NCBI GenBank assembly: GCA_039931205.1
Contig: JBDTSJ010000095.1
Span: 104 to 64,103 of the forward strand
DNA: 64,000 bases
Direction of reading: 5' to 3'
Source of the DNA: Acidobacteriota bacterium
Lineage (GTDB): Bacteria > Acidobacteriota > Terriglobia > Bryobacterales > Bryobacteraceae
Position numbers and translations under genes: made by a program. Shown here one piece after another: positions 1-64,000 of the stretch. The notes under the pieces were generated by a model, which worked only from the letters and a program-made list of their open reading frames with translations, had not been told where the DNA came from and made no database searches. The first letter of the stretch is position 1, and every line of letters starts with the position of its first letter.

Positions 1-54
1 GCTCGCGTAGAGCGTTCATGGACTTGTGGTTAACAACCACAGAGAGGAATAAAC

Positions 55-503
55 ATGGACGCAAAGATGCTCGAAGGACTTACAAAACTCACTACGGCAG
101 CGCTTAAACGCATGTATGTCGAAATAATTGGGGAGGCATCGAAGTCCTCCAACAAAGACTTACTGGCTCGCCGGCTGGCCTGGAAGATTCAATCGAGGCC
201 GAAGGCGGATTGAGCGAACGGGCGCGAAATCGGGCCGCGGAAATCGCTGATGAAGCAGATTTCCGGGTACGGGCGCCGAAAGGTTTCCAGCCCAGCAATG
301 CTATCTCCCGATCCTGGGCAGCAAGTCGCTCGCAGCCCTCCAGAGACTGGCGGGTGCCGCCGCCCGGCACCATTCGGACCCGGCGGTACGCAAATCGTGA
401 AATAGTTGCGACCGTACTAGACAAATCCTATGAATTCGAATCACGGCGTTACAGATCACTGAGCGCTATCGCCCGCGAGGTCACCGGCTGGTTACGCAGG
501 TAG
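55..503 (+). pseudogene. DUF2924-like (phage/ICE recombinase-associated) gene, frameshifted and 3'-truncated
   Basis: ATG at 55 follows an AGAGAGG Shine-Dalgarno-like motif. Frame 1 reads MDAKMLEGLTKLTTAALKRMYVEI...LARRLAWKIQS and hits TGA at 211-213. Frame 0 (track ORF 210..503) continues ..IEAEGGLSERARNRAAEIADE...PGTIRTRRYANREIVATVLDKSYEFESRRYRSLSAIAREVTG. Joined, the two frames reproduce the DUF2924 layout as I remember it (..aw.iQ...GGLSe.. and ..yeyeGr.y.SLSaiAr.iTG..). A 1-nt shift lies near 190-210 and the usual C-terminal tail is missing. Confidence 0.6.
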
Positions 504-584
504 ATTGCCGAAAAGCGAGACCAAGGGACTCAGTTGGAAGGCGCAGACTTTGGCTAGTCTGGCGCTTTGCCCGTCCACAAGGGG

Positions 585-646
585 GGAGAGAAAGTTTTCT
601 CCAAAAGAGTGGCTCCCCAGAAATCGTGTTTTCAAACTTTCTCTCC
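585..646. repeat. 13-bp perfect inverted repeat, GGAGAGAAAGTTT (585-597) and AAACTTTCTCTCC (634-646)
   Basis: Read directly. The right arm lies inside the 35-nt element that is also present 3' of the intact doc gene. The repeat sits between the truncated DUF2924 gene and the doc remnant. Confidence 0.7.
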
Positions 647-648
647 GC
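614..648. repeat. 35-nt conserved element, copy 1 (TCCCCAGAAATCGTGTTTTCAAACTTTCTCTCCGC)
   Basis: 34/35 identical to 4029-4063. In both copies it lies just 3' of a doc gene on the minus strand. Confidence 0.8.
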
Positions 649-650
649 GA

Positions 651-900
651 ACTACACATGGTCGCGAAGGCACTCTCAAGCTCTCTAAATCGTAAGGTCC
701 CGGATTCGCACGGTCCGAGCAGAAACTTGTAGGCTTCCGTGTCGTCGAACCGGAGCCGGTATCCATTCACAGTCAGGAACGCAGCCGTCACCGTGACCGC
801 GACTCGCTTGTTACCGTCTACAAATGGATGATTTTGGACAGGCTTTCCCAGAGGGCAGCGGCTTCTGAATGAGGTCCGTGTAATAGCCAAGACAGCTTTG
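651..900 (-). pseudogene. doc (Fic/Doc death-on-curing toxin) remnant
   Basis: Track ORF 492..890 reads ..NHPFVDGNKRVAVTVTAAFLTVNGYRLRFDD...GTLRFRELE. This closely matches the intact doc at 4086-4472 (..NHPFLDGNKRVAVTVTAAFLTVNGYRLLFDD...GTLRFQELE). About 50 N-terminal codons are degenerate. One nt is missing relative to copy 2 near 865 (gcttctgaatg versus gcttcttgaatg). The native stop is lost. Confidence 0.7.
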
Positions 901-998
901 ATGCTGACTTTAGAGACTGACCACCAAGAAGTGCCAGAGCTTCTTAGAAGTGCGGTCGCCGCCGTTCGCGGACAAAAGCAGCACGGACAGCCGGTCCT

Positions 999-2108
999 TC
1001 ACTTGAGTGGATAGCCCTGCCACACGTATTCCAGCGCCTGCGCGAGCGTCTGCCGCTTCACCGCGCCATCGGTATGCCCGGCGTTTCGCGCGAACGTAAA
1101 TTGGTAGTGATACCCCTTGGCTGCTAGCGCCGCCGCCATCTTCTCATTCGCGACAACCCAATCGTGCATCTCATCGCGCATCACATTCGGATTGTAGAGG
1201 TCACGATCCCCGACCTCCATCCAAATGCGGATCGGCTTCACCGCGCTGTTCGGAAGGATGGTCTTGGGATATTCCCAAGCCCCACCCGGAGTCTCCGGAC
1301 GCGAGGGCCACTGCTGATTTACCCACGTGCCTGAATACGCAAGCACGCGGTGGTACCAGTCGTTGTGATACCAAGCCATGCTGAACGCGGCCGCGGCTCC
1401 CGAGCTTCCACCCATTGTGGCGCGCCCGTCGGGATTCTTGGTGAGCTTCACGTTGTATTGTTTCTCCACCAAAGGCAGCACTTCGGTTTCGACGAACTCG
1501 GCATACAGCCCAGAAAGCGTATCGTACTCGAGCCCGCGCTGGCTCCCCTGCGCATCCCCGCTGCCGTTGCCGATCGACATCGCGATCATTGCCGGCACGC
1601 GCTTCTGCGCGATCAAATTGTCGAGCACAGTAAACAACACAGCGTCCGGCCCATCCGCGCCGACAATGAAGGGCGCTTCAGTCCCCGGCACATATTGCGC
1701 CGGAACATACACGGCGATCCTTCGCGTGTACGGGGCAGGGTGGCTCGTGGTCACAATCAACTTCGCTGCGTCATTCCGATCGGGCGTGCCGAACGTCCCT
1801 TGATCGCGCGCGATGCCCGGATAGATCTTGCTGTCCGCCGAACTCATGGTGAAGTTGTAGACCATCCCATGGGGCACGCTCTCGACCACTATCGTCTCCG
1901 GCGAAGGATTGTGCGTCGGCCCAATAATAAAGTTCCCGTCCGCGTTGATCGGCGGCAGCGTCCCATCCGGCAACTCCTTCGCCGCGACAAACCCCGGAGT
2001 GTTCGGATCGCGAGTAGGCGGCCCCGGTCTAGCAGCGGGCGCTTGAGCGTTCGCAATTGAACCCGCGATCAAACTTGCGAGTACCGTGGCCAAGTGAGGT
2101 CTGGACAT
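999..2108 (-). CDS. secreted esterase (putative esterase / enterochelin-esterase-like alpha/beta hydrolase)
   Basis: 369-aa ORF with a signal peptide (MSRPHLATVLASLIAGSIANAQA), a GGSSGA nucleophile-elbow-like motif and a C-terminal ..ARNAGHTDG.. GGAAGGAG Shine-Dalgarno motif upstream of the ATG. Confidence 0.75.
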   Translation of the reverse strand: MSRPHLATVLASLIAGSIANAQAPAARPGPPTRDPNTPGFVAAKELPDGTLPPINADGNFIIGPTHNPSPETIVVESVPHGMVYNFTMSSADSKIYPGIARDQGTFGTPDRNDAAKLIVTTSHPAPYTRRIAVYVPAQYVPGTEAPFIVGADGPDAVLFTVLDNLIAQKRVPAMIAMSIGNGSGDAQGSQRGLEYDTLSGLYAEFVETEVLPLVEKQYNVKLTKNPDGRATMGGSSGAAAAFSMAWYHNDWYHRVLAYSGTWVNQQWPSRPETPGGAWEYPKTILPNSAVKPIRIWMEVGDRDLYNPNVMRDEMHDWVVANEKMAAALAAKGYHYQFTFARNAGHTDGAVKRQTLAQALEYVWQGYPLK

Positions 2109-2185
2109 GAGAACTCCTTCCAGAACAGTCTATCGCATGCCTCCTTGACCGCGCGTTGCCCGTAATTCTTTGCGAAAGGCTGTGC

Positions 2186-3553
2186 TTAGCGTCTGGAGCC
2201 ATTCTTCGACGTGAGCGCATCGATGTCGATCGCCATGCCCATGGCTAGATAGCCGAGGCGATTGGGATGCAGCTTGTCTCCAGGCCCTCCAGTTGTGTTG
2301 TCCGGGACAAATTCTGACCGCATGCCCCCGGTCTGCGGATCGACGATCACCTTGTCAAAATCTGCCACGCCATCGAATAGTCCCCCGGTGCGGATAAAAT
2401 CGTTCAAGGCTTTTCGTTCAGTATCCCGTTCAGAAGAACCGTATGCCGCGTTCGTGCTGCCTAGCGCCGGAGTGAGCGTTGCTCCAATCACCTTCACACC
2501 GGGAATCCGCACCCGGATCCGCTTCACCCCCTCCTGCAACCCGGCTATTACCGCCGCGACACTGGCGCTCCCACTGTTGCTTAAGTCATTAATTCCTTCC
2601 AGCCAGACCACGGTCGACACGCCGGACAGACTGAGAACGTCCCGATCCAGACGTTGCAGAGCCGAGGGTCCGCCCGCGAACGGTCTCCGCGCCGAGTATT
2701 CCAGTGGTCCAACCACTTGGTTTCCTCCAATCCCCGCATTGATCACGGAATAGCGGCTGCCTGGGATCGCCTGCAGGCGGCGTGAAAGTACATCCGGCCA
2801 GCGGTCGTCTCCATTGAGTGTCGACGCAGTGCCGTCTGTGATGGAATCGCCAAAGGCCACGATCGCATGGGTGTCTCCAGGCATCATCATGTCAAGCGCA
2901 TCCATGAAATACCACGAGGTGGTGGCGATCGGGAACGCTGTTTCGCTTTCTTCTTTCCCTTTTGCTCCAGCGCCGCGCATCGTCAAGTAGGAACTCGTGA
3001 GCGCTTTGGCATGCCACGTCATGGGGCCGCTTTCACCCACAACGTGAAAACTCACCGCTAGCTTTCGGCCCAAGAGTTCCGCGCCGGGCGGATTCCTCAC
3101 AAAAGGCAGCGATGCCGGATCGCTCCACTCAGACTCACCAGGGGCAATGGTAATGCTGGTGTTCTTTCCGAATGTCACTGGCCGATTCGTGCCCGGCACA
3201 AGCGCTGCGCTACTCGCTTGCATGCCCACAAAAATGGCATCGAATGTGACGGGCCGCGTTCCAAAAACGTTGGATAGGCGCAAGCGCGTCTGGCGTCCCC
3301 AGGCGCCAGGCCTTACGATGAGACGGAAAGTCTGATCGCGTGCCCCGCTATCCGGAGACGGAAACGCGAGACTCAGATTCGGCTGTGCCGAAGGGTTGCC
3401 GACAGGATAAGGGCCTTGCGCGGAACCTGTCCAACTCGTTACCCATTTCTGATCCGGGTTGGCCGCCGCTGGGGAACCGCCGATCGTGGAAAACAGCAAC
3501 GCCATCGCCCCCCACAATTGCGAAAGTGCCCTGCGTCGCGGTGGAATCATCAC
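2186..3553 (-). CDS. secreted SGNH/GDSL-family hydrolase with N-terminal beta-rich domain
   Basis: 455-aa ORF with a signal peptide. SGNH blocks are FGDSITDG, GIGGN, EGINDL and DKLHPN. Confidence 0.8.
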   Translation of the reverse strand: MMIPPRRRALSQLWGAMALLFSTIGGSPAAANPDQKWVTSWTGSAQGPYPVGNPSAQPNLSLAFPSPDSGARDQTFRLIVRPGAWGRQTRLRLSNVFGTRPVTFDAIFVGMQASSAALVPGTNRPVTFGKNTSITIAPGESEWSDPASLPFVRNPPGAELLGRKLAVSFHVVGESGPMTWHAKALTSSYLTMRGAGAKGKEESETAFPIATTSWYFMDALDMMMPGDTHAIVAFGDSITDGTASTLNGDDRWPDVLSRRLQAIPGSRYSVINAGIGGNQVVGPLEYSARRPFAGGPSALQRLDRDVLSLSGVSTVVWLEGINDLSNSGSASVAAVIAGLQEGVKRIRVRIPGVKVIGATLTPALGSTNAAYGSSERDTERKALNDFIRTGGLFDGVADFDKVIVDPQTGGMRSEFVPDNTTGGPGDKLHPNRLGYLAMGMAIDIDALTSKNGSRR

Positions 3554-3739
3554 ATCATTGTAGAAGAGAGCAGATCGGATGTTCTAGTTTCGGGGCGCGG
3601 CGACGGCCAGTGAACCAAACGTGCCCCTCCTTGTGGAGCCTGATGTGGAGTGCCTGAGAGGATGCCTTGAGAAACGCAGGCCTCAGCCATTCGACATCGC
3701 GCGCCGCAACGGTGAGCGCGGCCACCGGCCTTATCGCGA

Positions 3740-3914
3740 TTGACTTCCCGCAAGCGAACGAAGGTAATTCACCGGCCAGATCCTCCATCTCAATTCGATC
3801 GCGCTCCATGTTATAAAGATCCCAGGCCTCTCCGCGAAGCGCGCTCGATTTGTATCGTCCGTCCCGCACAGCCCGATGTCCTTCGTGATCGAAATAGAGC
3901 GTCCGGTTGGGCAT
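3740..3914 (-). pseudogene. arylsulfatase C-terminal fragment
   Basis: The N-terminal third of track ORF 3555..3914 reads RTLYFDHEGHRAVRDGRYK..GEAWDLYNMERDRIEMEDLAGELP. This matches the conserved C-terminal sulfatase block (..lyfeheGn.AvRdGkwKl...WELYdl..D.sE..nLA) as I remember it. No catalytic N-terminal part is present upstream in any frame. Confidence 0.55.
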
Positions 3915-4028
3915 CTTCTCATTCAGGTCTCAATCCTGGGGTGAGCCCGGCCGCAGTCAACTCAAATGGCGGCCGCGGGTGATCGCGAAAAAGTGCCAGC
4001 GGGCGATTCGAGGTCATGGGACGGTGGA

Positions 4029-4063
4029 TCCCCAGAAATCGTGTCTTCAAACTTTCTCTCCGC
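4029..4063. repeat. 35-nt conserved element, copy 2
   Basis: TCCCCAGAAATCGTGTCTTCAAACTTTCTCTCCGC, 34/35 identical to 614-648. It lies 23 nt 3' of the doc stop. Confidence 0.8.
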
Positions 4064-4085
4064 TAGAAGCGATCACCCGGCCTTA

Positions 4086-4472
4086 TCAGGTGGATCGATC
4101 CACGGGCTGAGCATGGTGGCGCAGCCACGTCTCAAGTTCTTGAAATCGCAACGTCCCAGATTCATACAGTCTGAGTAAGAACGCGACGGCTTCTATATCG
4201 TCGAACAGCAGTCGATATCCATTCACAGTCAGGAAGGCCGCCGTCACAGTTACCGCGACTCGTTTGTTACCGTCCAAGAATGGATGATTCTGGGACAGGC
4301 TTTCCCAAAGTGCAGCGGCTTCTTGAATGAGGTCCGTGTAATAACCACTCTGCGGTCTCGCCAAGGCGGATTTGAGTGCGCCTCGGTCTCGAATGCCGAG
4401 TGAGCCTCCAAATCGAGCGATTAGCCGGTCATGGACATCCATGACCTCGTCAACAGTTGGATAGGAGGTCAC
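4086..4472 (-). CDS. doc: type II toxin, Doc (death-on-curing, Fic fold)
   Basis: 128 aa with the Doc/Fic motif HPFLDGNKRVA. Its start overlaps the stop of the upstream small gene by 4 nt. Confidence 0.85.
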   Translation of the reverse strand: MTSYPTVDEVMDVHDRLIARFGGSLGIRDRGALKSALARPQSGYYTDLIQEAAALWESLSQNHPFLDGNKRVAVTVTAAFLTVNGYRLLFDDIEAVAFLLRLYESGTLRFQELETWLRHHAQPVDRST

Positions 4473-4648
4473 TGAGCCAAGCGGCGGAGCAGTTCCGGGT
4501 GTTGGTCGATGAACTCGTCAGCAGCCGTCAGAAACGCCGACGAGGGAGCGGATTTCTTCCCCTTCAGGAATTCAACGAATTGCTTAACGGACTCCTGTTC
4601 CTCGGGCGTAAGGGAACTGACGACATCGGCAAGGTTCTCAGCGGCCAT
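4469..4648 (-). CDS. putative Phd-like antitoxin partner of Doc
   Basis: Small acidic ORF (MAAENLADVVSSLTPEEQESVKQFVEFLKG...) translationally coupled to doc. The track ORF extends to 4711. The internal ATG at 4648 is preferred, but the start is uncertain. The family was not recognised by sequence and the call rests on position. Confidence 0.55.
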   Translation of the reverse strand: MAAENLADVVSSLTPEEQESVKQFVEFLKGKKSAPSSAFLTAADEFIDQHPELLRRLAQ

Positions 4649-4742
4649 AGGGGTCTTTCTACCTGCAGTATAACTCGGCGAAACGCGGCGTGCGTTAGCG
4701 ACCGGTATCACTCATGAGTAACCGATAGCGCTCCTGAGCAGG

Positions 4743-4816
4743 TGGCTCCCCAGCGTGGATTCGAACCACGATTCACGGCGTCAAAGGCCGCTGTCCTACC
4801 ATTAGACGACCGGGGA
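4743..4816 (-). tRNA. tRNA-Gln (anticodon UUG)
   Basis: 74-nt cloverleaf folded by hand from TCCCCGG TC GTCT AATGGTA GGAC A GCGGC CTTTGAC GCCGT GAAT CGTGG TTCGAAT CCACG CTGGGGA G CCA. It has a 7-bp acceptor stem, 4-bp D stem, 5-bp anticodon stem with loop CU-UUG-AC, a TTCGAAT T-loop and an encoded CCA. Confidence 0.9.
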
Positions 4817-4883
4817 ATGCTGTTGGAGGGAACGAACAAGATCAGTTTACCACGGGGACGCGCTTGCGGCTTCGATGCTCTCG

Positions 4884-6092
4884 CTAAAGGACTCTCTCGA
4901 ACCTATATCCCGCATCGCGAAGACTATGCATTAGTTCCTCCGCGTGCTCCGCGCCGCGAGTCTCCATGGTGATGTCGATCTTTGCTTCACCCAGATGAAC
5001 GCCGAAATAGGTCCGGTCATGGATCACCTGCAAAATGTTCGCGCGGCCTCGTGAGATCACACCGGTAAGGCGCTCCAGGCCCCCTGGATGATCGGCCAGA
5101 GTCACGCGCAGGCGGACCGAACGGCCATCTTTCACCAAGCCGCGCTCGATGATATGGGCCAATAGCGTCACATCGATGTTGCCGCCGGTGATCACCGCGG
5201 CTACCCTTTTCCCACGCAGCGAAGTCCGCTTCTGCAATAGGGCCGCGACTCCGATCGCTCCGGCGCCTTCCGCCAAAGTCTTCTGTTTCTCCAACAGCCG
5301 CAGGATGGCCATCGCAATTTCTTCGTCGTCGACGGTGACCATTTCGTCGACGTACTTCTCGGCCAATTCCAAAGTTAGATCGCCCACGCGCCGCACCGCA
5401 ACGCCGTCGGCGATGGTGGGGGCGGCCGGAACGTCCACCGGCTGGTGAGCGGCCAATGCCGCCTTCATTGACGGGAGGGCCGCCGGCTCCACGCCGACGA
5501 TTCGCACCTCCGGACGCGTCTCCTTGATCGCGCAACTCAGCCCGCCAATCAGTCCGCCCCCACCCACCGGAACCACGACCGCTTCCAGGTCTGGAATCTG
5601 ATCCAGCAACTCCAGCCCCACGGTTCCCTGCCCCGCAATCACCGCTGGATCGTCGAATGCATGCAGAAAGGTGGCCCCGCCGGTAATCGCCCGGCGGCGA
5701 GCCTCGGCTAACGCCTCGTCGAAATTCTCACCATGCAGCACCACTTCCGCGCCCCAGCCCCGCGTGGCCGTCACCTTCACCAAGGGAGTATAGAGCGGCA
5801 TGCAAATGGTCGCGTGAATTCCCAAGCGGCCCGCATGATAGGCGACCCCCTGGGCGTGATTCCCAGCGGACGCCGCGATCACGCCATTGGCGCGCTGTTG
5901 CTCCGTCATGCACAACATTCCGTTCAGCGCCCCACGCTCCTTGTAGGATCCCGTCACATGCAGGTTCTCAAGCTTCAACAGAACCGCATTGTCCGTTTCG
6001 CGCGAGAGATTCTCCGAATAGGCCGCCGGAGAGATGCGAATGCTGTCGCGAATGCGGGCGCGCGCGGCTTGCACATCGGCAAGGGTTACCAT
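4884..6092 (-). CDS. ilvA: threonine ammonia-lyase (threonine dehydratase) with C-terminal ACT-like domain
   Basis: PLP-lysine motif TGSYKERGA and a GGGGL glycine loop. Start set at MVTLADVQAARARI (ATG 6092). The upstream 39 codons of the track ORF look non-coding. Confidence 0.85.
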   Translation of the reverse strand: MVTLADVQAARARIRDSIRISPAAYSENLSRETDNAVLLKLENLHVTGSYKERGALNGMLCMTEQQRANGVIAASAGNHAQGVAYHAGRLGIHATICMPLYTPLVKVTATRGWGAEVVLHGENFDEALAEARRRAITGGATFLHAFDDPAVIAGQGTVGLELLDQIPDLEAVVVPVGGGGLIGGLSCAIKETRPEVRIVGVEPAALPSMKAALAAHQPVDVPAAPTIADGVAVRRVGDLTLELAEKYVDEMVTVDDEEIAMAILRLLEKQKTLAEGAGAIGVAALLQKRTSLRGKRVAAVITGGNIDVTLLAHIIERGLVKDGRSVRLRVTLADHPGGLERLTGVISRGRANILQVIHDRTYFGVHLGEAKIDITMETRGAEHAEELMHSLRDAGYRFERVL

Positions 6093-6771
6093 GAATTTCA
6101 GTATGGCTGGTTTACCTAAAAATGGTTTACCCAAAAGTGGTTCGCCTCCAACTCGTCTGGAGCAGGCTGGTGTCGCAGGCTTCCTGCATTCGCCGGCAGG
6201 CGGGCCCATCGCGGCGCTGGCGATTACGCACGGCGCTGGGTCAAATTGCCAGACTCCGCTGTTGTTGGCTCTGGCCGAAGCCTTTGCGGATGCCGGTTAT
6301 ACCGTCTTGAGATATGACCTACCGTTTCGCCAAGCTCGGCCCCATGGCCCACCCCTTGGCTCGCAGGCGAAAGACCGTGACGGCATCCGGCGGGCTGCGG
6401 ACGCCCTGCGGTCCGTGGCGCCAAACGTGCCGCTGTACTTGTCGGGGCACTCTTATGGTGGCCGCCAGACCAGTATGTTGGCAGCGGAAGATGCGTCCGC
6501 CGCCGATGCAATCCTGCTGCTCTCCTATCCCTTGCATCCTCCCAAACAGCCGGATAAATTGCGTACCCAGCACTTTCCGCAATTGCAAGTGCCGGCGCTT
6601 TTCGTGCATGGCACTCGCGATGAATTCGGGACAATCTCCGAAATGGAATCGGCACGCTTGCTCATCCCCGCCCGCACCGCCATTCAGCCAGTGCAAGGCG
6701 CGCCGCACGGGCTGGCGGCGAAGCTCGCGCCCCAGGTTCGCGAGTGGTTTGTTACCTTCACAAGTAAGTGA
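6091..6771 (+). CDS. alpha/beta hydrolase (COG3571 / KANL3-Tex30-like)
   Basis: ..ITHGAGSNCQTPLL..YDLPF..SGHSYGGR..HGTRDEFG..PHGL. The start could be ATG 6091 or ATG 6103. Confidence 0.7.
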   Translation: MNFSMAGLPKNGLPKSGSPPTRLEQAGVAGFLHSPAGGPIAALAITHGAGSNCQTPLLLALAEAFADAGYTVLRYDLPFRQARPHGPPLGSQAKDRDGIRRAADALRSVAPNVPLYLSGHSYGGRQTSMLAAEDASAADAILLLSYPLHPPKQPDKLRTQHFPQLQVPALFVHGTRDEFGTISEMESARLLIPARTAIQPVQGAPHGLAAKLAPQVREWFVTFTSK

Positions 6772-7439
6772 GTCTCCGCGATCGTATTGACCAAGTAGAA
6801 GAGCGCATCACCAACGCCGCTCAGCGTTCGGGACGCCGGCGCGATGAAATCGTCCTGGTGGCCGTGACCAAAAAGTTTTCGGCCGACGTGGTGCGGGAAG
6901 CCTACGGGTGCGGCTTGCGCGTGTTCGGCGAAAACTACGTCCAGGAATTCGCCGAAAAACATTCCGCGCTCAAAGACCTCGCAGATGCCGAGTTTCACCT
7001 TATCGGGCACCTCCAGTCGAACAAGACCAAACTGGCAGGCGATCTGTTCGGAACCATTGAGACAGTAGATTCAGCCAAGCTCGCGCGCCGTCTGAATGAA
7101 AGCGCACGTCCTCTCGACGTCATGATCGAGGTGAAGTTATCCGAGGAAGAATCCAAGGCCGGAGCGGCACCGGATGAGTTGCCTGCACTTATCGAGGCAA
7201 TTCAGAGTTGCCAACATCTTCGGCTTACCGGCTTGATGACCATGCCACCGTGGAGCGACGACCCATCTCAGACGCGGCCCTATTTTCGTAAACTGGCCGC
7301 GTTGGCGCGCCAGCACGGGCTGCTCAAGCTCTCGATGGGTATGTCCCACGATCTGGAAGCGGCCATAGAGGAGGGCGCAACGCACGTACGCGTTGGCACC
7401 GCGCTCTTCGGACCGCGGCCCAAGCCCACCCTTCCATGA
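6768..7439 (+). CDS. yggS: YggS-family pyridoxal-phosphate homeostasis protein
   Basis: 223 aa with ..LVAVTKKF..FGENYVQE..HLIGHLQSNK..SMGMSHDLE..VRVGTALFG. GTG start overlaps the upstream stop. Confidence 0.85.
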   Translation: MSLRDRIDQVEERITNAAQRSGRRRDEIVLVAVTKKFSADVVREAYGCGLRVFGENYVQEFAEKHSALKDLADAEFHLIGHLQSNKTKLAGDLFGTIETVDSAKLARRLNESARPLDVMIEVKLSEEESKAGAAPDELPALIEAIQSCQHLRLTGLMTMPPWSDDPSQTRPYFRKLAALARQHGLLKLSMGMSHDLEAAIEEGATHVRVGTALFGPRPKPTLP

Positions 7440-8527
7440 GGATCGGCTACTTTTCGCCGATGCCGCCGGCAGCCACCGGCGTCGCGGATTACAGCGCGGC
7501 GCTGCTGCCCTACCTGCGCCCATTCGGCGAGGTCTTCATCAACACGCCAAGCGATGTGAATCTCTATCATGTCGGCAACAATCGTCTGCACCGCGAGATC
7601 TACGAACGCGCACTCGCCGAACCCGGAGTAGTGGTCCTGCATGACGCCGTGCTGCAACATTTCTTTCTCGGCTCCCTGGATCAGCGTGCGTACATCGAAG
7701 AATTTGTCTACAACTATGGCGAATGGACCCGCGAGCTAGGCCGGGAGCTATGGCGTGAGCGGGCCCGCTCCGGTGCGGACGCGCGCTACTTCTCTTATCC
7801 GATGCTGAAGCGGGTGGCGTCTACCGCACGGGCCATTATCGTCCACAATCCCGCAGCCGCGGCCATGGTCAGACAGCACGTCCCGGACGCGAGGATCACA
7901 GAAATCCCGCATTTGTTTGTGCCCCCAATTCTGCCTGATGCAGTGGACACGCTGCGTTTCCGCCAAACGCTCGGCGTCGCGCCCAGGACGCTGTTGGTAG
8001 GAACCTTCGGACACCAGCGCGAGACCAAGCGCCTGGCGGTGCTGCTGCGCGCGTTCGAAGCCGCCCTGGCACGCGGCGCCGACGCGCGATTATTGGTATC
8101 CGGCGAATTCGTGTCGCAGACATTCTCGCGCACCATGGAGCCGCTTCTCGAACGCCCCTATATTCTTTGCACCAGATATCTTCCCGAACCAGACTTCTGG
8201 AAATACGCGGCCGCCACCGACCTATGCGTAAACTTGCGCTACCCCTCCGCCGCGGAATCCTCCGGAGTCGCGATCCGCTTCATGGGCATCGGCAAAGCTG
8301 TCGCCTTCAGCAGCGATCCAGCAATCGCGCGGTTCCCCGATAACGCTTGCCTGCGAATCGATACGGGAGCTACCGAGCAGGAGATGCTGACCGGCTACAT
8401 CTGCTTACTCGCTCAGCATCGCGAAGCTGCCGCCTCCATCGGCCGCCACGCCGCCGCACACATCGCGAGGGAGCACGATCCAGAAAAGGTGGCCGCCGCC
8501 TACTGGGACGTTCTCAGTAAAGCGTAG
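7436..8527 (+). CDS. glycosyltransferase (GT-B, GT4-like)
   Basis: 363 aa. N-terminus MRIGYFSPMPPAATGVADYS.. is typical of GT4 enzymes. 4-nt overlap with yggS. Confidence 0.65.
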   Translation: MRIGYFSPMPPAATGVADYSAALLPYLRPFGEVFINTPSDVNLYHVGNNRLHREIYERALAEPGVVVLHDAVLQHFFLGSLDQRAYIEEFVYNYGEWTRELGRELWRERARSGADARYFSYPMLKRVASTARAIIVHNPAAAAMVRQHVPDARITEIPHLFVPPILPDAVDTLRFRQTLGVAPRTLLVGTFGHQRETKRLAVLLRAFEAALARGADARLLVSGEFVSQTFSRTMEPLLERPYILCTRYLPEPDFWKYAAATDLCVNLRYPSAAESSGVAIRFMGIGKAVAFSSDPAIARFPDNACLRIDTGATEQEMLTGYICLLAQHREAAASIGRHAAAHIAREHDPEKVAAAYWDVLSKA

Positions 8528-10079
8528 GCGGTTTGGTCTCCGTGCCGATCCAAAAATCCTTGGGAGGATTTTCCCACGCCGGCTCACTGAGCAGCCGGGG
8601 TTTCAACACAATCAGGACCTCGCCACTGTCGTTGCTCTTGGTCTCACGCCGGAACAGATGACCCAGGCCGGGAATCTCCGACAAACCAGCCACTCCGTTG
8701 ATCGTGTGACTGATGCGGGACACGGCCAGCCCCGCAATAATCGCGTATTCGTCGGATTTCACGCGCACGGTACCGGAAAACTTGCGGCTGGAAATGACGG
8801 GAATGCCGTTATTCGAACTGCCTCCCAACAAGCTGTACTCGGACTCGATGACCAACGTCATCTCGCCGTCCGCATGCACCGTGGGGGTGATTTGCAGCCT
8901 CAACCCAAGGTCCTGAAACTGAGTGACCGGCGTGTTGCTGTTCGGAATCGTGGGATCGCCGAACGTCCCGGTAACCACCGGATAGCGGTCGCCAATGTGG
9001 AGCTGAGCCTGTTGACCGTCCAGCGATACCATCTGTGCGCGCAGGGAGGAGCGCGCGGAACTGGTACTCAAAGTGGCAAACGCTTGCGCCCCCGTGATAC
9101 CCAGGCCAATGGTCGAGGTGGACAACCCGAGCCTGGCAAAGGTCATGGGGTTTGTCAGGGTGCTAAAGGAAAAAACGTTCTGCAGGTTGAAACCATAGCT
9201 CAACGTAGAATTGTTGGCGACGGAGAGCAGTTCCACTTCCACCATCACCTGCGCCCGATAACGCGCCAGGTCTGTGATAATCCTGCGCGCGGCCGTCACC
9301 TTATATTCCTGGTCGCGCAGAAAAATGACCCGCCGCCCCGCGTCTACCGCGATATGCCGCAGTTCCATGATCTGCTGAACGCCACTGGCCAGTTCCTGCG
9401 CCTCTTGTACGCTCATTCTCTGGGGAATCGGGATGGCCATGGCAATCACGGGAGTATTTGCGGTGCGCTTGTCGGGCGTATCGCGAAACACCAGCGCCGT
9501 ATTCTCGCGCGCCGCCACCAGGAAGGTGTTGCTGGCCGATTCCATGGAACGAAATGCGTCGGACATGCTGGCATCTCGCATGCGAAACGTGATGACTTCC
9601 GGCGCCTGGAAATCCGGCTCAAAGACCAGCTGAATGCCGTAAGCTCGCGCGACTTCTTCCCAGACGGGCCGTATGCTTCCTCGAATGTCGAAGGTTTTGC
9701 GCTCCGAGGAAGGCTTCAGTTTGGCCGGCAGCAGCGTATCCCGGCTCTCAATCACGTCGGTCGCCGAGAGTTGCTCGGCGGTCATCCTCTGCACCATGCG
9801 AGCTGCCGGATCCAAGGCGGGGTCCGGGCCGGCCACCACATCGGCGGATTGCTGCAAGCGGGTTTGAAGAAGTCTGCTCTGGGCAGCGCCTTGGAACGAA
9901 AAAGCGCTATTCCTGGCCGTGTTCGCGGCGGCGCGCCCGTAAAGGAAGAAAGCGTTTAAAGTGTCTCCCGCCGCCTCCGCCCGCTGCGCCGACTCGTACA
10001 AGAATTTTGGGGTTTCTTCCTGTCCCCGGCAAATGGCCGCCAAGCCCAACAGAACAAACGCTATAGAAAAACACTTCAC
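8514..10079 (-). CDS. secretin (type II/III secretion system family outer-membrane channel)
   Basis: 521 aa with a signal peptide (MKCFSIAFVLLGLAAICRGQ). The C-terminal secretin domain ends ..INGVAGLSEIPGLGHLFRRETKSNDSGEVLIVLKPRLL. No other T2SS or T4P genes are nearby. Confidence 0.8.
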   Translation of the reverse strand: MKCFSIAFVLLGLAAICRGQEETPKFLYESAQRAEAAGDTLNAFFLYGRAAANTARNSAFSFQGAAQSRLLQTRLQQSADVVAGPDPALDPAARMVQRMTAEQLSATDVIESRDTLLPAKLKPSSERKTFDIRGSIRPVWEEVARAYGIQLVFEPDFQAPEVITFRMRDASMSDAFRSMESASNTFLVAARENTALVFRDTPDKRTANTPVIAMAIPIPQRMSVQEAQELASGVQQIMELRHIAVDAGRRVIFLRDQEYKVTAARRIITDLARYRAQVMVEVELLSVANNSTLSYGFNLQNVFSFSTLTNPMTFARLGLSTSTIGLGITGAQAFATLSTSSARSSLRAQMVSLDGQQAQLHIGDRYPVVTGTFGDPTIPNSNTPVTQFQDLGLRLQITPTVHADGEMTLVIESEYSLLGGSSNNGIPVISSRKFSGTVRVKSDEYAIIAGLAVSRISHTINGVAGLSEIPGLGHLFRRETKSNDSGEVLIVLKPRLLSEPAWENPPKDFWIGTETKPPTLY

Positions 10080-10118
10080 CGCTAAGATATGACGCAGCGA
10101 TTAGCCCCGGCGTGCAGT

Positions 10119-10126
10119 AAACTCAA
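10119..10126. repeat. target-site duplication, left copy (AAACTCAA)
   Basis: Identical 8-mer directly abutting the outer end of each terminal inverted repeat. The other copy is at 13293-13300. Confidence 0.85.
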
Positions 10127-10151
10127 AGTGATTATGCACTTGACACACATG
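10127..10151. repeat. IS left terminal inverted repeat
   Basis: See the mobile element entry. 23/25 match to the reverse complement of 13268-13292. Confidence 0.85.
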
Positions 10152-10167
10152 GCCCTTTAGATCCATA

Positions 10168-11202
10168 ATGGAGGGCATGAGGAATACCCCTTCCCTGATA
10201 GACGTAGCCAAGCAGTTTGGCACCCCTGAAGCGTGTATCCAATACCTCGTAATGATGCGGTGGCCTGAAGGCGTGCAATGCGTTTCCTGCCAGAGCAAGA
10301 AGGTCTCAAAGCTGTTTGTATCTAAGGGTAGGCAGCGTACGAACAAGAAGGGGGAGGCCGTGCGGTCGCCTGATCGCTACCTCTATACCTGCTTGGAATG
10401 TAAGCACCAGTTCTCCCCCACTGCGGGCACAATCTTTAACGATACCCATTTGCCTCTGACGGATTGGTTCATGGCCGTGGCGCTCATGTGTAACGCAAAG
10501 AAGGGCCTCTCCGCGAAGCAACTAGAGCGCGATCTGCACATCAGCTACCGCACGGCGTGGTATCTTGCCCATCGCATCCGAAAAGCGATGGAGGACGGCG
10601 CTCCCGGTCTGCTAACAGGTACCGTTGAAGCTGACGAAACTTTCATTGGTGGCGAATACGACAGGCGTCGCAAGCGCTCCAAGTATGGCAAGCAGGCCGT
10701 ATTCGGCGCATTGCAGCGCGCGCAGGACGGCAAGCCTTCCCAAGTGCGCGCATTCCCTATCAAGAAAGCTGCGGGCAAGTTCCTGACGGGCGCTGTGGCT
10801 GGAACCGTTTCTACTACAGAAGCGACGCTATTCATCACGGATGAACACTACGGTTACCGCAAGATCGGGAAGCAGATGCAGCATGAAACGGTAAAGCACA
10901 TAGCGTTGGAGTACGTTCGCAAGGGCGATCCCCGAAACATCACGATCAACGGCATCGAGTCGTTCTGGTCACTGTTCAAGCGTGGTGTGATAGGTTCCTA
11001 TCACAAGGTGAGCGTAAAACACCTTCGCCGGTACCTCGACGAATTTACCTTCAGATTCAACAATCGCGAAGCAGAAGACCTATTCATGCTGGTCTTCCTG
11101 AACCTCGTGATAGCTCAGGGCATCAAGTACTCAGAATTGATTTCTTCCGAGGAACCAAACGCCGTCGAACCTTTGGAGCCGCCTGACTTTTCTTGGGAGT
11201 AG
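10168..11202 (+). CDS. IS1595-family transposase (N-terminal zinc ribbon plus ISXO2-like DDE domain)
   Basis: 344 aa with ..ACIQYLVMMRWPEGVQCVSCQS.., ..ISYRTAWYLAHRIRKAM.., ..VEADETFIGG.., ..NGIESFWSLFKRGVIGSYHKVSVKHLRRYLDEFTFRFNNRE. Confidence 0.85.
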   Translation: MEGMRNTPSLIDVAKQFGTPEACIQYLVMMRWPEGVQCVSCQSKKVSKLFVSKGRQRTNKKGEAVRSPDRYLYTCLECKHQFSPTAGTIFNDTHLPLTDWFMAVALMCNAKKGLSAKQLERDLHISYRTAWYLAHRIRKAMEDGAPGLLTGTVEADETFIGGEYDRRRKRSKYGKQAVFGALQRAQDGKPSQVRAFPIKKAAGKFLTGAVAGTVSTTEATLFITDEHYGYRKIGKQMQHETVKHIALEYVRKGDPRNITINGIESFWSLFKRGVIGSYHKVSVKHLRRYLDEFTFRFNNREAEDLFMLVFLNLVIAQGIKYSELISSEEPNAVEPLEPPDFSWE

Positions 11203-11428
11203 GCATTATGCCGTCCTTCGCGCTGGCTGGCGTGGCGATGAGTTTGCCTAGGAGAGCGTCGAATTGATTCTTATCTGCCTTCATTGACCATCCGGTCTAA
11301 GCCTAACAAAGAACATACCCATTTCGGCATTCGGAAACGCCCACCCTGAAATTCTAAATCACCATACCCTATTTTCTCTACGGCTATGCTATTATCCCCT
11401 TAGGGCAGGATCTGCTTTGAGGTGAGAA

Positions 11429-11899
11429 ATGAAAATCGACTTAGCTAAGGTAGAATCGCAAATCAGAAAACTGGAGGAACTTCGGAGGATTGCATCGGAC
11501 CCCGAATTGTTGTCTCTCTTAGAGACCGTGATGGTCAACGGGGCATCGTCCCCGATTCAATCTCCCCCACTGATCCAGCCACCAGTAAAACACGTAGAGG
11601 CTACGGCTTCTATTCGCCCTTTCGTTTTTGGAAACTCCAGAAAAGGAAAAAAGGGCGTGTTTCAGTCCGCTGTTAGAGACGCCATTTCGCGTATCGAAAT
11701 CGACAAACCATTTACTGGGTACGTGGTTGCGCGTAGAATGCTGAGCGAGGGCTACAAGTTTGCGGCCAGTAAGCCGGGGATCGCCGTTATCGACGCACTA
11801 AAGGCAATGATCAAAAAAGGGGAAGTTCGAGTTTTCAGGAAAGGTGGCGGCAGCGAAGCTACGCTGTTTATTCGCGTTGCCGCCAAGGAAAACCAATGA
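11429..11899 (+). CDS. hypothetical protein, IS passenger 1 (coiled-coil N-terminus, Pro-rich linker, possible winged-helix C-terminus)
   Basis: 156-aa ORF with a GAGGTGAGAA Shine-Dalgarno motif before the ATG and a clean codon pattern. No family recognised. Confidence 0.55.
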   Translation: MKIDLAKVESQIRKLEELRRIASDPELLSLLETVMVNGASSPIQSPPLIQPPVKHVEATASIRPFVFGNSRKGKKGVFQSAVRDAISRIEIDKPFTGYVVARRMLSEGYKFAASKPGIAVIDALKAMIKKGEVRVFRKGGGSEATLFIRVAAKENQ

Positions 11900-11951
11900 T
11901 AACTATCTAGTTTCTGTCATCCCGCTAACCGATAACAGGAACCAAAACGAG

Positions 11952-11997
11952 AAGGACCGATCCGCCGACTTTTGCAGGGCTGACGGAATCGGTCCTT
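11952..11997 (+). other. strong hairpin between the two passenger genes
   Basis: AAGGACCGAT-CCG ... CGG-A-ATCGGTCCTT forms 13 bp with one bulge. It lies 53 nt after the stop of the 156-aa ORF. No U-tract follows. Confidence 0.4.
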
Positions 11998-12156
11998 GGT
12001 TGGCAAGCACCTTTATGGAGAGCTGCCAGAATTGGTAAATGGACTCGCCTTATAAGCGAAAGTCATGCTACTGATACCAGCATGTGAGGGTCCGAGCCCC
12101 TCGCTCTCCGCTTCACCCATATTATACATACATTTAGTGGATTCGCGCGAGCATAA

Positions 12157-12951
12157 GTGCCACATAGCTTCGATATCTGCATTGACGAATCGGGGGATCA
12201 GGGCTTTTCCTTCCATAAGCCTGATTGTTCGCATTGGTTCGTGCTATCAGGCGTAATTAGCCTACGTGCTCGCACTGAGGAGATGACCAGCCTCATTAGA
12301 AGTGCTAAGCAATCACTAAACTGGCAGGAGAAGCAGCATCTGCATTTTAAGGACGTGAAAATCGACCGGCGCGAAGAGCTAATTCAAACCCTTATTCAGG
12401 ACGCGTCTCTATTCCGGGCAATCGTCGTAATGGTGCATAAACCTTCACTACACAGCCCAGAGAAGTTCAAGGAGGAGAACCGGCTCTATTTTTACTTCAC
12501 AAGATTTCTGTTGGAGAGAGCTTCGAGGTTGTGCCGGGATCACCCGCAACGCCACGACAAAAATATGGGCGACGGTTCTGCGCGCGTTATCTTCTCAAAG
12601 ATGAATGAAATATCGCATAAAAGAATTCAGCGATATTTTGGGGATCTACGTGGTATTCAAACCTCAATCGACTGGGACGTAATTAAGGACACTCAGTTTG
12701 AAACACTTTCCCCAACCAAGCATGCGGGCTTGCAAATTGCTGACTCCGTGGCTGGAGGTTTCTTTTGCGGAGACCATCCGGTCCAGAAGAAACAGAGTCC
12801 ACGTTGGTGTCAGATGTTTAAGCCGATGCTCTATACTGGCAGAGACGGGGAACATCGCGGATACGGACTCAAGATATTCCCAAAGGAAGCTGAAACGCGC
12901 ATCGCCCAAGGGACGATGTCCGCTTGGGCGATGACGCACTATCCAGTGTAG
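12157..12951 (+). CDS. DUF3800-family protein, IS passenger 2
   Basis: 264 aa with a GTG start. It has the N-terminal ..ICIDESGDQG.. motif and the C-terminal ..HAGLQIADSVAG.. motif, the two signature motifs of DUF3800 as I remember them. Confidence 0.7.
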   Translation: MPHSFDICIDESGDQGFSFHKPDCSHWFVLSGVISLRARTEEMTSLIRSAKQSLNWQEKQHLHFKDVKIDRREELIQTLIQDASLFRAIVVMVHKPSLHSPEKFKEENRLYFYFTRFLLERASRLCRDHPQRHDKNMGDGSARVIFSKMNEISHKRIQRYFGDLRGIQTSIDWDVIKDTQFETLSPTKHAGLQIADSVAGGFFCGDHPVQKKQSPRWCQMFKPMLYTGRDGEHRGYGLKIFPKEAETRIAQGTMSAWAMTHYPV

Positions 12952-13060
12952 GCCTAGGCTCCAGGAGCCCACCGTTTTACCGGCTGCCGCCCATAAGGAC
13001 GACCTGGAGTGGTTCCCACGAATCCTACACTTTGAGTATCGGGTCCGCTCTTAATCTGGT

Positions 13061-13124
13061 CAAGATATCATTGGATTTACCTATGGCTATAACCAAGTTA
13101 TAATCCAATATCTTGTTTTGTTTG
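13061..13124 (+). terminator. candidate intrinsic terminator after the passenger genes
   Basis: CAAGATAT(CA)TTGGATT ... AATCCAATATCTTG forms a long imperfect hairpin with an inner TATAAC-caa-GTTATA stem. It is followed by TTTTGTTTG. Confidence 0.4.
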
Positions 13125-13267
13125 TGTAACATGCCAAATTACGATATCTCCGTGCATGTCCACGTCCCCCCATACCATATTCACTATCCTTTGGGTAGTG
13201 AGTTCACTTACCTATTCCTTTTCTTACGGCAATGAATTCTAGCGCCAGCCTGTCCATCTAAGCCTAT

Positions 13268-13292
13268 CATGTGTGTCAAAGGCATAATCACT
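13268..13292. repeat. IS right terminal inverted repeat
   Basis: CATGTGTGTCAAAGGCATAATCACT. Confidence 0.85.
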
Positions 13293-13300
13293 AAACTCAA
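13293..13300. repeat. target-site duplication, right copy (AAACTCAA)
   Basis: Identical to 10119-10126. Confidence 0.85.
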
Positions 13301-13338
13301 GTGCTTTTTCCGCCGATAAGTGTGTTGGGGATTCCCGC

Positions 13339-14595
13339 ATGGCTACTTTCGCACCCGTCCGCTCCAATTATCGTCCCAGCATCCCGCAGGATTTGAAGTC
13401 CCTGGGGGTGCCCGATACGCTGGTGCTCGACTTGATCCTCCGCCGCATGTTGATCGAGGGGTACTCCAGCCTGGCCGGATTGAGCCGCTCCTTGCGCATT
13501 GCCATCCCGGTAGTCGACGCCGTGTTCAAGCATATGCGCGCCCAACAGCTTGTGGAAATCAAGGGCATGGTGGGCAATGACTACAACTTCATTCTTTCCG
13601 CCGCCGGAAAGCAACTGGCATCGGAACGCTTTCAAGTCTCCCAATACGCGGGCGCCTGCCCAGTTTCGCTCACCGAATATCACGCCGCGAGCAAGGCCCA
13701 GGCAGCCAAGGTAATGGTCGACCGCCGGATTCTGCGCCAGGCATTCTCCGACCTGGTCGTCAGCGACCGCATGCTGGATCAATTAGGCCCCGCTATCATC
13801 TCTCAGACGTCCATCTTCGTCTACGGACCCACCGGCAACGGCAAAACCAGTCTGGCGGAACGGATGTTGCGCGTCTATCAGGACGCCATCATGATCCCTC
13901 ACGCTGTCGAAGTCGACAACCAGATCATCAGTGTCTTCGATCCAGTGGTCCACCAGCCCATCGAAAATGACGAAGAAGACGTGGACAAGCGTTGGATCCT
14001 GTGCCGCCGGCCCTGCATCGTCGTAGGCGGTGAGCTCATCCCCAGCATGCTGGAACTGCGTTTGGATGAGACCTCCGGTATTTACGCCGCTCCGTTTCAG
14101 ATGAAGGCGAATAACGGCATTCTGTTGATCGACGACTTCGGCCGTCAGTTGATGAGTCCGCGCGACCTTCTCAACCGTTGGATCGTGCCCCTGGATCGCC
14201 GTGTGGACTACCTGACTCTCCGTTACGGCGTGAAATTCCAAATCCCGTTTGAGCTCATGGTCGTCTTCTCCACCAACCTGGAGCCCGCCGACCTGGCCGA
14301 TGAAGCCTTCCTACGCCGTATCCACAACAAGATTTACGTCGAGGCCGTGGACGCCCCCGCGTTCGACCAGATCTTCGCCCGCGTGGTCCAATCGCGCAAC
14401 CTGCAAGTGGAATCGGATAGCGCGGAGTATCTGCGGAAACTGTGTCTGCGCGAAGGCCGCACGGAACTGCGCGCCTGTTACCCCGCCGATATCTGCAATA
14501 TTTTGACGTCTATCGGACGTTACGAAGGGCGTCCGCCGTTGATGACGAAGCCCGAGATGGAACGCGCCACGGCGCTGTACTTCGCGAAGAGCTAA
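13339..14595 (+). CDS. AAA+ ATPase of an uncharacterised family (N-terminal winged-helix-like region)
   Basis: 418 aa with Walker A VYGPTGNGKTS and Walker B ILLIDDFGRQ. It also has a MoxR/ChlI-like block, NRWIVPLDRRVDYLTL..FELMVVFSTNLEP..EAFLRRI. Confidence 0.75.
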   Translation: MATFAPVRSNYRPSIPQDLKSLGVPDTLVLDLILRRMLIEGYSSLAGLSRSLRIAIPVVDAVFKHMRAQQLVEIKGMVGNDYNFILSAAGKQLASERFQVSQYAGACPVSLTEYHAASKAQAAKVMVDRRILRQAFSDLVVSDRMLDQLGPAIISQTSIFVYGPTGNGKTSLAERMLRVYQDAIMIPHAVEVDNQIISVFDPVVHQPIENDEEDVDKRWILCRRPCIVVGGELIPSMLELRLDETSGIYAAPFQMKANNGILLIDDFGRQLMSPRDLLNRWIVPLDRRVDYLTLRYGVKFQIPFELMVVFSTNLEPADLADEAFLRRIHNKIYVEAVDAPAFDQIFARVVQSRNLQVESDSAEYLRKLCLREGRTELRACYPADICNILTSIGRYEGRPPLMTKPEMERATALYFAKS

Positions 14596-15080
14596 GGACC
14601 GGTCGATTCCGCCGTCGAAGCTTCCGAATTCTGCGCCATGGTTGCGGTTAAGCCACCTGTGGTCCGGCGTGGCCCAAGTCCCAGCGCCGTAAGCGACAAT
14701 GCGCCTAACTTGCCATCCACTGGAATGTTCTGGGCCTTTTGAAATCGCTTCAGCGCTTCGGTGGACTCCACGCCCCAGGTACCGCTCACTTCCGTAGCAT
14801 ATCCGCGATCCGAGAGTGCCTGCTGGATTTCCATGTAACGCTCGGAACTCGGATGTTGAACCACGGCGCGGGTGGGTACAATCGCTTTCTTCGATTTGCT
14901 CTTGCCTTTAGCCACAGTGGTGGCTTTGGCATTCTTGGCTTTCCCGGATTTAGCCGCCGCCGGAACCTGCTTGGTATTCTTCGTGGCAGAGGGCTTGGCA
15001 GGTCCCGCCTTTTGTGCGGCAACTAGCCCTACGCATAGGGACAGCCCGGCCATCAACAAAACTGGAAGCAGCCTCAGCAC
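14592..15080 (-). CDS. secreted peptidoglycan-binding (PG_binding_1) protein with Lys/Ala-rich linker
   Basis: 162 aa with a GTG start and a signal peptide. A K/A-rich stretch (..KNTKQVPAAAKSGKAKNAKATTVAKGKSKSKK..) precedes ..IQQALSDRGY..GTWGVESTEALKRFQKAQNIPVDGKLGALSLTALGL. 1-nt overlap with the htrA stop. Confidence 0.75.
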   Translation of the reverse strand: MLRLLPVLLMAGLSLCVGLVAAQKAGPAKPSATKNTKQVPAAAKSGKAKNAKATTVAKGKSKSKKAIVPTRAVVQHPSSERYMEIQQALSDRGYATEVSGTWGVESTEALKRFQKAQNIPVDGKLGALSLTALGLGPRRTTGGLTATMAQNSEASTAESTGP

Positions 15081-16714
15081 TAGTTCTCCGGTAAGGTTCC
15101 CGCCAGATACAACGTCACCGACTGTGGAACTGCCGCCGCCCGGCTTTTGCCCCGCCCGTTAGCGCCGCCGAATCCCGGCACCGGACGGATCACGTGGAAG
15201 GTAACCGCGTCACCCGCCTTTAACGTGCCGCGGACCTTGTTGATATCGTCAATCGAATTCACCGGCTGGCGATTGATGGCGTCGATGATATCGTTGTCTT
15301 CCAAGCCGACATCTTCCGCGAAGGAATCCATTACCACACTGGCGATCGCTATCCCATGGCCTGAGGCAACCATGCTGCGCTCCTGCTCCGTAATCGCACC
15401 CCGCACGCGGAAACCAAACTGAATTTCCGAGGATTTCGCCGTCCTGCCCGGCACGGCGTCCTGTTGGCGGCTGCTGCCCACAATGCGCGGATCGTCCTTG
15501 TACATCTCCGCGCGATTCTGAATCAGGACTCTGAGGTCCATCATCTTGCGGTCACGATCCACACTGAACGCAGCCTGTTTGCCGACTGGCAAGTCCGCCA
15601 CGCGCGCGATCAGATCCTGATTGTCCTTCACTGGCTTGCCGTTGATCGCAACAATGATGTCGCCCGATTTGATTCCGCCTTCGGCCGCCGGACCACCCGC
15701 CCGAATGGTTTCAATCACTGCCCCGTGATCCACGCCCAGCGCTTTCAGCATCGTGTCGTAGCGGGTGGCATTCGCCAGGCCGACGCCTACCGAACCACGC
15801 GTCACGTGGCCATCCTTAATGATGTCGTTATAAACCCGCACACCCATGTTGATGGGCAGAGCGAATCCAACGCCCTCCGAACCACCGGTGCGTGTTGCGA
15901 TCATGGTATTTACACCGATCACGTCGCCCTTGATGTTCAGTAGAGGCCCGCCGCTGTTACCGGGGTTGATGGCTGCATCCGTTTGAATGAAGTTCTGGAA
16001 CGCGCGAACCTCGCCGCCAATCTGATCCGCTCCGCGCCCGGTCGCGCTGACAATGCCCGCCGTCACGGTGGCTTCTAGACCAAACGGAGACCCAATCGCG
16101 ACTGCCCAATCGCCCACTTGCACGGAATCCGAGTTGGCGATGCTTACAGGCTGCAGCGTCTTGCGAACGTCGATCTTGATCACGGCCAGGTCGGTTTCAT
16201 AATCGGTGCCGATCACATGGGCCTTATAATCATTCGAATCGCCGTGCAACTTTACGCTGATCTTCAAGGCGTTCTCGACAACATGGTTGTTGGTGAGGAT
16301 GTAACCGTTCTTGTCGACAATGAAACCAGTTCCTGAGGCCGTGCGAGGCGGTGCTTCCGCTTGTTCGCGAGGACCGGGCGCTTCGCCGCCTTCGGGCAGG
16401 AAGCGTCTGAAGAACTCCGGAATATCGCCCTCGGCGCCCTGCTGCTCTCCCGCTCCCGCGGCGGAAGCCGGGATTTCCACCTGGATCGCAACCACGCTCA
16501 TTTCCAGCTTCTTCGCAAGCTGCGTAAATTCGTTACCGATCGTCGTAATCGGCGGCACGGTGAGGGGCGTCGCGTCGATCGCGCCGCTTTGTGCGCTGGC
16601 CTGGCCCCACTGCGTCGTGATCACCGTTCCGATCAGTATCCCTACCGCTAGCGTGCAGAGGACCAGCAAACTGGACGTAAGCTTCTGCCGGCGCATCTTT
16701 TCAATCAGCTTCAT
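15080..16714 (-). CDS. htrA: HtrA/DegP/DegQ-family periplasmic serine protease with two PDZ domains
   Basis: 544 aa. Catalytic triad contexts are TNNHVV, DLAVIK and GNSGGPLLN. Confidence 0.9.
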   Translation of the reverse strand: MKLIEKMRRQKLTSSLLVLCTLAVGILIGTVITTQWGQASAQSGAIDATPLTVPPITTIGNEFTQLAKKLEMSVVAIQVEIPASAAGAGEQQGAEGDIPEFFRRFLPEGGEAPGPREQAEAPPRTASGTGFIVDKNGYILTNNHVVENALKISVKLHGDSNDYKAHVIGTDYETDLAVIKIDVRKTLQPVSIANSDSVQVGDWAVAIGSPFGLEATVTAGIVSATGRGADQIGGEVRAFQNFIQTDAAINPGNSGGPLLNIKGDVIGVNTMIATRTGGSEGVGFALPINMGVRVYNDIIKDGHVTRGSVGVGLANATRYDTMLKALGVDHGAVIETIRAGGPAAEGGIKSGDIIVAINGKPVKDNQDLIARVADLPVGKQAAFSVDRDRKMMDLRVLIQNRAEMYKDDPRIVGSSRQQDAVPGRTAKSSEIQFGFRVRGAITEQERSMVASGHGIAIASVVMDSFAEDVGLEDNDIIDAINRQPVNSIDDINKVRGTLKAGDAVTFHVIRPVPGFGGANGRGKSRAAAVPQSVTLYLAGTLPEN

Positions 16715-16818
16715 ATTGGCGATACCTCACAACCTGCAACCACTCCGCGCTTCGTTACCATTATAGGACCAGTCACCGGACGGCAAGGGACCCTCGTCCG
16801 CTGCGCCGGCAAATCACG

Positions 16819-18051
16819 CTAGCCCCGCGAAAGCAGCAGACTCAGCGTCAGTAAAATCCGTCGCAACCCCAGTTCCCTACCCTCGGGATGAAACCATTCC
16901 GCGGGAGTATGCGCTCCCCCACCCGATCCGCCAGCGCCAATCGAAATAGCGGCCAACCCAAGTGACAAAGGGATATTGGCGTCGGTCGAAGAACAATCCA
17001 AGGCGCTGCGAATTCCTAGATATTGATCGACCGCCGAGACCGCTTCCAATATGGGAGCATCTGCGGCCAGGTCTCCTCCTGGACGCGAGCCAATCTCTTT
17101 CACCCGCGCGCTCACCCGGCCAGTCGCGCGGGCGTTCTCCATCTCCAGGGCCTTTTCCACCGCGGATTGCAGTTGCACGGCCATTCGGTCGATGATGGAC
17201 GCGTCTTCAGACCGCAGGTCCACCTTGGCTCGGGCCTCGGTCGGAATGCAGTTGATACTAGTGCCTCCCTGCACCAGGCCGAAGTTAAAGGACGAACGCG
17301 GGCCGTCCCCCAAACCGGCAGACGCCGGCACCGTCTCCATGAAGCAATGGATGGCGCGGCCAATGGCATGCACCGGGTTTCCCACGCCATGGTCGTTCCA
17401 GCTGTGTCCGCCCGGACCGCTGACCGTTACTTCAAAACGACGGCTAGCCAGTGCCCGGCACGTAATGTGGTCGGTGCTGGGTCCATCCAGAATCAGGAAT
17501 GCCTTGGGCCGAGCGCTATGGGAACGGCACAAATAGCGCATCCCGCTAAGATTGCCTTCGCCTTCCTCACCCACGTTCGCCACCAGCAAGGGCGAAAAAG
17601 GAGCGCCCTCCAACAGCCCCGGTGACTGGTTCCAAAGAGCCGCCAGCGCAAGCAGCGCGGCCAATCCGGCACCGTTATCACTCACCCCAGGCCCTAGAAA
17701 TCGCCCATCCTGCGGGGAAATCGTAATATCCTCGGGCACCCGCGGCGCCAGCACTGTATCCAGGTGCGCCGTGATCGCCACCGAAGCGTCTTCCCGCCGA
17801 CCGGGCAGCGAGGCCAGCACGTTCCCGGCTCGATCCAGGCGAGCCTCCCAGCCTAGATCGCGAAACTGCTCCATTATGTAACTGGCGCGCTTCTCTTCCA
17901 GGAAGGTGAGGGCGGGCACGCGACACAACTTCAGGTGTTGCTCATTGATCCAGGCGCGTTCCTTGCGGAACCACTCTAGCGCAGCCCGAATTGCGGGAGT
18001 GCGCGCCACCTCGGCAACGGAATCCGGTGCTGTTGCAACTACTGGTCGCAT
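16819..18051 (-). CDS. M20-family metallopeptidase/deacylase
   Basis: 410 aa with ..ITAHLDTV.., ..GPGVSDNGAGLAALL.., ..NVGEEGEGNLSG... Confidence 0.75.
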   Translation of the reverse strand: MRPVVATAPDSVAEVARTPAIRAALEWFRKERAWINEQHLKLCRVPALTFLEEKRASYIMEQFRDLGWEARLDRAGNVLASLPGRREDASVAITAHLDTVLAPRVPEDITISPQDGRFLGPGVSDNGAGLAALLALAALWNQSPGLLEGAPFSPLLVANVGEEGEGNLSGMRYLCRSHSARPKAFLILDGPSTDHITCRALASRRFEVTVSGPGGHSWNDHGVGNPVHAIGRAIHCFMETVPASAGLGDGPRSSFNFGLVQGGTSINCIPTEARAKVDLRSEDASIIDRMAVQLQSAVEKALEMENARATGRVSARVKEIGSRPGGDLAADAPILEAVSAVDQYLGIRSALDCSSTDANIPLSLGLAAISIGAGGSGGGAHTPAEWFHPEGRELGLRRILLTLSLLLSRG

Positions 18052-18119
18052 GCGAATCTACAGTCTACCGTGCCTCGCAAGTACCCGCGCCACCGTCCGG
18101 CGCCGAACAGAAAATCGGG

Positions 18120-18530
18120 TCAAATGGAAACACTTGGGTACCGTTTGCGCATCCATTCCACGAAGGCTTCCGGCGCGGCCATAGTGGACAATCTGCCTTG
18201 GCGTACCAATGCCCAGTCATCAAATAGTTTGCAACCCTTAATCTCAGCCAAGGAGGTGGCCGGATCGATGTAGGCAGCAAATTCCAGGTCGACCACTGCG
18301 GATTTGGGGTTCTTCAGGTCGGGTCGGCCGGCTGTGCGGACGGTCGCCAGCCCGACCACCGCCGAAACGCCACCGGAATGATAAATAAAGACTTTGTCCT
18401 CAGGACGCATGGCTAGCAAGGCGCGCACCGCTTGCGGATTAGTGACCCCATCCCAGCAGGTCTGGTGATCTCGTTCCAGATTGCCGATAGAGTAGGTACC
18501 GGGCTCAGTTTTGGCAAGGTAATAGGACAT
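18120..18530 (-). CDS. EVE (PUA-like) domain protein
   Basis: MSYYLAKTEPGTYSI..CWDGVTNPQAVRALLAMRPEDKVFIYHSG... Start set at the internal ATG at 18530. Confidence 0.75.
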   Translation of the reverse strand: MSYYLAKTEPGTYSIGNLERDHQTCWDGVTNPQAVRALLAMRPEDKVFIYHSGGVSAVVGLATVRTAGRPDLKNPKSAVVDLEFAAYIDPATSLAEIKGCKLFDDWALVRQGRLSTMAAPEAFVEWMRKRYPSVSI

Positions 18531-18750
18531 AGTGTTACTTAGCAACTTCCTGGGTCCTGGTACTAGGGTTACTGGACACGACCAAGGATATATAGTTTCA
18601 TCAGTAGTATAAACCGACCCGCACGGAACGGGGGGAGCATTGTGGAGTTCGCGTCTGGAGGCCAGACAGAGTTATGGCCAGACAGGTGTGGGCAATGTTG
18701 CGTTGTACAATGAGAAAAGTGCGCCGACCACGGCCGGAGGATCAAGATAT

Positions 18751-19383
18751 ATGCAAAGCTTCACGAAACTAGCAGTACTTTCCACGTTGCTGGGACTGTC
18801 TGTTTTCACCGCCCTGGGCCAGAATAACCCCCGGCTGCCCGTCATCCCACCGGACCCGTCTTCGCCCGCTGCCATCGATCCCAACTCTGCCCCCAAGGCT
18901 GTGGACAATCGAACCTACGAAATCGGTGTCCAAGACGTGCTACGGATCGAAGTCTACCAGGACGCGAACATGTCCCGGCAGGTGATCATTCGCCCCGACG
19001 GAAAGTTCTCCCTGCCGATGCTGGGGGACGTACAAGCCGAGGGCCTGACCCCGGAACACCTCAAGAAGACTCTCACGGAAGCCTTGACCTCGCTCTACCA
19101 ATCTCCCGACGTCACCATCTCCGTCATGGAGGTTCGGAGCAAGAGCTACCAGATCACCGGCCAAACCATGCGAACCGGAACATTTCCACTGGTGACCCCG
19201 ATCCGCGTCTATCAAGCCCTGGTGCTTGCCGGCGGCTTCCAGGAATGGGCCAGTAGGAAAAAGATCGTCATCATGCGCGGGTCTCAGCGGATCAATTTCA
19301 ATGCGTCCGACTTTGAAAAAGGCAAGAATCTGGAAGCCAATATTTTCCTGCAACCCGAAGACATCGTAGTCGTCCCCCGCTAG
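18751..19383 (+). CDS. polysaccharide export protein (Wza-like: Poly_export plus SLBB)
   Basis: Start set at MQSFTKLAVLSTLLGLSVFTALGQ, which is a signal peptide. Contains ..YEIGVQDVLRIEVY..IRPDGKFSLPMLGDVQAEGLT... Confidence 0.8.
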   Translation: MQSFTKLAVLSTLLGLSVFTALGQNNPRLPVIPPDPSSPAAIDPNSAPKAVDNRTYEIGVQDVLRIEVYQDANMSRQVIIRPDGKFSLPMLGDVQAEGLTPEHLKKTLTEALTSLYQSPDVTISVMEVRSKSYQITGQTMRTGTFPLVTPIRVYQALVLAGGFQEWASRKKIVIMRGSQRINFNASDFEKGKNLEANIFLQPEDIVVVPR

Positions 19384-19436
19384 GGTTTGGACGAGAGACC
19401 ATCAGAGTTTAGAGATCGCCGAGGAATCACAAGAAC

Positions 19437-21092
19437 ATGCAACCCACCGAAGGCTTTAGCGTACAACGACGGGCGCTGGATGTAGAGGACTACATCGACA
19501 TTCTGCGCCGCCACAAGGGCTGGATTTTTGGACCCTTTCTGCTGACGCTGGTGGGCAGCGTTGTGGGCGCCTACTTATGGCCGGACAGCTACGATTCGGT
19601 ATCGCTAGTCCAAATTCGGCGTCAACAGGTCTCCGAGCAAATGGTGCAATCCGTGGGCAACGCGGATATCTTGGACCGCATCAACGTGCTCACGAACCAG
19701 GTAATGAGCCGCAGCGAATTAACCACGCTGATGCGCAACCTCAACCTGTACCCGAAAGAACGCACTACGCAACCACCTGAGCAAGTGCTGCAGCGAATGA
19801 AGGATGCCATTAAGATTCAGCCTCTAGGCAGTACGGTAGGGCCTCGCGGCGTTCCGGCCTTCTCAGTGAAGTTCTCCTACCCCAATCGCTTCGATGCCCA
19901 AAAGCTGGTGTTGGCTCTGGTGACCAAGTTCATCGACGAAGACGTCAAAGCCCGGGACAGCACCTCCTTCATGACCAAGTCCTTCATCCAGGACCAGACG
20001 GAGCAGGCCAAGAAACGGCTGGACGAAATCGAGGCCAAGATCACCTCGTTCCGTACCCAGAATCAGGGGCGTTTGCCGGACCAGTTAAATTCCAACATGA
20101 GCGCGCTGCAGACCGCCCAGTCTCAAATGACTTATCTGTCCACATCTTCCGGTCGCGCGGCCAGTGAAAGACTACAGTACGAAACAGCTATCCAAAACGC
20201 CAAAGATCAGATTAGCGCCCTGACTCGTGAGAGTCAGACCGTCGCCACCAACACGAAGGCCGGAAAGAGCGCCAAGGTGGTGTCGGCCGAAAACACCCTT
20301 GAGCAACTCGAAACACAACTCAGCGTCAATCTGAAACAGTTCACAGAAGCCCATCCTGATGTGAAGAGAGTTAGGTCGATGATTGCCATAGCGGAGCAGA
20401 AGCTTGCGGAAGCCCAGGCTCAGGAAGCCGCACAGAAGAAGGATGAGCCTGCTGCTGCCGCTCCTCCTATCAACTTCGAGCGGGCCCAGCAAATCCGCAA
20501 CTTCGAAGGCCAGATTCGCCAATATGAATCCGCGATCGAAATTAAGAACAAAGAAATCGCCGACTTCGAAAAGCAGATGAAGCAGGCCAGCGACCAGATC
20601 AGCGTCATCAGTTCCCGCGTCCAGGCCATGCCGGTGGGCGATCAACTGTGGGGCGACCTGGTGCGCGAACAGGTCATGGCCAAAGAAGAATACATGAAGA
20701 TGAGCGACAATCTGCGTAAATCGCAGGTTGCCGTGGACTTGGACAACCGCAGCCAAGGCGAGAAATTGGAATTACTCGACGCGGCGAACTTGCCGGAAGA
20801 ACCCACCGATCCCAACCGGCCGATGGTCATTTCCATGGGAGCCGCGCTGGGTCTGGTGTTGGGCGTCGTACTCGCCGGTGCCCGAGAAATGAAAGACACG
20901 TCGCTCAAGAACTTGAAGGACGTACGCGCTTACACCCAGATGGCGATTCTTGGCAGCGTGCCGCTGCTGGAAAACGATTTCGTTGTACGCCGGCGCAGGC
21001 GCATTGCCTGGCTGGGATGGACCGTTGCTTGCCTGCTGTCCGTGCTTATCATGGCAGGCTCCGTTGTCTACTATTACCAAACAAAGCCGTAG
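19437..21092 (+). CDS. polysaccharide chain-length determinant / co-polymerase (Wzz/GumC family)
   Basis: 551 aa. An N-terminal TM segment is followed by a long coiled-coil periplasmic region and C-terminal TM segments. Confidence 0.75.
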   Translation: MQPTEGFSVQRRALDVEDYIDILRRHKGWIFGPFLLTLVGSVVGAYLWPDSYDSVSLVQIRRQQVSEQMVQSVGNADILDRINVLTNQVMSRSELTTLMRNLNLYPKERTTQPPEQVLQRMKDAIKIQPLGSTVGPRGVPAFSVKFSYPNRFDAQKLVLALVTKFIDEDVKARDSTSFMTKSFIQDQTEQAKKRLDEIEAKITSFRTQNQGRLPDQLNSNMSALQTAQSQMTYLSTSSGRAASERLQYETAIQNAKDQISALTRESQTVATNTKAGKSAKVVSAENTLEQLETQLSVNLKQFTEAHPDVKRVRSMIAIAEQKLAEAQAQEAAQKKDEPAAAAPPINFERAQQIRNFEGQIRQYESAIEIKNKEIADFEKQMKQASDQISVISSRVQAMPVGDQLWGDLVREQVMAKEEYMKMSDNLRKSQVAVDLDNRSQGEKLELLDAANLPEEPTDPNRPMVISMGAALGLVLGVVLAGAREMKDTSLKNLKDVRAYTQMAILGSVPLLENDFVVRRRRRIAWLGWTVACLLSVLIMAGSVVYYYQTKP

Positions 21093-21142
21093 CCGGCCGA
21101 GTAAACTGAATCTGAACGGGCGATTACCCACGGAGGGTTTCC

Positions 21143-22045
21143 ATGAGCCGAGTACATGATGCATTACGCCGCGCGGAACAAAGCGGCCTGCTTTCTTCGC
21201 AGCCAGTTCGATCGGCGGCGGACCAGCGCACCGCTCCCACCGCGGCCGTGATGGACCCCGGCCTGAATGTTTCAGGCCTGCTGGAACTGGTGAAGGAGAT
21301 TCCCTTCCGGACCGCTACCGATTCCTTGCTGATCGACGCCGCGCGTCCGCACGAAGCGCCCATGGAAGAGTTCCGTACCCTACGCACGCGGCTCAACCAC
21401 ATGAAGAGCCTGCAACCCATCCACACCGTGGTGGTCAGCAGTCCTTCGCCCGCGGAAGGCAAGTCGCTTTCGGCCGCGAACCTTGCATTGGCGCAGTCGC
21501 ACCTCAACGGCAACACAACGCTGCTCGCCGACTTCGATTTCCGCCGTCCCATCGTCCACACACTCTTCGGAGTGGACCGTAGCCCCGGCATCACCGATTA
21601 CCTGCTGGGCAAAGTTCCGCTGCATGAGGCCATGCGCAAGGTGGCGGGAACGAATCTATACATCATGCCCGCCGGCGAAGCCGTGTTGAATCCGCTGGAG
21701 CTATTGAACCTGCGGGAAGTGAAACAAATGCTGGACCGGCTGCCCTCACTCTTCCAATGGGTGATCATGGACAGTCCTCCGCTGCTGTTTGCCGCCGACG
21801 CGAACCTGCTCTCGACCATGAGTCATGGAACTTTGCTGGTGGTCCGCATCGGTCACACCACCATCGATTCCATCACGCGCGCCATGCAGAGCCTGTGTAA
21901 CAACAACGTGCTCGGCATCGTGGTGAACGGGGCCCGCCGCGGTGAATTGTACAGTAAGTACACGTATTATCACTCCTACTACACACCCAAGGAAGGCGCG
22001 CCCGTGGATGGCGACGCCGCCGAAGCCGACGTCGAAGGAGAGTAG
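21143..22045 (+). CDS. bacterial tyrosine (BY) autokinase, cytoplasmic ATPase component
   Basis: Walker A SSPSPAEGKS, Walker A' LLADFDFRRP and Walker B VIMDSPP. The C-terminal tyrosine cluster is YSKYTYYHSYY. Confidence 0.8.
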   Translation: MSRVHDALRRAEQSGLLSSQPVRSAADQRTAPTAAVMDPGLNVSGLLELVKEIPFRTATDSLLIDAARPHEAPMEEFRTLRTRLNHMKSLQPIHTVVVSSPSPAEGKSLSAANLALAQSHLNGNTTLLADFDFRRPIVHTLFGVDRSPGITDYLLGKVPLHEAMRKVAGTNLYIMPAGEAVLNPLELLNLREVKQMLDRLPSLFQWVIMDSPPLLFAADANLLSTMSHGTLLVVRIGHTTIDSITRAMQSLCNNNVLGIVVNGARRGELYSKYTYYHSYYTPKEGAPVDGDAAEADVEGE

Positions 22046-22074
22046 CTCCCGCTACATTTGCGCCATAATACGTT

Positions 22075-23235
22075 ATGGGCAAGCGCATTGGAATTTTAAC
22101 CGGCGGCGGCGACGTCCCGGGGCTGAATTCCGTCATCAAGGAAGTGGTTTACCGCAGCACCGAAAACCGCTACGAAGTCTTTGGGATTCGTCGCGGCTGG
22201 GAGGGCTTGACGCACGTCAATCTCGACGACCCTGCGAGCAAAGCCAACTATATCCGTCCCCTGGACCGTTCCAACACACGCACCATCGACCGTTTCGGCG
22301 GCACCATTCTGCACGCCAGCCGCACCAATCCATCGCGCATGAAGAAGTTGCCGGACTTCCTCACACCCGAAAATTTCCCCAAGAACGGCAGCACCTGGGA
22401 CGTCAGCTCGCAGGTGCTCAATAACCTGGACCAGCTAGGCATCGATCACCTGATCACCATCGGCGGCGACGACACGCTGGCCTACGCGGCCAAGCTCGAC
22501 AAGCTGGGCGTGAAGGTCACCGCTATTCCCAAGACCATGGACAATGACGTGCGCAACACCGAGTATTGCGTCGGCTTCTCCACCGCGATCACACGGGCCA
22601 CCGGGGCCATCCAGCGGCAACGCACCACCGTCGGATCGCATGAGCGCGTCGGAATCTTCCGCGTCTTCGGCCGCGATGCCGGCTATACCGCTCTCTACAC
22701 TGCATACACTACCTCCATCCGCTGTTGCATTCCGGAATTCGAAGTGAACCTGGCGAAGTTGATCGACCTGCTGCTGGTCGAGAAGAAGAGTACGTCCAGT
22801 AACTACGTGTTGGTGGTGCTGTCCGAAGGCGCGCACTGGCAGGGTTACCAGGTGATGGAATACGGCGAGCCCGACGCCTTCGGCCACCGCCGCAAAGCCA
22901 GCGTAGCCGAAGCCTTGAGCAACGAAATCGGCCGCCGCACGGGAGAAGAAAGCATCGTCAGCGATCTCACCTATGACCTGCGCAGCGGCGAGCCTGACTT
23001 CGTGGACAAGATGATCGCCGCTACCTTCGGCAACATCGCCATGGATGCCGTGCTGGCCGGGCGCAGCGGTTTGATGGCTGCCATCGTAGGCGGCTGTTAC
23101 ACCTTGGCGCCGATGCCGGATCCAGCCCTTGGTCCGCGCCGCGTGGACGTCGAGACGATGTACAACACCGATCGCTACCGCCCCAAATACTCCGACAAGC
23201 TCGGCCTGCCTGTATTCCTGACCCGCGCGGACTAA
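22075..23235 (+). CDS. pfk: 6-phosphofructokinase (ATP- or PPi-dependent)
   Basis: MGKRIGILTGGGDVPGLN.., ..IGGDDT.., ..IPKTMDNDV... Confidence 0.85.
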   Translation: MGKRIGILTGGGDVPGLNSVIKEVVYRSTENRYEVFGIRRGWEGLTHVNLDDPASKANYIRPLDRSNTRTIDRFGGTILHASRTNPSRMKKLPDFLTPENFPKNGSTWDVSSQVLNNLDQLGIDHLITIGGDDTLAYAAKLDKLGVKVTAIPKTMDNDVRNTEYCVGFSTAITRATGAIQRQRTTVGSHERVGIFRVFGRDAGYTALYTAYTTSIRCCIPEFEVNLAKLIDLLLVEKKSTSSNYVLVVLSEGAHWQGYQVMEYGEPDAFGHRRKASVAEALSNEIGRRTGEESIVSDLTYDLRSGEPDFVDKMIAATFGNIAMDAVLAGRSGLMAAIVGGCYTLAPMPDPALGPRRVDVETMYNTDRYRPKYSDKLGLPVFLTRAD

Positions 23236-23244
23236 GCGCCAGCT

Positions 23245-23892
23245 ATGGGCCTTCTGGATCGTCTTCTGGGCCGTGCAAGAACCACCCCGGCCACGCCCGC
23301 CGATCCGGCCGCCATTCGCGACTACTTCAATCGCGCCGCGGCGGATGAGGAGCACTACCCTTCCACCATCGACCCGCGGATCCTGCACGTGCGCTGTGTC
23401 CTGGAACACCTGGGGAACCTGGATGGCCGCTCCGTTGCGGACGTCGGCTGCGGTAAGGGCCGCTTCGCCCGCATCGTCAAGGAACGCTACCCTTCCGCCA
23501 CGGTGGTCGCGCTGGACCTGGCAGAGGCCATGTTGCATAGCGTGCCCCAGGGAATTCACCGCGTGGCCGCCAGTATGACCCAACTACCCTTGGCCACGGC
23601 GTCGGTGGACGGAGCCTATGCCACCGAATCCCTGGAACACGCCGTGGATATCGAACAGGCCGTAGCCGAACTCGCCCGTATCGTCAAACCCGGCGGTGGC
23701 ATCGTCATTATCGACAAGAACGCGGCTGCTTGGGGCAAGCTCGAAACTCCCTCTTGGGAACGGTGGTTTGGCCAACAGCAGTTGGAAGATATGTTGCGCC
23801 GGCACTGCTCCTCAGTGACCAGCCATCCCATTTCTTATTGGGAAGACGTGGCTCCGGATGGCCTGTTCCTGGCTTGGCTGGCAAGGAAATAG
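23245..23892 (+). CDS. class I SAM-dependent methyltransferase
   Basis: Motif I VADVGCGKGRFA. Further on, ..ALDLAEAML.. and ..VKPGGGIVIIDKN... Confidence 0.75.
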   Translation: MGLLDRLLGRARTTPATPADPAAIRDYFNRAAADEEHYPSTIDPRILHVRCVLEHLGNLDGRSVADVGCGKGRFARIVKERYPSATVVALDLAEAMLHSVPQGIHRVAASMTQLPLATASVDGAYATESLEHAVDIEQAVAELARIVKPGGGIVIIDKNAAAWGKLETPSWERWFGQQQLEDMLRRHCSSVTSHPISYWEDVAPDGLFLAWLARK

Positions 23893-24012
23893 AACTTGCT
23901 CCTGACACGAATAGTACGGATCTACCAGCCCACTCCCGCCCACTGGTACCGTCCAGAAATGGGTTAGTGCGTCTATTCCTTCAATCGATTCTTCTGTTTA
24001 GAATCGAGTTTC

Positions 24013-24801
24013 ATGCCAACCGGCCCAATTGACCTCCAGGTAATTGTCACGATAGCCCTGATGCTATCCGCCGCCGTCGTGGCCTTGGCCTGCGATTATC
24101 TCCGGCACAATTATCTGCAGCTCCAGAGCCAACTCGATACAATCGAACCCCGCCAACCGTCGGAAGCCTCCGTTCTGCACACCCTGGCTCCGCAGATCCG
24201 CGAAGTTGCGGCGGTCGCCCCAGTCGCGCGATCCGCAACCAAGCTCTCCGGGGTTGCCCAGTCCGATCGCCGCGCACCCTCCGCCGGAGCGCTCGCTGCC
24301 ATGGCCCGCGGCGCGAATATGGCCCCCACGACTACCGTCAGACCTATCGGCCAGCCGAATACTGCCGCGAATGAGGAGAGCTTGCCCCAAGGGTTCCATG
24401 ACACTCAGATCCTGCACCGCATGATCCACTCACAACGCCCCATCACCGGATTAGTAGTCTCCATTGGCATGCACAGTACGCTGGCAAGCCGCCCAACGCC
24501 TCCAGTTCCGATGGACCAACTCATTCGAGAGCTGCTGGGTCCGTCTGATTTCGCTGCGGCCTACTCCGACCATGAGTTCGTGCTTATATTGCCCAAGGAA
24601 TACGGATCTTCCGCCCAGCGGCGTCTCGCTCAGATCTCTCTAAAACTGCAGCCCCTGGCGTTCAGCCTGGGAAGTAGGGAAGCCCGCGAGGAACCTCTGA
24701 ATCAAGCGGTCGCGACGGCCAGCGAGCGGATGCGGGAAGCCCGGCGAGGTCGCAAACTACCGGCCAGCGCAGCGGCAAAGCAACTGCGGGCCGCAGTTTG
24801 A
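24013..24801 (+). CDS. membrane-anchored hypothetical protein with a possible degenerate GGDEF-like C-terminal domain
   Basis: One N-terminal TM segment. The C-terminal ..ITGLVVSIGMH..AAAYSDHEFVLILPKEYGSSAQRRLAQIS.. resembles the ..tGl..lDiD....RyGGDEFvillp....A...a..i.. pattern but lacks GGDEF and the metal-binding residues. Confidence 0.5.
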   Translation: MPTGPIDLQVIVTIALMLSAAVVALACDYLRHNYLQLQSQLDTIEPRQPSEASVLHTLAPQIREVAAVAPVARSATKLSGVAQSDRRAPSAGALAAMARGANMAPTTTVRPIGQPNTAANEESLPQGFHDTQILHRMIHSQRPITGLVVSIGMHSTLASRPTPPVPMDQLIRELLGPSDFAAAYSDHEFVLILPKEYGSSAQRRLAQISLKLQPLAFSLGSREAREEPLNQAVATASERMREARRGRKLPASAAAKQLRAAV

Positions 24802-24819
24802 CCAGCCGCCCCGGCGGCG

Positions 24820-25407
24820 CTACTTCTTTTTGTCAGCCTTGCGCCCCACGCCAAACATCCTGCCCACAGAACGGACGATGCGGCCGGTTCGTCCAGGGGC
24901 TTGATCCGATTCCTCCACTTTAGCTTTGCTGGACGCGGAGGGCGGCGGCGCGATGACCACGGGAGCGGGCACAACAACAGCCGGACTAGCCACAAATGCG
25001 GCGGGTTGAACCGTTAATAGGGCGGGCGGTTCCGCCAAAGCTGCAGCGGGCTGCGGACCCACGGGCACGGGCACTCCGGCGTTGGGGTTGGGGGCCGACA
25101 GCGGGATCGGGACGGGTACCGGAATAGTCTCCACGCGTTTAGGAGCTTTGGGACGCGCAGCCCTACCGGATGGCGCCGGCGAGCCCTCCACGGTCGGCGG
25201 GAGCACGATTTCGGAAAGAGGAGTTACTTCCACTATTGCCGGTTCCCCAACCTGCGCGGCCACCGGCACGGGCGGCTTGGCGTCCGCCGGATTTAGTTGA
25301 ATGATGCGGAACGCAGTCACCAGCAGCAATCCTACAACCGCTAGAATTCCCGCCCAGCGGATGCCGCGGAGCACATCTGTACGAATACCGTTCGTCTGAA
25401 CTTTCAT
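24820..25407 (-). CDS. Pro/Ala/Val-rich membrane-anchored hypothetical protein
   Basis: 195 aa with one TM segment (WAGILAVVGLLLVTAF), a low-complexity P/A/V-rich ectodomain and a basic C-terminus. The coding call is supported mainly by ORF length and position. Confidence 0.45.
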   Translation of the reverse strand: MKVQTNGIRTDVLRGIRWAGILAVVGLLLVTAFRIIQLNPADAKPPVPVAAQVGEPAIVEVTPLSEIVLPPTVEGSPAPSGRAARPKAPKRVETIPVPVPIPLSAPNPNAGVPVPVGPQPAAALAEPPALLTVQPAAFVASPAVVVPAPVVIAPPPSASSKAKVEESDQAPGRTGRIVRSVGRMFGVGRKADKKK

Positions 25408-25467
25408 CTAAGTGCAAATCGGCGGATCGGGCGTTCCGGCCCAGACGGGCTTTTGCCTTAGGCCGTC

Positions 25468-26205
25468 CTACTTGAACATCTTGAAAAGGCGGCCCAGCGG
25501 GTCGTAGTACTCGTCCACAATCCGCTCTTTGAGCGGAATGATGGCGTTATCGGTGATCTTGATCTCTTCCGGGCACACCTTCGTGCAGCATTTGGTGATA
25601 TTGCAATAGCCGATATTGAAGTCGTCTTTGAGGGCCTTGAGCCGGTCCCCGGTATCCAGAGGGTTCATTTCCAGCTGCGCGGCGTAGATCAGGAAACGCG
25701 GACCGATAAACTCATCGTGTTTGTCGTGATCGCGCAGCACGTGACACACGTCCTGGCAGAGGAAACATTCGATGCACTTGCGGAACTCCTGCGGCCGGTC
25801 CACATCGGCCTGCTGCATACGCCATGTCCCATCGGCGGCATCCGGCTTGCGCGGAGTAAATTTCTGGATCTTCTTCTTCACCCGATAATTCCAGCTAACG
25901 TCGGTGACCAGGTCTTTGACGTGCGGAAACGTCTTCATCGGCTCCACCGTGACCGGCTGGTCCAAATCTAATTGGTTCAAGCGCGTCATGCACATCAACC
26001 GCGGCTTGCCGTTGATCTCTGCCGAGCACGATCCGCACTTACCGGCCTTACAGTTCCACCGAACCGCCATATCATTCGCATCCGAGGCCTGAATCTTGTG
26101 CACCACGTCCAGCACGACCATACCGGCTTCCACTTCGGTCTTGTACTCGACGAATTTCCCGCCGCCGCGCTCGCCACGCCAGATCTGAAAGGTTGCGGTA
26201 GACAT
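25468..26205 (-). CDS. sdhB: succinate dehydrogenase / fumarate reductase iron-sulfur subunit
   Basis: Cys clusters CKAGKCGSCSAEING, CIECFLCQDVC and CTKVCP. Start set at MSTATFQIW, preceded by a GAAGGAG Shine-Dalgarno motif. Confidence 0.85.
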   Translation of the reverse strand: MSTATFQIWRGERGGGKFVEYKTEVEAGMVVLDVVHKIQASDANDMAVRWNCKAGKCGSCSAEINGKPRLMCMTRLNQLDLDQPVTVEPMKTFPHVKDLVTDVSWNYRVKKKIQKFTPRKPDAADGTWRMQQADVDRPQEFRKCIECFLCQDVCHVLRDHDKHDEFIGPRFLIYAAQLEMNPLDTGDRLKALKDDFNIGYCNITKCCTKVCPEEIKITDNAIIPLKERIVDEYYDPLGRLFKMFK

Positions 26206-26287
26206 CAGATGGTCTCCTTCACGCGCACAACGAAGCGCCGCGCCACCATGCGGCCAAGCGAAAAGGTCTGCGCGGCGCTCTGTGCGC

Positions 26288-28105
26288 TCATGATTTCTGC
26301 TCCTCAATCACCTGTTTCATCTCGTCCGTCAGCGGAACCACGGGCACCCGCTCCAGCTTCGGACGGCCGTCCGCGCCGCGCGACAATTTCAAGTTGAACT
26401 GCCCCCATTCCGCGCTCTTGTCCGGATAATCGTCGCGGAAGTGGCCGCCGCGGCTTTCCTTGCGTTCCAAACCGGACATCGCGATCATCTCGGAAATCGA
26501 CAGCATGTTCTCGAGATCCAGCGCCGTGTGCCAGCCATTGTTGTATTCGATGTTGCCGGTAATCCCGGCCTTTTCCGCACGCTTGCGCAAGGCCGCGATC
26601 TTCTCCAGCGCCTGCTGCATTTCACTTTCCACGCGGACAATGCCCACCAGGTTCTGCATCACATCCTGTAATTCGCTCTGCACTGTGAACGGATTTTCCC
26701 CCGCCGCGCCGCGCTCAAACGGAGCCAGCGACCATTTCGCCGTCTGCTCAATTTCCGCCGGATTCAACTTAGCCGCTCCGTTCTCCTTAGAGAACTTCGC
26801 CGCGTACTCACCCGCTCGTTTGCCGAATACCAGCAAGTCAGAGAGCGAGTTTCCGCCAAGCCGATTCGCCCCGTGCAAGCCCGCCGCGCACTCACCCGCC
26901 GCGAACAATCCCGCTACGCTGGTCATCTGCGAATCCGCATTCACCAAAATCCCACCCATCATGTAATGCGTGGTGGGACCCACTTCCATTGGCTCCTTTG
27001 TGATGTCCAGATCGGCCAACTGCTTGAACTGGTGATACATGCTGGGCAGCTTTTTCTTGATGTGCTCCGGTGCGTTCGGTAGCTTTTCCTTGATCCAGGC
27101 TATGTCCAGGAACACGCCGCCGTGCGGGCTCCCCCGCCCCGCCTTCACTTCACGATTGATACAGCGCGCCACGTGATCGCGCGTCAACAACTCCGGCGGA
27201 CGCCGAGCGCTCTTGTCGCCCATCACGTAACGCCAGCCTTCTTCCGGAGTGTCCGCGGTCTGCGGCTTGTAATTATCCGGTATATCGTCGAACATAAACC
27301 GCTTGCCGTCTTTGTTCTTCAGGACGCCGCCTTCGCCGCGCACACCCTCGGTCACCAGGATGCCCTTCACCGACGGCGGCCAGACCATGCCCGTGGGGTG
27401 GAATTGAACGAACTCCATGTCGAGAAGTTCCGCTCCGATGTTATACGCCAGAGCCTGCCCGTCCGCCGTGTATTCCCAACTATTCGATGTCACGCGGAAA
27501 CTGCGTCCGATACCCCCCGTGGCCAGTACCACAGCCTTCGCATGGAACACCATGAAGCGGCCGCGCTCGCGATCGTAGGCGAATGCGCCGCAGCAGCGAT
27601 TCCCGTCCATCAGCAACTTCACGATGGTGGTTTCCGCGAAAACCTCCATGCCTTGATGGATGCCGTGATCCTGCAAGGTGCGGATCATTTCCAGCCCCGT
27701 GCGATCGCCTACATGCGCCAGTCGCGGATACCGGTGTCCGCCGAAATTGCGCTGGTTGATCTTGCCTTCTTTGGTGCGGTCGAAAATCGCGCCCCAGGCT
27801 TCCAGCTCATTCACACGCGCCGGAGCTTCCTTGGCGTGGTGCAGCGCCATGGTGCAGTTGTTCAGGTACTGCCCGCCACGCATGGTGTCGGCAAAATGAA
27901 CGCGCCAGTTATCGCGGTCATCGACGTTACCCATCGCCGCGGCCATGCCGCCCTCAGCCATCACGGTGTGGGCCTTGCCTAACAGGCTCTTGGTGACAAC
28001 AGCGGTCTTCACGCCAGCGTTGGACGCCTCAATAGCCGCGCGCAGTCCAGCGCCGCCGGCGCCAACCACCAACACATCAAACTCATGAATCGGATAGTCA
28101 GCCAT
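26288..28105 (-). CDS. sdhA: succinate dehydrogenase / fumarate reductase flavoprotein subunit
   Basis: 605 aa with FAD-binding VLVVGAGGAGLRAA. Contains ..HPTG.. and ..ANRLGGNSL... Confidence 0.9.
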   Translation of the reverse strand: MADYPIHEFDVLVVGAGGAGLRAAIEASNAGVKTAVVTKSLLGKAHTVMAEGGMAAAMGNVDDRDNWRVHFADTMRGGQYLNNCTMALHHAKEAPARVNELEAWGAIFDRTKEGKINQRNFGGHRYPRLAHVGDRTGLEMIRTLQDHGIHQGMEVFAETTIVKLLMDGNRCCGAFAYDRERGRFMVFHAKAVVLATGGIGRSFRVTSNSWEYTADGQALAYNIGAELLDMEFVQFHPTGMVWPPSVKGILVTEGVRGEGGVLKNKDGKRFMFDDIPDNYKPQTADTPEEGWRYVMGDKSARRPPELLTRDHVARCINREVKAGRGSPHGGVFLDIAWIKEKLPNAPEHIKKKLPSMYHQFKQLADLDITKEPMEVGPTTHYMMGGILVNADSQMTSVAGLFAAGECAAGLHGANRLGGNSLSDLLVFGKRAGEYAAKFSKENGAAKLNPAEIEQTAKWSLAPFERGAAGENPFTVQSELQDVMQNLVGIVRVESEMQQALEKIAALRKRAEKAGITGNIEYNNGWHTALDLENMLSISEMIAMSGLERKESRGGHFRDDYPDKSAEWGQFNLKLSRGADGRPKLERVPVVPLTDEMKQVIEEQKS

Positions 28106-28108
28106 GGA

Positions 28109-28918
28109 TTAAAGGATCCTCAAATCGGTCCAAATGCCCTGCGCGCACAAGCGAATATAGATGTCGACAAAACCGACGTAGAACATGCTGATCCAAGCCC
28201 ACTTCATGTGGCTTTTATTTAGATGCGATACGCAGTCATAACAGCTCTTGCGCAGGCTCGAATCGCTCATCACATCCTTCCGCCCACCAATCAAATGGCG
28301 CAGGGAATGACAACCGAACGTGTACAAGCCCAGCAGAATCGGATTCGCAATCATGATCAGCGTGCCCAGGCCAATTCCGAATACCTCACCGCCCGCGGCA
28401 ACGGGAAACCACAAGGCTCGCCACGCGTCGTACGACAACAGGGCGATGAAGATGATCGCCAGGTACAGGAAATAGCGGTGAACGTTTTGGAAAATGAGCG
28501 GAAACTTGCGCTCTCCACGATAGTTTTTCCCGCGGAACCCCGGCTCACCCACGGCACACGAAAGCGGATCGGCCCACCAACCCTTGTAATAAGCGCCGCG
28601 ATAGTAATAACACGTGAAACGGAACCCAGCGGGAGCCCACAGAATCAGCATTGCCGCCGAGAACGGAATGAATCCAGGCCACCACGCAGGCGCCGAGGTG
28701 AACAGCAGCGGGGAATACATCGGCGACAAGTAATTGGTATTGGGAACTTCATAGCAGGGCTGGTTCGGCCCGCACATTGGGTTGAAGACCGCATAGTTTG
28801 AATACGCCAGAAACAACGCGTATCCCAGGAAAATCAACAGCGGCTCCACCCACCAGTTGTCCGTACGCCGGGTGGCGCCAAACCGCCCATCTTTTAGCGG
28901 GACGTCAATCGAGGCCAT
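28109..28918 (-). CDS. sdhC: putative single-subunit membrane anchor of succinate dehydrogenase
   Basis: 269-aa polytopic membrane protein immediately upstream of sdhA (3-nt gap). Size and gene order (C-A-B) recall the mycobacterial Sdh1-type operon, from memory. Confidence 0.6.
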   Translation of the reverse strand: MASIDVPLKDGRFGATRRTDNWWVEPLLIFLGYALFLAYSNYAVFNPMCGPNQPCYEVPNTNYLSPMYSPLLFTSAPAWWPGFIPFSAAMLILWAPAGFRFTCYYYRGAYYKGWWADPLSCAVGEPGFRGKNYRGERKFPLIFQNVHRYFLYLAIIFIALLSYDAWRALWFPVAAGGEVFGIGLGTLIMIANPILLGLYTFGCHSLRHLIGGRKDVMSDSSLRKSCYDCVSHLNKSHMKWAWISMFYVGFVDIYIRLCAQGIWTDLRIL

Positions 28919-28927
28919 TTTGCTCCA

Positions 28928-28979
28928 TGCTCCTTAGCGCAAAGCGAATGCGTTTTGCGCATCTGCTCCTTAGCGCAAA
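28928..28979 (-). promoter_or_regulatory. duplicated 16-bp leader element containing a Shine-Dalgarno-like AAGGAG upstream of sdhC
   Basis: TGCTCCTTAGCGCAAA occurs at 28928-28943 and again at 28964-28979 (plus strand). On the coding strand each copy reads TTTGCGCTAAGGAGCA. A GCGCAAA-N10-TTTGCGC hairpin lies between them. Confidence 0.5.
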
Positions 28980-29122
28980 TCCGTCGCCGCGGCGTAGCTC
29001 CGCGCGTCGTGCTTGTGCTCGTTTTCGTGATAACAAGGGGAAAACCCAGGATAGCGCAGCCATACCCGACCAAACAAATCCTATTAGCCGGACCAATTCG
29101 CTAGAATCGATGAGATCGGCAC

Positions 29123-30238
29123 ATGCTGGATCACCTAAAAACCCTGCTACGGATTTATTACCAGCCTGCCCGCGCCTTTGGGGAGACGCTGGATACCGGC
29201 AGCCTCGTCTTTGCCAGCATCGCGGCAGTGGCCGTGAGTCTAGCCCTGCAATCGCTTTCGACTCTGGCCCCGGTTGCCTTTTTGTTCGCCCCCTCCGCCG
29301 TCGTTATCATTGCGTCCTGGGTGGGGCGAGGCAGCATGGGAGTGGCTCTGCAACGAGACTACGCGCCCATGTTGGCGTGCGTCCTGATGGCATGGGCAGC
29401 CGCGAATCTTCCCGTCGCTCCCGTCGCGTGGGCCGCACCCCAGTTTCTGGCGATCGCCCGGATCGTAGGCATTGCCCTCTTCCTATTTCTGTCCGGGTTT
29501 GCCGTACGAGCCGTCGCGGGAGCCTCCGCGGTTCAGTCCGCAGGTACCGTTTTAGGCGCGGCCGCCATCGCCATCGGCGGATACTTCGCCTGGGATCAAT
29601 TGGGCGGCATCCCCTACATGTTTGCTTCGCCCTTTCTGCTGATCTGGCTCTACCCTTTGATTCGATCCTATACGCAAGGCTTCGGCAATAGCCTGCATTC
29701 ACGCCAAAATTTCCGGCGCAATCTGGAAGCCTCCACGCTCAATCCTCGCGACGCCGACGCGCACTATCAGCTGGGCCTCATTTATCAGGAACGCCGCAAT
29801 TACACCGAGGCAATTGCCCGATTCACAAAAGCCGTGGAGATCGACAAATCCGATCCCAGCGCCCATTACCAACTCGGCGTCATCGCCAGAGACCAACGTA
29901 GATTGGACGACGCCCTCGGCCACATCAGCCAGGCGTATTCCCTGGACCCGAAATATAGCTCCAGCGAAGTATTGCGCGATCTGGGCGCAACAAACCTGGA
30001 ACTCGGCAATCCAGAACTCGCCTTGACCCAGCTGGAACCTTACGTCAACCGGCGCGAGTATGATCCACAGGGCCTCTACTGGCTGGGGCGGACCTACAAA
30101 GCGCTCAATCGCCCCGCCGACGCTCGCACCACGTTTGAGCGCGCCATTGAGGCCGCCAAAACCGCGCCCCCGCACCTTCGCAGGCAAACTGCGAAATGGA
30201 ATGGTCTCTCGCGCTCCGAGCTTCGATCATTGAAGTAA
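29123..30238 (+). CDS. membrane protein with multi-TM N-terminal half and C-terminal TPR repeats
   Basis: 371 aa. About five hydrophobic segments are followed by TPR-like repeats (..AHYQLGLIYQERRNYTEAIARFTKAVEIDKSDPSAHYQLGVIA..). Confidence 0.7.
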   Translation: MLDHLKTLLRIYYQPARAFGETLDTGSLVFASIAAVAVSLALQSLSTLAPVAFLFAPSAVVIIASWVGRGSMGVALQRDYAPMLACVLMAWAAANLPVAPVAWAAPQFLAIARIVGIALFLFLSGFAVRAVAGASAVQSAGTVLGAAAIAIGGYFAWDQLGGIPYMFASPFLLIWLYPLIRSYTQGFGNSLHSRQNFRRNLEASTLNPRDADAHYQLGLIYQERRNYTEAIARFTKAVEIDKSDPSAHYQLGVIARDQRRLDDALGHISQAYSLDPKYSSSEVLRDLGATNLELGNPELALTQLEPYVNRREYDPQGLYWLGRTYKALNRPADARTTFERAIEAAKTAPPHLRRQTAKWNGLSRSELRSLK

Positions 30239-32071
30239 CTACTTGGCCCGAGGTTTCGCGATCTCGCTCAAGAGATCCGGCATCGCGGAGTCTCTTTCCA
30301 AGTCGGGGAACCGTTCCCCGGTGTGGCAATCCAGCGCATGAACGCTGTAAAAATCGCCGCTCTTCACGATGAGTTGAATCGCCGCCGCGCCCGTCTTGGC
30401 CTCGCGGATCGCCGCGCGAATGCCAGCCGCCGAATACTGCCGGCCATTCACCGCGATGATCTGCATCTGCGGAGCCAGCTTCGCCCGATCTGCCGGGCTA
30501 TCCTCCATGATGTCCGTGATCACGCCGGTAGCATTCAACGTCCAACCCGCCGAATACAGTTGGTTCACGCCGCCAGCCGCCGTCTCCGACACCCGAAACA
30601 TATCCGTCGCCTGATCGCGATACACCAGCTTCCAACCGCCGCCGGTGATCCCGCCCAGAGGAATCAGCGGAGCCACGTCGTAAACGCGCTTTTGAAAGAA
30701 GCCTCGCCAGTCGTAGGGCTGCACCGCGTTCAGCGCCGCATAAAGCTCCTGGGCCGCATAGGGCTTGAGCTCCGGCTTGCCTCCCGGCCCTCCGAAAAAA
30801 CTCGCGTAGAAAGTATCCAGCGACTTCTGCCCGCGGCTTTCCCGGCGGATCAACACATCGGCCTCCAGCCAGATCAGCGATCCCTCGTCGTAATAATCGG
30901 TCGACCGTCGCAGATGCCGCCAGTCCGCCCGGGCTCCGTTCAAAATCGAAACGGAGGTAGCGGTATCAGCCAGCGGTCGCCAGTCCCGCCCTGTCGTGCT
31001 GGCAAGGTTCGCGGAAAGCATTGCCAGGCGCTGCATCCACTGCTGCGTAGTCCACAACCCGGTGCGAGCGGCGAACAGATCGCCCAGATATCGCGTCATC
31101 CCCTCATAGACCCAAAGCAGTTCGCCGTCCATGGGCTCGTGGAAATCCCCTGTCGCAAGTCCCTCTGGACGCCGGAACTTTCCATTCCACGAATGCGCCA
31201 TCTCATGCCACAGCGTGGACGAGTTCCGCCACAGCGCGTCATCCAGAAAATAGTTCTCGCGCATCTTGTTGTCGCTGGATTCATGATGTTCCAGGCCGCC
31301 CGTGGCCACTTGTTCGCTCAGGGCCAAAAGAAAATGATAACTGCGATAGTGCCGCGATCCGAATGCCGCCCCCGTTTCCTTCACCAGCCTCCGCAGGGTT
31401 TCGATCTTTTCATCCGAGGCATTCAACGCGGCCGCGCTGTCGGCCGCCACGTGCAGATAATGCGCTGGCGACTGTCCAGGCGACAGATCGAATGTCTTGA
31501 AGTACCGCCCCATGATGATGGGTGAATCCACCACCGTGGTCAGCGACGCCGTTTCAAACTCGACCGTCTCACTCGATTCCCTGGCTATGGGCAGCGCCGT
31601 GCCATAACGCCACTCCGCTGGAACCTTGAGCGTCGCCTTGAAATTTACGGCATCGGAAGGCTTCCCAGCCGGGTACATCAGCACCGAATTCCAACTCAAG
31701 GTCGCCAGAAATTGACTGGACCACCCGGCGCTCGGCGGAGCGATGAGGTCAAACGCTACATCCATGCTGGTGACGCCGCTGGGCACAGTCACGTAAATCT
31801 TGTATAGATCCACTGGGTCGCGCCGCCACGTTAGGTCGCGGCCATTCGCGGTCATGCGAATCCACACCACGTCCGCGATGGGCCCGGTTGGCCGATGATT
31901 GCCCGGAATCCACTCCGGATATGTCAGGGCAAGCTCTCCCGGCGTAACGGCCATCGTCATTTTCGCGTGAAACAACCTCCGGGCCGCATCCGAGGCGTCT
32001 ACGGTTAGATTGATAGTTTGCGCGTTCGCGCAGAGGAAAGCAGTCAGGAGGAGGGCGGCAAGACGCAACAT
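30239..32071 (-). CDS. M61-family glycyl aminopeptidase with C-terminal PDZ domain
   Basis: 610 aa with a signal peptide. Zinc motif context is WHEMAHSWNGKFRRP. Confidence 0.75.
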   Translation of the reverse strand: MLRLAALLLTAFLCANAQTINLTVDASDAARRLFHAKMTMAVTPGELALTYPEWIPGNHRPTGPIADVVWIRMTANGRDLTWRRDPVDLYKIYVTVPSGVTSMDVAFDLIAPPSAGWSSQFLATLSWNSVLMYPAGKPSDAVNFKATLKVPAEWRYGTALPIARESSETVEFETASLTTVVDSPIIMGRYFKTFDLSPGQSPAHYLHVAADSAAALNASDEKIETLRRLVKETGAAFGSRHYRSYHFLLALSEQVATGGLEHHESSDNKMRENYFLDDALWRNSSTLWHEMAHSWNGKFRRPEGLATGDFHEPMDGELLWVYEGMTRYLGDLFAARTGLWTTQQWMQRLAMLSANLASTTGRDWRPLADTATSVSILNGARADWRHLRRSTDYYDEGSLIWLEADVLIRRESRGQKSLDTFYASFFGGPGGKPELKPYAAQELYAALNAVQPYDWRGFFQKRVYDVAPLIPLGGITGGGWKLVYRDQATDMFRVSETAAGGVNQLYSAGWTLNATGVITDIMEDSPADRAKLAPQMQIIAVNGRQYSAAGIRAAIREAKTGAAAIQLIVKSGDFYSVHALDCHTGERFPDLERDSAMPDLLSEIAKPRAK

Positions 32072-32099
32072 AATTGCATCCTACACCAGTCCGGAGCCT

Positions 32100-33278
32100 C
32101 TACTTGGCCGACAAATGCACTACGGTCTCGAGGTGATACGTTTGCGGGAAAAGATCCGCTAGCGTCAGCGACTCGATCTTGTATTGCGGCATCGCCGCCA
32201 AATCCCGAGCCAAGGTCGCCGGATCGCACGACACAATCGCGATGCGTGGTGGAGCCAAGCGATTTAAATGCCGCACCACTTCCGGTCCCAACCCCGCGCG
32301 CGGCGGGTCCGCCACCACAAAATCGGGAGTCTCCGTAGCGCTCGCCAGGAAATCTTCCACGCGAGAATAATCCGTGTCGATCGCGGCCCCAGCCCGCTGG
32401 GCATTGAAAGCGAGATCGTGCGCCGCCGCGCCCCCCGCTTCCACGGCGATCACTTTGGTGAACTGTTTCGCCAACGGCAGAGCGAACAAACCAGCTCCCG
32501 CGTATAAGTCGACCGCCGAAGCGCCCGAGAAATCCGCCAATACAATGTCCGTCAGCCGATCGATGAGAAACCGGTTTACCTGGAAGAACGACTTCGGACT
32601 CACGCGAAAATCGCCGTGCGCGGTCGGATACTCAATGGCGACCTGAGATTCCATCCAATCGTAGAAGCGCCGCGCCACCGGGCGCTCCGCGTCGATCACG
32701 TTGATTTGAACGTCTGTCTCATTCGTAAAAACTTCCACTGCGCGAACAAATTTCGGAAAACGCGGATCGCCCAACCGCTCCCGCAATAGCGCCAGCACCT
32801 GATTCATGCGCGGCGAAATCGTGGGGCACTCCCCTTCCACGGGAACCAGAGTGTGGGACCCCGCCGCCAAATACCCGATGCGCCCATTCTCAATATGGAA
32901 TTGCGCGCGATTGCGATAGGCCAGCGCGGGACCACTCACCACACTGATATCGCCCGCAAACTCGATCTTGCCCACACGCCGCAACTGCTCCCGCAATATT
33001 TCGACTTTTCGGGCCAACTGAAACTCATACGAGGCATGCTGATAGTGGCAGCCGCCGCAGCGCGTGAAGATGGGACACGCGGGTTCCACACGGTCCGCCG
33101 AGGGCGTGACAATCGCGGAAAGCTCCGCGTTTACCTTGTCGCGCTTCCCTAATCTGGCAACCTCGCCAGGCAGAACGAAGGGCGTCAGCACCACGCCTTC
33201 TTCCGTGCGAGCAAGTCCACGTCCGCCGTAGACCCACTTTTCGATAGTGACTTCGTTTACGATAAAAGATTCCCCCAC
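32100..33278 (-). CDS. RumA/TrmA-family RNA (uracil-5)-methyltransferase with TRAM domain and Fe-S cysteines
   Basis: 392 aa with a GTG start. Contains CPIFTRCGGCHYQH, the SAM motif VDLYAGAGLFALPLA and ..DPPRAG... Confidence 0.8.
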   Translation of the reverse strand: MGESFIVNEVTIEKWVYGGRGLARTEEGVVLTPFVLPGEVARLGKRDKVNAELSAIVTPSADRVEPACPIFTRCGGCHYQHASYEFQLARKVEILREQLRRVGKIEFAGDISVVSGPALAYRNRAQFHIENGRIGYLAAGSHTLVPVEGECPTISPRMNQVLALLRERLGDPRFPKFVRAVEVFTNETDVQINVIDAERPVARRFYDWMESQVAIEYPTAHGDFRVSPKSFFQVNRFLIDRLTDIVLADFSGASAVDLYAGAGLFALPLAKQFTKVIAVEAGGAAAHDLAFNAQRAGAAIDTDYSRVEDFLASATETPDFVVADPPRAGLGPEVVRHLNRLAPPRIAIVSCDPATLARDLAAMPQYKIESLTLADLFPQTYHLETVVHLSAK

Positions 33279-33280
33279 AT

Positions 33281-34267
33281 ATGAAGAAGCGAGTTCTTTC
33301 TGGCATTCAGCCCACCGGCAGCCCTCACATAGGTAATTACTTGGGAGCGCTCAAGAACTGGGCGAAGATCCAGTATGACTACGATAGCATCTACTGCATC
33401 GTAGACCTGCATGCCATCACCATTTATCAGGATCCCGCCGAGCTACGCGCGAAGATTCTGGAGCTGGCCGGCATGCTGCTGGCCCTCGGCATCGATCCAA
33501 AACATTCGTCCCTGGTAGTTCAATCCAGCGTCCCCGCACACGCCGAGCTCGCCTGGATGCTCACCTGCGTCACTCCCGTCGGCTGGCTGGAACGCATGAC
33601 GCAGTACAAAGCCAAAACCGAGGCCCAGGAATCCATCAGCGATGGCCTGCTGCAGTATCCCGTCCTGATGGCCGCCGACATTCTGGTCTACCAAGCCAAT
33701 ATCGTTCCCGTCGGCGACGACCAAACCCAGCATCTGGAACTCGCGCGCGACATTGCCCAGCGCTTCAATTCCCTTTACGGCGAGACCTTCACCATGCCGG
33801 AAACGCGTCTCCCGGCGGTCGGCGCGCGTATCATGGGCCTGGACGAGCCCGAAAAAAAGATGAGCAAGTCGACCACGGGCGAGGGTCACGCGATTAGCCT
33901 TCTCGACCCGCCTGATAAAATCCGCAAGAAGATTATGCGGGCTACGACGGATTCGAATCCGGCCGTGGATTTAGAGACGATGGGCGCAGGCGTGCGCAAT
34001 CTATTGAGCATCTACCAGGCGTTCAGCGAAGCCTCCGATGAATCGATACGCGCCGACTTCAGCGGCCTGCGCTACGGCGATCTCAAGAAACGCGTCGCCG
34101 AGTCCGTGGTGAATGCACTGGAACCCATCCAACAGCGCTATCGCGAAATCACTTCGGACCCCGGGTACGTCGCGAAAGTTTTAGCCGAGGGTGCGGAACG
34201 CGTCACGCCCGCCGCCCGCGACACACTGGAAAAAGTAAAGCGGGCGATGGGGCTCTACACGCCCTAA
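33281..34267 (+). CDS. trpS: tryptophan--tRNA ligase
   Basis: 328 aa with ..GIQPTGSPHIGNYLGA.. (HIGH-type motif) and KMSKS. Confidence 0.9.
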   Translation: MKKRVLSGIQPTGSPHIGNYLGALKNWAKIQYDYDSIYCIVDLHAITIYQDPAELRAKILELAGMLLALGIDPKHSSLVVQSSVPAHAELAWMLTCVTPVGWLERMTQYKAKTEAQESISDGLLQYPVLMAADILVYQANIVPVGDDQTQHLELARDIAQRFNSLYGETFTMPETRLPAVGARIMGLDEPEKKMSKSTTGEGHAISLLDPPDKIRKKIMRATTDSNPAVDLETMGAGVRNLLSIYQAFSEASDESIRADFSGLRYGDLKKRVAESVVNALEPIQQRYREITSDPGYVAKVLAEGAERVTPAARDTLEKVKRAMGLYTP

Positions 34268-35352
34268 AGCCCGAACCAGCGGACTCCGAACTTCTTCACC
34301 TTCTGCGACCAGGAATCTGCTTGCTCGCCAGGGGCACCCGCGTCGAAGGCCTTTGCGACACCCACGTCCGGCAGCGGAGCCGGCCTTTGGTAAGGCTCCT
34401 TCAAAATCATCTTCACGCGGCCGCCGCGAAAGGCGAAGGTCTTCTTGTAGAGCGCGCCGTCCTTGTTATCTTCCACCACCAGCGAAAAGGCCTCGCCCTC
34501 TTCGCCCGGCGCCTTCACGTTCTCCACCGGATAGTAACCCTTAATACCATGTTCGATATAGGAAGTAACATAGCCCTTGCGCTTGGGGCTCCATACGAAA
34601 ACGCGGAAACTATCGAAGTCGTAGGCCTGCTGCGTCTTCACCGAAGTCGCCCACAGCCAATTCGTTTTCATCTCGTTGGTCTCGGGATCGCGAGCTTCGC
34701 CTAACGGCCGGTACGCCTGGATGTAGTGGCCCTCCGCATACTGCGCCACTTCGTCGGGAACCGACATCAGCACCATTCGCGACAACACCCAGCCGGCTTT
34801 GCCGTCGGGCGTTCGAATCAGGAACCAGTCGTCCAAAGGCCGCGGCGCGTCGGGAGTAGGTGGCGCAGTGCCGCGATCCGACACTCGATGCCCGATCACG
34901 TCGATCTTGTCGCCTTCGCCCAGTTGGACGTAACTGGCCGAGGCGCGGCTGGCGCCCGTATGAACATTGAGCGTGTCGAAGACGGTAGCCGCGCCTTGCG
35001 ATGGAATTTCAGCAGCTCGCGCCGATAGCTTCGCCAGGTCGTCCATCTGCGCCTGCCCCATCAACAACGCGGAATCCGTCCACCCTTCGGCCCCCTGCGC
35101 CGTGCGTACCTTGACGAACTTCCGCTTTGTCTCGATAATTTGCAGGCGTTCGCCATGCTGCACTGTCGCCACGGTGGAGGCCCGCAAGCCCAATTCGTCG
35201 CGCAAATTCAACGACGCGGGAGCCGTATACGCATACCCCAGCACCGGTTGCTTGCCGCCGCCCCAACTGCATCCGCTGAGCAGCGCAAACGCACAAGCGC
35301 AGAGAATCAGCCGATGCCTAATTCGTCCACCTGTTCCAAGGGCGAGCCGCAC
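34264..35352 (-). CDS. lipoprotein with tandem bacterial SH3 domains
   Basis: Lipobox ..LILCACAFALLSGC. Two SH3_3-like units are present (..LNLRDELG..GERLQIIE..FVKVRT..GAEGWTDS.. and ..LNVHTGAS..GDKIDVIG..WFLIRTPDGKAGWV..). There is no in-frame ATG near the signal peptide, so GTG 35352 is proposed. The track ORF extends to 35514. Confidence 0.6.
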   Translation of the reverse strand: MRLALGTGGRIRHRLILCACAFALLSGCSWGGGKQPVLGYAYTAPASLNLRDELGLRASTVATVQHGERLQIIETKRKFVKVRTAQGAEGWTDSALLMGQAQMDDLAKLSARAAEIPSQGAATVFDTLNVHTGASRASASYVQLGEGDKIDVIGHRVSDRGTAPPTPDAPRPLDDWFLIRTPDGKAGWVLSRMVLMSVPDEVAQYAEGHYIQAYRPLGEARDPETNEMKTNWLWATSVKTQQAYDFDSFRVFVWSPKRKGYVTSYIEHGIKGYYPVENVKAPGEEGEAFSLVVEDNKDGALYKKTFAFRGGRVKMILKEPYQRPAPLPDVGVAKAFDAGAPGEQADSWSQKVKKFGVRWFGL

Positions 35353-35450
35353 TTTCGGCAAATCACGGCCGTGCAATCCCCGCACACCAGGGGATCTTCC
35401 ACAGGCCTCTGGCACTGTGGACAATAGAAGTCGGTTGCTTTTGTGTCCAT
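35307..35450 (-). CDS. candidate 47-aa zinc-ribbon protein (below track cutoff)
   Basis: MDTKATDFYCPQCQRPVEDPLVCGDCTAVICRKCGSPLEQVDELGIG has four CxxC-type pairs. Its ATG is 11 nt after the stop of the upstream SGNH gene. Its 3' end overlaps the proposed lipoprotein start in another frame. Confidence 0.45.
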   Translation of the reverse strand: MDTKATDFYCPQCQRPVEDPLVCGDCTAVICRKCGSPLEQVDELGIG

Positions 35451-35461
35451 CGGATAGCACT

Positions 35462-36901
35462 TTACTCAGGATCCTTCGAACCCGTCCGCGCGCCCTCCGC
35501 CATGATCGTCGCACGTACGTCCAGAAACTTTCTGTATTGACTCATCAGGTCGGCGTAAACCGCATCTCCCAACAACCGGTATCCAGATGTAGTGAAGTGC
35601 ACATGATCGGCCTGCGCCTCGCCAGCCTTCACCCATTCCAGCATCGACCCCGCACCGCCCATTTCCGCGCGCAGATCGACGAATGCGCAACCCATCTCCA
35701 GCGCCGCCCGCCGCTGCGCCTCCGCGATAATGCCAATTCGCGACATGGTCTGCCATTGCCGCCGTATACGCTGCGAGCGATCCGGAGGACCTAGCACTAA
35801 AATCGACGCCGTGGGAGCCGCTAGCCGGAACTGCCGCAGCAAATCCGCAAACATTTTCTCGTAACTATCCACTGTCCAACTGGAGGAGCCGGCTTCGTTG
35901 GTGCCATATGCCAACACAATCATGTCCGGACTTCGATGCAGCAGATTCGCCCGCAGCGTCGCCGGCTCCCACTGATGAATCGTAGTGGCCTGCGCCCCGT
36001 TGATGCCGAACGTCTCATAGGTAATGCCCGTGGCGTTCTCCGCCACCCATCCGAACAACCGTACGGGACCGCTCTCCGTGGTCTCCAGTTCAAATCGATG
36101 CGGGCCCGGGATCGCTTGCACGCGGTAATATCCCGGCCCCGCTTCGCCACTGGTCGAAATCAGATCCAGCGGGACTCCCGAGTCCAATAACTGCAAACCG
36201 CCCCCACCAGGCTGCTGATAGTAGAAGAGCTCGAACTCTTGCGCGTCGGCTTCGATAAACACCGTCTCCCTGGGGGCCGTGGCCGTCATGCTCACTCCAC
36301 CCAGGCCGTAAACGCCGTCGCCGCCCTGCCGCGTAACCAGCCCATCGGTATGCCAGCCCTTGGTCGATCCGGTCTTTACGTCGCGCCGCCGATACCCGGT
36401 CCAGGGCTTCCCCGCGAAGGAAAATCCGCTACCCCCGTCCCCAAAACTGGCCTGGAACAAGTTACGCAATTCGCCGCTGAACTCGTCCGCCGCGGTGTGC
36501 GAGTCTCCATACTGCAACACCCTCACCGGACCGGGAAGCTCGCCGCGCTGATGCCGATACAGTTGTTCGAAAAACGGGACCAACGCCGCTGGATTCTCCA
36601 CCGGAATCGCCGCGCCCGCCGCCAGGCTTCGCGCTACGAACTCCGCCGGTTTTACGTTGACGACGTTGGCGGGCTCCTTCGCGGCGGCCTTATTCTTCGC
36701 GGCCGGCTTGGACTTTGCAGCCGCCTTGGTGGATTTCGCTGTCGTCTTGGTCTTACTGGTTTTCTGCTTCGCGGCCTGTGGCTGCGCGTCCGCCGCCAGC
36801 AGCGCCAGCAGCGCCACCGTCGCCAAACCGGACTGCCAAGCTAGTCGCACGCTAATCTCACGCGATATTTGCTCCGCCCATCTATTGCGCCGCCGGCCCA
36901 C
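35462..36901 (-). CDS. secreted SGNH-like hydrolase/acyltransferase (AlgJ/AlgX/PatB-like role), paralogue A, with Lys/Ala-rich N-terminal linker
   Basis: Block I YGDSHT, block III AYGTNEAG and block V DHVH. A K/A-rich linker (..AAKQKTSKTKTTAKSTKAAAKSKPAAKNKAAAKE..) follows the signal peptide. The ORF overlaps the end of paralogue B by 20 nt and the start is not certain. Confidence 0.7.
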   Translation of the reverse strand: MGRRRNRWAEQISREISVRLAWQSGLATVALLALLAADAQPQAAKQKTSKTKTTAKSTKAAAKSKPAAKNKAAAKEPANVVNVKPAEFVARSLAAGAAIPVENPAALVPFFEQLYRHQRGELPGPVRVLQYGDSHTAADEFSGELRNLFQASFGDGGSGFSFAGKPWTGYRRRDVKTGSTKGWHTDGLVTRQGGDGVYGLGGVSMTATAPRETVFIEADAQEFELFYYQQPGGGGLQLLDSGVPLDLISTSGEAGPGYYRVQAIPGPHRFELETTESGPVRLFGWVAENATGITYETFGINGAQATTIHQWEPATLRANLLHRSPDMIVLAYGTNEAGSSSWTVDSYEKMFADLLRQFRLAAPTASILVLGPPDRSQRIRRQWQTMSRIGIIAEAQRRAALEMGCAFVDLRAEMGGAGSMLEWVKAGEAQADHVHFTTSGYRLLGDAVYADLMSQYRKFLDVRATIMAEGARTGSKDPE

Positions 36902-38270
36902 CCCGAACAGGCGAACTCGCGTGCTGCTGCACTTTCTCGCGCTCCTTCAACTTGCGAAGCTTGAAGGCGTCGAATCCATCTCGTAGTCCGTCATATAGCA
37001 ATTCCCCGACAATCTTCGCGCCCGCCGGCAGTGGATGAATATAGTCTGCGCCCACCAGTCGCGGCGCCGCGGCGTACCATCGCGCCATCGTGCCCGGCCC
37101 GCCCATCGCTTCAAACGTATTGAAGAACGCGATATCCAACTTCACCGATAACTGTTTTTCTTTCTCTACCAGACGAGGCAACGCTTCAAGCGTCCCAATC
37201 TGACCATCGGCCTTCAACTCGCCTCTGTCCATAGGACTCATCAGCAAAATCGACGTATCAGGCAGCGCCGCCCGCACACGCTTCACCGCCGTTTCCATCT
37301 CGTTGCTCCACGTCGAATCCACAAAACCCGGGAATCCGCTCTCATTCGTGCCATACGCCAGGATCACCAGATCCGGCCGATAGTGCCGCAATTGAGCCAG
37401 AAAATGGGCCCGGTCGTAAGCCCGCGAAAGCATGGTTACGCTGGCCCCATTGATTCCCAAGCTGCTGTACAGAACCCCGGGCTTGTCCTTGCGGAATTCC
37501 GCACCGAACAATTTTACGAATCCCGATGTCACGCGCAGACTGAAGGCCGATGCCGTCGCAGGTAGGCTGAACGTGGCAAACCCCGGCTGCTCGATTTCCG
37601 CCGCCGTATTGCCCGTTCCAATCACCTGCCCGTCGGCCTCGAATTCGAACGAGCCCCCATTGGGCTGTGCCAGGAACGCGACCTCGACACTACGCGCCTG
37701 TCCACTGCGCAGGGTCCAGTTCGCGACCGAGCCCGGGGTGCCGCGAAACCGTCCGCCACCCAACCCGAACAACCCGTCTTTGAACTCTGGCCGCCCCGCC
37801 ACATCGATGCCCCAGTTCTCTGCCTCCATGCCCATCCCGCGGTGGGCGTACCAGGCCCACGGCCGCGCGATCAGTACGAATCCCGCCCCAGCGTCGCCGA
37901 ACTGCTTTTGCAGCATGCTGCGGACGTCGGCGGTAATCAAATCCGCCGTGGTCGGCGAATCTCCGTAATGCAAAACCCGTACCGTGCCGCCCTTGCGCAG
38001 AGCATCGTAGAAATGGTCCAACTCGTGTTTCGGATCGATCAGCATCTGCGCCGCCAAGGCCTCTGCCCGAGCCATGCGTAGGCTGTCCATCGACGGTCCG
38101 CCGGCCACTTCCGGCACCGGCGGCAGCGGCAATTCCCAGACCTTGCTGAACTTCGCCGGATCCACCGAACGGTACTGCGCCAGCGCCGGAACCCAATTCG
38201 GCAGCAGCATCAGGACCGCGAAGGTCCCTACCGCCAACATCGTTTTAACAGGAAGGGTTTTCTGCATCAC
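36882..38270 (-). CDS. secreted SGNH-like hydrolase/acyltransferase, paralogue B
   Basis: Block I YGDSPT, block III AYGTNESG and block V DYIH. It has a signal peptide. Its start overlaps the MBOAT stop by 1 nt. Confidence 0.7.
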   Translation of the reverse strand: MMQKTLPVKTMLAVGTFAVLMLLPNWVPALAQYRSVDPAKFSKVWELPLPPVPEVAGGPSMDSLRMARAEALAAQMLIDPKHELDHFYDALRKGGTVRVLHYGDSPTTADLITADVRSMLQKQFGDAGAGFVLIARPWAWYAHRGMGMEAENWGIDVAGRPEFKDGLFGLGGGRFRGTPGSVANWTLRSGQARSVEVAFLAQPNGGSFEFEADGQVIGTGNTAAEIEQPGFATFSLPATASAFSLRVTSGFVKLFGAEFRKDKPGVLYSSLGINGASVTMLSRAYDRAHFLAQLRHYRPDLVILAYGTNESGFPGFVDSTWSNEMETAVKRVRAALPDTSILLMSPMDRGELKADGQIGTLEALPRLVEKEKQLSVKLDIAFFNTFEAMGGPGTMARWYAAAPRLVGADYIHPLPAGAKIVGELLYDGLRDGFDAFKLRKLKEREKVQQHASSPVRGGPAAQ

Positions 38271-39676
38271 TAAAACTGGTTATAGATAAACGGAGCCGCA
38301 CCCGTCGTCACCACATACCGCAAACTCAACACCAATGCCGCCAGAGCCGCCGCTTGCGCGTAGAAGGGAGCCCGTACATACAAGTTTAGACTGCCTTCAT
38401 ACCAGCGGCGAGGCAGGTAGTGCCCCACCACTCCCACCGCCAGCACCAGCCAGAATGCCCGGCTAATATTCACGAATGAGACAGTGCCCGAAGCGATGCG
38501 CTCAACAATCGTCCACGCAGTCGCCATATCCGCCGAGCGAAAGAAAATCCACGCGTACGCGACAAAATGAAATGTCAGCACTATGGCCACGTATCGCCAC
38601 ACCACCGAGTCTTTGCTCTTCCAGTTGGCAGTGGCGCTCTGCCACAAACGCACGGCCACCAAGCCCACTCCATGCAGCGCGCCCCACATTACGAAGGTCC
38701 AACTGGCGCCATGCCACAACCCGCCGATCACCATGGTCAACACCAGATTGGTATATGCGAAGACTTTCCATTTGCTGCGCAGCCCAGGCAGAGAAAAATA
38801 GAGATAGTCGCGCAGCCAATTGGAAAGCGTAATGTGCCAGCGCCTCCAGAACTCGGTCAAGTTCACAGCCGCATAGGGCTGATTGAAATTCGCAGGCAGC
38901 TTGATCCCCAACAGCAACGCAGAGCCGATAGCGATGTCGGTATAGCCCGAAAAATCATAATAAAGCTGGAACGCATAAGCGTACACGCTAACCAGCACTT
39001 CGGTCCCGCTGTAAAGGTTCGGGAAATCAAACACCCGATTGATCAGATTCTCCGCCAGATAATCCGCGATCATCAGTTTCTTCACCAGGCCCATGCCGAT
39101 CAGAAACATCGCCCGCCCGCCGTCGATGGCCTCCAGCGGTTTGCGCTTTTCCATCTGATCGATCAGCGACGACACCCGCGTAATCGGACCTGCCAGGATC
39201 GTCGGGAAAAACGAAACCGCGGCCAGGTGCGCCAGGTAACTCCGCGTACCTTTCGCGTCGCGACGGTACAGATCAATCGTGTAAGTCAGCGACTGAAACA
39301 CGTAAAACGACAGCGTGATCGGCAGTGTCCAGCGCCACACCGGAGCCTCGCGTCCCGTCCAGGACGCCCAGTTCGCCAGGAAAAATGGCATGTACTTGTA
39401 AAATGCCAACAGCCCCAGATTTACCAGGATGCTCAACGAAACCAGCGTCCGCCGAAGTCCCTTACGTTCCCACTTCTGCAAGCCCAGTCCAATCAAGAAA
39501 TCGCAAGTCGACGCAGCCGGAATCAGGATCAAATAGATCATGTCCCAGCGAGCATAAAAAAGGTAGTTCGCGAACAGGATCCACGCCAGCGCCAGAGCGC
39601 GCCAACGCGCCAGCGGCCAGTACAAAGCGAAGATAGCCACCAGAAAGACGAAATACTCCGAGGAAGACAGCAGCAA
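38270..39676 (-). CDS. MBOAT-family membrane O-acyltransferase (AlgI/DltB/PatA-like)
   Basis: Polytopic protein with ..FWRRWHITLSNWLRDYLY.. and ..GGLWHGASW.. (conserved His). TTG start proposed at 39676, giving MLLSSSEYFVFLV.., a typical MBOAT N-terminus. The upstream 75 codons of the track ORF overlap the mqnB promoter region. Confidence 0.8.
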   Translation of the reverse strand: MLLSSSEYFVFLVAIFALYWPLARWRALALAWILFANYLFYARWDMIYLILIPAASTCDFLIGLGLQKWERKGLRRTLVSLSILVNLGLLAFYKYMPFFLANWASWTGREAPVWRWTLPITLSFYVFQSLTYTIDLYRRDAKGTRSYLAHLAAVSFFPTILAGPITRVSSLIDQMEKRKPLEAIDGGRAMFLIGMGLVKKLMIADYLAENLINRVFDFPNLYSGTEVLVSVYAYAFQLYYDFSGYTDIAIGSALLLGIKLPANFNQPYAAVNLTEFWRRWHITLSNWLRDYLYFSLPGLRSKWKVFAYTNLVLTMVIGGLWHGASWTFVMWGALHGVGLVAVRLWQSATANWKSKDSVVWRYVAIVLTFHFVAYAWIFFRSADMATAWTIVERIASGTVSFVNISRAFWLVLAVGVVGHYLPRRWYEGSLNLYVRAPFYAQAAALAALVLSLRYVVTTGAAPFIYNQF

Positions 39677-39712
39677 GTCTTTAGAATACCGCGCGCGTGA
39701 TATTCTGCCGCT

Positions 39713-40306
39713 ATGAACCTGCTGCTGGTGGCCGCGACAGAGATGGAGTGCGCCTTGGTTCGCAAGTCCGCCCGCACCATCGTCACCGGCGTAGGCGCAG
39801 TCAACGCCGCCCACGCCCTTACCGTAGCCGTCGAGAAAGAACGCCCCGAAGCCATCATAATTATCGGGATCGGAGGAGCCTACCCCAACAGCGGCCTCCA
39901 AATCGGCGACGTAGCCTGCGCCGAATCCGAAACCTACGGCGACCTTGGAGTAGAATCCCCAGAAGGTTTCCTGGACATTAGCTCCTTAGGCTTCCTGCAA
40001 ACAACCTATCCGTTACAACTCTTCCCCGCCCCCAGGAAAGCCCGCTTCGTCACCGTCTCGACGTGCTCCGGAACCGATGACCTGTCCCAACGCATTCAGT
40101 CCCGCACCAAAGGCGAAGTAGAAAACATGGAAGGCGCAGCCATCGCTCACATTGCCGCCAAGTACGGTATTCCAACCGGCGAAATCCGCGGCATCAGCAA
40201 CCTGACCGGCAACCGCGACCGCGCGAGCTGGAAAGTTAAGGAAGCCGCCGAAACAGCGCAACAGACACTGCTCGCGTGGCTGAACCTCAGTTCAAATCCC
40301 CGTTAG
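39713..40306 (+). CDS. mqnB: futalosine hydrolase (menaquinone futalosine pathway)
   Basis: 197 aa, PNP/UDP-phosphorylase fold. N-terminus MNLLLVAATEMECALV..VTGVGAVNAAHAL..IIIGIGGAY... Confidence 0.7.
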   Translation: MNLLLVAATEMECALVRKSARTIVTGVGAVNAAHALTVAVEKERPEAIIIIGIGGAYPNSGLQIGDVACAESETYGDLGVESPEGFLDISSLGFLQTTYPLQLFPAPRKARFVTVSTCSGTDDLSQRIQSRTKGEVENMEGAAIAHIAAKYGIPTGEIRGISNLTGNRDRASWKVKEAAETAQQTLLAWLNLSSNPR

Positions 40307-40311
40307 GTTCG

Positions 40312-41949
40312 TTACGTATGTGACCCCGGAGCCTCATGCCCCGTTGCTTGCACATACTCGATATACGTCCCCGGATACGGCCGCGGAGTCCGATCCGTCC
40401 CGCTCTCGCCACCCAACTCCAGCACCTTCGTCCCCAGTCCGCGCAGAAACATACGATCGTGCGACACGAAAAGCATCGTGCCCTCAAAATCCTTCAGCGC
40501 CTCCACCAGCATCTCTTTCGTCGCCAGATCCAAGTGGTTGGTGGGTTCATCCAGCACCAGGAAATTCGGCGGATCGTACAGCATCCGAGCCATCGCCAGC
40601 CTCGATTTTTCGCCGCCCGACAAGGACCGGATCTTCTTCTCCACGTCGTCGCCCGAAAATTGAAACGCTCCGGCCAACGACCGCAGCGATCCCAAACCAT
40701 CCTGCGGAAAATCGTTCTGCAGCTGCTCAATCACGGTTAGATCCGCGTCCAGAACATCCAGCGACTGCTGCGCGAAGTACCCCATTTTCAGGCTCGCGCC
40801 CAAGCGCACCTCGCCGGAATCCGCCGCCAGCGCACCCGCCACCATCTTCAACAACGTCGACTTACCCGCCCCGTTGCGGCCCATCACCGCCCACCGCTCG
40901 CCGCGCCGGATGATCATATTGAACTTGTCGTAAATCACCCGCGAGCCGTAGCTTTTCGCCAGATTCTCAATCACCGCCACCTGATCCCCCGACCGCGGCG
41001 GCGCTCGAAACTCAAACTTCACTACGGTCCGCTTCTTAGGCAGCTCGATCTTTTCAATCTTGTCGAGCGCCTTGATGCGGCTCTGCACCTGCGCCGCCTT
41101 GGCCGCGTGCGTCTTAAAGCGTTCGATGAAACGTTGCTCTTTCGCCAGCATCGCCTGCTGGCGCGAAAACGCCGCTTGCTGATTGGTCTCCCGAATCGTC
41201 CGCTCCCGCTCGTAGAAATCGTAATTGCCGGAGTAAGTAATGATCTCGCCGGCATCGATCTCGGCGATCTTGTCCACCAGCCGGTTCATAAACTCGCGAT
41301 CATGCGAGGTCATCAACAGCGCACCTTCGTACGATTTCAGAAACTGCTCCAGCCAAATAATGGATTCGATGTCCAGATGGTTCGTCGGCTCGTCCATCAG
41401 CAACACGTCCGGACGCCCCAGTAACACGCGAGCCAGCGCCACGCGCATCTTCCAGCCACCCGACAACGCGCCCACATCGCCATCGATCTGATCGTCGGCG
41501 AACCCCAACCCGTGCAGCACCTCGCGAGCCTGCGCCTCCAGCGTGTACCCGCCCAGATGTTCATACTCTTCCTGGACATGCCCGAAGCGATCCAGAATCC
41601 TGTCCATGTCGGCCATTTGCGCGGGATCTTCCATGGCCTGCTGCAAGTGCTCCAACTCATGATGCAGATCGCCCGCGCGCCCGCTGCCCGCGATGGCTTC
41701 ATCCAGCACCGTTCGGCCCGACATTTCCTCCACATCCTGCCGGAAATAGCCGACCGAGAGCTTCTTGGGGACCGTCACATCGCCTTCGTCCGGCGATTCC
41801 TCACCGACGATCATGCGGAACAATGTGGTCTTGCCCGCGCCGTTGGGACCCACTAATCCGGCCTTCTCGCCGGGATTCAACTGGAAGGAAGCGTCTACGA
41901 AAATGAGTTGCTTGCCGTACTGCTTATTGATATTCGCGAAGGAGATCAC
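40312..41949 (-). CDS. ABC-F family ATPase (two ABC domains, no TM domain)
   Basis: GPNGAGKTT / LSGGWKMRVALA / LLMDEPTNHLD, then GRNGAGKST / LSGGEKSRLAMA / LVLDEPTNHLD. GTG start overlaps the upstream stop by 1 nt. Confidence 0.9.
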   Translation of the reverse strand: MISFANINKQYGKQLIFVDASFQLNPGEKAGLVGPNGAGKTTLFRMIVGEESPDEGDVTVPKKLSVGYFRQDVEEMSGRTVLDEAIAGSGRAGDLHHELEHLQQAMEDPAQMADMDRILDRFGHVQEEYEHLGGYTLEAQAREVLHGLGFADDQIDGDVGALSGGWKMRVALARVLLGRPDVLLMDEPTNHLDIESIIWLEQFLKSYEGALLMTSHDREFMNRLVDKIAEIDAGEIITYSGNYDFYERERTIRETNQQAAFSRQQAMLAKEQRFIERFKTHAAKAAQVQSRIKALDKIEKIELPKKRTVVKFEFRAPPRSGDQVAVIENLAKSYGSRVIYDKFNMIIRRGERWAVMGRNGAGKSTLLKMVAGALAADSGEVRLGASLKMGYFAQQSLDVLDADLTVIEQLQNDFPQDGLGSLRSLAGAFQFSGDDVEKKIRSLSGGEKSRLAMARMLYDPPNFLVLDEPTNHLDLATKEMLVEALKDFEGTMLFVSHDRMFLRGLGTKVLELGGESGTDRTPRPYPGTYIEYVQATGHEAPGSHT

Positions 41950-42944
41950 TACTTCGCAGCATACCGTTTACTGTACCGGTTACGCGAATTTGTGATGCTG
42001 AACGCCCCGTCGGCCGTCGCCACCACGTTCAAACGCTTGCCGTCCGCGTCGCCACCGTCGCCCAGGTTTGCCAGGAATACGTCGGGAGAATTCGTCTCCG
42101 AACCACCCGCCATGGCGAAGTGCAGCTGCCACAAATCCTCCAGCCCAGGCGACGCTTTGATATTCTTCCAGCCGGCCCCATCGGCGCCCTTGCGCGGACC
42201 GTTGTTCATCACCACCACCCGTGGCGCCAACCCCCAGATCGCCTTGGGCGATTCCGACCCATGGTGCGTCGACAACATCAGGTCCACCTGCCCCACCTGA
42301 TTCCGGGGACACAGCAACTCCAGTTCCCGGTTGTAAGTGAGATCGCCCGGATCCAGAAAGCGGAACTTGCCAAACTCCACCAGCAACGCCAGCGATTGGT
42401 TGTTCTCCCCCGCCTCCTCCGGCCTCGGCGCAACGCCTTCGCAATATCGATTCGGCTCGCCCACCGCCCCCCGGTTCTTCCCCGCACCCGCCACAATCGT
42501 GACCGAGACATTCTTGAGCGGAATCTTATCGCCCGGAGCCACCACCTGATGTTTCCCCTTCGCAAACGCCCCCGCATACTCGGCCGGATACTCGCCTGTC
42601 TCAATACTCGCGCCATGGTCCAGGAACGTCCCCACCGGCAGGGCCTGCAGCAGGTTCGTGACACCCCCCACATGGTCGCTGTGGAAATGCGTGATCAGCA
42701 GGTAGTCGATGTTCTTGATATTCGCCGCTTTAGCCGCGTCCTTGATGCGGACCGCGTCCCGTCCGCCGAACCCGTCATATCCCGCGTCGATCAACAACGA
42801 CTGCCCGGATGGCGTCACCAGCAGCGTAGCCTGGCCGCCTTCGACGTCAATGAAATACAGCTTCAGTTCGTCCGCCGCCCGCAGCCCCGCCCCCGCCGCC
42901 AGCAACGCCAAAAACACCCGCAAAATTCTGGGAACAGCCCGCAT
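41949..42944 (-). CDS. secreted MBL-fold metallo-hydrolase (ComEC-C-terminal-like)
   Basis: Signal peptide, ..LLITHFHSDHVGG.. and ..STHHGS... Confidence 0.8.
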   Translation of the reverse strand: MRAVPRILRVFLALLAAGAGLRAADELKLYFIDVEGGQATLLVTPSGQSLLIDAGYDGFGGRDAVRIKDAAKAANIKNIDYLLITHFHSDHVGGVTNLLQALPVGTFLDHGASIETGEYPAEYAGAFAKGKHQVVAPGDKIPLKNVSVTIVAGAGKNRGAVGEPNRYCEGVAPRPEEAGENNQSLALLVEFGKFRFLDPGDLTYNRELELLCPRNQVGQVDLMLSTHHGSESPKAIWGLAPRVVVMNNGPRKGADGAGWKNIKASPGLEDLWQLHFAMAGGSETNSPDVFLANLGDGGDADGKRLNVVATADGAFSITNSRNRYSKRYAAK

Positions 42945-42973
42945 GCCGCTATCGTACTCTATGTTTAGACAGG

Positions 42974-43465
42974 TTGGAACAAGACATGGCTTTCTGCGCC
43001 CAGTGCGGTAGCGGCGTCGGGCAAACCGACCAATATTGCCCTAAATGCGGGCACCGCCAAGGCGATCCGTCCCGCCCCCCGCAGCCCAGCCCAGCGGACC
43101 TGTGGAACAACATCTCCGTCCGCAATGCCTCCCTGCTTTGCTATATCCCCTGGGTAGGCTGGCTCGCCGCCATCGCCGTGCTCGCCAGCAACCGCTTCCG
43201 CGGCCAGGACCGCGTCCGTTTCCACGCCTTCCAGGGCCTCTACCTTTTCGTGGCCTACATGTTGGTCGAAATCGTGGTTTCCCCGATGATGAGAGTCGGT
43301 GGATGGAACTGGCAAATGGGACCCAACATCATCCCGCGCCTGCTCACCCTGATACTCTTTGGCGCCTGGATCTTCATGCTGATCAAAGTGAACCAGGACG
43401 AAGACTTCCGCCTGCCCATCCTCGGCGAATTAGCCGACCGCTCCGTCGCCGAACAGCGCTTTTAA
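42974..43465 (+). CDS. zinc-ribbon plus DUF4870-like membrane protein
   Basis: ..MAFCAQCGSGVGQTDQYCPKCGHRQ.. is followed by TM segments with ..VRFHAFQGLYLF... The start is ATG 42974 or ATG 42986. Confidence 0.7.
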   Translation: MEQDMAFCAQCGSGVGQTDQYCPKCGHRQGDPSRPPQPSPADLWNNISVRNASLLCYIPWVGWLAAIAVLASNRFRGQDRVRFHAFQGLYLFVAYMLVEIVVSPMMRVGGWNWQMGPNIIPRLLTLILFGAWIFMLIKVNQDEDFRLPILGELADRSVAEQRF

Positions 43466-43497
43466 CCCTCGCGACTTCCAAGTGACATAATTATGTC

Positions 43498-43728
43498 ATG
43501 GCGATCCGCACCACCGTCGACATCCCCGAACCCCTGCACCACGAACTCCGCAAACGCGCCCAGCAAACCGGCACCTCTATGCGCGCGCTCATTGTGCAAT
43601 CTCTCGACCAGACCTTCGGCGCCAAGAAAAAAGGTAAAAGGATCACAGGCCCGCTGGTGAAAGGCAAAGGCAAGCTAGGCCCCCTCTTTCCAGTGGATGA
43701 GAATCCGTATGACCTCTTACTTCCCTGA
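43498..43728 (+). CDS. vapB: type II antitoxin (VapB-like, ribbon-helix-helix)
   Basis: MAIRTTVDIPEPLHHELRKRAQQTGTSMRALIVQSL... Overlaps the downstream PIN gene. Confidence 0.75.
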   Translation: MAIRTTVDIPEPLHHELRKRAQQTGTSMRALIVQSLDQTFGAKKKGKRITGPLVKGKGKLGPLFPVDENPYDLLLP

Positions 43729-44155
43729 CGTCAACGTGTGGCTTGCCGTGGTCGTACAAGACCACTCTCATAACAAGCCCGCATTTGAATGGATCCGTTC
43801 CGTAAAGGATGACGATCTACTGATCTTTTCGCGTTTCACCCAGATGGGTCTTTTACGGCTGCTAACAAATCAAGCGGCCATGGGAGCCCAGACTTTGTCT
43901 CTGGGCCAGGCTTGGAATGCGTTCGATGAATGCATGGGGGATTCCCGCATTCACTTCCATCCCGAACCATACGGCGTAGACGCCGCTTTCCGCCAGGTAA
44001 CCGCGCCCCTCGCCAAACTCTCAGCCTCCAAAGCCGTCGGCGACAGCTTCCTGATCGCCTTCGCCCAACAAAGCGGAGCCACACTGGTCACTTTCGACAA
44101 GGCCCTATGGACTCAAGCCCGCAAAGCCGCCTGTGCCGCGATGATCCCGCGCTAA
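43709..44155 (+). CDS. vapC: type II toxin VapC (PIN domain)
   Basis: MTSYFPDVNVWLAV.. (first acidic PIN residue) and later ..DSFLIAFAQQSGATLVTFD... The start is 43697 or 43709. Confidence 0.75.
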   Translation: MTSYFPDVNVWLAVVVQDHSHNKPAFEWIRSVKDDDLLIFSRFTQMGLLRLLTNQAAMGAQTLSLGQAWNAFDECMGDSRIHFHPEPYGVDAAFRQVTAPLAKLSASKAVGDSFLIAFAQQSGATLVTFDKALWTQARKAACAAMIPR

Positions 44156-44164
44156 TCCCCTCCA

Positions 44165-46840
44165 TCAATCTACCCGCAGCGCCTGCATTGGATTGGCCCC
44201 CGCCGCTCTACGTGCAGGAACGTACGCCGCGCTTCCCGCACACACCACCAACGCCAGCGCCGCTACCACGTACGCCGCCGGATCTGTGCCTTTCACCTCA
44301 AACAATTGCGATTCAATGAACCGGCCCAAATACAACCCCAGCCCCAACCCAATCGCCGCCCCCGCCGCCACCAGCATCACCGATTCCCGAGTCACCAGCC
44401 ACGCGACTGCGGCCGGCTTCGCTCCCAGCGCCACCCGAATCCCGAGCTCCCGAGTCCGCGAGGCCGCCGCACCCGCGATCAGTCCGTAGATCCCCACACC
44501 CACCAGCAGCAACGCCAGCATCGCGAATGCCGTGCTCAGTACTCCCAGCAGCCTCTCCCGGCCCAATCGCCCTTCGACGAACTCACTCGCCGTCTCCATC
44601 TCCTGCACCGGTACAGCCCGGTCCACCCGCGCCGCCACCGACCGTACTGCGGGAATCAATGCCGCCGCTTGTATGCGAACTCGTAAGGTGAAATACGTCC
44701 ACGCCGGCTCCTTGCCCACAGCAACGTACAAGGTGCGCTCAGGTGCCACCCTCGGACCTCGCTCCCGCGCGTCGGCCACCACGCCAACTACGCTCACTAA
44801 TTCGTCGCCAGTCGAAAACTGGCGCCCCAGAATATCGAGACTCCCGAAAAAGTGACGAGCGAACGATTCATTCACTACCGCAGGGTTGCTCTGGACCGAT
44901 ACGGATCGCTTCGTCGCCCGCGCGCTAGCCTTCAGCGGCGCCTGATCCGATGCTGTAAGGTCCCGGCCGCGAATCAGTCGAAGGCCGCTCGTCTCCACAT
45001 ACCGCGCACCCACGAAGTTGCGCGAGACCAGCTGTGCGTTGAAATCGCGCGCCTCAAAACCTGCCAGGATAACACCCGTGCGATTGGAAACATTCCCCAC
45101 CGGGTTCTGCGACATCGTCACCGCCGCGACTCCCGGCAGGGCTTCCAAACCCGCGGTCATCCGCTGGTAATACGCCCTCCGTGCCGCCGCATCATAGTTC
45201 ACCAGCCCAGGGCTCACGCGAAACTGCAGTAATTCGGCGCTGCGATACCCCAAATCGATGTGCCGCAAGTTTTCGAACGTCCGCAGAAACAACGCCGCTC
45301 CCATTAACAGCACCACAGCCAATCCCACCTGCGCGGGAATCAATCCCCTTATCAACCGGGCTTTCGCAGGCGAAGATCGAACACCGCGCAGCGCCGTCTG
45401 CGGATCTGTCGAAGCGAGCCATAACGCCGGCAAAATGCCGATCAACACCATCGCTACCACGGAAACCGCGGCTGTGAATCCCAGCGCCACCGCATCGATG
45501 TGAGCGTCAATCGCGCGCAGCCCCTCATCGCCGGCCGCCATCCTCAACATCAGATCGCTCCCAAAAACCGCTAATGCCAAACCAGCCACAGCGCCCAATA
45601 ACGCCAGAAGAAAGGACTCCGCCAAAAGCTCCCGCAGGATGCGCGCGCGTCCCGCACCCAGCGCCAGGCGCACCCCGAACTCACGCCGCCGCGACGCGGA
45701 TCGCGCCGCAACCAACCCTGCCAGGTTCGCGCAAGCCAGCAGAAAGACCAAAACCACTGCTCCCATCAAAATCCGTAGAGGCCGATCCAGCCGATAGCGC
45801 ATCTCCGACACAGCGCCGCTCGCAGCCGGGGCCACAAAGAATTGAAACTTGTGTAAGGAATCCCGCAGAGTGCTCGGGATCTCCGGCCCCAGCGCTTGAA
45901 TGATATCCTCCACCGTGTCCGAGTAAACCGGCGCCAGCCCCGCCTGAACCTGCGCGACACTCACCCCCGGTGCTCTCCGGCCTACAATCCGCAGCCACCA
46001 ATCGTCGCGAGCTTTCAAATGTCCAGGAACCTCGATAGCATCCGTCATCGAAAGCGGAATTGTAAGGTCCACCGCGTGGTCCAATCCCAGCCCGCGAAAT
46101 GCCGGCGGTGTCACACCCACGACCACCACCGGCCGAGCATTTATTTCCACCGTTTGCCCCACAATGTGCTCATCCGCGCCAAATCTCCGCTGCCAATATG
46201 CGAAACTCAACACCACCACGGCAGCCGCTCCTGGCTGGTCATCGGAAGGATGCAACAGCCGCCCTGTCGCAGGCAATAATCCGAGCAGCTCGTGCACTTC
46301 CCCGCCCGCCAACTGCCCGTTCGCCACTTCGCCCACTCCCCTATAAGCCACATTCATGAACCGAGCCGGCGTAAAGGCGACCGCATGGCGTAACAAATCC
46401 GTTCGCTGCGAGAACAACTGAAACCCGGGATAAGAGAACCCGCACCCCACATCCTCCGGCTCAAGAGGATTAGTGCAATTCAACTCCACCAACTCCTCAG
46501 GATTCTCAACCGGCAATTCCGCCAGAAGCACCCGGTGCAGCAACGTGAACACCGTGGTATTCGCGCCAATTCCCAGCCCCAGCACCGCCACAGCCGTCAG
46601 CGCAAAACCCGGACTCTTCCTAAATCCCCGCCACGCGTACCGCACATCCTGACCCAGATCCGCCAGCCAACCTAGCGCGCGCGTGTCGCGGAGTTCGTCC
46701 TTGGCCAGTTCCACCGATCCGAACTCCCGCCGAGCCCGATCACGAGCTTCCCCAAGCGTCATGCCCTGCGCTACGTAATCCGCCACCGCCTGCTCCAAGT
46801 GAAAACGGATCTCTTTGTTCATGTCGCGTTCGAAGCTCAT
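44165..46840 (-). CDS. duplicated FtsX/MacB-type ABC permease (acidobacterial 'ADOP' family)
   Basis: About 890 aa. N-terminus MSFERDMNKEIRFHLEQAVADYVAQGMTLGEARDRARREFG..DVRYAWRGFRKSPGF.. Two MacB-periplasmic plus FtsX modules. Start ATG 46840 overlaps the padR stop (ATGA). Confidence 0.85.
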   Translation of the reverse strand: MSFERDMNKEIRFHLEQAVADYVAQGMTLGEARDRARREFGSVELAKDELRDTRALGWLADLGQDVRYAWRGFRKSPGFALTAVAVLGLGIGANTTVFTLLHRVLLAELPVENPEELVELNCTNPLEPEDVGCGFSYPGFQLFSQRTDLLRHAVAFTPARFMNVAYRGVGEVANGQLAGGEVHELLGLLPATGRLLHPSDDQPGAAAVVVLSFAYWQRRFGADEHIVGQTVEINARPVVVVGVTPPAFRGLGLDHAVDLTIPLSMTDAIEVPGHLKARDDWWLRIVGRRAPGVSVAQVQAGLAPVYSDTVEDIIQALGPEIPSTLRDSLHKFQFFVAPAASGAVSEMRYRLDRPLRILMGAVVLVFLLACANLAGLVAARSASRRREFGVRLALGAGRARILRELLAESFLLALLGAVAGLALAVFGSDLMLRMAAGDEGLRAIDAHIDAVALGFTAAVSVVAMVLIGILPALWLASTDPQTALRGVRSSPAKARLIRGLIPAQVGLAVVLLMGAALFLRTFENLRHIDLGYRSAELLQFRVSPGLVNYDAAARRAYYQRMTAGLEALPGVAAVTMSQNPVGNVSNRTGVILAGFEARDFNAQLVSRNFVGARYVETSGLRLIRGRDLTASDQAPLKASARATKRSVSVQSNPAVVNESFARHFFGSLDILGRQFSTGDELVSVVGVVADARERGPRVAPERTLYVAVGKEPAWTYFTLRVRIQAAALIPAVRSVAARVDRAVPVQEMETASEFVEGRLGRERLLGVLSTAFAMLALLLVGVGIYGLIAGAAASRTRELGIRVALGAKPAAVAWLVTRESVMLVAAGAAIGLGLGLYLGRFIESQLFEVKGTDPAAYVVAALALVVCAGSAAYVPARRAAGANPMQALRVD

Positions 46841-47223
46841 GTTGGCTCCCCGTCCAAAATAAGGTCCATCACCCCCCGCAACCTGCGCCAATCCTCCGTC
46901 TGCTTTGCCAGGGCCTTGTGCCCCTCTTTGGTCAACTTGTAGTATTTGGCCTCGCGCCCCGATTCGTGGGTGCACCACTCCGGAACTAGCAGCCCACGCC
47001 GCTCCATCCGATACAACGCCGGATACAGCGACCCCTGCCGCACCTGCAACGCATCCTTGGAGATCTGCTGCAGTCGCTGTACGATCCCATACCCGTGCAA
47101 CGGTTCCAGCGCGACAATTTTCAAAATCAGCAGGTCCAGCGTCCCCTGAAGCAACTCCGCTTCCTTGGGGGCGGAAGGCGGCGAAGCAGGAATGATAATT
47201 TCATACTTAGGCATTCTAGGCAC
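46837..47223 (-). CDS. PadR-family transcriptional regulator
   Basis: ..LQGTLDLLILKIVALEPLHGYGIVQRLQQIS..QVRQGSLYPALYRMERRGLL..EAKYYKLTKEG... Confidence 0.85.
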   Translation of the reverse strand: MPRMPKYEIIIPASPPSAPKEAELLQGTLDLLILKIVALEPLHGYGIVQRLQQISKDALQVRQGSLYPALYRMERRGLLVPEWCTHESGREAKYYKLTKEGHKALAKQTEDWRRLRGVMDLILDGEPT

Positions 47224-47260
47224 AGACTACACTCGCATGCCTAGCATGTCAAGGCATATC

Positions 47261-47833
47261 TCACGGATTCACCCTTCGCAAAACCAAATCATCATCAAAG
47301 AACTCATCCTTGGACCCAAAGCGTTCCAGAAACGAAATCAGCGCCGCGGCTTCCCCCGTCATCAGGAACCCTTTGTCCCCAGGAAGCTCAATCGAAGCCG
47401 GCCGATCAGCCACGGGAATCTTAGACCACTTCAGCATCCGCAAGGCAATCGTGATTCCCGCTCGCTTCTCCAACCGAACAAAGAAATGCGTCTTCAGATA
47501 GAAGTCGTTCTCATCCTCAGCCGCAACCACATCCCCCCACAGCTTGTCGCCGATCTTCCGCAGCGTCAACTTCAGATGCACAATCCCCCGCTCGGACGGC
47601 TTCCCCGGATCGCCATCCACTAACCGCAATTGGTACGCCGCCGGTGTCGGGGTATCCTCCGGGCTCAGGATATAGATCGCCTCATCGCTATTCTTATCCT
47701 CCATCCACACACCCACCAGCGACGCATCGTAAACCGCCGTCTCATTACTCGCAATCGGATACACCGACTGCACCACCGTACACCCCGATGAAAGCATCCC
47801 CACAGCCAATACCCAGGCGAGTCTCGATTTCAT
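47261..47833 (-). CDS. hypothetical lipoprotein
   Basis: 190 aa with lipobox MKSRLAWVLAVGMLSSGC. No family recognised. Confidence 0.6.
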   Translation of the reverse strand: MKSRLAWVLAVGMLSSGCTVVQSVYPIASNETAVYDASLVGVWMEDKNSDEAIYILSPEDTPTPAAYQLRLVDGDPGKPSERGIVHLKLTLRKIGDKLWGDVVAAEDENDFYLKTHFFVRLEKRAGITIALRMLKWSKIPVADRPASIELPGDKGFLMTGEAAALISFLERFGSKDEFFDDDLVLRRVNP

Positions 47834-47850
47834 TTCCGCACCTCTTTCCG

Positions 47851-47877
47851 TCGGCTGTTAACGAATCGGCTGTTAAC
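47851..47877. promoter_or_regulatory. tandem 12-bp direct repeat TCGGCTGTTAAC (x2, 15-bp period) in the lipoprotein/argC divergent intergenic region
   Basis: Copies at 47851-47862 and 47866-47877, read directly. Each contains the palindrome GTTAAC. Confidence 0.4.
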
Positions 47878-47931
47878 TAAGTTGATACAAGGCCGCTTTC
47901 GACCCCCGTGGCATACTAAAAGTTCACTTCT

Positions 47932-48942
47932 ATGGAGCGAACCCCCATTGGCATCGTAGGCTTCACCGGCTACAGCGGAGCCGAGCTTATCGCAATCCTC
48001 TCCCGCCATCCCTTGGCCGAACCCGTCCTGCTGGAACATCGCGAGGCCACCGATGCTCCGCGTCCCATCGGCTACGCCGGACCCCGCCGTATGCCCTGCT
48101 CCCCGGATTCCATCCGCTCCGCTGGAATCGTCGGAGTACTGCTCGCCACCGCGCCCGACATTTCCATGGACCTGGCCCCTGGCTTCCTCGACGCGGGAGC
48201 CAAAGTGGTCGACCTCAGCGGCGCCTTCCGCCTCGGCACCGTCGAAAACTACCAGCACTGGTACAAAGAAAACCATACCCAGCCCCAGCTTCTCCAAGAG
48301 GCAGTCTACTCCATCCCCGAGTTCCATCGCGCCCTCGTCCCCGGCGCTCGCCTGATTTCGAATCCCGGCTGCTATCCCACCGCCGCCAACTTGGCACTTC
48401 GGCCCCTACTCGCAGCCGGCGCCATCCGCCGCGACGCGGGCATCGTCTGCGACGCCAAAAGCGGGGTTAGCGGAGCCGGCCGGAAAGCTTCTCTCAAGAC
48501 CAGCTTCTGCGAAGTGACCGAAAACTTCTCGGCCTATTCGATACTCGATCACCGCCATGTGGCGGAAGTGCTGCAGACTTGCGGCCTCCAGGAAGCGGAA
48601 TTCAGCTTCACCGCGCATTTGATTCCCATCCACCGGGGCATCCTGGAAACTATCTATTTTCGGACCACCCCCGAAATTCACTCCGCCCAGGATCTCGTGG
48701 ATATCTATCTACAGGCTTTCCGGGATGAGCCAATGGTGCGCGTCTATGAAACCGGCGCAATTCCCGACATTTCCGCCATAGCCCGAACTAATTTCTGCGA
48801 TTTATCGGTTAAATACGACCAGCCTACCGGTCGAGCGGTAGTCGTCTCGGTGCTCGACAACCTCGGGAAGGGCGCAGCCGGCCAAGCCATGCAGAATATG
48901 AACCTCGCCCTGGGCTTCCCTGAGACAGCCGGCGTACTGTGA
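47932..48942 (+). CDS. argC: N-acetyl-gamma-glutamyl-phosphate reductase
   Basis: ..IGIVGFTGYSGAEL.. with the catalytic Cys context ISNPGCYPTA. Confidence 0.9.
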   Translation: MERTPIGIVGFTGYSGAELIAILSRHPLAEPVLLEHREATDAPRPIGYAGPRRMPCSPDSIRSAGIVGVLLATAPDISMDLAPGFLDAGAKVVDLSGAFRLGTVENYQHWYKENHTQPQLLQEAVYSIPEFHRALVPGARLISNPGCYPTAANLALRPLLAAGAIRRDAGIVCDAKSGVSGAGRKASLKTSFCEVTENFSAYSILDHRHVAEVLQTCGLQEAEFSFTAHLIPIHRGILETIYFRTTPEIHSAQDLVDIYLQAFRDEPMVRVYETGAIPDISAIARTNFCDLSVKYDQPTGRAVVVSVLDNLGKGAAGQAMQNMNLALGFPETAGVL

Positions 48943-49709
48943 AGATCCTCATCAAGCTGGGAGGCACTCTCCTCGACGCAGCTGAGTCCCGCCATCGCCT
49001 CGCCGCGGAAATTACGCAAGCCGCCGCGCCCGGGCGGCAGATCGTAGTGGTGCACGGCGGCGGCAAACAAATGACCCGGTTTCTCACCGAAAGGGGCGTA
49101 GAAAGCCGCTTTGTGAACGGTCTGCGGGTGACCACTCCAGATGTCATCGACGCCGTCGTCAAGGTGTTTCGCGGCAGTGTGAACACGGATCTCGTCACCG
49201 CCCTGCGCGCCGCAGGCAATCGGCCCGTCGGATTGAGCGGCCTCGACGCGGGGTTGGTCGACGCGGAAATCTTAAATCCTGAATTGGGACAAGTGGGACG
49301 CCCCGTAGCATCCGACACCCGCCTGCTGGATCTCCTCACGCGCGAGGGCTACTTGCCCGTTGTCGCCTGTGTCGCAGGAGACGCTCGCGGCGGCATCTAC
49401 AACATCAACGCCGATCAAATGGCAGTCACTTGCGCCATCTCTTTTGGGGTGAAGCAATTATTGTTCCTCACCGATGTCGACGGAGTTCGTGGGGCCGATG
49501 GCGGAATATTCCCCACTCTTGCGGCTTCGGACGCACAGCGCTTGATCCAGGATGGCGTTGCCACGGGCGGCATGCAGGCTAAGCTCGAAGCAGCGTGCGA
49601 GGCCCTGAAAATGGGCGTGGGAGAGGTATGCATCGCTCCCGGAGCTCGCCCTGGCATCGTCCAGGAACTGCTGCAGGGCCAGCCTGTTGGCACTCGCGTC
49701 CTACGGTAA
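48939..49709 (+). CDS. argB: acetylglutamate kinase
   Basis: MKILIKLGGTLL..VVVHGGGKQ..NINADQMA... 4-nt overlap with argC. Confidence 0.9.
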   Translation: MKILIKLGGTLLDAAESRHRLAAEITQAAAPGRQIVVVHGGGKQMTRFLTERGVESRFVNGLRVTTPDVIDAVVKVFRGSVNTDLVTALRAAGNRPVGLSGLDAGLVDAEILNPELGQVGRPVASDTRLLDLLTREGYLPVVACVAGDARGGIYNINADQMAVTCAISFGVKQLLFLTDVDGVRGADGGIFPTLAASDAQRLIQDGVATGGMQAKLEAACEALKMGVGEVCIAPGARPGIVQELLQGQPVGTRVLR

Positions 49710-49900
49710 TTCCGAAATCACTAGGGTCTTTCACGCAACTCTTCGGTTCGGAAAAAAAGTACTCTTTGTTTCTTTCTTTCTTGTGAGAAATATTCATAAG
49801 ATAAGACACTCTATATTACCCATCCATCGGATGGGAGTAGGCCTTAGATTTTAACGCGCTTCTCGCCACAGTGATTCATCGCTTACAGAGTTGGAGGCAC

Positions 49901-50872
49901 ATGCGCGCTCAAACTATTGACATTTCGCAGTCCGCCGGCCGGATTCTTTGCTGCACTATTTTTCGCTCCGGCGGAAAAAAGCTGTTGGCCAAAGGCCACA
50001 CCCTCAGCGAGGAAGACATTCGCCTCCTGCAAACCGAAGGTCTGGGACAAGTCTGGGTCACCGAACTCGAAGCGGGTGAAATCGGCGAAGACGAAGCTGT
50101 CAGTCAGGCGGCCGCCGAAATCGGCTGTGGCTGCCTGGAAATCCGCCTGGCCGCCGGTGGACGCGCCAACCTGTTCGCCACCGAGAATTGCTGCATGTTG
50201 GTCGATGACGATCTGTTACGCCAGATCAATTGCACCGCCAGCATCGTCATTTCCACGGTTCCCAACTTCAGCTTCGCGCGCGCCGGGCAACGCGTAGCCA
50301 CGGTAAAGAGCGCGCCCTTCGCGATCGCGCAATCCCAACTCGAAGCCGTGATCGGCATCCTCCGCGAACGTGGACCCATCCTGCAGGCCCGCCCCATCCT
50401 CGCACCGTCTCTCGCGGTCCTCTATACCGACCCTTTGGATGGCGACCGGGCGCGCCAACTCTTTGAGCCGGTTTTGCGCCAACGCCTGGATCACTTTGGT
50501 CTCGCCCCCAGCTTCGCCCTGGCCGCCATCGAAGAAGAAGGGGCCGTTGCGCGCTCCTTGCAGCATCTGCTGCGCGCCAACCCGACGTGCGTCCTGGTCG
50601 CCTCCACTACCGCTCCCGCTGGCCCCGAAGACGTCGTAGGACAAGCCATGTCTCAGACCGGGTGCCACATGGAACGCTTCCTCGCACCCGTCGAACCCGG
50701 CAACCTCATGCTGCTGGCCTACAAGAATGACATCCCCGTGCTGTCCGCTCCCGGATGTTTCCGCTCCGCCAAGCCAAATGTGGTCGACATGATTCTGCCA
50801 CCCATGCTCGCCCGCTATCGCGTCTCGGGTTGGGAAATCGCCTGCCTGGGTCACGGTGGCTTGCTCGCCTAA
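49901..50872 (+). CDS. molybdopterin-binding (MoCF-biosynthesis/MoeA-CinA-like) domain protein
   Basis: Start set at MRAQTIDISQSAG after a GGAGG Shine-Dalgarno motif. The C-terminal half (..VLVASTTAPAGPEDVVGQA..PVEPGNLMLLAY..IPVLSAPGC..) resembles the MoCF domain. Assignment is from memory. Confidence 0.5.
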   Translation: MRAQTIDISQSAGRILCCTIFRSGGKKLLAKGHTLSEEDIRLLQTEGLGQVWVTELEAGEIGEDEAVSQAAAEIGCGCLEIRLAAGGRANLFATENCCMLVDDDLLRQINCTASIVISTVPNFSFARAGQRVATVKSAPFAIAQSQLEAVIGILRERGPILQARPILAPSLAVLYTDPLDGDRARQLFEPVLRQRLDHFGLAPSFALAAIEEEGAVARSLQHLLRANPTCVLVASTTAPAGPEDVVGQAMSQTGCHMERFLAPVEPGNLMLLAYKNDIPVLSAPGCFRSAKPNVVDMILPPMLARYRVSGWEIACLGHGGLLA

Positions 50873-50977
50873 ACGCGACTGCCTCGCCCCTGCCCTACCC
50901 ACCGCCCGCACCTCCTACTTGCAAGTAGCCCTTCGTTTGCGCGACACTAACAAGTTTTCCCGGTCAGTTACTGCCAC

Positions 50978-51931
50978 ATGCGCATTCGAATCCTCCATCA
51001 CGATCACTGCTTCGACGGCGCAGCCTCGGCGGCCTTCTTCAGCCGCTTCCTCGAAGCCCGTTTCCACCCCAACGCCGAGTTCTCCTACACCGGCCTGGCC
51101 CACAAAGCTTCGCAACTCTTTGAGCCTGAATTATTCGACGGCGACATCAATGCCATCGTCGATTTCAAGTACTCCACCGACCCTCGCCTAAACTGGTGGT
51201 TCGACCATCACCAGAGCGCTTTCCTCACCCCCGAAGATCACCAGCACTTCCTGCGCGACACCAGCGGCCAGAAGATGTATGACCCCGAGTTCCGCAGTTG
51301 CACCAACTACATCGCCACCATTGCCCGCGAGCGCTTCGGGTTCAACGCGCCCGATCTCGCCGAATTGGTCCATTGGGCCGACATCATCGATGGCGCGCAA
51401 TACGAAAGTGCCGCCGCCGCCGTTGCCTTGGGCTCGCCCGCCATGCAGTTAACCCTGGTGATCGAAGGCTGCAAAGGCTCGGATACAGTGCAGCGCATCA
51501 TCCGGAAAATGCAGTTCGAGAAATTGGCGGACATCATCGCCGACCCCGAGGTCCAGGCCATCTACAAGCCGATGTACGCAAAGCATCTGGATTCCATCGG
51601 GATCATTCGTAAGCAGGCCTCCTGCGACCGCGGAGTAGTCTTCTTCGACCTCATCAAAGATGGCCTGGAAGGCTACAACAAGTTCATCCCCTACGACCTG
51701 TTTCCCGAGTCCTTATACACCGTCTCGGTAAGCGCCGCCAGCTTCCGTACTAAGGTGGCCGTAGGCTCCAACCCGTGGGCCAAAGAGCCCCTAAAGTACA
51801 ATCTGGCGTCCATCTGCGAACGCTATGGTGGCGGAGGCCACGCCAAAGTCGGAGCCATCAGTTTCCCCATCGGAGCAGTGGACGAAGCGCGCCAAGCCGC
51901 GGCAGAGATCTCCGCCGAGTTGCGAAGCTAA
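50978..51931 (+). CDS. DHH-superfamily phosphoesterase-like protein
   Basis: N-terminus MRIRILHHDHCFDGAASAA.. is DHH motif I/II-like. The C-terminus has ..GGGGHAKVGA.. (DHHA1-like GGGH). Confidence 0.5.
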   Translation: MRIRILHHDHCFDGAASAAFFSRFLEARFHPNAEFSYTGLAHKASQLFEPELFDGDINAIVDFKYSTDPRLNWWFDHHQSAFLTPEDHQHFLRDTSGQKMYDPEFRSCTNYIATIARERFGFNAPDLAELVHWADIIDGAQYESAAAAVALGSPAMQLTLVIEGCKGSDTVQRIIRKMQFEKLADIIADPEVQAIYKPMYAKHLDSIGIIRKQASCDRGVVFFDLIKDGLEGYNKFIPYDLFPESLYTVSVSAASFRTKVAVGSNPWAKEPLKYNLASICERYGGGGHAKVGAISFPIGAVDEARQAAAEISAELRS

Positions 51932-51937
51932 GTCTTC

Positions 51938-53590
51938 CTATCGCGGCGCCGCAATTAACGAGAGCATAACGTTCGCCGTCGAGTGTTCATCCACTCTCAC
52001 GCTGGTTCCCCTGGACGGCATAAGCCCGAGAATTGCCGTCAGCGGCGACAAACCGCCTACCCGTTCGAACGCGGCGATGTAATAGTCCCCAGGCGAGACC
52101 TCGCTCAACTCAAAGGATCCACCCGCACCGCAAACAACCGTTTGTCCCAGAGTCACTCCCTCGACTCGCCGCGGAATCAGAACCACAGTGGAGCCCTCAC
52201 CTTTCTCGACGATTCCCCGCACCGTGCCGGAGAAAGACTTGAGAACCACGCGCAACCGCGGACCACCGGCGGTGGCCGAAAAGGGTCCTACGACTTCGCT
52301 TTCACCCAAAAATGTCTGCACCGTCGCACCCGGCTTGGCAATAATCCGGTAACGACCCGGCAATATATTCTCGAACGAGAGCTCGCCGGATTCGAGAATC
52401 CCGACACGCTCGTATTCGTTGCCGTCCTCACTCATGAGGAATACGGCCGCGAAAAGCCGAGGATCAGAATCCCGTTGCGGGCCCGGCGCATCGCCCTTCC
52501 ATTCGAGTGTTCCCTTCAGGTCGAACGGCCTCGCGATTCGGATCTGGAAATCCTCCAGATCGGCGCGCCCCACAAATACGGCCCCCGCCCCGCGCGAAGA
52601 TATGCCGCCACGAGTCTGACCATCGCGAATCGGATCGGACGCGGCATGGAGTATCCAGTCACCCGATCGTACGGCGGAAAACTCGAAGCGCCCGTCATTA
52701 CCGGCGATAACGTTCAACTCAGGAGTGCCGCTGGGCGCTCGCCGCATGCCCAGCGCGAAGAGTATGCTCCCTCCGAGGCGAGCCGATAACGCCATGGACT
52801 CGCGAGTGCCTTCCTGAATCCCGAATAACGCGACCTCGGCGCCGGAGGAGGGCTTCCCCTCTTCGTCCAACACGATCCCGCGTACGCGATGCACCGCCGC
52901 CGTCTGCATCCGGATCTCGTATCCCCCGAAATCCTGGCCACCCACTACGATCGGCTGCGCTAACGATCTGTCCGCAACGGACGGATAATACGTCGTTACC
53001 AGCGCGGTTCTGGTTCCATCGCCCGCCTGCTCCTGCTTAGCGCTTTGCGGAGGTTTCGCGATCAAAGTGTAGGAGCCCGGCTTGTTATTCTCCAACGCAA
53101 AGCGGCCCTCCTCATCGGTAACAACCTCGTTCGCCATAACATTGGGAGCAAGGGAGACCTGGACACCCGCGGCGGGTTTTCCATCCGGGTCGACTACGCG
53201 GCCGGCGAGGGTAGTGAATGGCGTGAGTTTGAGCTCCACCTTCAGCACAGCGCCACCAGTGGTCACGCGTAATACCGAGTTCATGAGAACGCTTAGATCC
53301 GGTATTGTCATCGGCGAGGTGAAACCCTCCATCTCAGCGCTGGCGCGGTAATCGCCGGGAGCCATAGCGGCAATCCTGAAGCGTCCCGCCGCGTCTGACG
53401 TGGCCTCGTACCTGGATGGGGCTGCGCCTTCCTCATTGGACTGGACCGTGGCGAAAACTACCGTGACTCCGCCAATACCCGCCCGGGTGACCGTGTTGAC
53501 TACGGTTCCTTCCACAGCACCAGAAGCAGGAGTGTATTGCGCGACCAGTGCCGCGACGGCCCCCGATGAGATAAAAACTGCGAGCTTCAA
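51938..53590 (-). CDS. secreted carboxypeptidase-regulatory-like (CarboxypepD_reg) repeat protein
   Basis: Repeated ..G.V.D..GKP..GA.V.L.. units (GRVVDPDGKPAAGVQVSL, GIVLDEEGKPSSGAEVAL). The ORF is open up to 53653, 2 nt from the IS remnant. A TTG at 53590 would give the signal peptide MKLAVFISSGAVAALVA. The start is uncertain. Confidence 0.7.
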   Translation of the reverse strand: MKLAVFISSGAVAALVAQYTPASGAVEGTVVNTVTRAGIGGVTVVFATVQSNEEGAAPSRYEATSDAAGRFRIAAMAPGDYRASAEMEGFTSPMTIPDLSVLMNSVLRVTTGGAVLKVELKLTPFTTLAGRVVDPDGKPAAGVQVSLAPNVMANEVVTDEEGRFALENNKPGSYTLIAKPPQSAKQEQAGDGTRTALVTTYYPSVADRSLAQPIVVGGQDFGGYEIRMQTAAVHRVRGIVLDEEGKPSSGAEVALFGIQEGTRESMALSARLGGSILFALGMRRAPSGTPELNVIAGNDGRFEFSAVRSGDWILHAASDPIRDGQTRGGISSRGAGAVFVGRADLEDFQIRIARPFDLKGTLEWKGDAPGPQRDSDPRLFAAVFLMSEDGNEYERVGILESGELSFENILPGRYRIIAKPGATVQTFLGESEVVGPFSATAGGPRLRVVLKSFSGTVRGIVEKGEGSTVVLIPRRVEGVTLGQTVVCGAGGSFELSEVSPGDYYIAAFERVGGLSPLTAILGLMPSRGTSVRVDEHSTANVMLSLIAAPR

Positions 53591-53647
53591 GAACTTCGTG
53601 CGTTTCCAGTTAAGTTTACGCCCAGATCCGCCACCCGCGGCCCAGCA

Positions 53648-53655
53648 CCCCAATA
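53648..53655. repeat. probable target-site duplication, left copy (CCCCAATA)
   Basis: 7/8 identical to CTCCAATA at 54308-54315. Both copies directly abut the 17-bp inverted repeats. Confidence 0.6.
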
Positions 53656-53693
53656 GGTAGTGTCCTAAAAGTATGTTGACGAATCGTCGAGAC

Positions 53694-53864
53694 CTATTTC
53701 CGAAAGGACAGTAGGATCAGTGCAAATACCACCAGAACAACGATCCCAACAATAAGAGGTATTCGATCAACAGGCCGCACTCGAACATCCTTGCAGCCAC
53801 ACGCCTGACAGCGGCCAGTTGAATCTGCCCGCACCGTTCCGCAGTCAAAGCACTCTTTCGCCAT
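53694..53864 (-). CDS. candidate 56-aa zinc-ribbon plus single-TM protein inside the IS remnant (below track cutoff)
   Basis: MAKECFDCGTVRADSTGRCQACGCKDVRVRPVDRIPLIVGIVVLVVFALILLSFRK has CxxC...CxxC followed by a 20-residue hydrophobic helix. The Shine-Dalgarno motif is weak. Confidence 0.35.
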   Translation of the reverse strand: MAKECFDCGTVRADSTGRCQACGCKDVRVRPVDRIPLIVGIVVLVVFALILLSFRK

Positions 53865-53935
53865 CTTCACCCAATCCCCTTAGGCAAAATTGTGCCACTG
53901 TTCGAGTGTTGAAGCAAAGGGTGCGGCATGAGACG

Positions 53936-54161
53936 CTAGCACGTCATCGGGTCGGAGATGTCCCACACGCGATCCGTGAAGCCAGCAGCCATAGCCGGGG
54001 CAACGCAAGAGTGGATCTTGCAGAACTTATAGTAAAGCAAAGTGTAAGAGGAGCGCGGCACATAGATTCTCCCACTTCTTAGAGAAGCCGTTAGTCAAGC
54101 GAGTGAGACGCCGCATCAGCATGCGCATAGTCAAGTTTGGGTGCTCCACAATTGAAGTGCA
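53936..54161 (-). pseudogene. DDE transposase C-terminal fragment, frameshifted
   Basis: One frame reads ..TSIVEHPNLTMRMLMRRLTRLTNGFSKKWENLCAALLLHFAL*. After a shift near 54030 it reads LYYKFCKIHSCVAPAMAAGFTDRVWDISDPMTC*. Together they match the ..ER.NLt.Rm.mRR.TRLTN.FSKK.EN......YNF.RiH..L..tPAMAAG.tD..W.. tail common to IS1-like transposases, from memory. Confidence 0.65.
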
Positions 54162-54307
54162 AAAATGCGCGAAGGATCAGGGTCACCGCAAACTGGGACC
54201 ATTCCACGGAAGAAACCTCAGCGGGCTATAACGTCCCTCGCCTTCGGTGTTCGCCGGTAGACTTTATCGGTTGCTGAAGTTCATCAACGCACTTTTAGGA
54301 CACTACC

Positions 54308-54315
54308 CTCCAATA
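54308..54315. repeat. probable target-site duplication, right copy (CTCCAATA)
   Basis: See 53648-53655. Confidence 0.6.
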
Positions 54316-54374
54316 AGCCGCGGCGGAGTAATACCATTGCAACTTCATCTTCTCGTTCGGTGTCTAACGTGGCC

Positions 54375-55280
54375 ATGCGGACTTTTCCGATTCTCAAACT
54401 GGCTTTCGTCGGCGGGATACTGACTGCGCCTTCCATCGGGGCTCAATCCGCCCGGCCGCCGAAATTTGAGGTGGCGTCCATTAAACCTTGCCCGCCGGGA
54501 AAACCGGGATTCAGTACTCCGCGCGGAGGAGACGTTCCCGGACAAGTGCGGCTGGGCTGCTCAAGTCTGCGAGGCCTCATCACCAGTTCATACGTCTTCT
54601 ACGCGAACGGCCGTTGGAACCAACCCTCCCGCCGCATAGTGCCCATTCAGAAAGGTCCCGCCTGGATCGATTCCGAGCTCTATGCCGTCGAGGCAAAAGC
54701 AGTGGGCACTCCGAGCGCAGGCATCATGCTGGGTCCCATGATGCAGGCGCTCATCGAGGAAAGGTTCAAACTAAAACTCCATACCGAATACGAGGAGATA
54801 CCGGTTTACAACTTGTCCGTTGCGAATGGAGGCCACAAGCTACAACCCTCCCGCGAAGGCACTTGTCGATCACTGCTATCCTATGATCCGCCACCGGCTC
54901 CAGCACACGGGAAGCCTCCTCTCCCGATATGCGCTCTGCCACAAACGCTGGGCGGTGAGTTTCGCGTGAGCGGCGCCACCATGGCAGACCTTGCAGCCGC
55001 GCTTTCCCTTCCCTCGGAACTGGTGGTGGACAAGACGGGCCTCCCGGGCACGTTCGATGTTCACGTGCCGTTGACAGCCGAGTTTTCCGAGATGCTGGCG
55101 CCGCGCGCTCCATCACCGCCCCCTGGAACCGCCCGCGCGCCGGTAGGCTCGCCCAGCCTGAGCGATCTATTTGACGTGAGCCGGGCGATTGCCCAGAAGC
55201 TGGGATTACGGCTGACGCCGGCCAAGGGGCAAGGCCCCATCCTGGTGATCGATCACGTGGAGAGACCCTCTGAGAATTAA
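54375..55280 (+). CDS. TIGR03435-like soil-bacterial (Acidobacteria) secreted protein
   Basis: Start set at MRTFPILKLAFVGGILTAPSIGAQS. Hallmark ..PKFEVASIKP.. near the N-terminus and ..LVIDHVERPSEN at the C-terminus. Confidence 0.8.
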   Translation: MRTFPILKLAFVGGILTAPSIGAQSARPPKFEVASIKPCPPGKPGFSTPRGGDVPGQVRLGCSSLRGLITSSYVFYANGRWNQPSRRIVPIQKGPAWIDSELYAVEAKAVGTPSAGIMLGPMMQALIEERFKLKLHTEYEEIPVYNLSVANGGHKLQPSREGTCRSLLSYDPPPAPAHGKPPLPICALPQTLGGEFRVSGATMADLAAALSLPSELVVDKTGLPGTFDVHVPLTAEFSEMLAPRAPSPPPGTARAPVGSPSLSDLFDVSRAIAQKLGLRLTPAKGQGPILVIDHVERPSEN

Positions 55281-55298
55281 GGCAAGCTTCGAGGTGGA

Positions 55299-56414
55299 CT
55301 AAACGGCCGGTTCCATCCCAAAGCGCCGCAGCAGCAAGAACTCGGACAGATTCTCGGTGGTCAACATCCCCACCAGCCGAGCGCCTTCCATCACCAGCGC
55401 GCAACGGCCCGTACGTGCCAGCATGGGGAGCATCTCGGCCAGATCCGAAGCCGGCTCCAAGGCGAGGAAGTCGCGGTTCATCACTCCCGCCACGTACGCC
55501 TCAGGCCCTTCTCGCGCCAGCGCCCGCATCAGTCCATTGCGGTCCAGCACGCCAATCACTTGGTCGCCGTGCAGGATCGGGAAGTCCTGCTGCGCCGAAG
55601 AGAGCAGCAGGTTCGCGGCATCCCGAATGGTGTCGCCGTGCCCCAACCTGTGGAATTCCGTCATCATCGCTGCGCGCACGGGAATACCGTGGGTTAACGT
55701 GCGGCCGATGGACGCCGCGTTCTCCTGGGCCGCGCCGAGCCAAACGAAGAAGGCAAAGAAGACCAGCAGAAGCTCGGAGAACACCAGACCGTACAGACCC
55801 ATGCTGATGGCCAGCATGCGGCCCATCCACGCCGCCAGCCGGGTGGCTTCGTCTTCTGGCCGCAGGAAACTCAGCAGCGCCCGCAAGACGCGTCCGCCGT
55901 CCATGGGGAAAGCGGGCATCAGGTTGAGTCCGGCGAGCAGCAGGTTCGCGAACGCCAGCCGTTGCAGAACATTTCCGTCGGAGGGCTGTAGCAGTTCGGA
56001 GAGGTTGATGTTGACGGCCTCGCGCGCCACCGCCATGTAAACGAAGATGGCTCCCGCGAGTGCCAGATTCGTCGCCGGACCGGCCAGGGTCACCAGCAAC
56101 TCCTCGCTGGGCCGCAAACGGCGTTCCATGCGGGACAACCCGCCGATGGGAAACATCACGATCTCAAGGGTGCGGATCTTCAGCCGCGATGCCACGCCGG
56201 CATGCGCCATCTCATGTAACAGCACGCTGGCGAACAGGCCCAATAAGTACAACCCGAAATTGAGGCTGGATTCGTGGCCCAGGTCGCTCACCACCAGGAA
56301 AACTACCAACAATACAAAGGTGAAGTGCAGACGGACGGGGACCCCGCCAACATGAAAAGCCCGGACCGTACCGGCGGTCGGGGTGCGTTCGCTTAAGACG
56401 GAGAGGCGTTCCAC
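55299..56414 (-). CDS. M50 site-2 protease family zinc metalloprotease with C-terminal CBS pair
   Basis: HEMAHA (HExxH) and NLMPAFPMDGGRV (NxxPxxxxDG). The C-terminal roughly 120 aa are CBS-like. Confidence 0.85.
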   Translation of the reverse strand: MERLSVLSERTPTAGTVRAFHVGGVPVRLHFTFVLLVVFLVVSDLGHESSLNFGLYLLGLFASVLLHEMAHAGVASRLKIRTLEIVMFPIGGLSRMERRLRPSEELLVTLAGPATNLALAGAIFVYMAVAREAVNINLSELLQPSDGNVLQRLAFANLLLAGLNLMPAFPMDGGRVLRALLSFLRPEDEATRLAAWMGRMLAISMGLYGLVFSELLLVFFAFFVWLGAAQENAASIGRTLTHGIPVRAAMMTEFHRLGHGDTIRDAANLLLSSAQQDFPILHGDQVIGVLDRNGLMRALAREGPEAYVAGVMNRDFLALEPASDLAEMLPMLARTGRCALVMEGARLVGMLTTENLSEFLLLRRFGMEPAV

Positions 56415-56519
56415 ATTCCGAACATACCAGAACGTACTGTTTGTTACGCTCGGGGAAAAGCCGTGTATGCCACCAAGGGAAACTACCTAGTAAGACCAGC
56501 GTTCAGCCGGTCAAAACAC

Positions 56520-57299
56520 CTATGGAAAGCGCCGCGACCCCTGCTGGCTCTTCACACTGGGCATAGGTCCGCCGCCATCCGCCCGTCCAAACACCGGCGG
56601 AGCCTTGCTAAAATCCAGGTCGCTTTCCACGTAGTTGACCTGCCGGTCCAGGACCATTTCGACCGTAGTGCCCTTGGCCAGAACCGCGTCCGGACCGCGC
56701 GTGACCAGGATGCCGATCAGCCCGGCAGCCGCGCCCGCCGCGGCGCCAATCCCGACGCCCATGCCGGGAGCCCGCCCGATGCTGGCCAACCCGCCAATGC
56801 TGGCGCCCCACGCCGCCGTTTCGCCCACGGTGCGCACGTCACCGCCCTTATTGCCTTCGCTGGTGATGACGCCTTCTTCTTTATCCAAATTCTCAGACGC
56901 CCGCCCGTCCAGCGCGGAAAGCGTCCCACGGAAATCGCGCGTCACACCGTTGGGCAGCATCAACGTATCGAAGCGCAGGTAAAATTCTCCCTTGCCCTTC
57001 ACTTTCCCCGGCCGCTTGGTGTTGGTGATCGTGCCCATGACGTAACTTCCGGCCGGAATCACGATGCGATTGTTCACCACCACTGGGAAGCTGGTCTCGA
57101 GGTACACGCGGTCGCCCACCGCGCTGTGCTTGGTGCTGACGCTGTTGACCATTGCCAGCGGAATCCGCGTCCCGACGTCCACCAGGTAGCTCTTCTCCGT
57201 GGGCGGAGCGGTTGCCGGAGCCGCATCCTGCGCCACCAGAATCATGCCCGAAGCGAAAACCGCAGTAAATGCGCGCACGAACATAGCCATGAACCTCAT
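56520..57299 (-). CDS. secreted protein with TrbI/VirB10-like beta-barrel domain and Gly-zipper segment
   Basis: Signal peptide. ..VGTRIPLAMVNSVSTKHSAVGDRVYLETSFPVVVNNRIVIPAGSYVMGTI..FDTLMLPNG.. resembles the TrbI C-terminal pattern. It is followed by GASIGGLASIG..GMGVGIGAAAGAAAGLIG. Confidence 0.5.
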   Translation of the reverse strand: MRFMAMFVRAFTAVFASGMILVAQDAAPATAPPTEKSYLVDVGTRIPLAMVNSVSTKHSAVGDRVYLETSFPVVVNNRIVIPAGSYVMGTITNTKRPGKVKGKGEFYLRFDTLMLPNGVTRDFRGTLSALDGRASENLDKEEGVITSEGNKGGDVRTVGETAAWGASIGGLASIGRAPGMGVGIGAAAGAAAGLIGILVTRGPDAVLAKGTTVEMVLDRQVNYVESDLDFSKAPPVFGRADGGGPMPSVKSQQGSRRFP

Positions 57300-57410
57300 T
57301 CTCGAGTGTACCCCACAACCTAGCGACGCGCCGCGGCCCGGCCAGGTTTCCCCGGCTTACCTAGAGATCTCTGCAGCTTTGCGCAATGGGTTTTCACCTA
57401 CACTACATAA

Positions 57411-58310
57411 GTGGCTTCCATCTCGCTGGAGGGACTGACGAAGCGTTATGGTGCGCTGACTGCCGTCTCCAACCTCACACTTGCGGTCGAAGAAGGCGAG
57501 ATTCTGGGCTTCCTGGGTCTCAACGGGGCGGGCAAAACCACCACGATTCGCCTTCTGCTCGACCTGCTGCGTCCTTCGAGCGGCAAGGCCTCCATCTTTG
57601 GCCATGATTGCCAGTCCGATGGACTTCGCGCCCGCGCGCAAATCGGCTACCTGCCGTCGGAGATGGGTATCTATGCAGACCTCACCGGAGGCCAGCTTCT
57701 AAGCCTTCTGGACGGCCTCAATCCGCGCCCCGCGAAGCCGGCCTACGTTCGCGAGTTACAAGAGCGGCTGCAACTGCCGGACGCCGACCTGCGTCGCAAG
57801 CTGCGCGAATACAGCACCGGCATGAAGCGCAAGCTCGGTATTATCCAGGCGTTTCAAGCCGACCCGCCGTTGCTCATCCTCGACGAACCCACCGAGGGTC
57901 TGGATCCCCTCATGCAGGAATCGTTCTACAACTTGCTGTCCGACGCGCAGCGTCGCGGCCGCACCGTGTTCTTTTCCTCGCACGTGCTCACCGAAGTGGA
58001 TCGCGTGTGCCAGCGCGTGGCACTGCTTCGCAAGGGCGAACTGGTATTGCTGGACTCGGTGGAGGAATGCCGTAAGCGCGTCGCGCGGTCGGTGCTGGTG
58101 AAATTCCGCGACGTCGCTCCCGCACCGCGGGGGTTGCCTCCGGAAGTACAGATAGTGGAGACGGGTCCACGCTTCTGGAGACTCAAGGTACTCGGCCCTC
58201 TAGGCTCCTTGTTGCGGGAGCTCGCCAGCCTGCCTGTCGACGACATCGAGGTGTCCGAAGCCAAACTCGAAGATGCCGTGCTGGATTATTACCGGGGTGA
58301 TGCCGCGTGA
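57411..58310 (+). CDS. ABC transporter ATP-binding protein (ABC-2 type)
   Basis: GTG start. Walker A GLNGAGKTT, signature YSTGMKRKL and Walker B LLILDEPT. Confidence 0.85.
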   Translation: MASISLEGLTKRYGALTAVSNLTLAVEEGEILGFLGLNGAGKTTTIRLLLDLLRPSSGKASIFGHDCQSDGLRARAQIGYLPSEMGIYADLTGGQLLSLLDGLNPRPAKPAYVRELQERLQLPDADLRRKLREYSTGMKRKLGIIQAFQADPPLLILDEPTEGLDPLMQESFYNLLSDAQRRGRTVFFSSHVLTEVDRVCQRVALLRKGELVLLDSVEECRKRVARSVLVKFRDVAPAPRGLPPEVQIVETGPRFWRLKVLGPLGSLLRELASLPVDDIEVSEAKLEDAVLDYYRGDAA

Positions 58311-59125
58311 AGGCCAAGCTCATCCTGCTGGTTCATTCCTTGCGCCGCGTGCGCACGCTAGTGCTGGTGATGGGGACTCTGCTCGGACTGTTCCAAGTGA
58401 TTCTGGTGGTGGTGGCGAGCTCGTTCGAAAACTCCGGCCAGTTCGCGCAGATCGGCAACTTGTTTCCGCCGTTCATGCGCTCCTTGCTGGGACCCGCCAT
58501 GGCCAGCTTCTTGTCCTTTGAAGGCTTTCTTGGCCTGGGCTATTTCGACCCGCCGATCATCGGAGGGGCGGTGGGGCTGGCGATCGCACTTGCCACAAGA
58601 TTGACTCTGGAAGTGGAGAGCGGATTCATCGACCTGGTCCTGGCGCGGCCGGTGGCGCGGCATTGGGTGGTCACCCGTAGCATCCTGGTTATCGTGCTCT
58701 CCATCGCTGTAACTATGGGGATGATGCTGGCGGGATCCTGGATAGGCCTGCGGTTCCTGGCTCCTGCGGGGGTGATGTGGCCGTCCGCCAAGCTGCTGGG
58801 GAGTCTGGCTTTGAGTCTGGGAATGCTGGCGCTCAGTTGGTCGGGGATCGCTCTGATGATCGCGGCCGTCTCCCGGCGGCGCGGGGTTGCCAGTGGACTG
58901 TCCGGAGTGCTGGCCTTGCTGGCGTTCCTGGTCGATTATGTCGCCCGCCTGTGGGAACCCGCGAAACTGGCGGCGCGGTTTTCTCCCTTCACATATTTCA
59001 ATCCTTTGGATCTGGTGATGGGAACGCCGGTGGACACCACCAACCTGCTGGTGCTGGGCGGGATCGCAGTGGGCAGCTTCGCGGCGGCCTACGTGCTGTT
59101 CCTGCGGCGCGACATCTCCCGCTAG
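58307..59125 (+). CDS. ABC-2 type transporter permease
   Basis: 272 aa with about 6 TM segments. 4-nt overlap with the ATPase gene. Confidence 0.7.
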   Translation: MKAKLILLVHSLRRVRTLVLVMGTLLGLFQVILVVVASSFENSGQFAQIGNLFPPFMRSLLGPAMASFLSFEGFLGLGYFDPPIIGGAVGLAIALATRLTLEVESGFIDLVLARPVARHWVVTRSILVIVLSIAVTMGMMLAGSWIGLRFLAPAGVMWPSAKLLGSLALSLGMLALSWSGIALMIAAVSRRRGVASGLSGVLALLAFLVDYVARLWEPAKLAARFSPFTYFNPLDLVMGTPVDTTNLLVLGGIAVGSFAAAYVLFLRRDISR

Positions 59126-59128
59126 GGG

Positions 59129-59926
59129 TCAGCGAATCTGCAGCACTTTCCCCGCGGGGCTTCGACGTTCGGTCGTGCCCACTTGAATCTCCGGATTTAC
59201 CGCCGCGTTGTTGGGAATCTTGAGATTGATTTGGAACAAGCCCGCGAAGCCGGGGGTGGCTCCGGCGTACAGGATTCGGTCCGGGGAGACGGGAGTTCCG
59301 TTGAGCCAGACCTGAAAGCCGGTGTCGACAAGGCGGGCTGCTGAAGTCACCAGTTGATGGGCAATCGCCGGTGGCGTCGTGGGACCCAAGCCGGTGGCGT
59401 AGAGGACCACAATCTCCCCCGGCTGTGCGGGAGCGCCGCGCGTCACCAGCGGCCCGTTGCCGTGGGTGGCGATCACGTCGCCGTCGCCTTGCTCAAACAG
59501 CGCGGGCGCCGTAGCGCCTAAAGTTAGCTCGATAGCCGGGCCTGCGCGTCCGCTGTCCACCAGTTGCAGCTCGGCCTTGCCCGCGACCAGCGAAGGGGGA
59601 ATCAGTACATTCACCTGCTGCGGCGATGTGAAGTACATCGTGGCCCGGCGCTGGTTGATCAAAACCACCACCGAACTGCCGGGCAGCGAAGTAGGCAGCA
59701 CCCCGTCGCGAACGTCCTCAGCGGTGATGGCCTGGGTTGAAAACGCGAGGTTGACGCCGTAAATGCTGATGAAGGTGTTCGGCGCATACAGCCCGGCCAC
59801 ATTGGCGGCCGCGTTGGCGATACTGGAGGCCGAATAATCGGGATAGCCCGGCAGACTTGTGCGGGGAGAGCTTGACTGGGCCCGCAGCGAGAGAGCCAAC
59901 CAGAAAACGAGCGCGCGCACGACCAC
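59129..59926 (-). CDS. TIGR03437-like acidobacterial secreted protein (Ig-like repeats)
   Basis: Signal peptide. C-terminal hallmark ..ILYAGATPGFAGLFQINLKIP... Confidence 0.7.
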   Translation of the reverse strand: MVVRALVFWLALSLRAQSSSPRTSLPGYPDYSASSIANAAANVAGLYAPNTFISIYGVNLAFSTQAITAEDVRDGVLPTSLPGSSVVVLINQRRATMYFTSPQQVNVLIPPSLVAGKAELQLVDSGRAGPAIELTLGATAPALFEQGDGDVIATHGNGPLVTRGAPAQPGEIVVLYATGLGPTTPPAIAHQLVTSAARLVDTGFQVWLNGTPVSPDRILYAGATPGFAGLFQINLKIPNNAAVNPEIQVGTTERRSPAGKVLQIR

Positions 59927-59935
59927 TTAGGGTAG

Positions 59936-61063
59936 TTACGCCAGAGGCGGAGATGTCTCCAGAATTTTCTCCAGAATCTCAGGGATCTCGAAGATGGCCC
60001 GATTCTCAATGGATTTCGCCGCGGCCTGGTAGCGCGGCAGATCCGCCAGCAGCTTTTCGACCGCTGAGGCGATCCCACGGAAGTTGGGGACTACTTCGCC
60101 GACACCTTTTTCGATCACCCAGTCGGCGTTGTAACGCTCTTGCGGCAGCGTCAGGATGTTGCGTTCGACTATGACGGGGAGACCCATGGCGACAGCCTCG
60201 CTGATGCTGCCGGGGCCGGGCTTGCCGATGAAGAAATCCGCCAAGTGCATGTAATACGGGATCTCGGAAGTGAAGCCTTCCACAAAGCGCGGGGCCTGCG
60301 CGGGCATTGCTCGAAGCTCGGTAGCCAGCGCGGTGTTACGGCCACAGATCAGGACTAACTGCGTGCCAGGAAGGCGGCGCGCGATCTCCTTCATGACATT
60401 GGAACCTTGCCCTCCGAATAACACCAGACCCACGGGCTTTGCCGGGTCCAACCCCAGGCGGCGCAGTTCGGTCGCCCGGTCGACAGTGACGGGCTGATAG
60501 AAGTTGGGGCGCAGGATCATGCCGGAGGTTTTGAAGATTCTTTCCGGCGGATGTCCCAGCGCGCGGGCTTGCGCCACAGCTTTATCTGTCCCGCAGATGA
60601 AACACTGTGGCTGCGTTTCGATCCAGAAGTGTGGAGGGTAATCGGCGAAATCTGTCAGGATGGTAACGTAGGGTATCGACGGAAGCGCCGCGCGAAGGCT
60701 CTCAAAGACCACGCGATTGAAGTTAGGAATCAGCGAGACGACGATATCGGGACGGGTTTGCTTCCAATGTTGTTCCAGCAAACGAAACATCGGCCGATGG
60801 TTGAGGCGGATGACCCCGTGCATGAACTTGAGCCCCTGCGCGGAGCCCAGGGTCCAGCCCTTGGCGAGCATCAGGTTGTAGATATCTTCCAGGCGAATGC
60901 CGGTTACTTTGCGGAAGACGTCCAGGGAATCGAGGACTTCCTGCAGGTTGAGCAGACGCACATCCCAGGGTTTGCGCAGTTGTTCGACGGCGGTTTTGAG
61001 GGCGGTCGCGGCGGAGCGGTGGCCTCCGCCGGCGTCAAAGTACAGAAAATCAAATTGTTTCAC
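59936..61063 (-). CDS. MGDG-synthase-like glycosyltransferase (GT28 family, glycolipid synthase)
   Basis: N-terminus MKQFDFLYFDAGGGHRSAATALKTAVE... The C-terminal GT-B half has ..FIGKPGPGSISEA... Confidence 0.7.
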   Translation of the reverse strand: MKQFDFLYFDAGGGHRSAATALKTAVEQLRKPWDVRLLNLQEVLDSLDVFRKVTGIRLEDIYNLMLAKGWTLGSAQGLKFMHGVIRLNHRPMFRLLEQHWKQTRPDIVVSLIPNFNRVVFESLRAALPSIPYVTILTDFADYPPHFWIETQPQCFICGTDKAVAQARALGHPPERIFKTSGMILRPNFYQPVTVDRATELRRLGLDPAKPVGLVLFGGQGSNVMKEIARRLPGTQLVLICGRNTALATELRAMPAQAPRFVEGFTSEIPYYMHLADFFIGKPGPGSISEAVAMGLPVIVERNILTLPQERYNADWVIEKGVGEVVPNFRGIASAVEKLLADLPRYQAAAKSIENRAIFEIPEILEKILETSPPLA

Positions 61064-61118
61064 GAATGTTTTATACCGATGTCATACAGCGGACACGCCA
61101 CGGAGGTAAAAGGATAAC

Positions 61119-61655
61119 ATGGCGGTCCTGATTAACCTCGGACATTGGTTGGATTCCAGGGATCAGCGCCTGATGCGGCGTCTGAACCGGTGGCGCGCGC
61201 CTAAGTGGCTGCGGCTATGGATGGTGGCCGCAACTCGCGGTGGCGACGGGTGGTTATGGCTGGCGATGTCGCTGGTGGTGGCCTTGTTCGGCGGCACTCA
61301 CCGCATCGCGGCGCTCTCCGCAGCGGGGTGCTCGGTGGGAATCGGCATTGGCTTATTCATGAAATTGAAACGGATGATCGGGCGCAAACGGCCTTATAGC
61401 ATCCAGGCGCCTCGCTGGGCGAAATTGCTGCCGCCGGATCAGTTCTCCTTTCCGTCCGGGCACACGATTACGGCTTTCGCCATGGCAGTCACCTTGGGGG
61501 CATTTTATCCGGAAATGCGGCCTGGGCTATACTTTTGCGCCACCAGCATCGCGGTCTCCCGCATCTTGCTGGGCATGCACTTCCTGACCGATGTGCTCGC
61601 GGGCGCGGCGCTGGGCAGTTTGCTGGGCATTGCGGCGGCGGTTACGTTTCGCTAA
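61119..61655 (+). CDS. PAP2-family lipid phosphatase
   Basis: All three PAP2 motifs are present: KRMIGRKRPY, PSGHT and SRILLGMHFLTD. Confidence 0.85.
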   Translation: MAVLINLGHWLDSRDQRLMRRLNRWRAPKWLRLWMVAATRGGDGWLWLAMSLVVALFGGTHRIAALSAAGCSVGIGIGLFMKLKRMIGRKRPYSIQAPRWAKLLPPDQFSFPSGHTITAFAMAVTLGAFYPEMRPGLYFCATSIAVSRILLGMHFLTDVLAGAALGSLLGIAAAVTFR

Positions 61656-61667
61656 GGCTTGGGATCA

Positions 61668-62423
61668 CTAAGACTTCGCGCCACTAAACCGACGCGCCCA
61701 TTCGTTCACTTCGTCTCCGGGAAGAACTTGCCTGCGGCGGAGGGCCGCGTTCAGCATCGGCGAGGTGGGCGCTGCCTCTGGCCGCATGCGTGTGCGGTTG
61801 TGCCCGATGAAGGCGCCGCGAAGTTGGACTCCACAGCAGCGGGCGCATTGAAACATCCAATCCAGAGCCACGCTGGAGAGGCCGGAGTTCGCGTTTCCTC
61901 CACCGACGTCGGAGTGGGCGCCGCGGAACCACATCTCGGTCAGGCAGTCATCGCCTTTCAGCCGATGCAGGGGGAAATTCATGCGGGCTTCGTCGAGCGC
62001 CATGGCGTGATAGCAGTGGCCAACAGATCCGGGCAGGCCCAGCTTCCAGCCGAAGTTGATGGCGTTGCCGGGGACGCCGAAGCACGGTACCGTGTCGAAG
62101 AGCCCCAGGAAGCGGACCTTCGCGCCGGCGGGCAACGAGTTGGCAAAATGCAGGGCAAGCGCGGAGCCACGGCTGAAACCGATGATGTCGATATTCGGAT
62201 CGTTGGGATCCAAGTGGGCGAGCGCTTCCCGAACCCGCCGGCGGCCACCTGCTCCCGTTAATCCGCCGGCAAGTTTCCCGAGCCAGGAAAAACGCGTGCC
62301 GACACCGGGTTCGTAGAAGACAGCGCCGTCCTGGTAAGCGTCGCGAAACCAGACCACATTGGTATCGTGTTCCAGATCCGGCTGGTCCTGCTGCCAAGTG
62401 CCATCGAAAGCGTACAGAGCCAT
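61668..62423 (-). CDS. DUF2235-family alpha/beta hydrolase (Tle1-like lipase fold), short form
   Basis: MALYAFDGTWQ.. (DGT start typical of DUF2235), nucleophile elbow IIGFSRGSALA and ..FRGAHSDVGGG... Confidence 0.65.
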   Translation of the reverse strand: MALYAFDGTWQQDQPDLEHDTNVVWFRDAYQDGAVFYEPGVGTRFSWLGKLAGGLTGAGGRRRVREALAHLDPNDPNIDIIGFSRGSALALHFANSLPAGAKVRFLGLFDTVPCFGVPGNAINFGWKLGLPGSVGHCYHAMALDEARMNFPLHRLKGDDCLTEMWFRGAHSDVGGGNANSGLSSVALDWMFQCARCCGVQLRGAFIGHNRTRMRPEAAPTSPMLNAALRRRQVLPGDEVNEWARRFSGAKS

Positions 62424-62468
62424 GCGGATTCCCTCGCCCGCAGACTACGGCGGGGAATCGCGCGCATT

Positions 62469-63044
62469 CTAATGGCCGTCGAATTTTCCGATGGCGTTCG
62501 CGAGTAGATCCGCGAAGTTAGCGCCGCTCTCCGACCATAAATGGCGGCGTGACAGAGGCAGGGCTTTATCGATATCGGCGACCAGATGCAGCAGGCTGCG
62601 AAGGTTGGATTCCTGCATTTTTATCGACCCGGTGATTTCCGGCATGGGTAGGAATTTCGTTTCCAAGCCAAAGTCGACGCGCAGGTGGTCGTCGTGCCCG
62701 GACTCGAACTCGGGACCCATACAGGAAAGCACGACGGGGGCGGGCTGCAGTTTCCAATCGTCGGTGTACTGCCACAAATCCCAGGCGGCTTCGAGTTCCA
62801 CACAGCAATCGCCGGCGGCAAAATCGCGCGCCGAGGAGATCACTTCTTCCACGGAAGCCCCAGGTTCCAAGGGCTTTTCCAGAATGATGGGCTCGGAATA
62901 GGAGACGGCGAAGACGCGCAACACGGGCGCGCTTTTGTAGAGCTTCGAAAACGGAAACGTCGCGAGCAGCGCCTCGTAGCGGCGCAGCATGCTGGCTTTA
63001 TCGTAATTACGCGTCCAGCAGGAGAGATAGAGACGATCGCTCAT
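62469..63044 (-). CDS. hypothetical cytoplasmic protein
   Basis: Start set at MSDRLYLSCW (ATG 63044), overlapping the dedA stop (ATGA). No family recognised. Confidence 0.55.
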   Translation of the reverse strand: MSDRLYLSCWTRNYDKASMLRRYEALLATFPFSKLYKSAPVLRVFAVSYSEPIILEKPLEPGASVEEVISSARDFAAGDCCVELEAAWDLWQYTDDWKLQPAPVVLSCMGPEFESGHDDHLRVDFGLETKFLPMPEITGSIKMQESNLRSLLHLVADIDKALPLSRRHLWSESGANFADLLANAIGKFDGH

Positions 63045-63673
63045 GCGGTCTTGCGCCTCCCGAACCAGTTGACGAACATCCAGCCGGCCCCCAGCCCGAC
63101 AACCAGCAGGATGAACCACAGCAGATTGGATTTGATGACGGCGGTGAGCGCGTCGGGGTCAGTCAGCAGGCCGGGCTGCTGGCCGATAATGCGGGCTCCG
63201 AAGATTGCCAGTACGGCACACCACAGGGTGGACCCGACGAAGGTGACGCCGGCGAAGTTTGCGAACGGCATGCGGACCAGGCCGGCCGGGAATCCGATCA
63301 AATGGCGGACGACGGGCAGCAGGCGGGCGAGGAAGACTCCGCCGAGGGCGAATTGGGCGAGCCAGCGCTCGGCTAGTTCCAAACGCTCCGGCGGCAGGAG
63401 GAGATATTTTCCGTAGCGCATCAAAAAAGTGCGGCCGAGGGTCCGGGAAAACCAGTAACACAGGCAGGAGCCGAAAGTGGACCCCAAACCGCCCACGAAA
63501 ATGACGCCGATGAGCGACATTTGGCCCTGCTGAGCCCAGTAACCGGCGGGCGGCATGATGATTTCGGAGGGCACGGGAATGATGGTACTCTCAAGCGCCA
63601 TCATGATGAAAACACCGAGGTACCCCGCATCGCGGGACCATTCAAACCATACCTTAAGAAGGTCGTGAAACAT
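63041..63673 (-). CDS. DedA-family (SNARE-associated / VTT domain) membrane protein
   Basis: ..LGVFIMMALESTIIPVPSEIIMPPAGY.. and ..GKYLL..R..A..WF..G...F..R..P..R......aG... 210 aa. Confidence 0.85.
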   Translation of the reverse strand: MFHDLLKVWFEWSRDAGYLGVFIMMALESTIIPVPSEIIMPPAGYWAQQGQMSLIGVIFVGGLGSTFGSCLCYWFSRTLGRTFLMRYGKYLLLPPERLELAERWLAQFALGGVFLARLLPVVRHLIGFPAGLVRMPFANFAGVTFVGSTLWCAVLAIFGARIIGQQPGLLTDPDALTAVIKSNLLWFILLVVGLGAGWMFVNWFGRRKTA

Positions 63674-63749
63674 GAGATTTTGGAAGGCTTAGGCGCGCGA
63701 TATTCGGCAGCCGATGCCTTGCCTGAGTATAACCCGAGGAGGGTGGGCG

Positions 63750-63820
63750 CTTGGGTTCGTTCCGTTATTTTCGATGTTTTTTGGGGGCCGGCGTTGGGTT
63801 CGTTTCGTAATTTTGCGATG
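63750..63820. promoter_or_regulatory. imperfect ~27-bp direct repeat upstream of dedA
   Basis: TTGGGTTCGTTCCGTTATTTTCGATGT (63750-63776) and TTGGGTTCGTTTCGTAATTTTGCGATGT (63793-63820). They differ by two substitutions and one indel. Confidence 0.45.
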
Positions 63821-64000
63821 TGGGCGACACGGGCCCCGGGGAGTTGAGGTTGCCAGGCACATGAATCCATCTTGCCAGCGGCGGAGGCGGGCACAGTATG
63901 GTTGCGACGGGAACTGAGGCAGACAAGGGCGATGGGGTGCGTTAGAAATGAACACTGCTCGATAATCGTCTTGAGGATAGCCAGATGAATTTAGCCGGCC

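What the first reader, a model, noticed from the sequence alone, without database searches (positions are those of the whole stretch)
10119..13300. Complete IS1595-family element carrying two passenger genes, with unambiguous ends and target duplication
- Reading both flanks of the AT-rich island shows AAACTCAA|AGTGATTATGCACTTGACACACATG... on the left.
- The right flank shows ...CATGTGTGTCAAAGGCATAATCACT|AAACTCAA.
- This gives 25-bp terminal inverted repeats (23/25) bounded by a perfect 8-bp direct repeat.
- The element is 3,166 bp. It encodes an IS1595-type transposase plus two unrelated ORFs.
- From memory of ISfinder, IS1595-family elements make 8-bp duplications. The ISNwi1 subgroup has ..ATTAT-type ends, and 'plus' variants of about 1.7-4.7 kb carry passenger genes.
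- The intact duplication and intact transposase ORF argue for a recent, probably still active, insertion.
Basis: partly seen in the sequence, partly recalled or inferred. Interest (0 to 1): 0.7.

Follow-up and report, generated by a model that had tools for sequence, protein, structure and literature searches.

The report
Insertion sequence carrying its own tRNA
This is a complete mobile DNA element of a known family, and it belongs to a soil-bacterial lineage that always carries its own unusual tRNA gene and whose own genes keep the rare codon that this tRNA reads at fixed positions, which suggests the element controls or recodes its own proteins.

Summary
A 3,166-bp element (10127-13292) has 25-nt inverted repeats (23/25) and a perfect 8-bp duplication, AAACTCAA. 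Its transposase matches IS1595 models. Related genomes have the two flanking genes adjacent, with one copy of the target.

The cargo is more than "two unrelated ORFs". It also holds a small basic-protein gene (11123-11284, −), a class-II tRNA with a UAU anticodon (12017-12110) and a DUF3800-VII RNA (12941-13030, −). ORF2, tRNA, DUF3800 and the antisense RNA recur together in sibling elements.

Across about 170 related loci, 33 of 34 complete elements of this clade carry a tRNA(UAU), and 34 of 34 carry the small protein. No other cargo recurs in more than 4 of 31. These tRNAs match the unexplained "allo-tRNA-UAU" group of Acidobacteria.

Both core genes hold ATA codons locked at fixed positions (65 ATA to 2 ATT/ATC; 57 to 2; 39 to 3). 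Ordinary Ile positions use no ATA (0 of 144). tRNA-less relatives lack the pattern.

I infer that the element's tRNA reads these codons, as a switch or as recoding. The amino acid is unresolved. IS identity is near certain; the tRNA-codon link is about 0.6.

The parts
10119..10126 (.). Left copy of the 8-bp target-site duplication, AAACTCAA
   Evidence: Read directly and identical to 13293-13300. Relatives hold one copy of this octamer position.
10127..10151 (+). Left terminal inverted repeat (IRL), AGTGATTATGCACTTGACACACATG
   Evidence: The core GTGATTAT-N-CACTTGACA is conserved at both ends of related elements.
10140..10169 (+). Promoter-like site (TTGACA, 18 nt, CATAAT) with its -35 hexamer inside IRL; probable transposase promoter
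   Evidence: 11 of 12 matches. This is a consensus match only; function is inferred.
10168..11202 (+). IS1595-family transposase, 344 aa from the ATG at 10168. The likely true start is the ATG at 10177 (341 aa), where relatives begin (MRNTPSLIDV)
   Evidence: PF12762 1.1e-32, PF12760 3.8e-07, NF033547 2.3e-54. D156, D225 and E264 are invariant in the five closest relatives. The 341-aa form is on record.
10198..10200 (+). Locked ATA codon at transposase residue 11
   Evidence: 65 ATA, 2 ATT/ATC and 3 Arg codons among 76 distinct clade transposases. Neighbouring codons drift synonymously.
10900..10902 (+). ATA codon at transposase residue 245 (HIALEY)
   Evidence: This column has 29 ATA, 35 Ser codons and 0 ATT/ATC in the clade.
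10990..10992 (+). Locked ATA codon at transposase residue 275 (RGVIGS)
   Evidence: 57 ATA and 2 ATT/ATC. The alternatives are M, Y, V, L and one T.
11110..11112 (+). Locked ATA codon at transposase residue 315
   Evidence: 40 ATA and 0 ATT/ATC. The alternatives are mostly Gly.
11123..11284 (-). Small basic protein, 53 aa (MKADKNQFDALLGKLIATPASAKDGIMPTPKK...), convergent with and overlapping the transposase 3' end. It is the second universal core gene of the clade, and its own locked ATA codon is at 11207-11209 (residue 26)
   Evidence: A profile search found it in 34 of 34 complete clade elements, 66 of 86 clade loci and 1 of 74 outside the clade. The column equivalent to residue 26 has 39 ATA and 3 ATT/ATC. 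There is no Pfam match.
11429..11899 (+). ORF2, 156 aa, function unknown; first gene of the recurrent cargo block
   Evidence: No Pfam, NCBIfam or PADLOC family. Only 9 relatives were found. In L174 and L176 the relative lies directly upstream of a tRNA(UAU).
12017..12110 (+). tRNA gene with a UAU anticodon (loop CUUAUAA), a 7/5 cloverleaf, a long variable arm and G73. It is the clade hallmark
   Evidence: ARAGORN and Rfam RF00005 at 47.3 bits against a gathering score of 29. In 25 relatives, 15 of 18 cloverleaf pairs keep pairing through changes on both sides. It is present in 33 of 34 complete clade elements.
12157..12951 (+). DUF3800-domain protein, 264 aa, GTG start 46 nt after the tRNA
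   Evidence: PF12686 1.5e-12. Relatives at 45-65% identity sit in other IS1595 elements.
12941..13030 (-). DUF3800-VII RNA (Rfam RF02967), antisense to and overlapping the last 11 nt of the DUF3800 ORF
   Evidence: 65.5 bits against a gathering score of 36.2, E=1.5e-12. The same convergent arrangement occurs at 5 of 5 DUF3800 relatives and in L174 and L176.
13035..13063 (-). Promoter-like site (TTGACC, 17 nt, GATACT) just upstream of the DUF3800-VII RNA
   Evidence: 9 of 12 matches. This is a consensus match only.
13268..13292 (-). Right terminal inverted repeat (IRR)
13293..13300 (.). Right copy of the 8-bp target-site duplication, AAACTCAA

Best explanation
The feature is a complete IS1595-family insertion sequence of 3,166 bp. 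It inserted into the 85-bp spacer between a divergently transcribed secretin gene and an AAA-ATPase gene of an Acidobacteriota genome and duplicated 8 bp of an AT-rich target (shown).

Its DDE transposase (zinc ribbon plus DDE domain) presumably binds the 25-bp terminal repeats. The left repeat also contains the -35 box of the likely transposase promoter (inferred). Everything between the repeats moves as one unit (shown by comparison with relatives).

The element belongs to a clade of Acidobacteria elements with a three-part conserved core: the transposase, a small basic protein of about 50 aa, and a class-II tRNA with a UAU anticodon (shown). This core carries interchangeable cargo. Here the cargo is the block ORF2, then DUF3800, then a convergent antisense DUF3800-VII RNA. 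The tRNA sits between ORF2 and DUF3800.

Both core protein genes keep ATA codons at fixed positions: transposase residues 11, 275 and 315, and small-protein residue 26. They avoid ATA at ordinary isoleucine positions (shown).

My inference is that the element's own tRNA(UAU) decodes these AUA codons. AUA is rare in the host. Production, or the exact sequence, of the transposase and the small protein would then depend on the element's tRNA. Two forms are possible. It could be a rare-codon switch like bldA tRNA and UUA codons in Streptomyces. Or it could be real recoding, since the tRNA body (long variable arm, G73) is serine-type. Which amino acid is inserted is unresolved.
For: IS identity:
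- Domains.
- Ends and duplication, far beyond chance.
- Five of five closest relatives have the same ends and different perfect 8-bp duplications. There are 27 distinct duplications across the clade, mean GC 0.33.
- Sibling element L174.
- Empty site in relatives.

Core composition:
- tRNA(UAU) in 33 of 34 complete clade elements, down to elements of 1.9-2.0 kb.
- Small protein in 34 of 34.
- No protein cargo family in more than 4 of 31 elements.
- The tRNA is under structural selection: 15 of 18 pairs show compensatory changes, while the anticodon loop is CTTATAA in 38 of 46 genes.

Codon link:
- ATA is 14.8 per 1000 codons in transposases of tRNA-bearing elements. It is 6.0 in tRNA-less relatives and 2.8 in host ORFs. 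This holds despite higher GC3 (0.70 against 0.61) and depletion of TTA, AGA and ACA.
- Ordinary conserved Ile columns have 0 ATA among 144 Ile codons. Three locked columns have 108 ATA among 110. In the enlarged clade the counts are 65:2, 57:2 and 40:0.
- Neighbouring codons drift synonymously, so the selected unit is the codon itself.
- The nearest tRNA-less relatives have ATG/GTC/AAC or ATT/ATC at those positions.
- L171, an IS1595 element of another subgroup with the same DUF3800 cargo but no tRNA, has no ATA codon in its transposase.
- The small protein has the same kind of lock, 39:3, against 5:28 at its other Ile columns.
- Cargo DUF3800 genes show no lock.

Against: - Nothing here shows that the tRNA is expressed, charged or used by ribosomes.
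- Mukai et al. converted six allo-tRNA-UAU species to amber suppressors. None worked in E. coli, and two killed the cells. They proposed that these tRNAs are not used in translation. That test changed the anticodon and used a foreign host.
- The host already decodes AUA (2.8 per 1000 codons in host ORFs), so dependence on the element's tRNA cannot be absolute.
- Evidence on the inserted amino acid is mixed. At residue 275 and at small-protein residue 26 the alternatives are hydrophobic, which fits Ile. At residues 245 and 317 ATA alternates with Ser codons and never with ATT/ATC. A likelihood test ranks A, T, V and S first.
- L094 keeps the ATA codons but has only irregular tRNA-like genes without UAU.
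- No promoter signal is enriched upstream of the tRNAs.
- Many copies, including this one, have a T loop reading UCCGA rather than UUCGA.
- The sequences are phylogenetically related, so the counts are not independent events.
Confidence: 0.6

Rival explanations
1. The tRNA-like RNA does not take part in translation. It would act as a regulatory or structural RNA, for example an RNase P processing signal for the cargo transcript, a partner or decoy for a toxin or nuclease such as those in the cargo, or a dimerising RNA. The locked ATA codons would exist for a reason independent of it, such as pausing on a host-rare codon to favour co-translational, cis-acting binding of the transposase.
For: - Six allo-tRNA-UAU variants gave no suppression in E. 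coli.
- Several copies have deviant T loops or extra-long variable arms.
- The tRNA lies in either orientation and often next to toxin-antitoxin-like or DNA-binding cargo.
- The loop hexamer UUAUAA is self-complementary (read from the sequence).
- L094 keeps the ATA codons without a UAU tRNA.
Against: - This would leave a coincidence unexplained: the only invariant feature of 46 otherwise divergent tRNA bodies is an anticodon loop complementary to the very codon that is locked in both core genes. That lock is absent from all tRNA-less relatives.
- The full cloverleaf, including the acceptor stem and discriminator, is maintained by compensatory changes. A mere processing signal or decoy would not need all of it.
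Confidence: 0.25
2. This is an ordinary IS with incidental passengers. The tRNA gene would be cargo that benefits the host by supplying extra AUA-decoding capacity, or a decaying pseudogene. It would have no role in the element's own biology.
For: - IS1595-family elements with passenger genes are recognised (my recollection of ISfinder; the term also appears in the papers).
- Mobile elements such as phages often carry tRNA genes (established knowledge).
- An allo-tRNA-UAU pseudogene was reported in Edaphobacter.
Against: - The tRNA is retained in 33 of 34 complete elements across transposase divergence down to 43% identity, and in minimal elements of 1.9-2.0 kb. All other cargo turns over.
- The cloverleaf is maintained by compensatory changes.
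- The core genes carry the matching locked codon.
Confidence: 0.1
3. This is not one transposable unit. The inverted repeats and the 8-bp repeats would be chance, or the cargo would lie outside the true element.
For: Only one copy is present in the 64-kb window.
Against: - No shuffle matched the IR pattern.
- The same ends enclose transposase plus cargo, with perfect 8-bp duplications, in dozens of relatives.
- Relatives show the empty site.
Confidence: 0.01

Closest known systems
IS1595 family insertion sequences, in particular ISNwi1-type elements with passenger genes ('ISNwi1+' in ISfinder; subgroup details are from memory)
   Same: DDE_Tnp_IS1595 domain, N-terminal zinc ribbon, a single transposase ORF, terminal inverted repeats, 8-bp target duplication, and extra genes between the ends (family definition in PMC8101967).
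   Different: A tRNA gene and a small basic protein form an invariant core, and the core genes hold codon-locked ATA. I found no description of either feature for any IS family in the literature searches.
allo-tRNA(UAU) of Acidobacteria (Mukai et al. 2017, PMC5389517)
   Same: Acidobacterial origin, UAU anticodon, long variable arm, mostly G73, neighbouring toxin-antitoxin-like genes and a second irregular tRNA. Relatives such as L001 and L003 have the 8/4 geometry with a 5-bp D stem and tetraloop.
   Different: The window's copy, and those of L004, L002 and L169, have a canonical 7/5 acceptor/T geometry, so by the strict definition they are not allo-tRNAs. The paper only suspected a link to transposable elements. 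Here the carrier is defined, and a matching codon signature is found in its genes.
bldA tRNA-Leu(UAA) and TTA-codon regulation in Streptomyces (established knowledge, not tested here)
   Same: A high-GC host, a codon that is rare genome-wide, a dedicated tRNA, and that codon kept at specific positions of a few genes.
   Different: Here the tRNA and its target genes sit together on a mobile element. The tRNA body is serine-type while the codon is an Ile codon, so recoding rather than only rate control is possible. Dependence has not been tested.
DUF3800 genes with DUF3800 RNA motifs (Weinberg et al. 2017, PMC5737381; Rfam RF02967)
   Same: A DUF3800 gene with a DUF3800-VII RNA beside it, scoring well above the gathering threshold.
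   Different: Here the pair is shown to be cargo of IS1595 elements of at least two subgroups. The RNA is always convergent and overlaps the 3' end of the gene. The function is still unknown. DUF3800 is predicted to have an RNase H-like fold (PMC10910872).
tRNA genes carried by phages and other mobile elements (established knowledge)
   Same: A mobile element supplies a tRNA that matches codons over-represented in its own genes.
   Different: The signal here is not a general codon-usage match. It is a strict split between locked ATA sites and ATA-free Ile sites in two genes of a 2-5 kb transposon.

Membership tests
IS1595 family (IS) | Transposase with the DDE_Tnp_IS1595 catalytic domain | tested here: met
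   PF12762 at 113.6 bits (cutoff 27), E=1.1e-32. NF033547 at 184.5 bits (cutoff 75). D156, D225 and E264 are invariant among close relatives.
IS1595 family (IS) | N-terminal zinc-ribbon domain (absent only from the IS1016 group) | tested here: met
   PF12760 at 30.4 bits (cutoff 25.4), residues 20-81. Definition from PMC8101967.
IS1595 family (IS) | 8-bp target-site duplication | tested here: met
   AAACTCAA on both sides. 27 distinct perfect 8-bp duplications in clade relatives.
IS1595 family (IS) | Terminal inverted repeats bounding the element | tested here: met
   25 nt, 23 of 25 matching, none expected by chance. Conserved in relatives.
IS1595 family (IS) | Single transposase ORF without a frameshift | tested here: met
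   One uninterrupted ORF, 10168/10177-11202.
ISNwi1 subgroup of IS1595 | Subgroup-specific end sequence (..ATTAT-type) and grouping of the transposase with ISNwi1 members in ISfinder | not testable with these tools
   The ends read (A/G)GTGATTAT, which fits my recollection of the ISNwi1 consensus.
tRNA (Rfam RF00005) | Score above the curated gathering threshold with a full-length cloverleaf | tested here: met
   47.3 bits against 29, model positions 1-71. ARAGORN call. Covariation in relatives.
allo-tRNA (Mukai et al. 2017) | 12-bp acceptor branch in an 8/4 or 9/3 configuration | tested here: not met
   The window's tRNA has a 7-bp acceptor stem (GGAGAGC/GCUCUCC) and a 5-bp T stem (GAGGG/CCCUC) (alignment). 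The feature is met by relatives L001 and L003, among others.
allo-tRNA (Mukai et al. 2017) | Long variable arm and serine-type discriminator G73 with a non-serine anticodon | tested here: met
   The variable arm inserts more than 20 nt relative to the Rfam tRNA model, and the gene has G73 and a UAU anticodon.
allo-tRNA (Mukai et al. 2017) | Aminoacylation with Ser and use in translation | not testable with these tools
   This needs biochemistry. The published tests of UAU members were negative in E. coli.
DUF3800-VII RNA (Rfam RF02967) | Score above the gathering threshold, next to a DUF3800 gene | tested here: met
   65.5 bits against 36.2, full length 1-90, overlapping the 3' end of a PF12686 gene. 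The same arrangement occurs in 7 further loci.
Rare-codon/tRNA switch of the bldA type (working resemblance, not a family) | The codon is rare in the host and confined to fixed positions of the regulated genes, with a dedicated cognate tRNA | tested here: met
   Host ATA is 2.8 per 1000 codons and 5.6% of Ile codons. Locked columns. The tRNA(UAU) co-occurs with them.
Rare-codon/tRNA switch of the bldA type (working resemblance, not a family) | Expression of the target genes depends on the tRNA | not testable with these tools
   This requires genetics, by deleting the tRNA or recoding the ATA codons.

The most novel reading that the evidence does not exclude
The element uses a private genetic code. 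Its serine-type tRNA(UAU) would insert Ser, or another non-Ile residue, at the locked AUA codons of its own transposase and small protein. The active, or the inactive, protein isoform would then be made only when the element's tRNA is expressed. That would be a transposon-encoded sense-codon recoding switch. It would also explain the abundant, so far functionless allo-tRNA-UAU genes of soil Acidobacteria and their toxicity in E. coli.
Probability: 0.25. Interest if true: 0.95.

Novelty: new variant of a known kind. Interest (0 to 1): 0.8.

Why it matters
Taken on its own, the element is a well-resolved new member of a known IS family. Three things would make the wider result matter if it holds:

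- **A context for an unexplained tRNA group.** The most abundant group of non-canonical tRNAs in Acidobacteria has had no explanation since 2017. These data place them as core genes of a defined transposon lineage.
- **A new kind of transposon self-control.** The element would carry both a rare-codon "lock" in its transposase and the tRNA "key". This can be tested directly by deleting the tRNA or recoding four codons. It may also be a natural case of sense-codon recoding confined to a mobile element. That would interest people who study genetic-code evolution and people who build orthogonal translation systems, who already use allo-tRNAs.
- **A link to DUF3800.** The DUF3800 + RNA module, another long-standing unknown, is shown to be mobile cargo of IS1595 elements. 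This supplies many natural variants for functional work.

Tried and rejected
- **Exact look-ups.** Look-ups of the window's 344-aa transposase and of the ATPase found nothing. The transposase is on record from the ATG at 10177.
- **Cargo in the first loci.** tblastn with ORF2 and DUF3800 against the first 159 loci found no relatives. They appeared only through protein searches.
- **Family libraries.** PADLOC has no match for any of the three proteins. Pfam and NCBIfam have nothing for ORF2 or the small protein.
- **Literature sources.** The supplement of Weinberg et al. is not held.
- **ATA enrichment as a composition effect: rejected.** GC3 is higher, and TTA, AGA and ACA are lower, in the tRNA-bearing group.
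- **ATA lock as part of a longer DNA motif: rejected.** In the window all three sites read TGATAG. But the neighbouring codons vary synonymously, and the small-protein site has a different context.
- **ATA lock in the cargo DUF3800 gene: not found**.
- **Own promoter upstream of the tRNAs: not supported.** Sigma-70-like matches are no more frequent than in shuffles.
- **ORF2 related to the 167-aa ORF in the same position in L171: no similarity**.
- **L094 and L140 as tRNA-less exceptions.** L140 does have a 106-nt tRNA(UAU) that ARAGORN missed. L094 is a real exception.
- **Assigning the amino acid for ATA.** A Codetta-like likelihood test was inconclusive between small residues and Ile-like residues.

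Full report
**1. The observation**

- AAACTCAA lies at 10119-10126 and again at 13293-13300.
- Between them, 10127-10151 (AGTGATTATGCACTTGACACACATG) and 13268-13292 are inverted repeats matching at 23 of 25 positions. The element is 3,166 bp.
- This is the best inverted repeat in the region. A degenerate IR pattern allowing three mismatches hits only these two places in 64 kb, and none of 100 shuffles gave a hit.
- G+C is 50.4% inside against 59.4% in the flanks.

**2. It is an IS1595-family element and moves as one unit**

- The 344-aa ORF (10168-11202) matches PF12762 (E=1.1e-32), the IS1595 zinc ribbon PF12760, and NCBIfam NF033547 (184.5 bits, cutoff 75).
- Its likely start is the ATG at 10177. 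Relatives begin there, and that 341-aa form is on record.
- These features, with an 8-bp duplication and a single transposase ORF, are the published family definition (PMC8101967).
- Scans with the transposase returned 159 loci from genomes and metagenomes.
- The five closest elements (window, L001-L004; 53-71% identity) all have ends reading GGTGATTATRCACTTGACA. These ends enclose transposase plus cargo, and each element has a different perfect 8-bp duplication.
- Across the clade there are 27 distinct duplications with mean G+C 0.33, so insertion favours AT-rich targets.

**3. Empty site**

- The window comes from a 64,196-bp contig of an Acidobacteriota MAG.
- In genomes whose flanking ATPase is 88-90% identical, the secretin and ATPase genes are direct, divergent neighbours 81-153 bp apart, with no IS between them.
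- Once the element and one repeat copy are removed, the window aligns collinearly with those spacers. For example, the window reads GCGTGCAGTAAACTCAAGTG-CTTTTTCCGCCGATA and L161 reads GCGTGCAGTAAACCCCGGGA-GTTTTTCTGCCGATA.
- This is an empty site at the level of related species, not of the same strain.

**4. The cargo is not two unrelated ORFs**

- Rfam and ARAGORN find a tRNA at 12017-12110 (+). It scores 47.3 bits against a gathering score of 29. It has anticodon UAU, a long variable arm, G73 and 7/5 geometry.
- Rfam also finds a DUF3800-VII RNA at 12941-13030 (−), at 65.5 bits against 36.2. It overlaps the 3' end of ORF3.
- ORF3 is a DUF3800 protein (PF12686).
- The DUF3800/RNA association is known but unexplained (PMC5737381). 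DUF3800 is predicted to have an RNase H-like fold (PMC10910872).
- In all five DUF3800 relatives examined, and in L174 and L176, the same RNA lies convergent at the gene's 3' end.
- ORF2 has only nine relatives and no family. In L174 and L176 its relative lies directly upstream of a tRNA(UAU), followed by DUF3800 and the RNA.
- L174 is a complete sibling. It has ends GGTGATTATGTACTTGAC, duplication GAAAAAAC, about 3.2 kb, a transposase 55% identical, and the same gene order.
- The DUF3800 + RNA pair is also cargo of an IS1595 element of another subgroup (L171). In L173 it lies between IR-like ends without a transposase.

**5. The conserved core of the clade**

I ran a script over all loci. It defined ends from an 18-mer IR pair plus the 8-bp duplication, and ran ARAGORN.
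- Elements whose transposase is at least 43% identical to the window's almost always contain a tRNA called 'Ile(tat)'. This holds even for elements of 1.9-2.5 kb.
- Relatives at 41% identity or below (1.0-1.9 kb) never do.
- Of the two apparent exceptions, L140 has a 106-nt tRNA(UAU) that ARAGORN missed. L094 has only irregular tRNA-like genes. The tally is therefore 33 of 34.
- No protein cargo family occurs in more than 4 of 31 complete elements.
- A small basic protein with the motif KVDK..FDAVLxKLIxTPP is present in 34 of 34 complete elements, in 66 of 86 clade loci and in 1 of 74 outside the clade. The window's copy is 11123-11284 (−). It has no Pfam match.

**6. The tRNAs**

- The 46 distinct tRNA(UAU) genes have very different bodies: 8/4 allo-type, 7/5 Ser-like, and forms with GCCGAG D loops.
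- The anticodon loop is CTTATAA in 38 of them and a one-base variant in the rest. The discriminator is usually G.
- In an alignment of 25, 15 of 18 predicted cloverleaf pairs keep pairing through changes on both sides.
- They correspond to the allo-tRNA-UAU group of Mukai et al. [quoted passage not shown] - I found no paper that defines the carrier element.

**7. The codon signature**

| Gene set | ATA per 1000 codons | ATA as share of Ile codons | GC3 |
|---|---|---|---|
| Transposases of tRNA-bearing elements | 14.8 | 27% | 0.70 |
| Transposases of tRNA-less relatives | 6.0 | about 16% | 0.61 |
| Host ORFs in the window | 2.8 | 5.6% | not computed |

- In the tRNA-bearing group, TTA, AGA and ACA are depleted, so composition does not explain the excess.
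- The excess sits in specific columns. Ordinary conserved Ile columns (window I89, I137, V210, I263) have 0 ATA among 144 Ile codons. Residues 11, 275 and 315 have 108 ATA among 110.
- With 76 distinct clade transposases, the ATA to ATT/ATC counts are 65:2, 57:2 and 40:0.
- Neighbouring codons drift synonymously, so the codon itself is selected rather than a DNA motif.
- The nearest tRNA-less relatives have ATG/GTC/AAC or ATT/ATC at those sites.
- L171, which has no tRNA, has no ATA codon in its transposase.
- The small protein has its own locked ATA at about residue 26 (39:3). Its other Ile columns give 5:28.
- Cargo DUF3800 genes show no lock.

**8. Which amino acid?**

This is unresolved.
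- The body is class II with G73, which by standard identity rules points to Ser.
- The invariant loop, including A37 and A38, also fits anticodon-driven Ile charging. Both statements rest on established knowledge and were not tested here.
- At residue 275 and at small-protein residue 26, the alternatives are hydrophobic.
- At residues 245 and 317, ATA alternates with Ser codons and never with ATT/ATC. Residue 245 has 29 ATA to 35 Ser; residue 317 has 12 to 24.
- A likelihood test ranks A, T, V and S above I and L for ATA. It recovers the expected residues for the control codons.

**9. How it most likely works**

- *Shown:* the element is a DDE transposon whose ends, duplication and empty site are clear. 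It has a conserved core of transposase, small protein and tRNA(UAU), and a swappable cargo block.
- *Inferred:*
  - The transposase promoter overlaps IRL.
  - The tRNA is probably co-transcribed with upstream genes. It lies on the transposase strand in 36 of 45 cases, and no promoter of its own was detected.
  - It reads the locked AUA codons. This ties synthesis, or the sequence, of the two core proteins to the element's own tRNA.
- *Unknown:* the function of ORF2, of DUF3800 with its RNA, and of the small protein.
- *Activity of this copy:* all parts are intact and the duplication is perfect, so activity is plausible. It is unproven.

**10. Verdict**

On that basis alone it is a new member of a known kind.
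- The tRNA-plus-locked-codon core looks like an undescribed variant of IS organisation. It explains where allo-tRNA-UAU genes reside.
- I put IS identity at about 0.97, the tRNA as a core component at about 0.9, and the functional tRNA-codon link at about 0.6.

Noticed in passing
window 8514-10079 (-) and 13339-14595 (+): The IS sits in the 85-bp spacer between a divergently transcribed secretin gene (PF00263) and an AAA-type ATPase gene that are neighbours in all relatives. The insertion separates the two genes by about 3.2 kb and probably disturbs their shared promoter region.
   Followed up: partly
window 11954-11995 (+): A GC-rich hairpin (GGACCGAT...ATCGGTCC) followed by a GGCAAGCACC-like motif lies just upstream of the tRNA. 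Similar hairpins plus GGCAAC/GGCACC precede the tRNA(UAU) in L004, L081, L098 and L108. It may be a 5' leader or processing element.
   Followed up: no
window 12048-12054 and 12985-12995: The anticodon-loop hexamer UUAUAA is self-complementary, so two such tRNAs could pair loop to loop. The central hairpin of the DUF3800-VII RNA displays a UUAU loop (alignment). Weinberg et al. noted that UAA is frequent in DUF3800 motifs.
   Followed up: no
L004 7340-8607 (= L080): An IS3-family element (orfA/orfB) is nested inside this IS1595 relative, which makes it 5,087 bp. This copy has also lost the ATA at the residue-275 position (ATT instead).
   Followed up: partly
L124 3052-3306; L003 4574-4660; L142, L144, L155: Some elements carry extra tRNA-like genes next to the tRNA(UAU). 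L124 has Thr-GGU, Gln-UUG and Ile-UAU in tandem within a 2,041-bp element. Others have an irregular 'Ala-UGC' gene. This resembles the polycistrons of irregular tRNAs reported by Mukai et al.
   Followed up: no
L094 2547-2700: This is the one complete clade element without a UAU tRNA. It has a 71-nt irregular tRNA (loop CAGCAAG) and a tRNA-like gene that seems to lack an anticodon arm. Its transposase still has ATA at residues 11, 275 and 315 and also at the ordinary Ile position 89, as do its near relatives L087, L099, L100 and L133.
   Followed up: partly
L173 5577-7347: IR-like ends (CGTGATTATCTA...) enclose only a DUF3800 gene and its DUF3800-VII RNA (1,771 bp) without a transposase. No clean 8-bp duplication was found. 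It may be a non-autonomous derivative.
   Followed up: partly
L171 1-3150: An IS1595 element of a different subgroup (transposase 32% identical, ends AAATATACTTGACTGACCAGG) carries the same DUF3800 + RNA module but no tRNA(UAU), and its transposase has no ATA codon.
   Followed up: yes
L140 and L142; L114, L116 and L134: Elements at what appear to be orthologous sites (same 8-bp duplication; the flanks of L140/L142 are 86-87% identical) differ in size: 5,105 against 3,199 bp, and 4,059, 2,988 and 3,884 bp. This suggests cargo gain or loss in place, or an insertion hotspot.
   Followed up: partly
L174 2916-3221 (-), L167 6963-7253 (-), L120 10491-10820 (-): A small HTH protein resembling LuxR or sigma-70 region 4 recurs near the right end of several elements, including the window's sibling L174. 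The window's own right part (12952-13292) has no such ORF.
   Followed up: no
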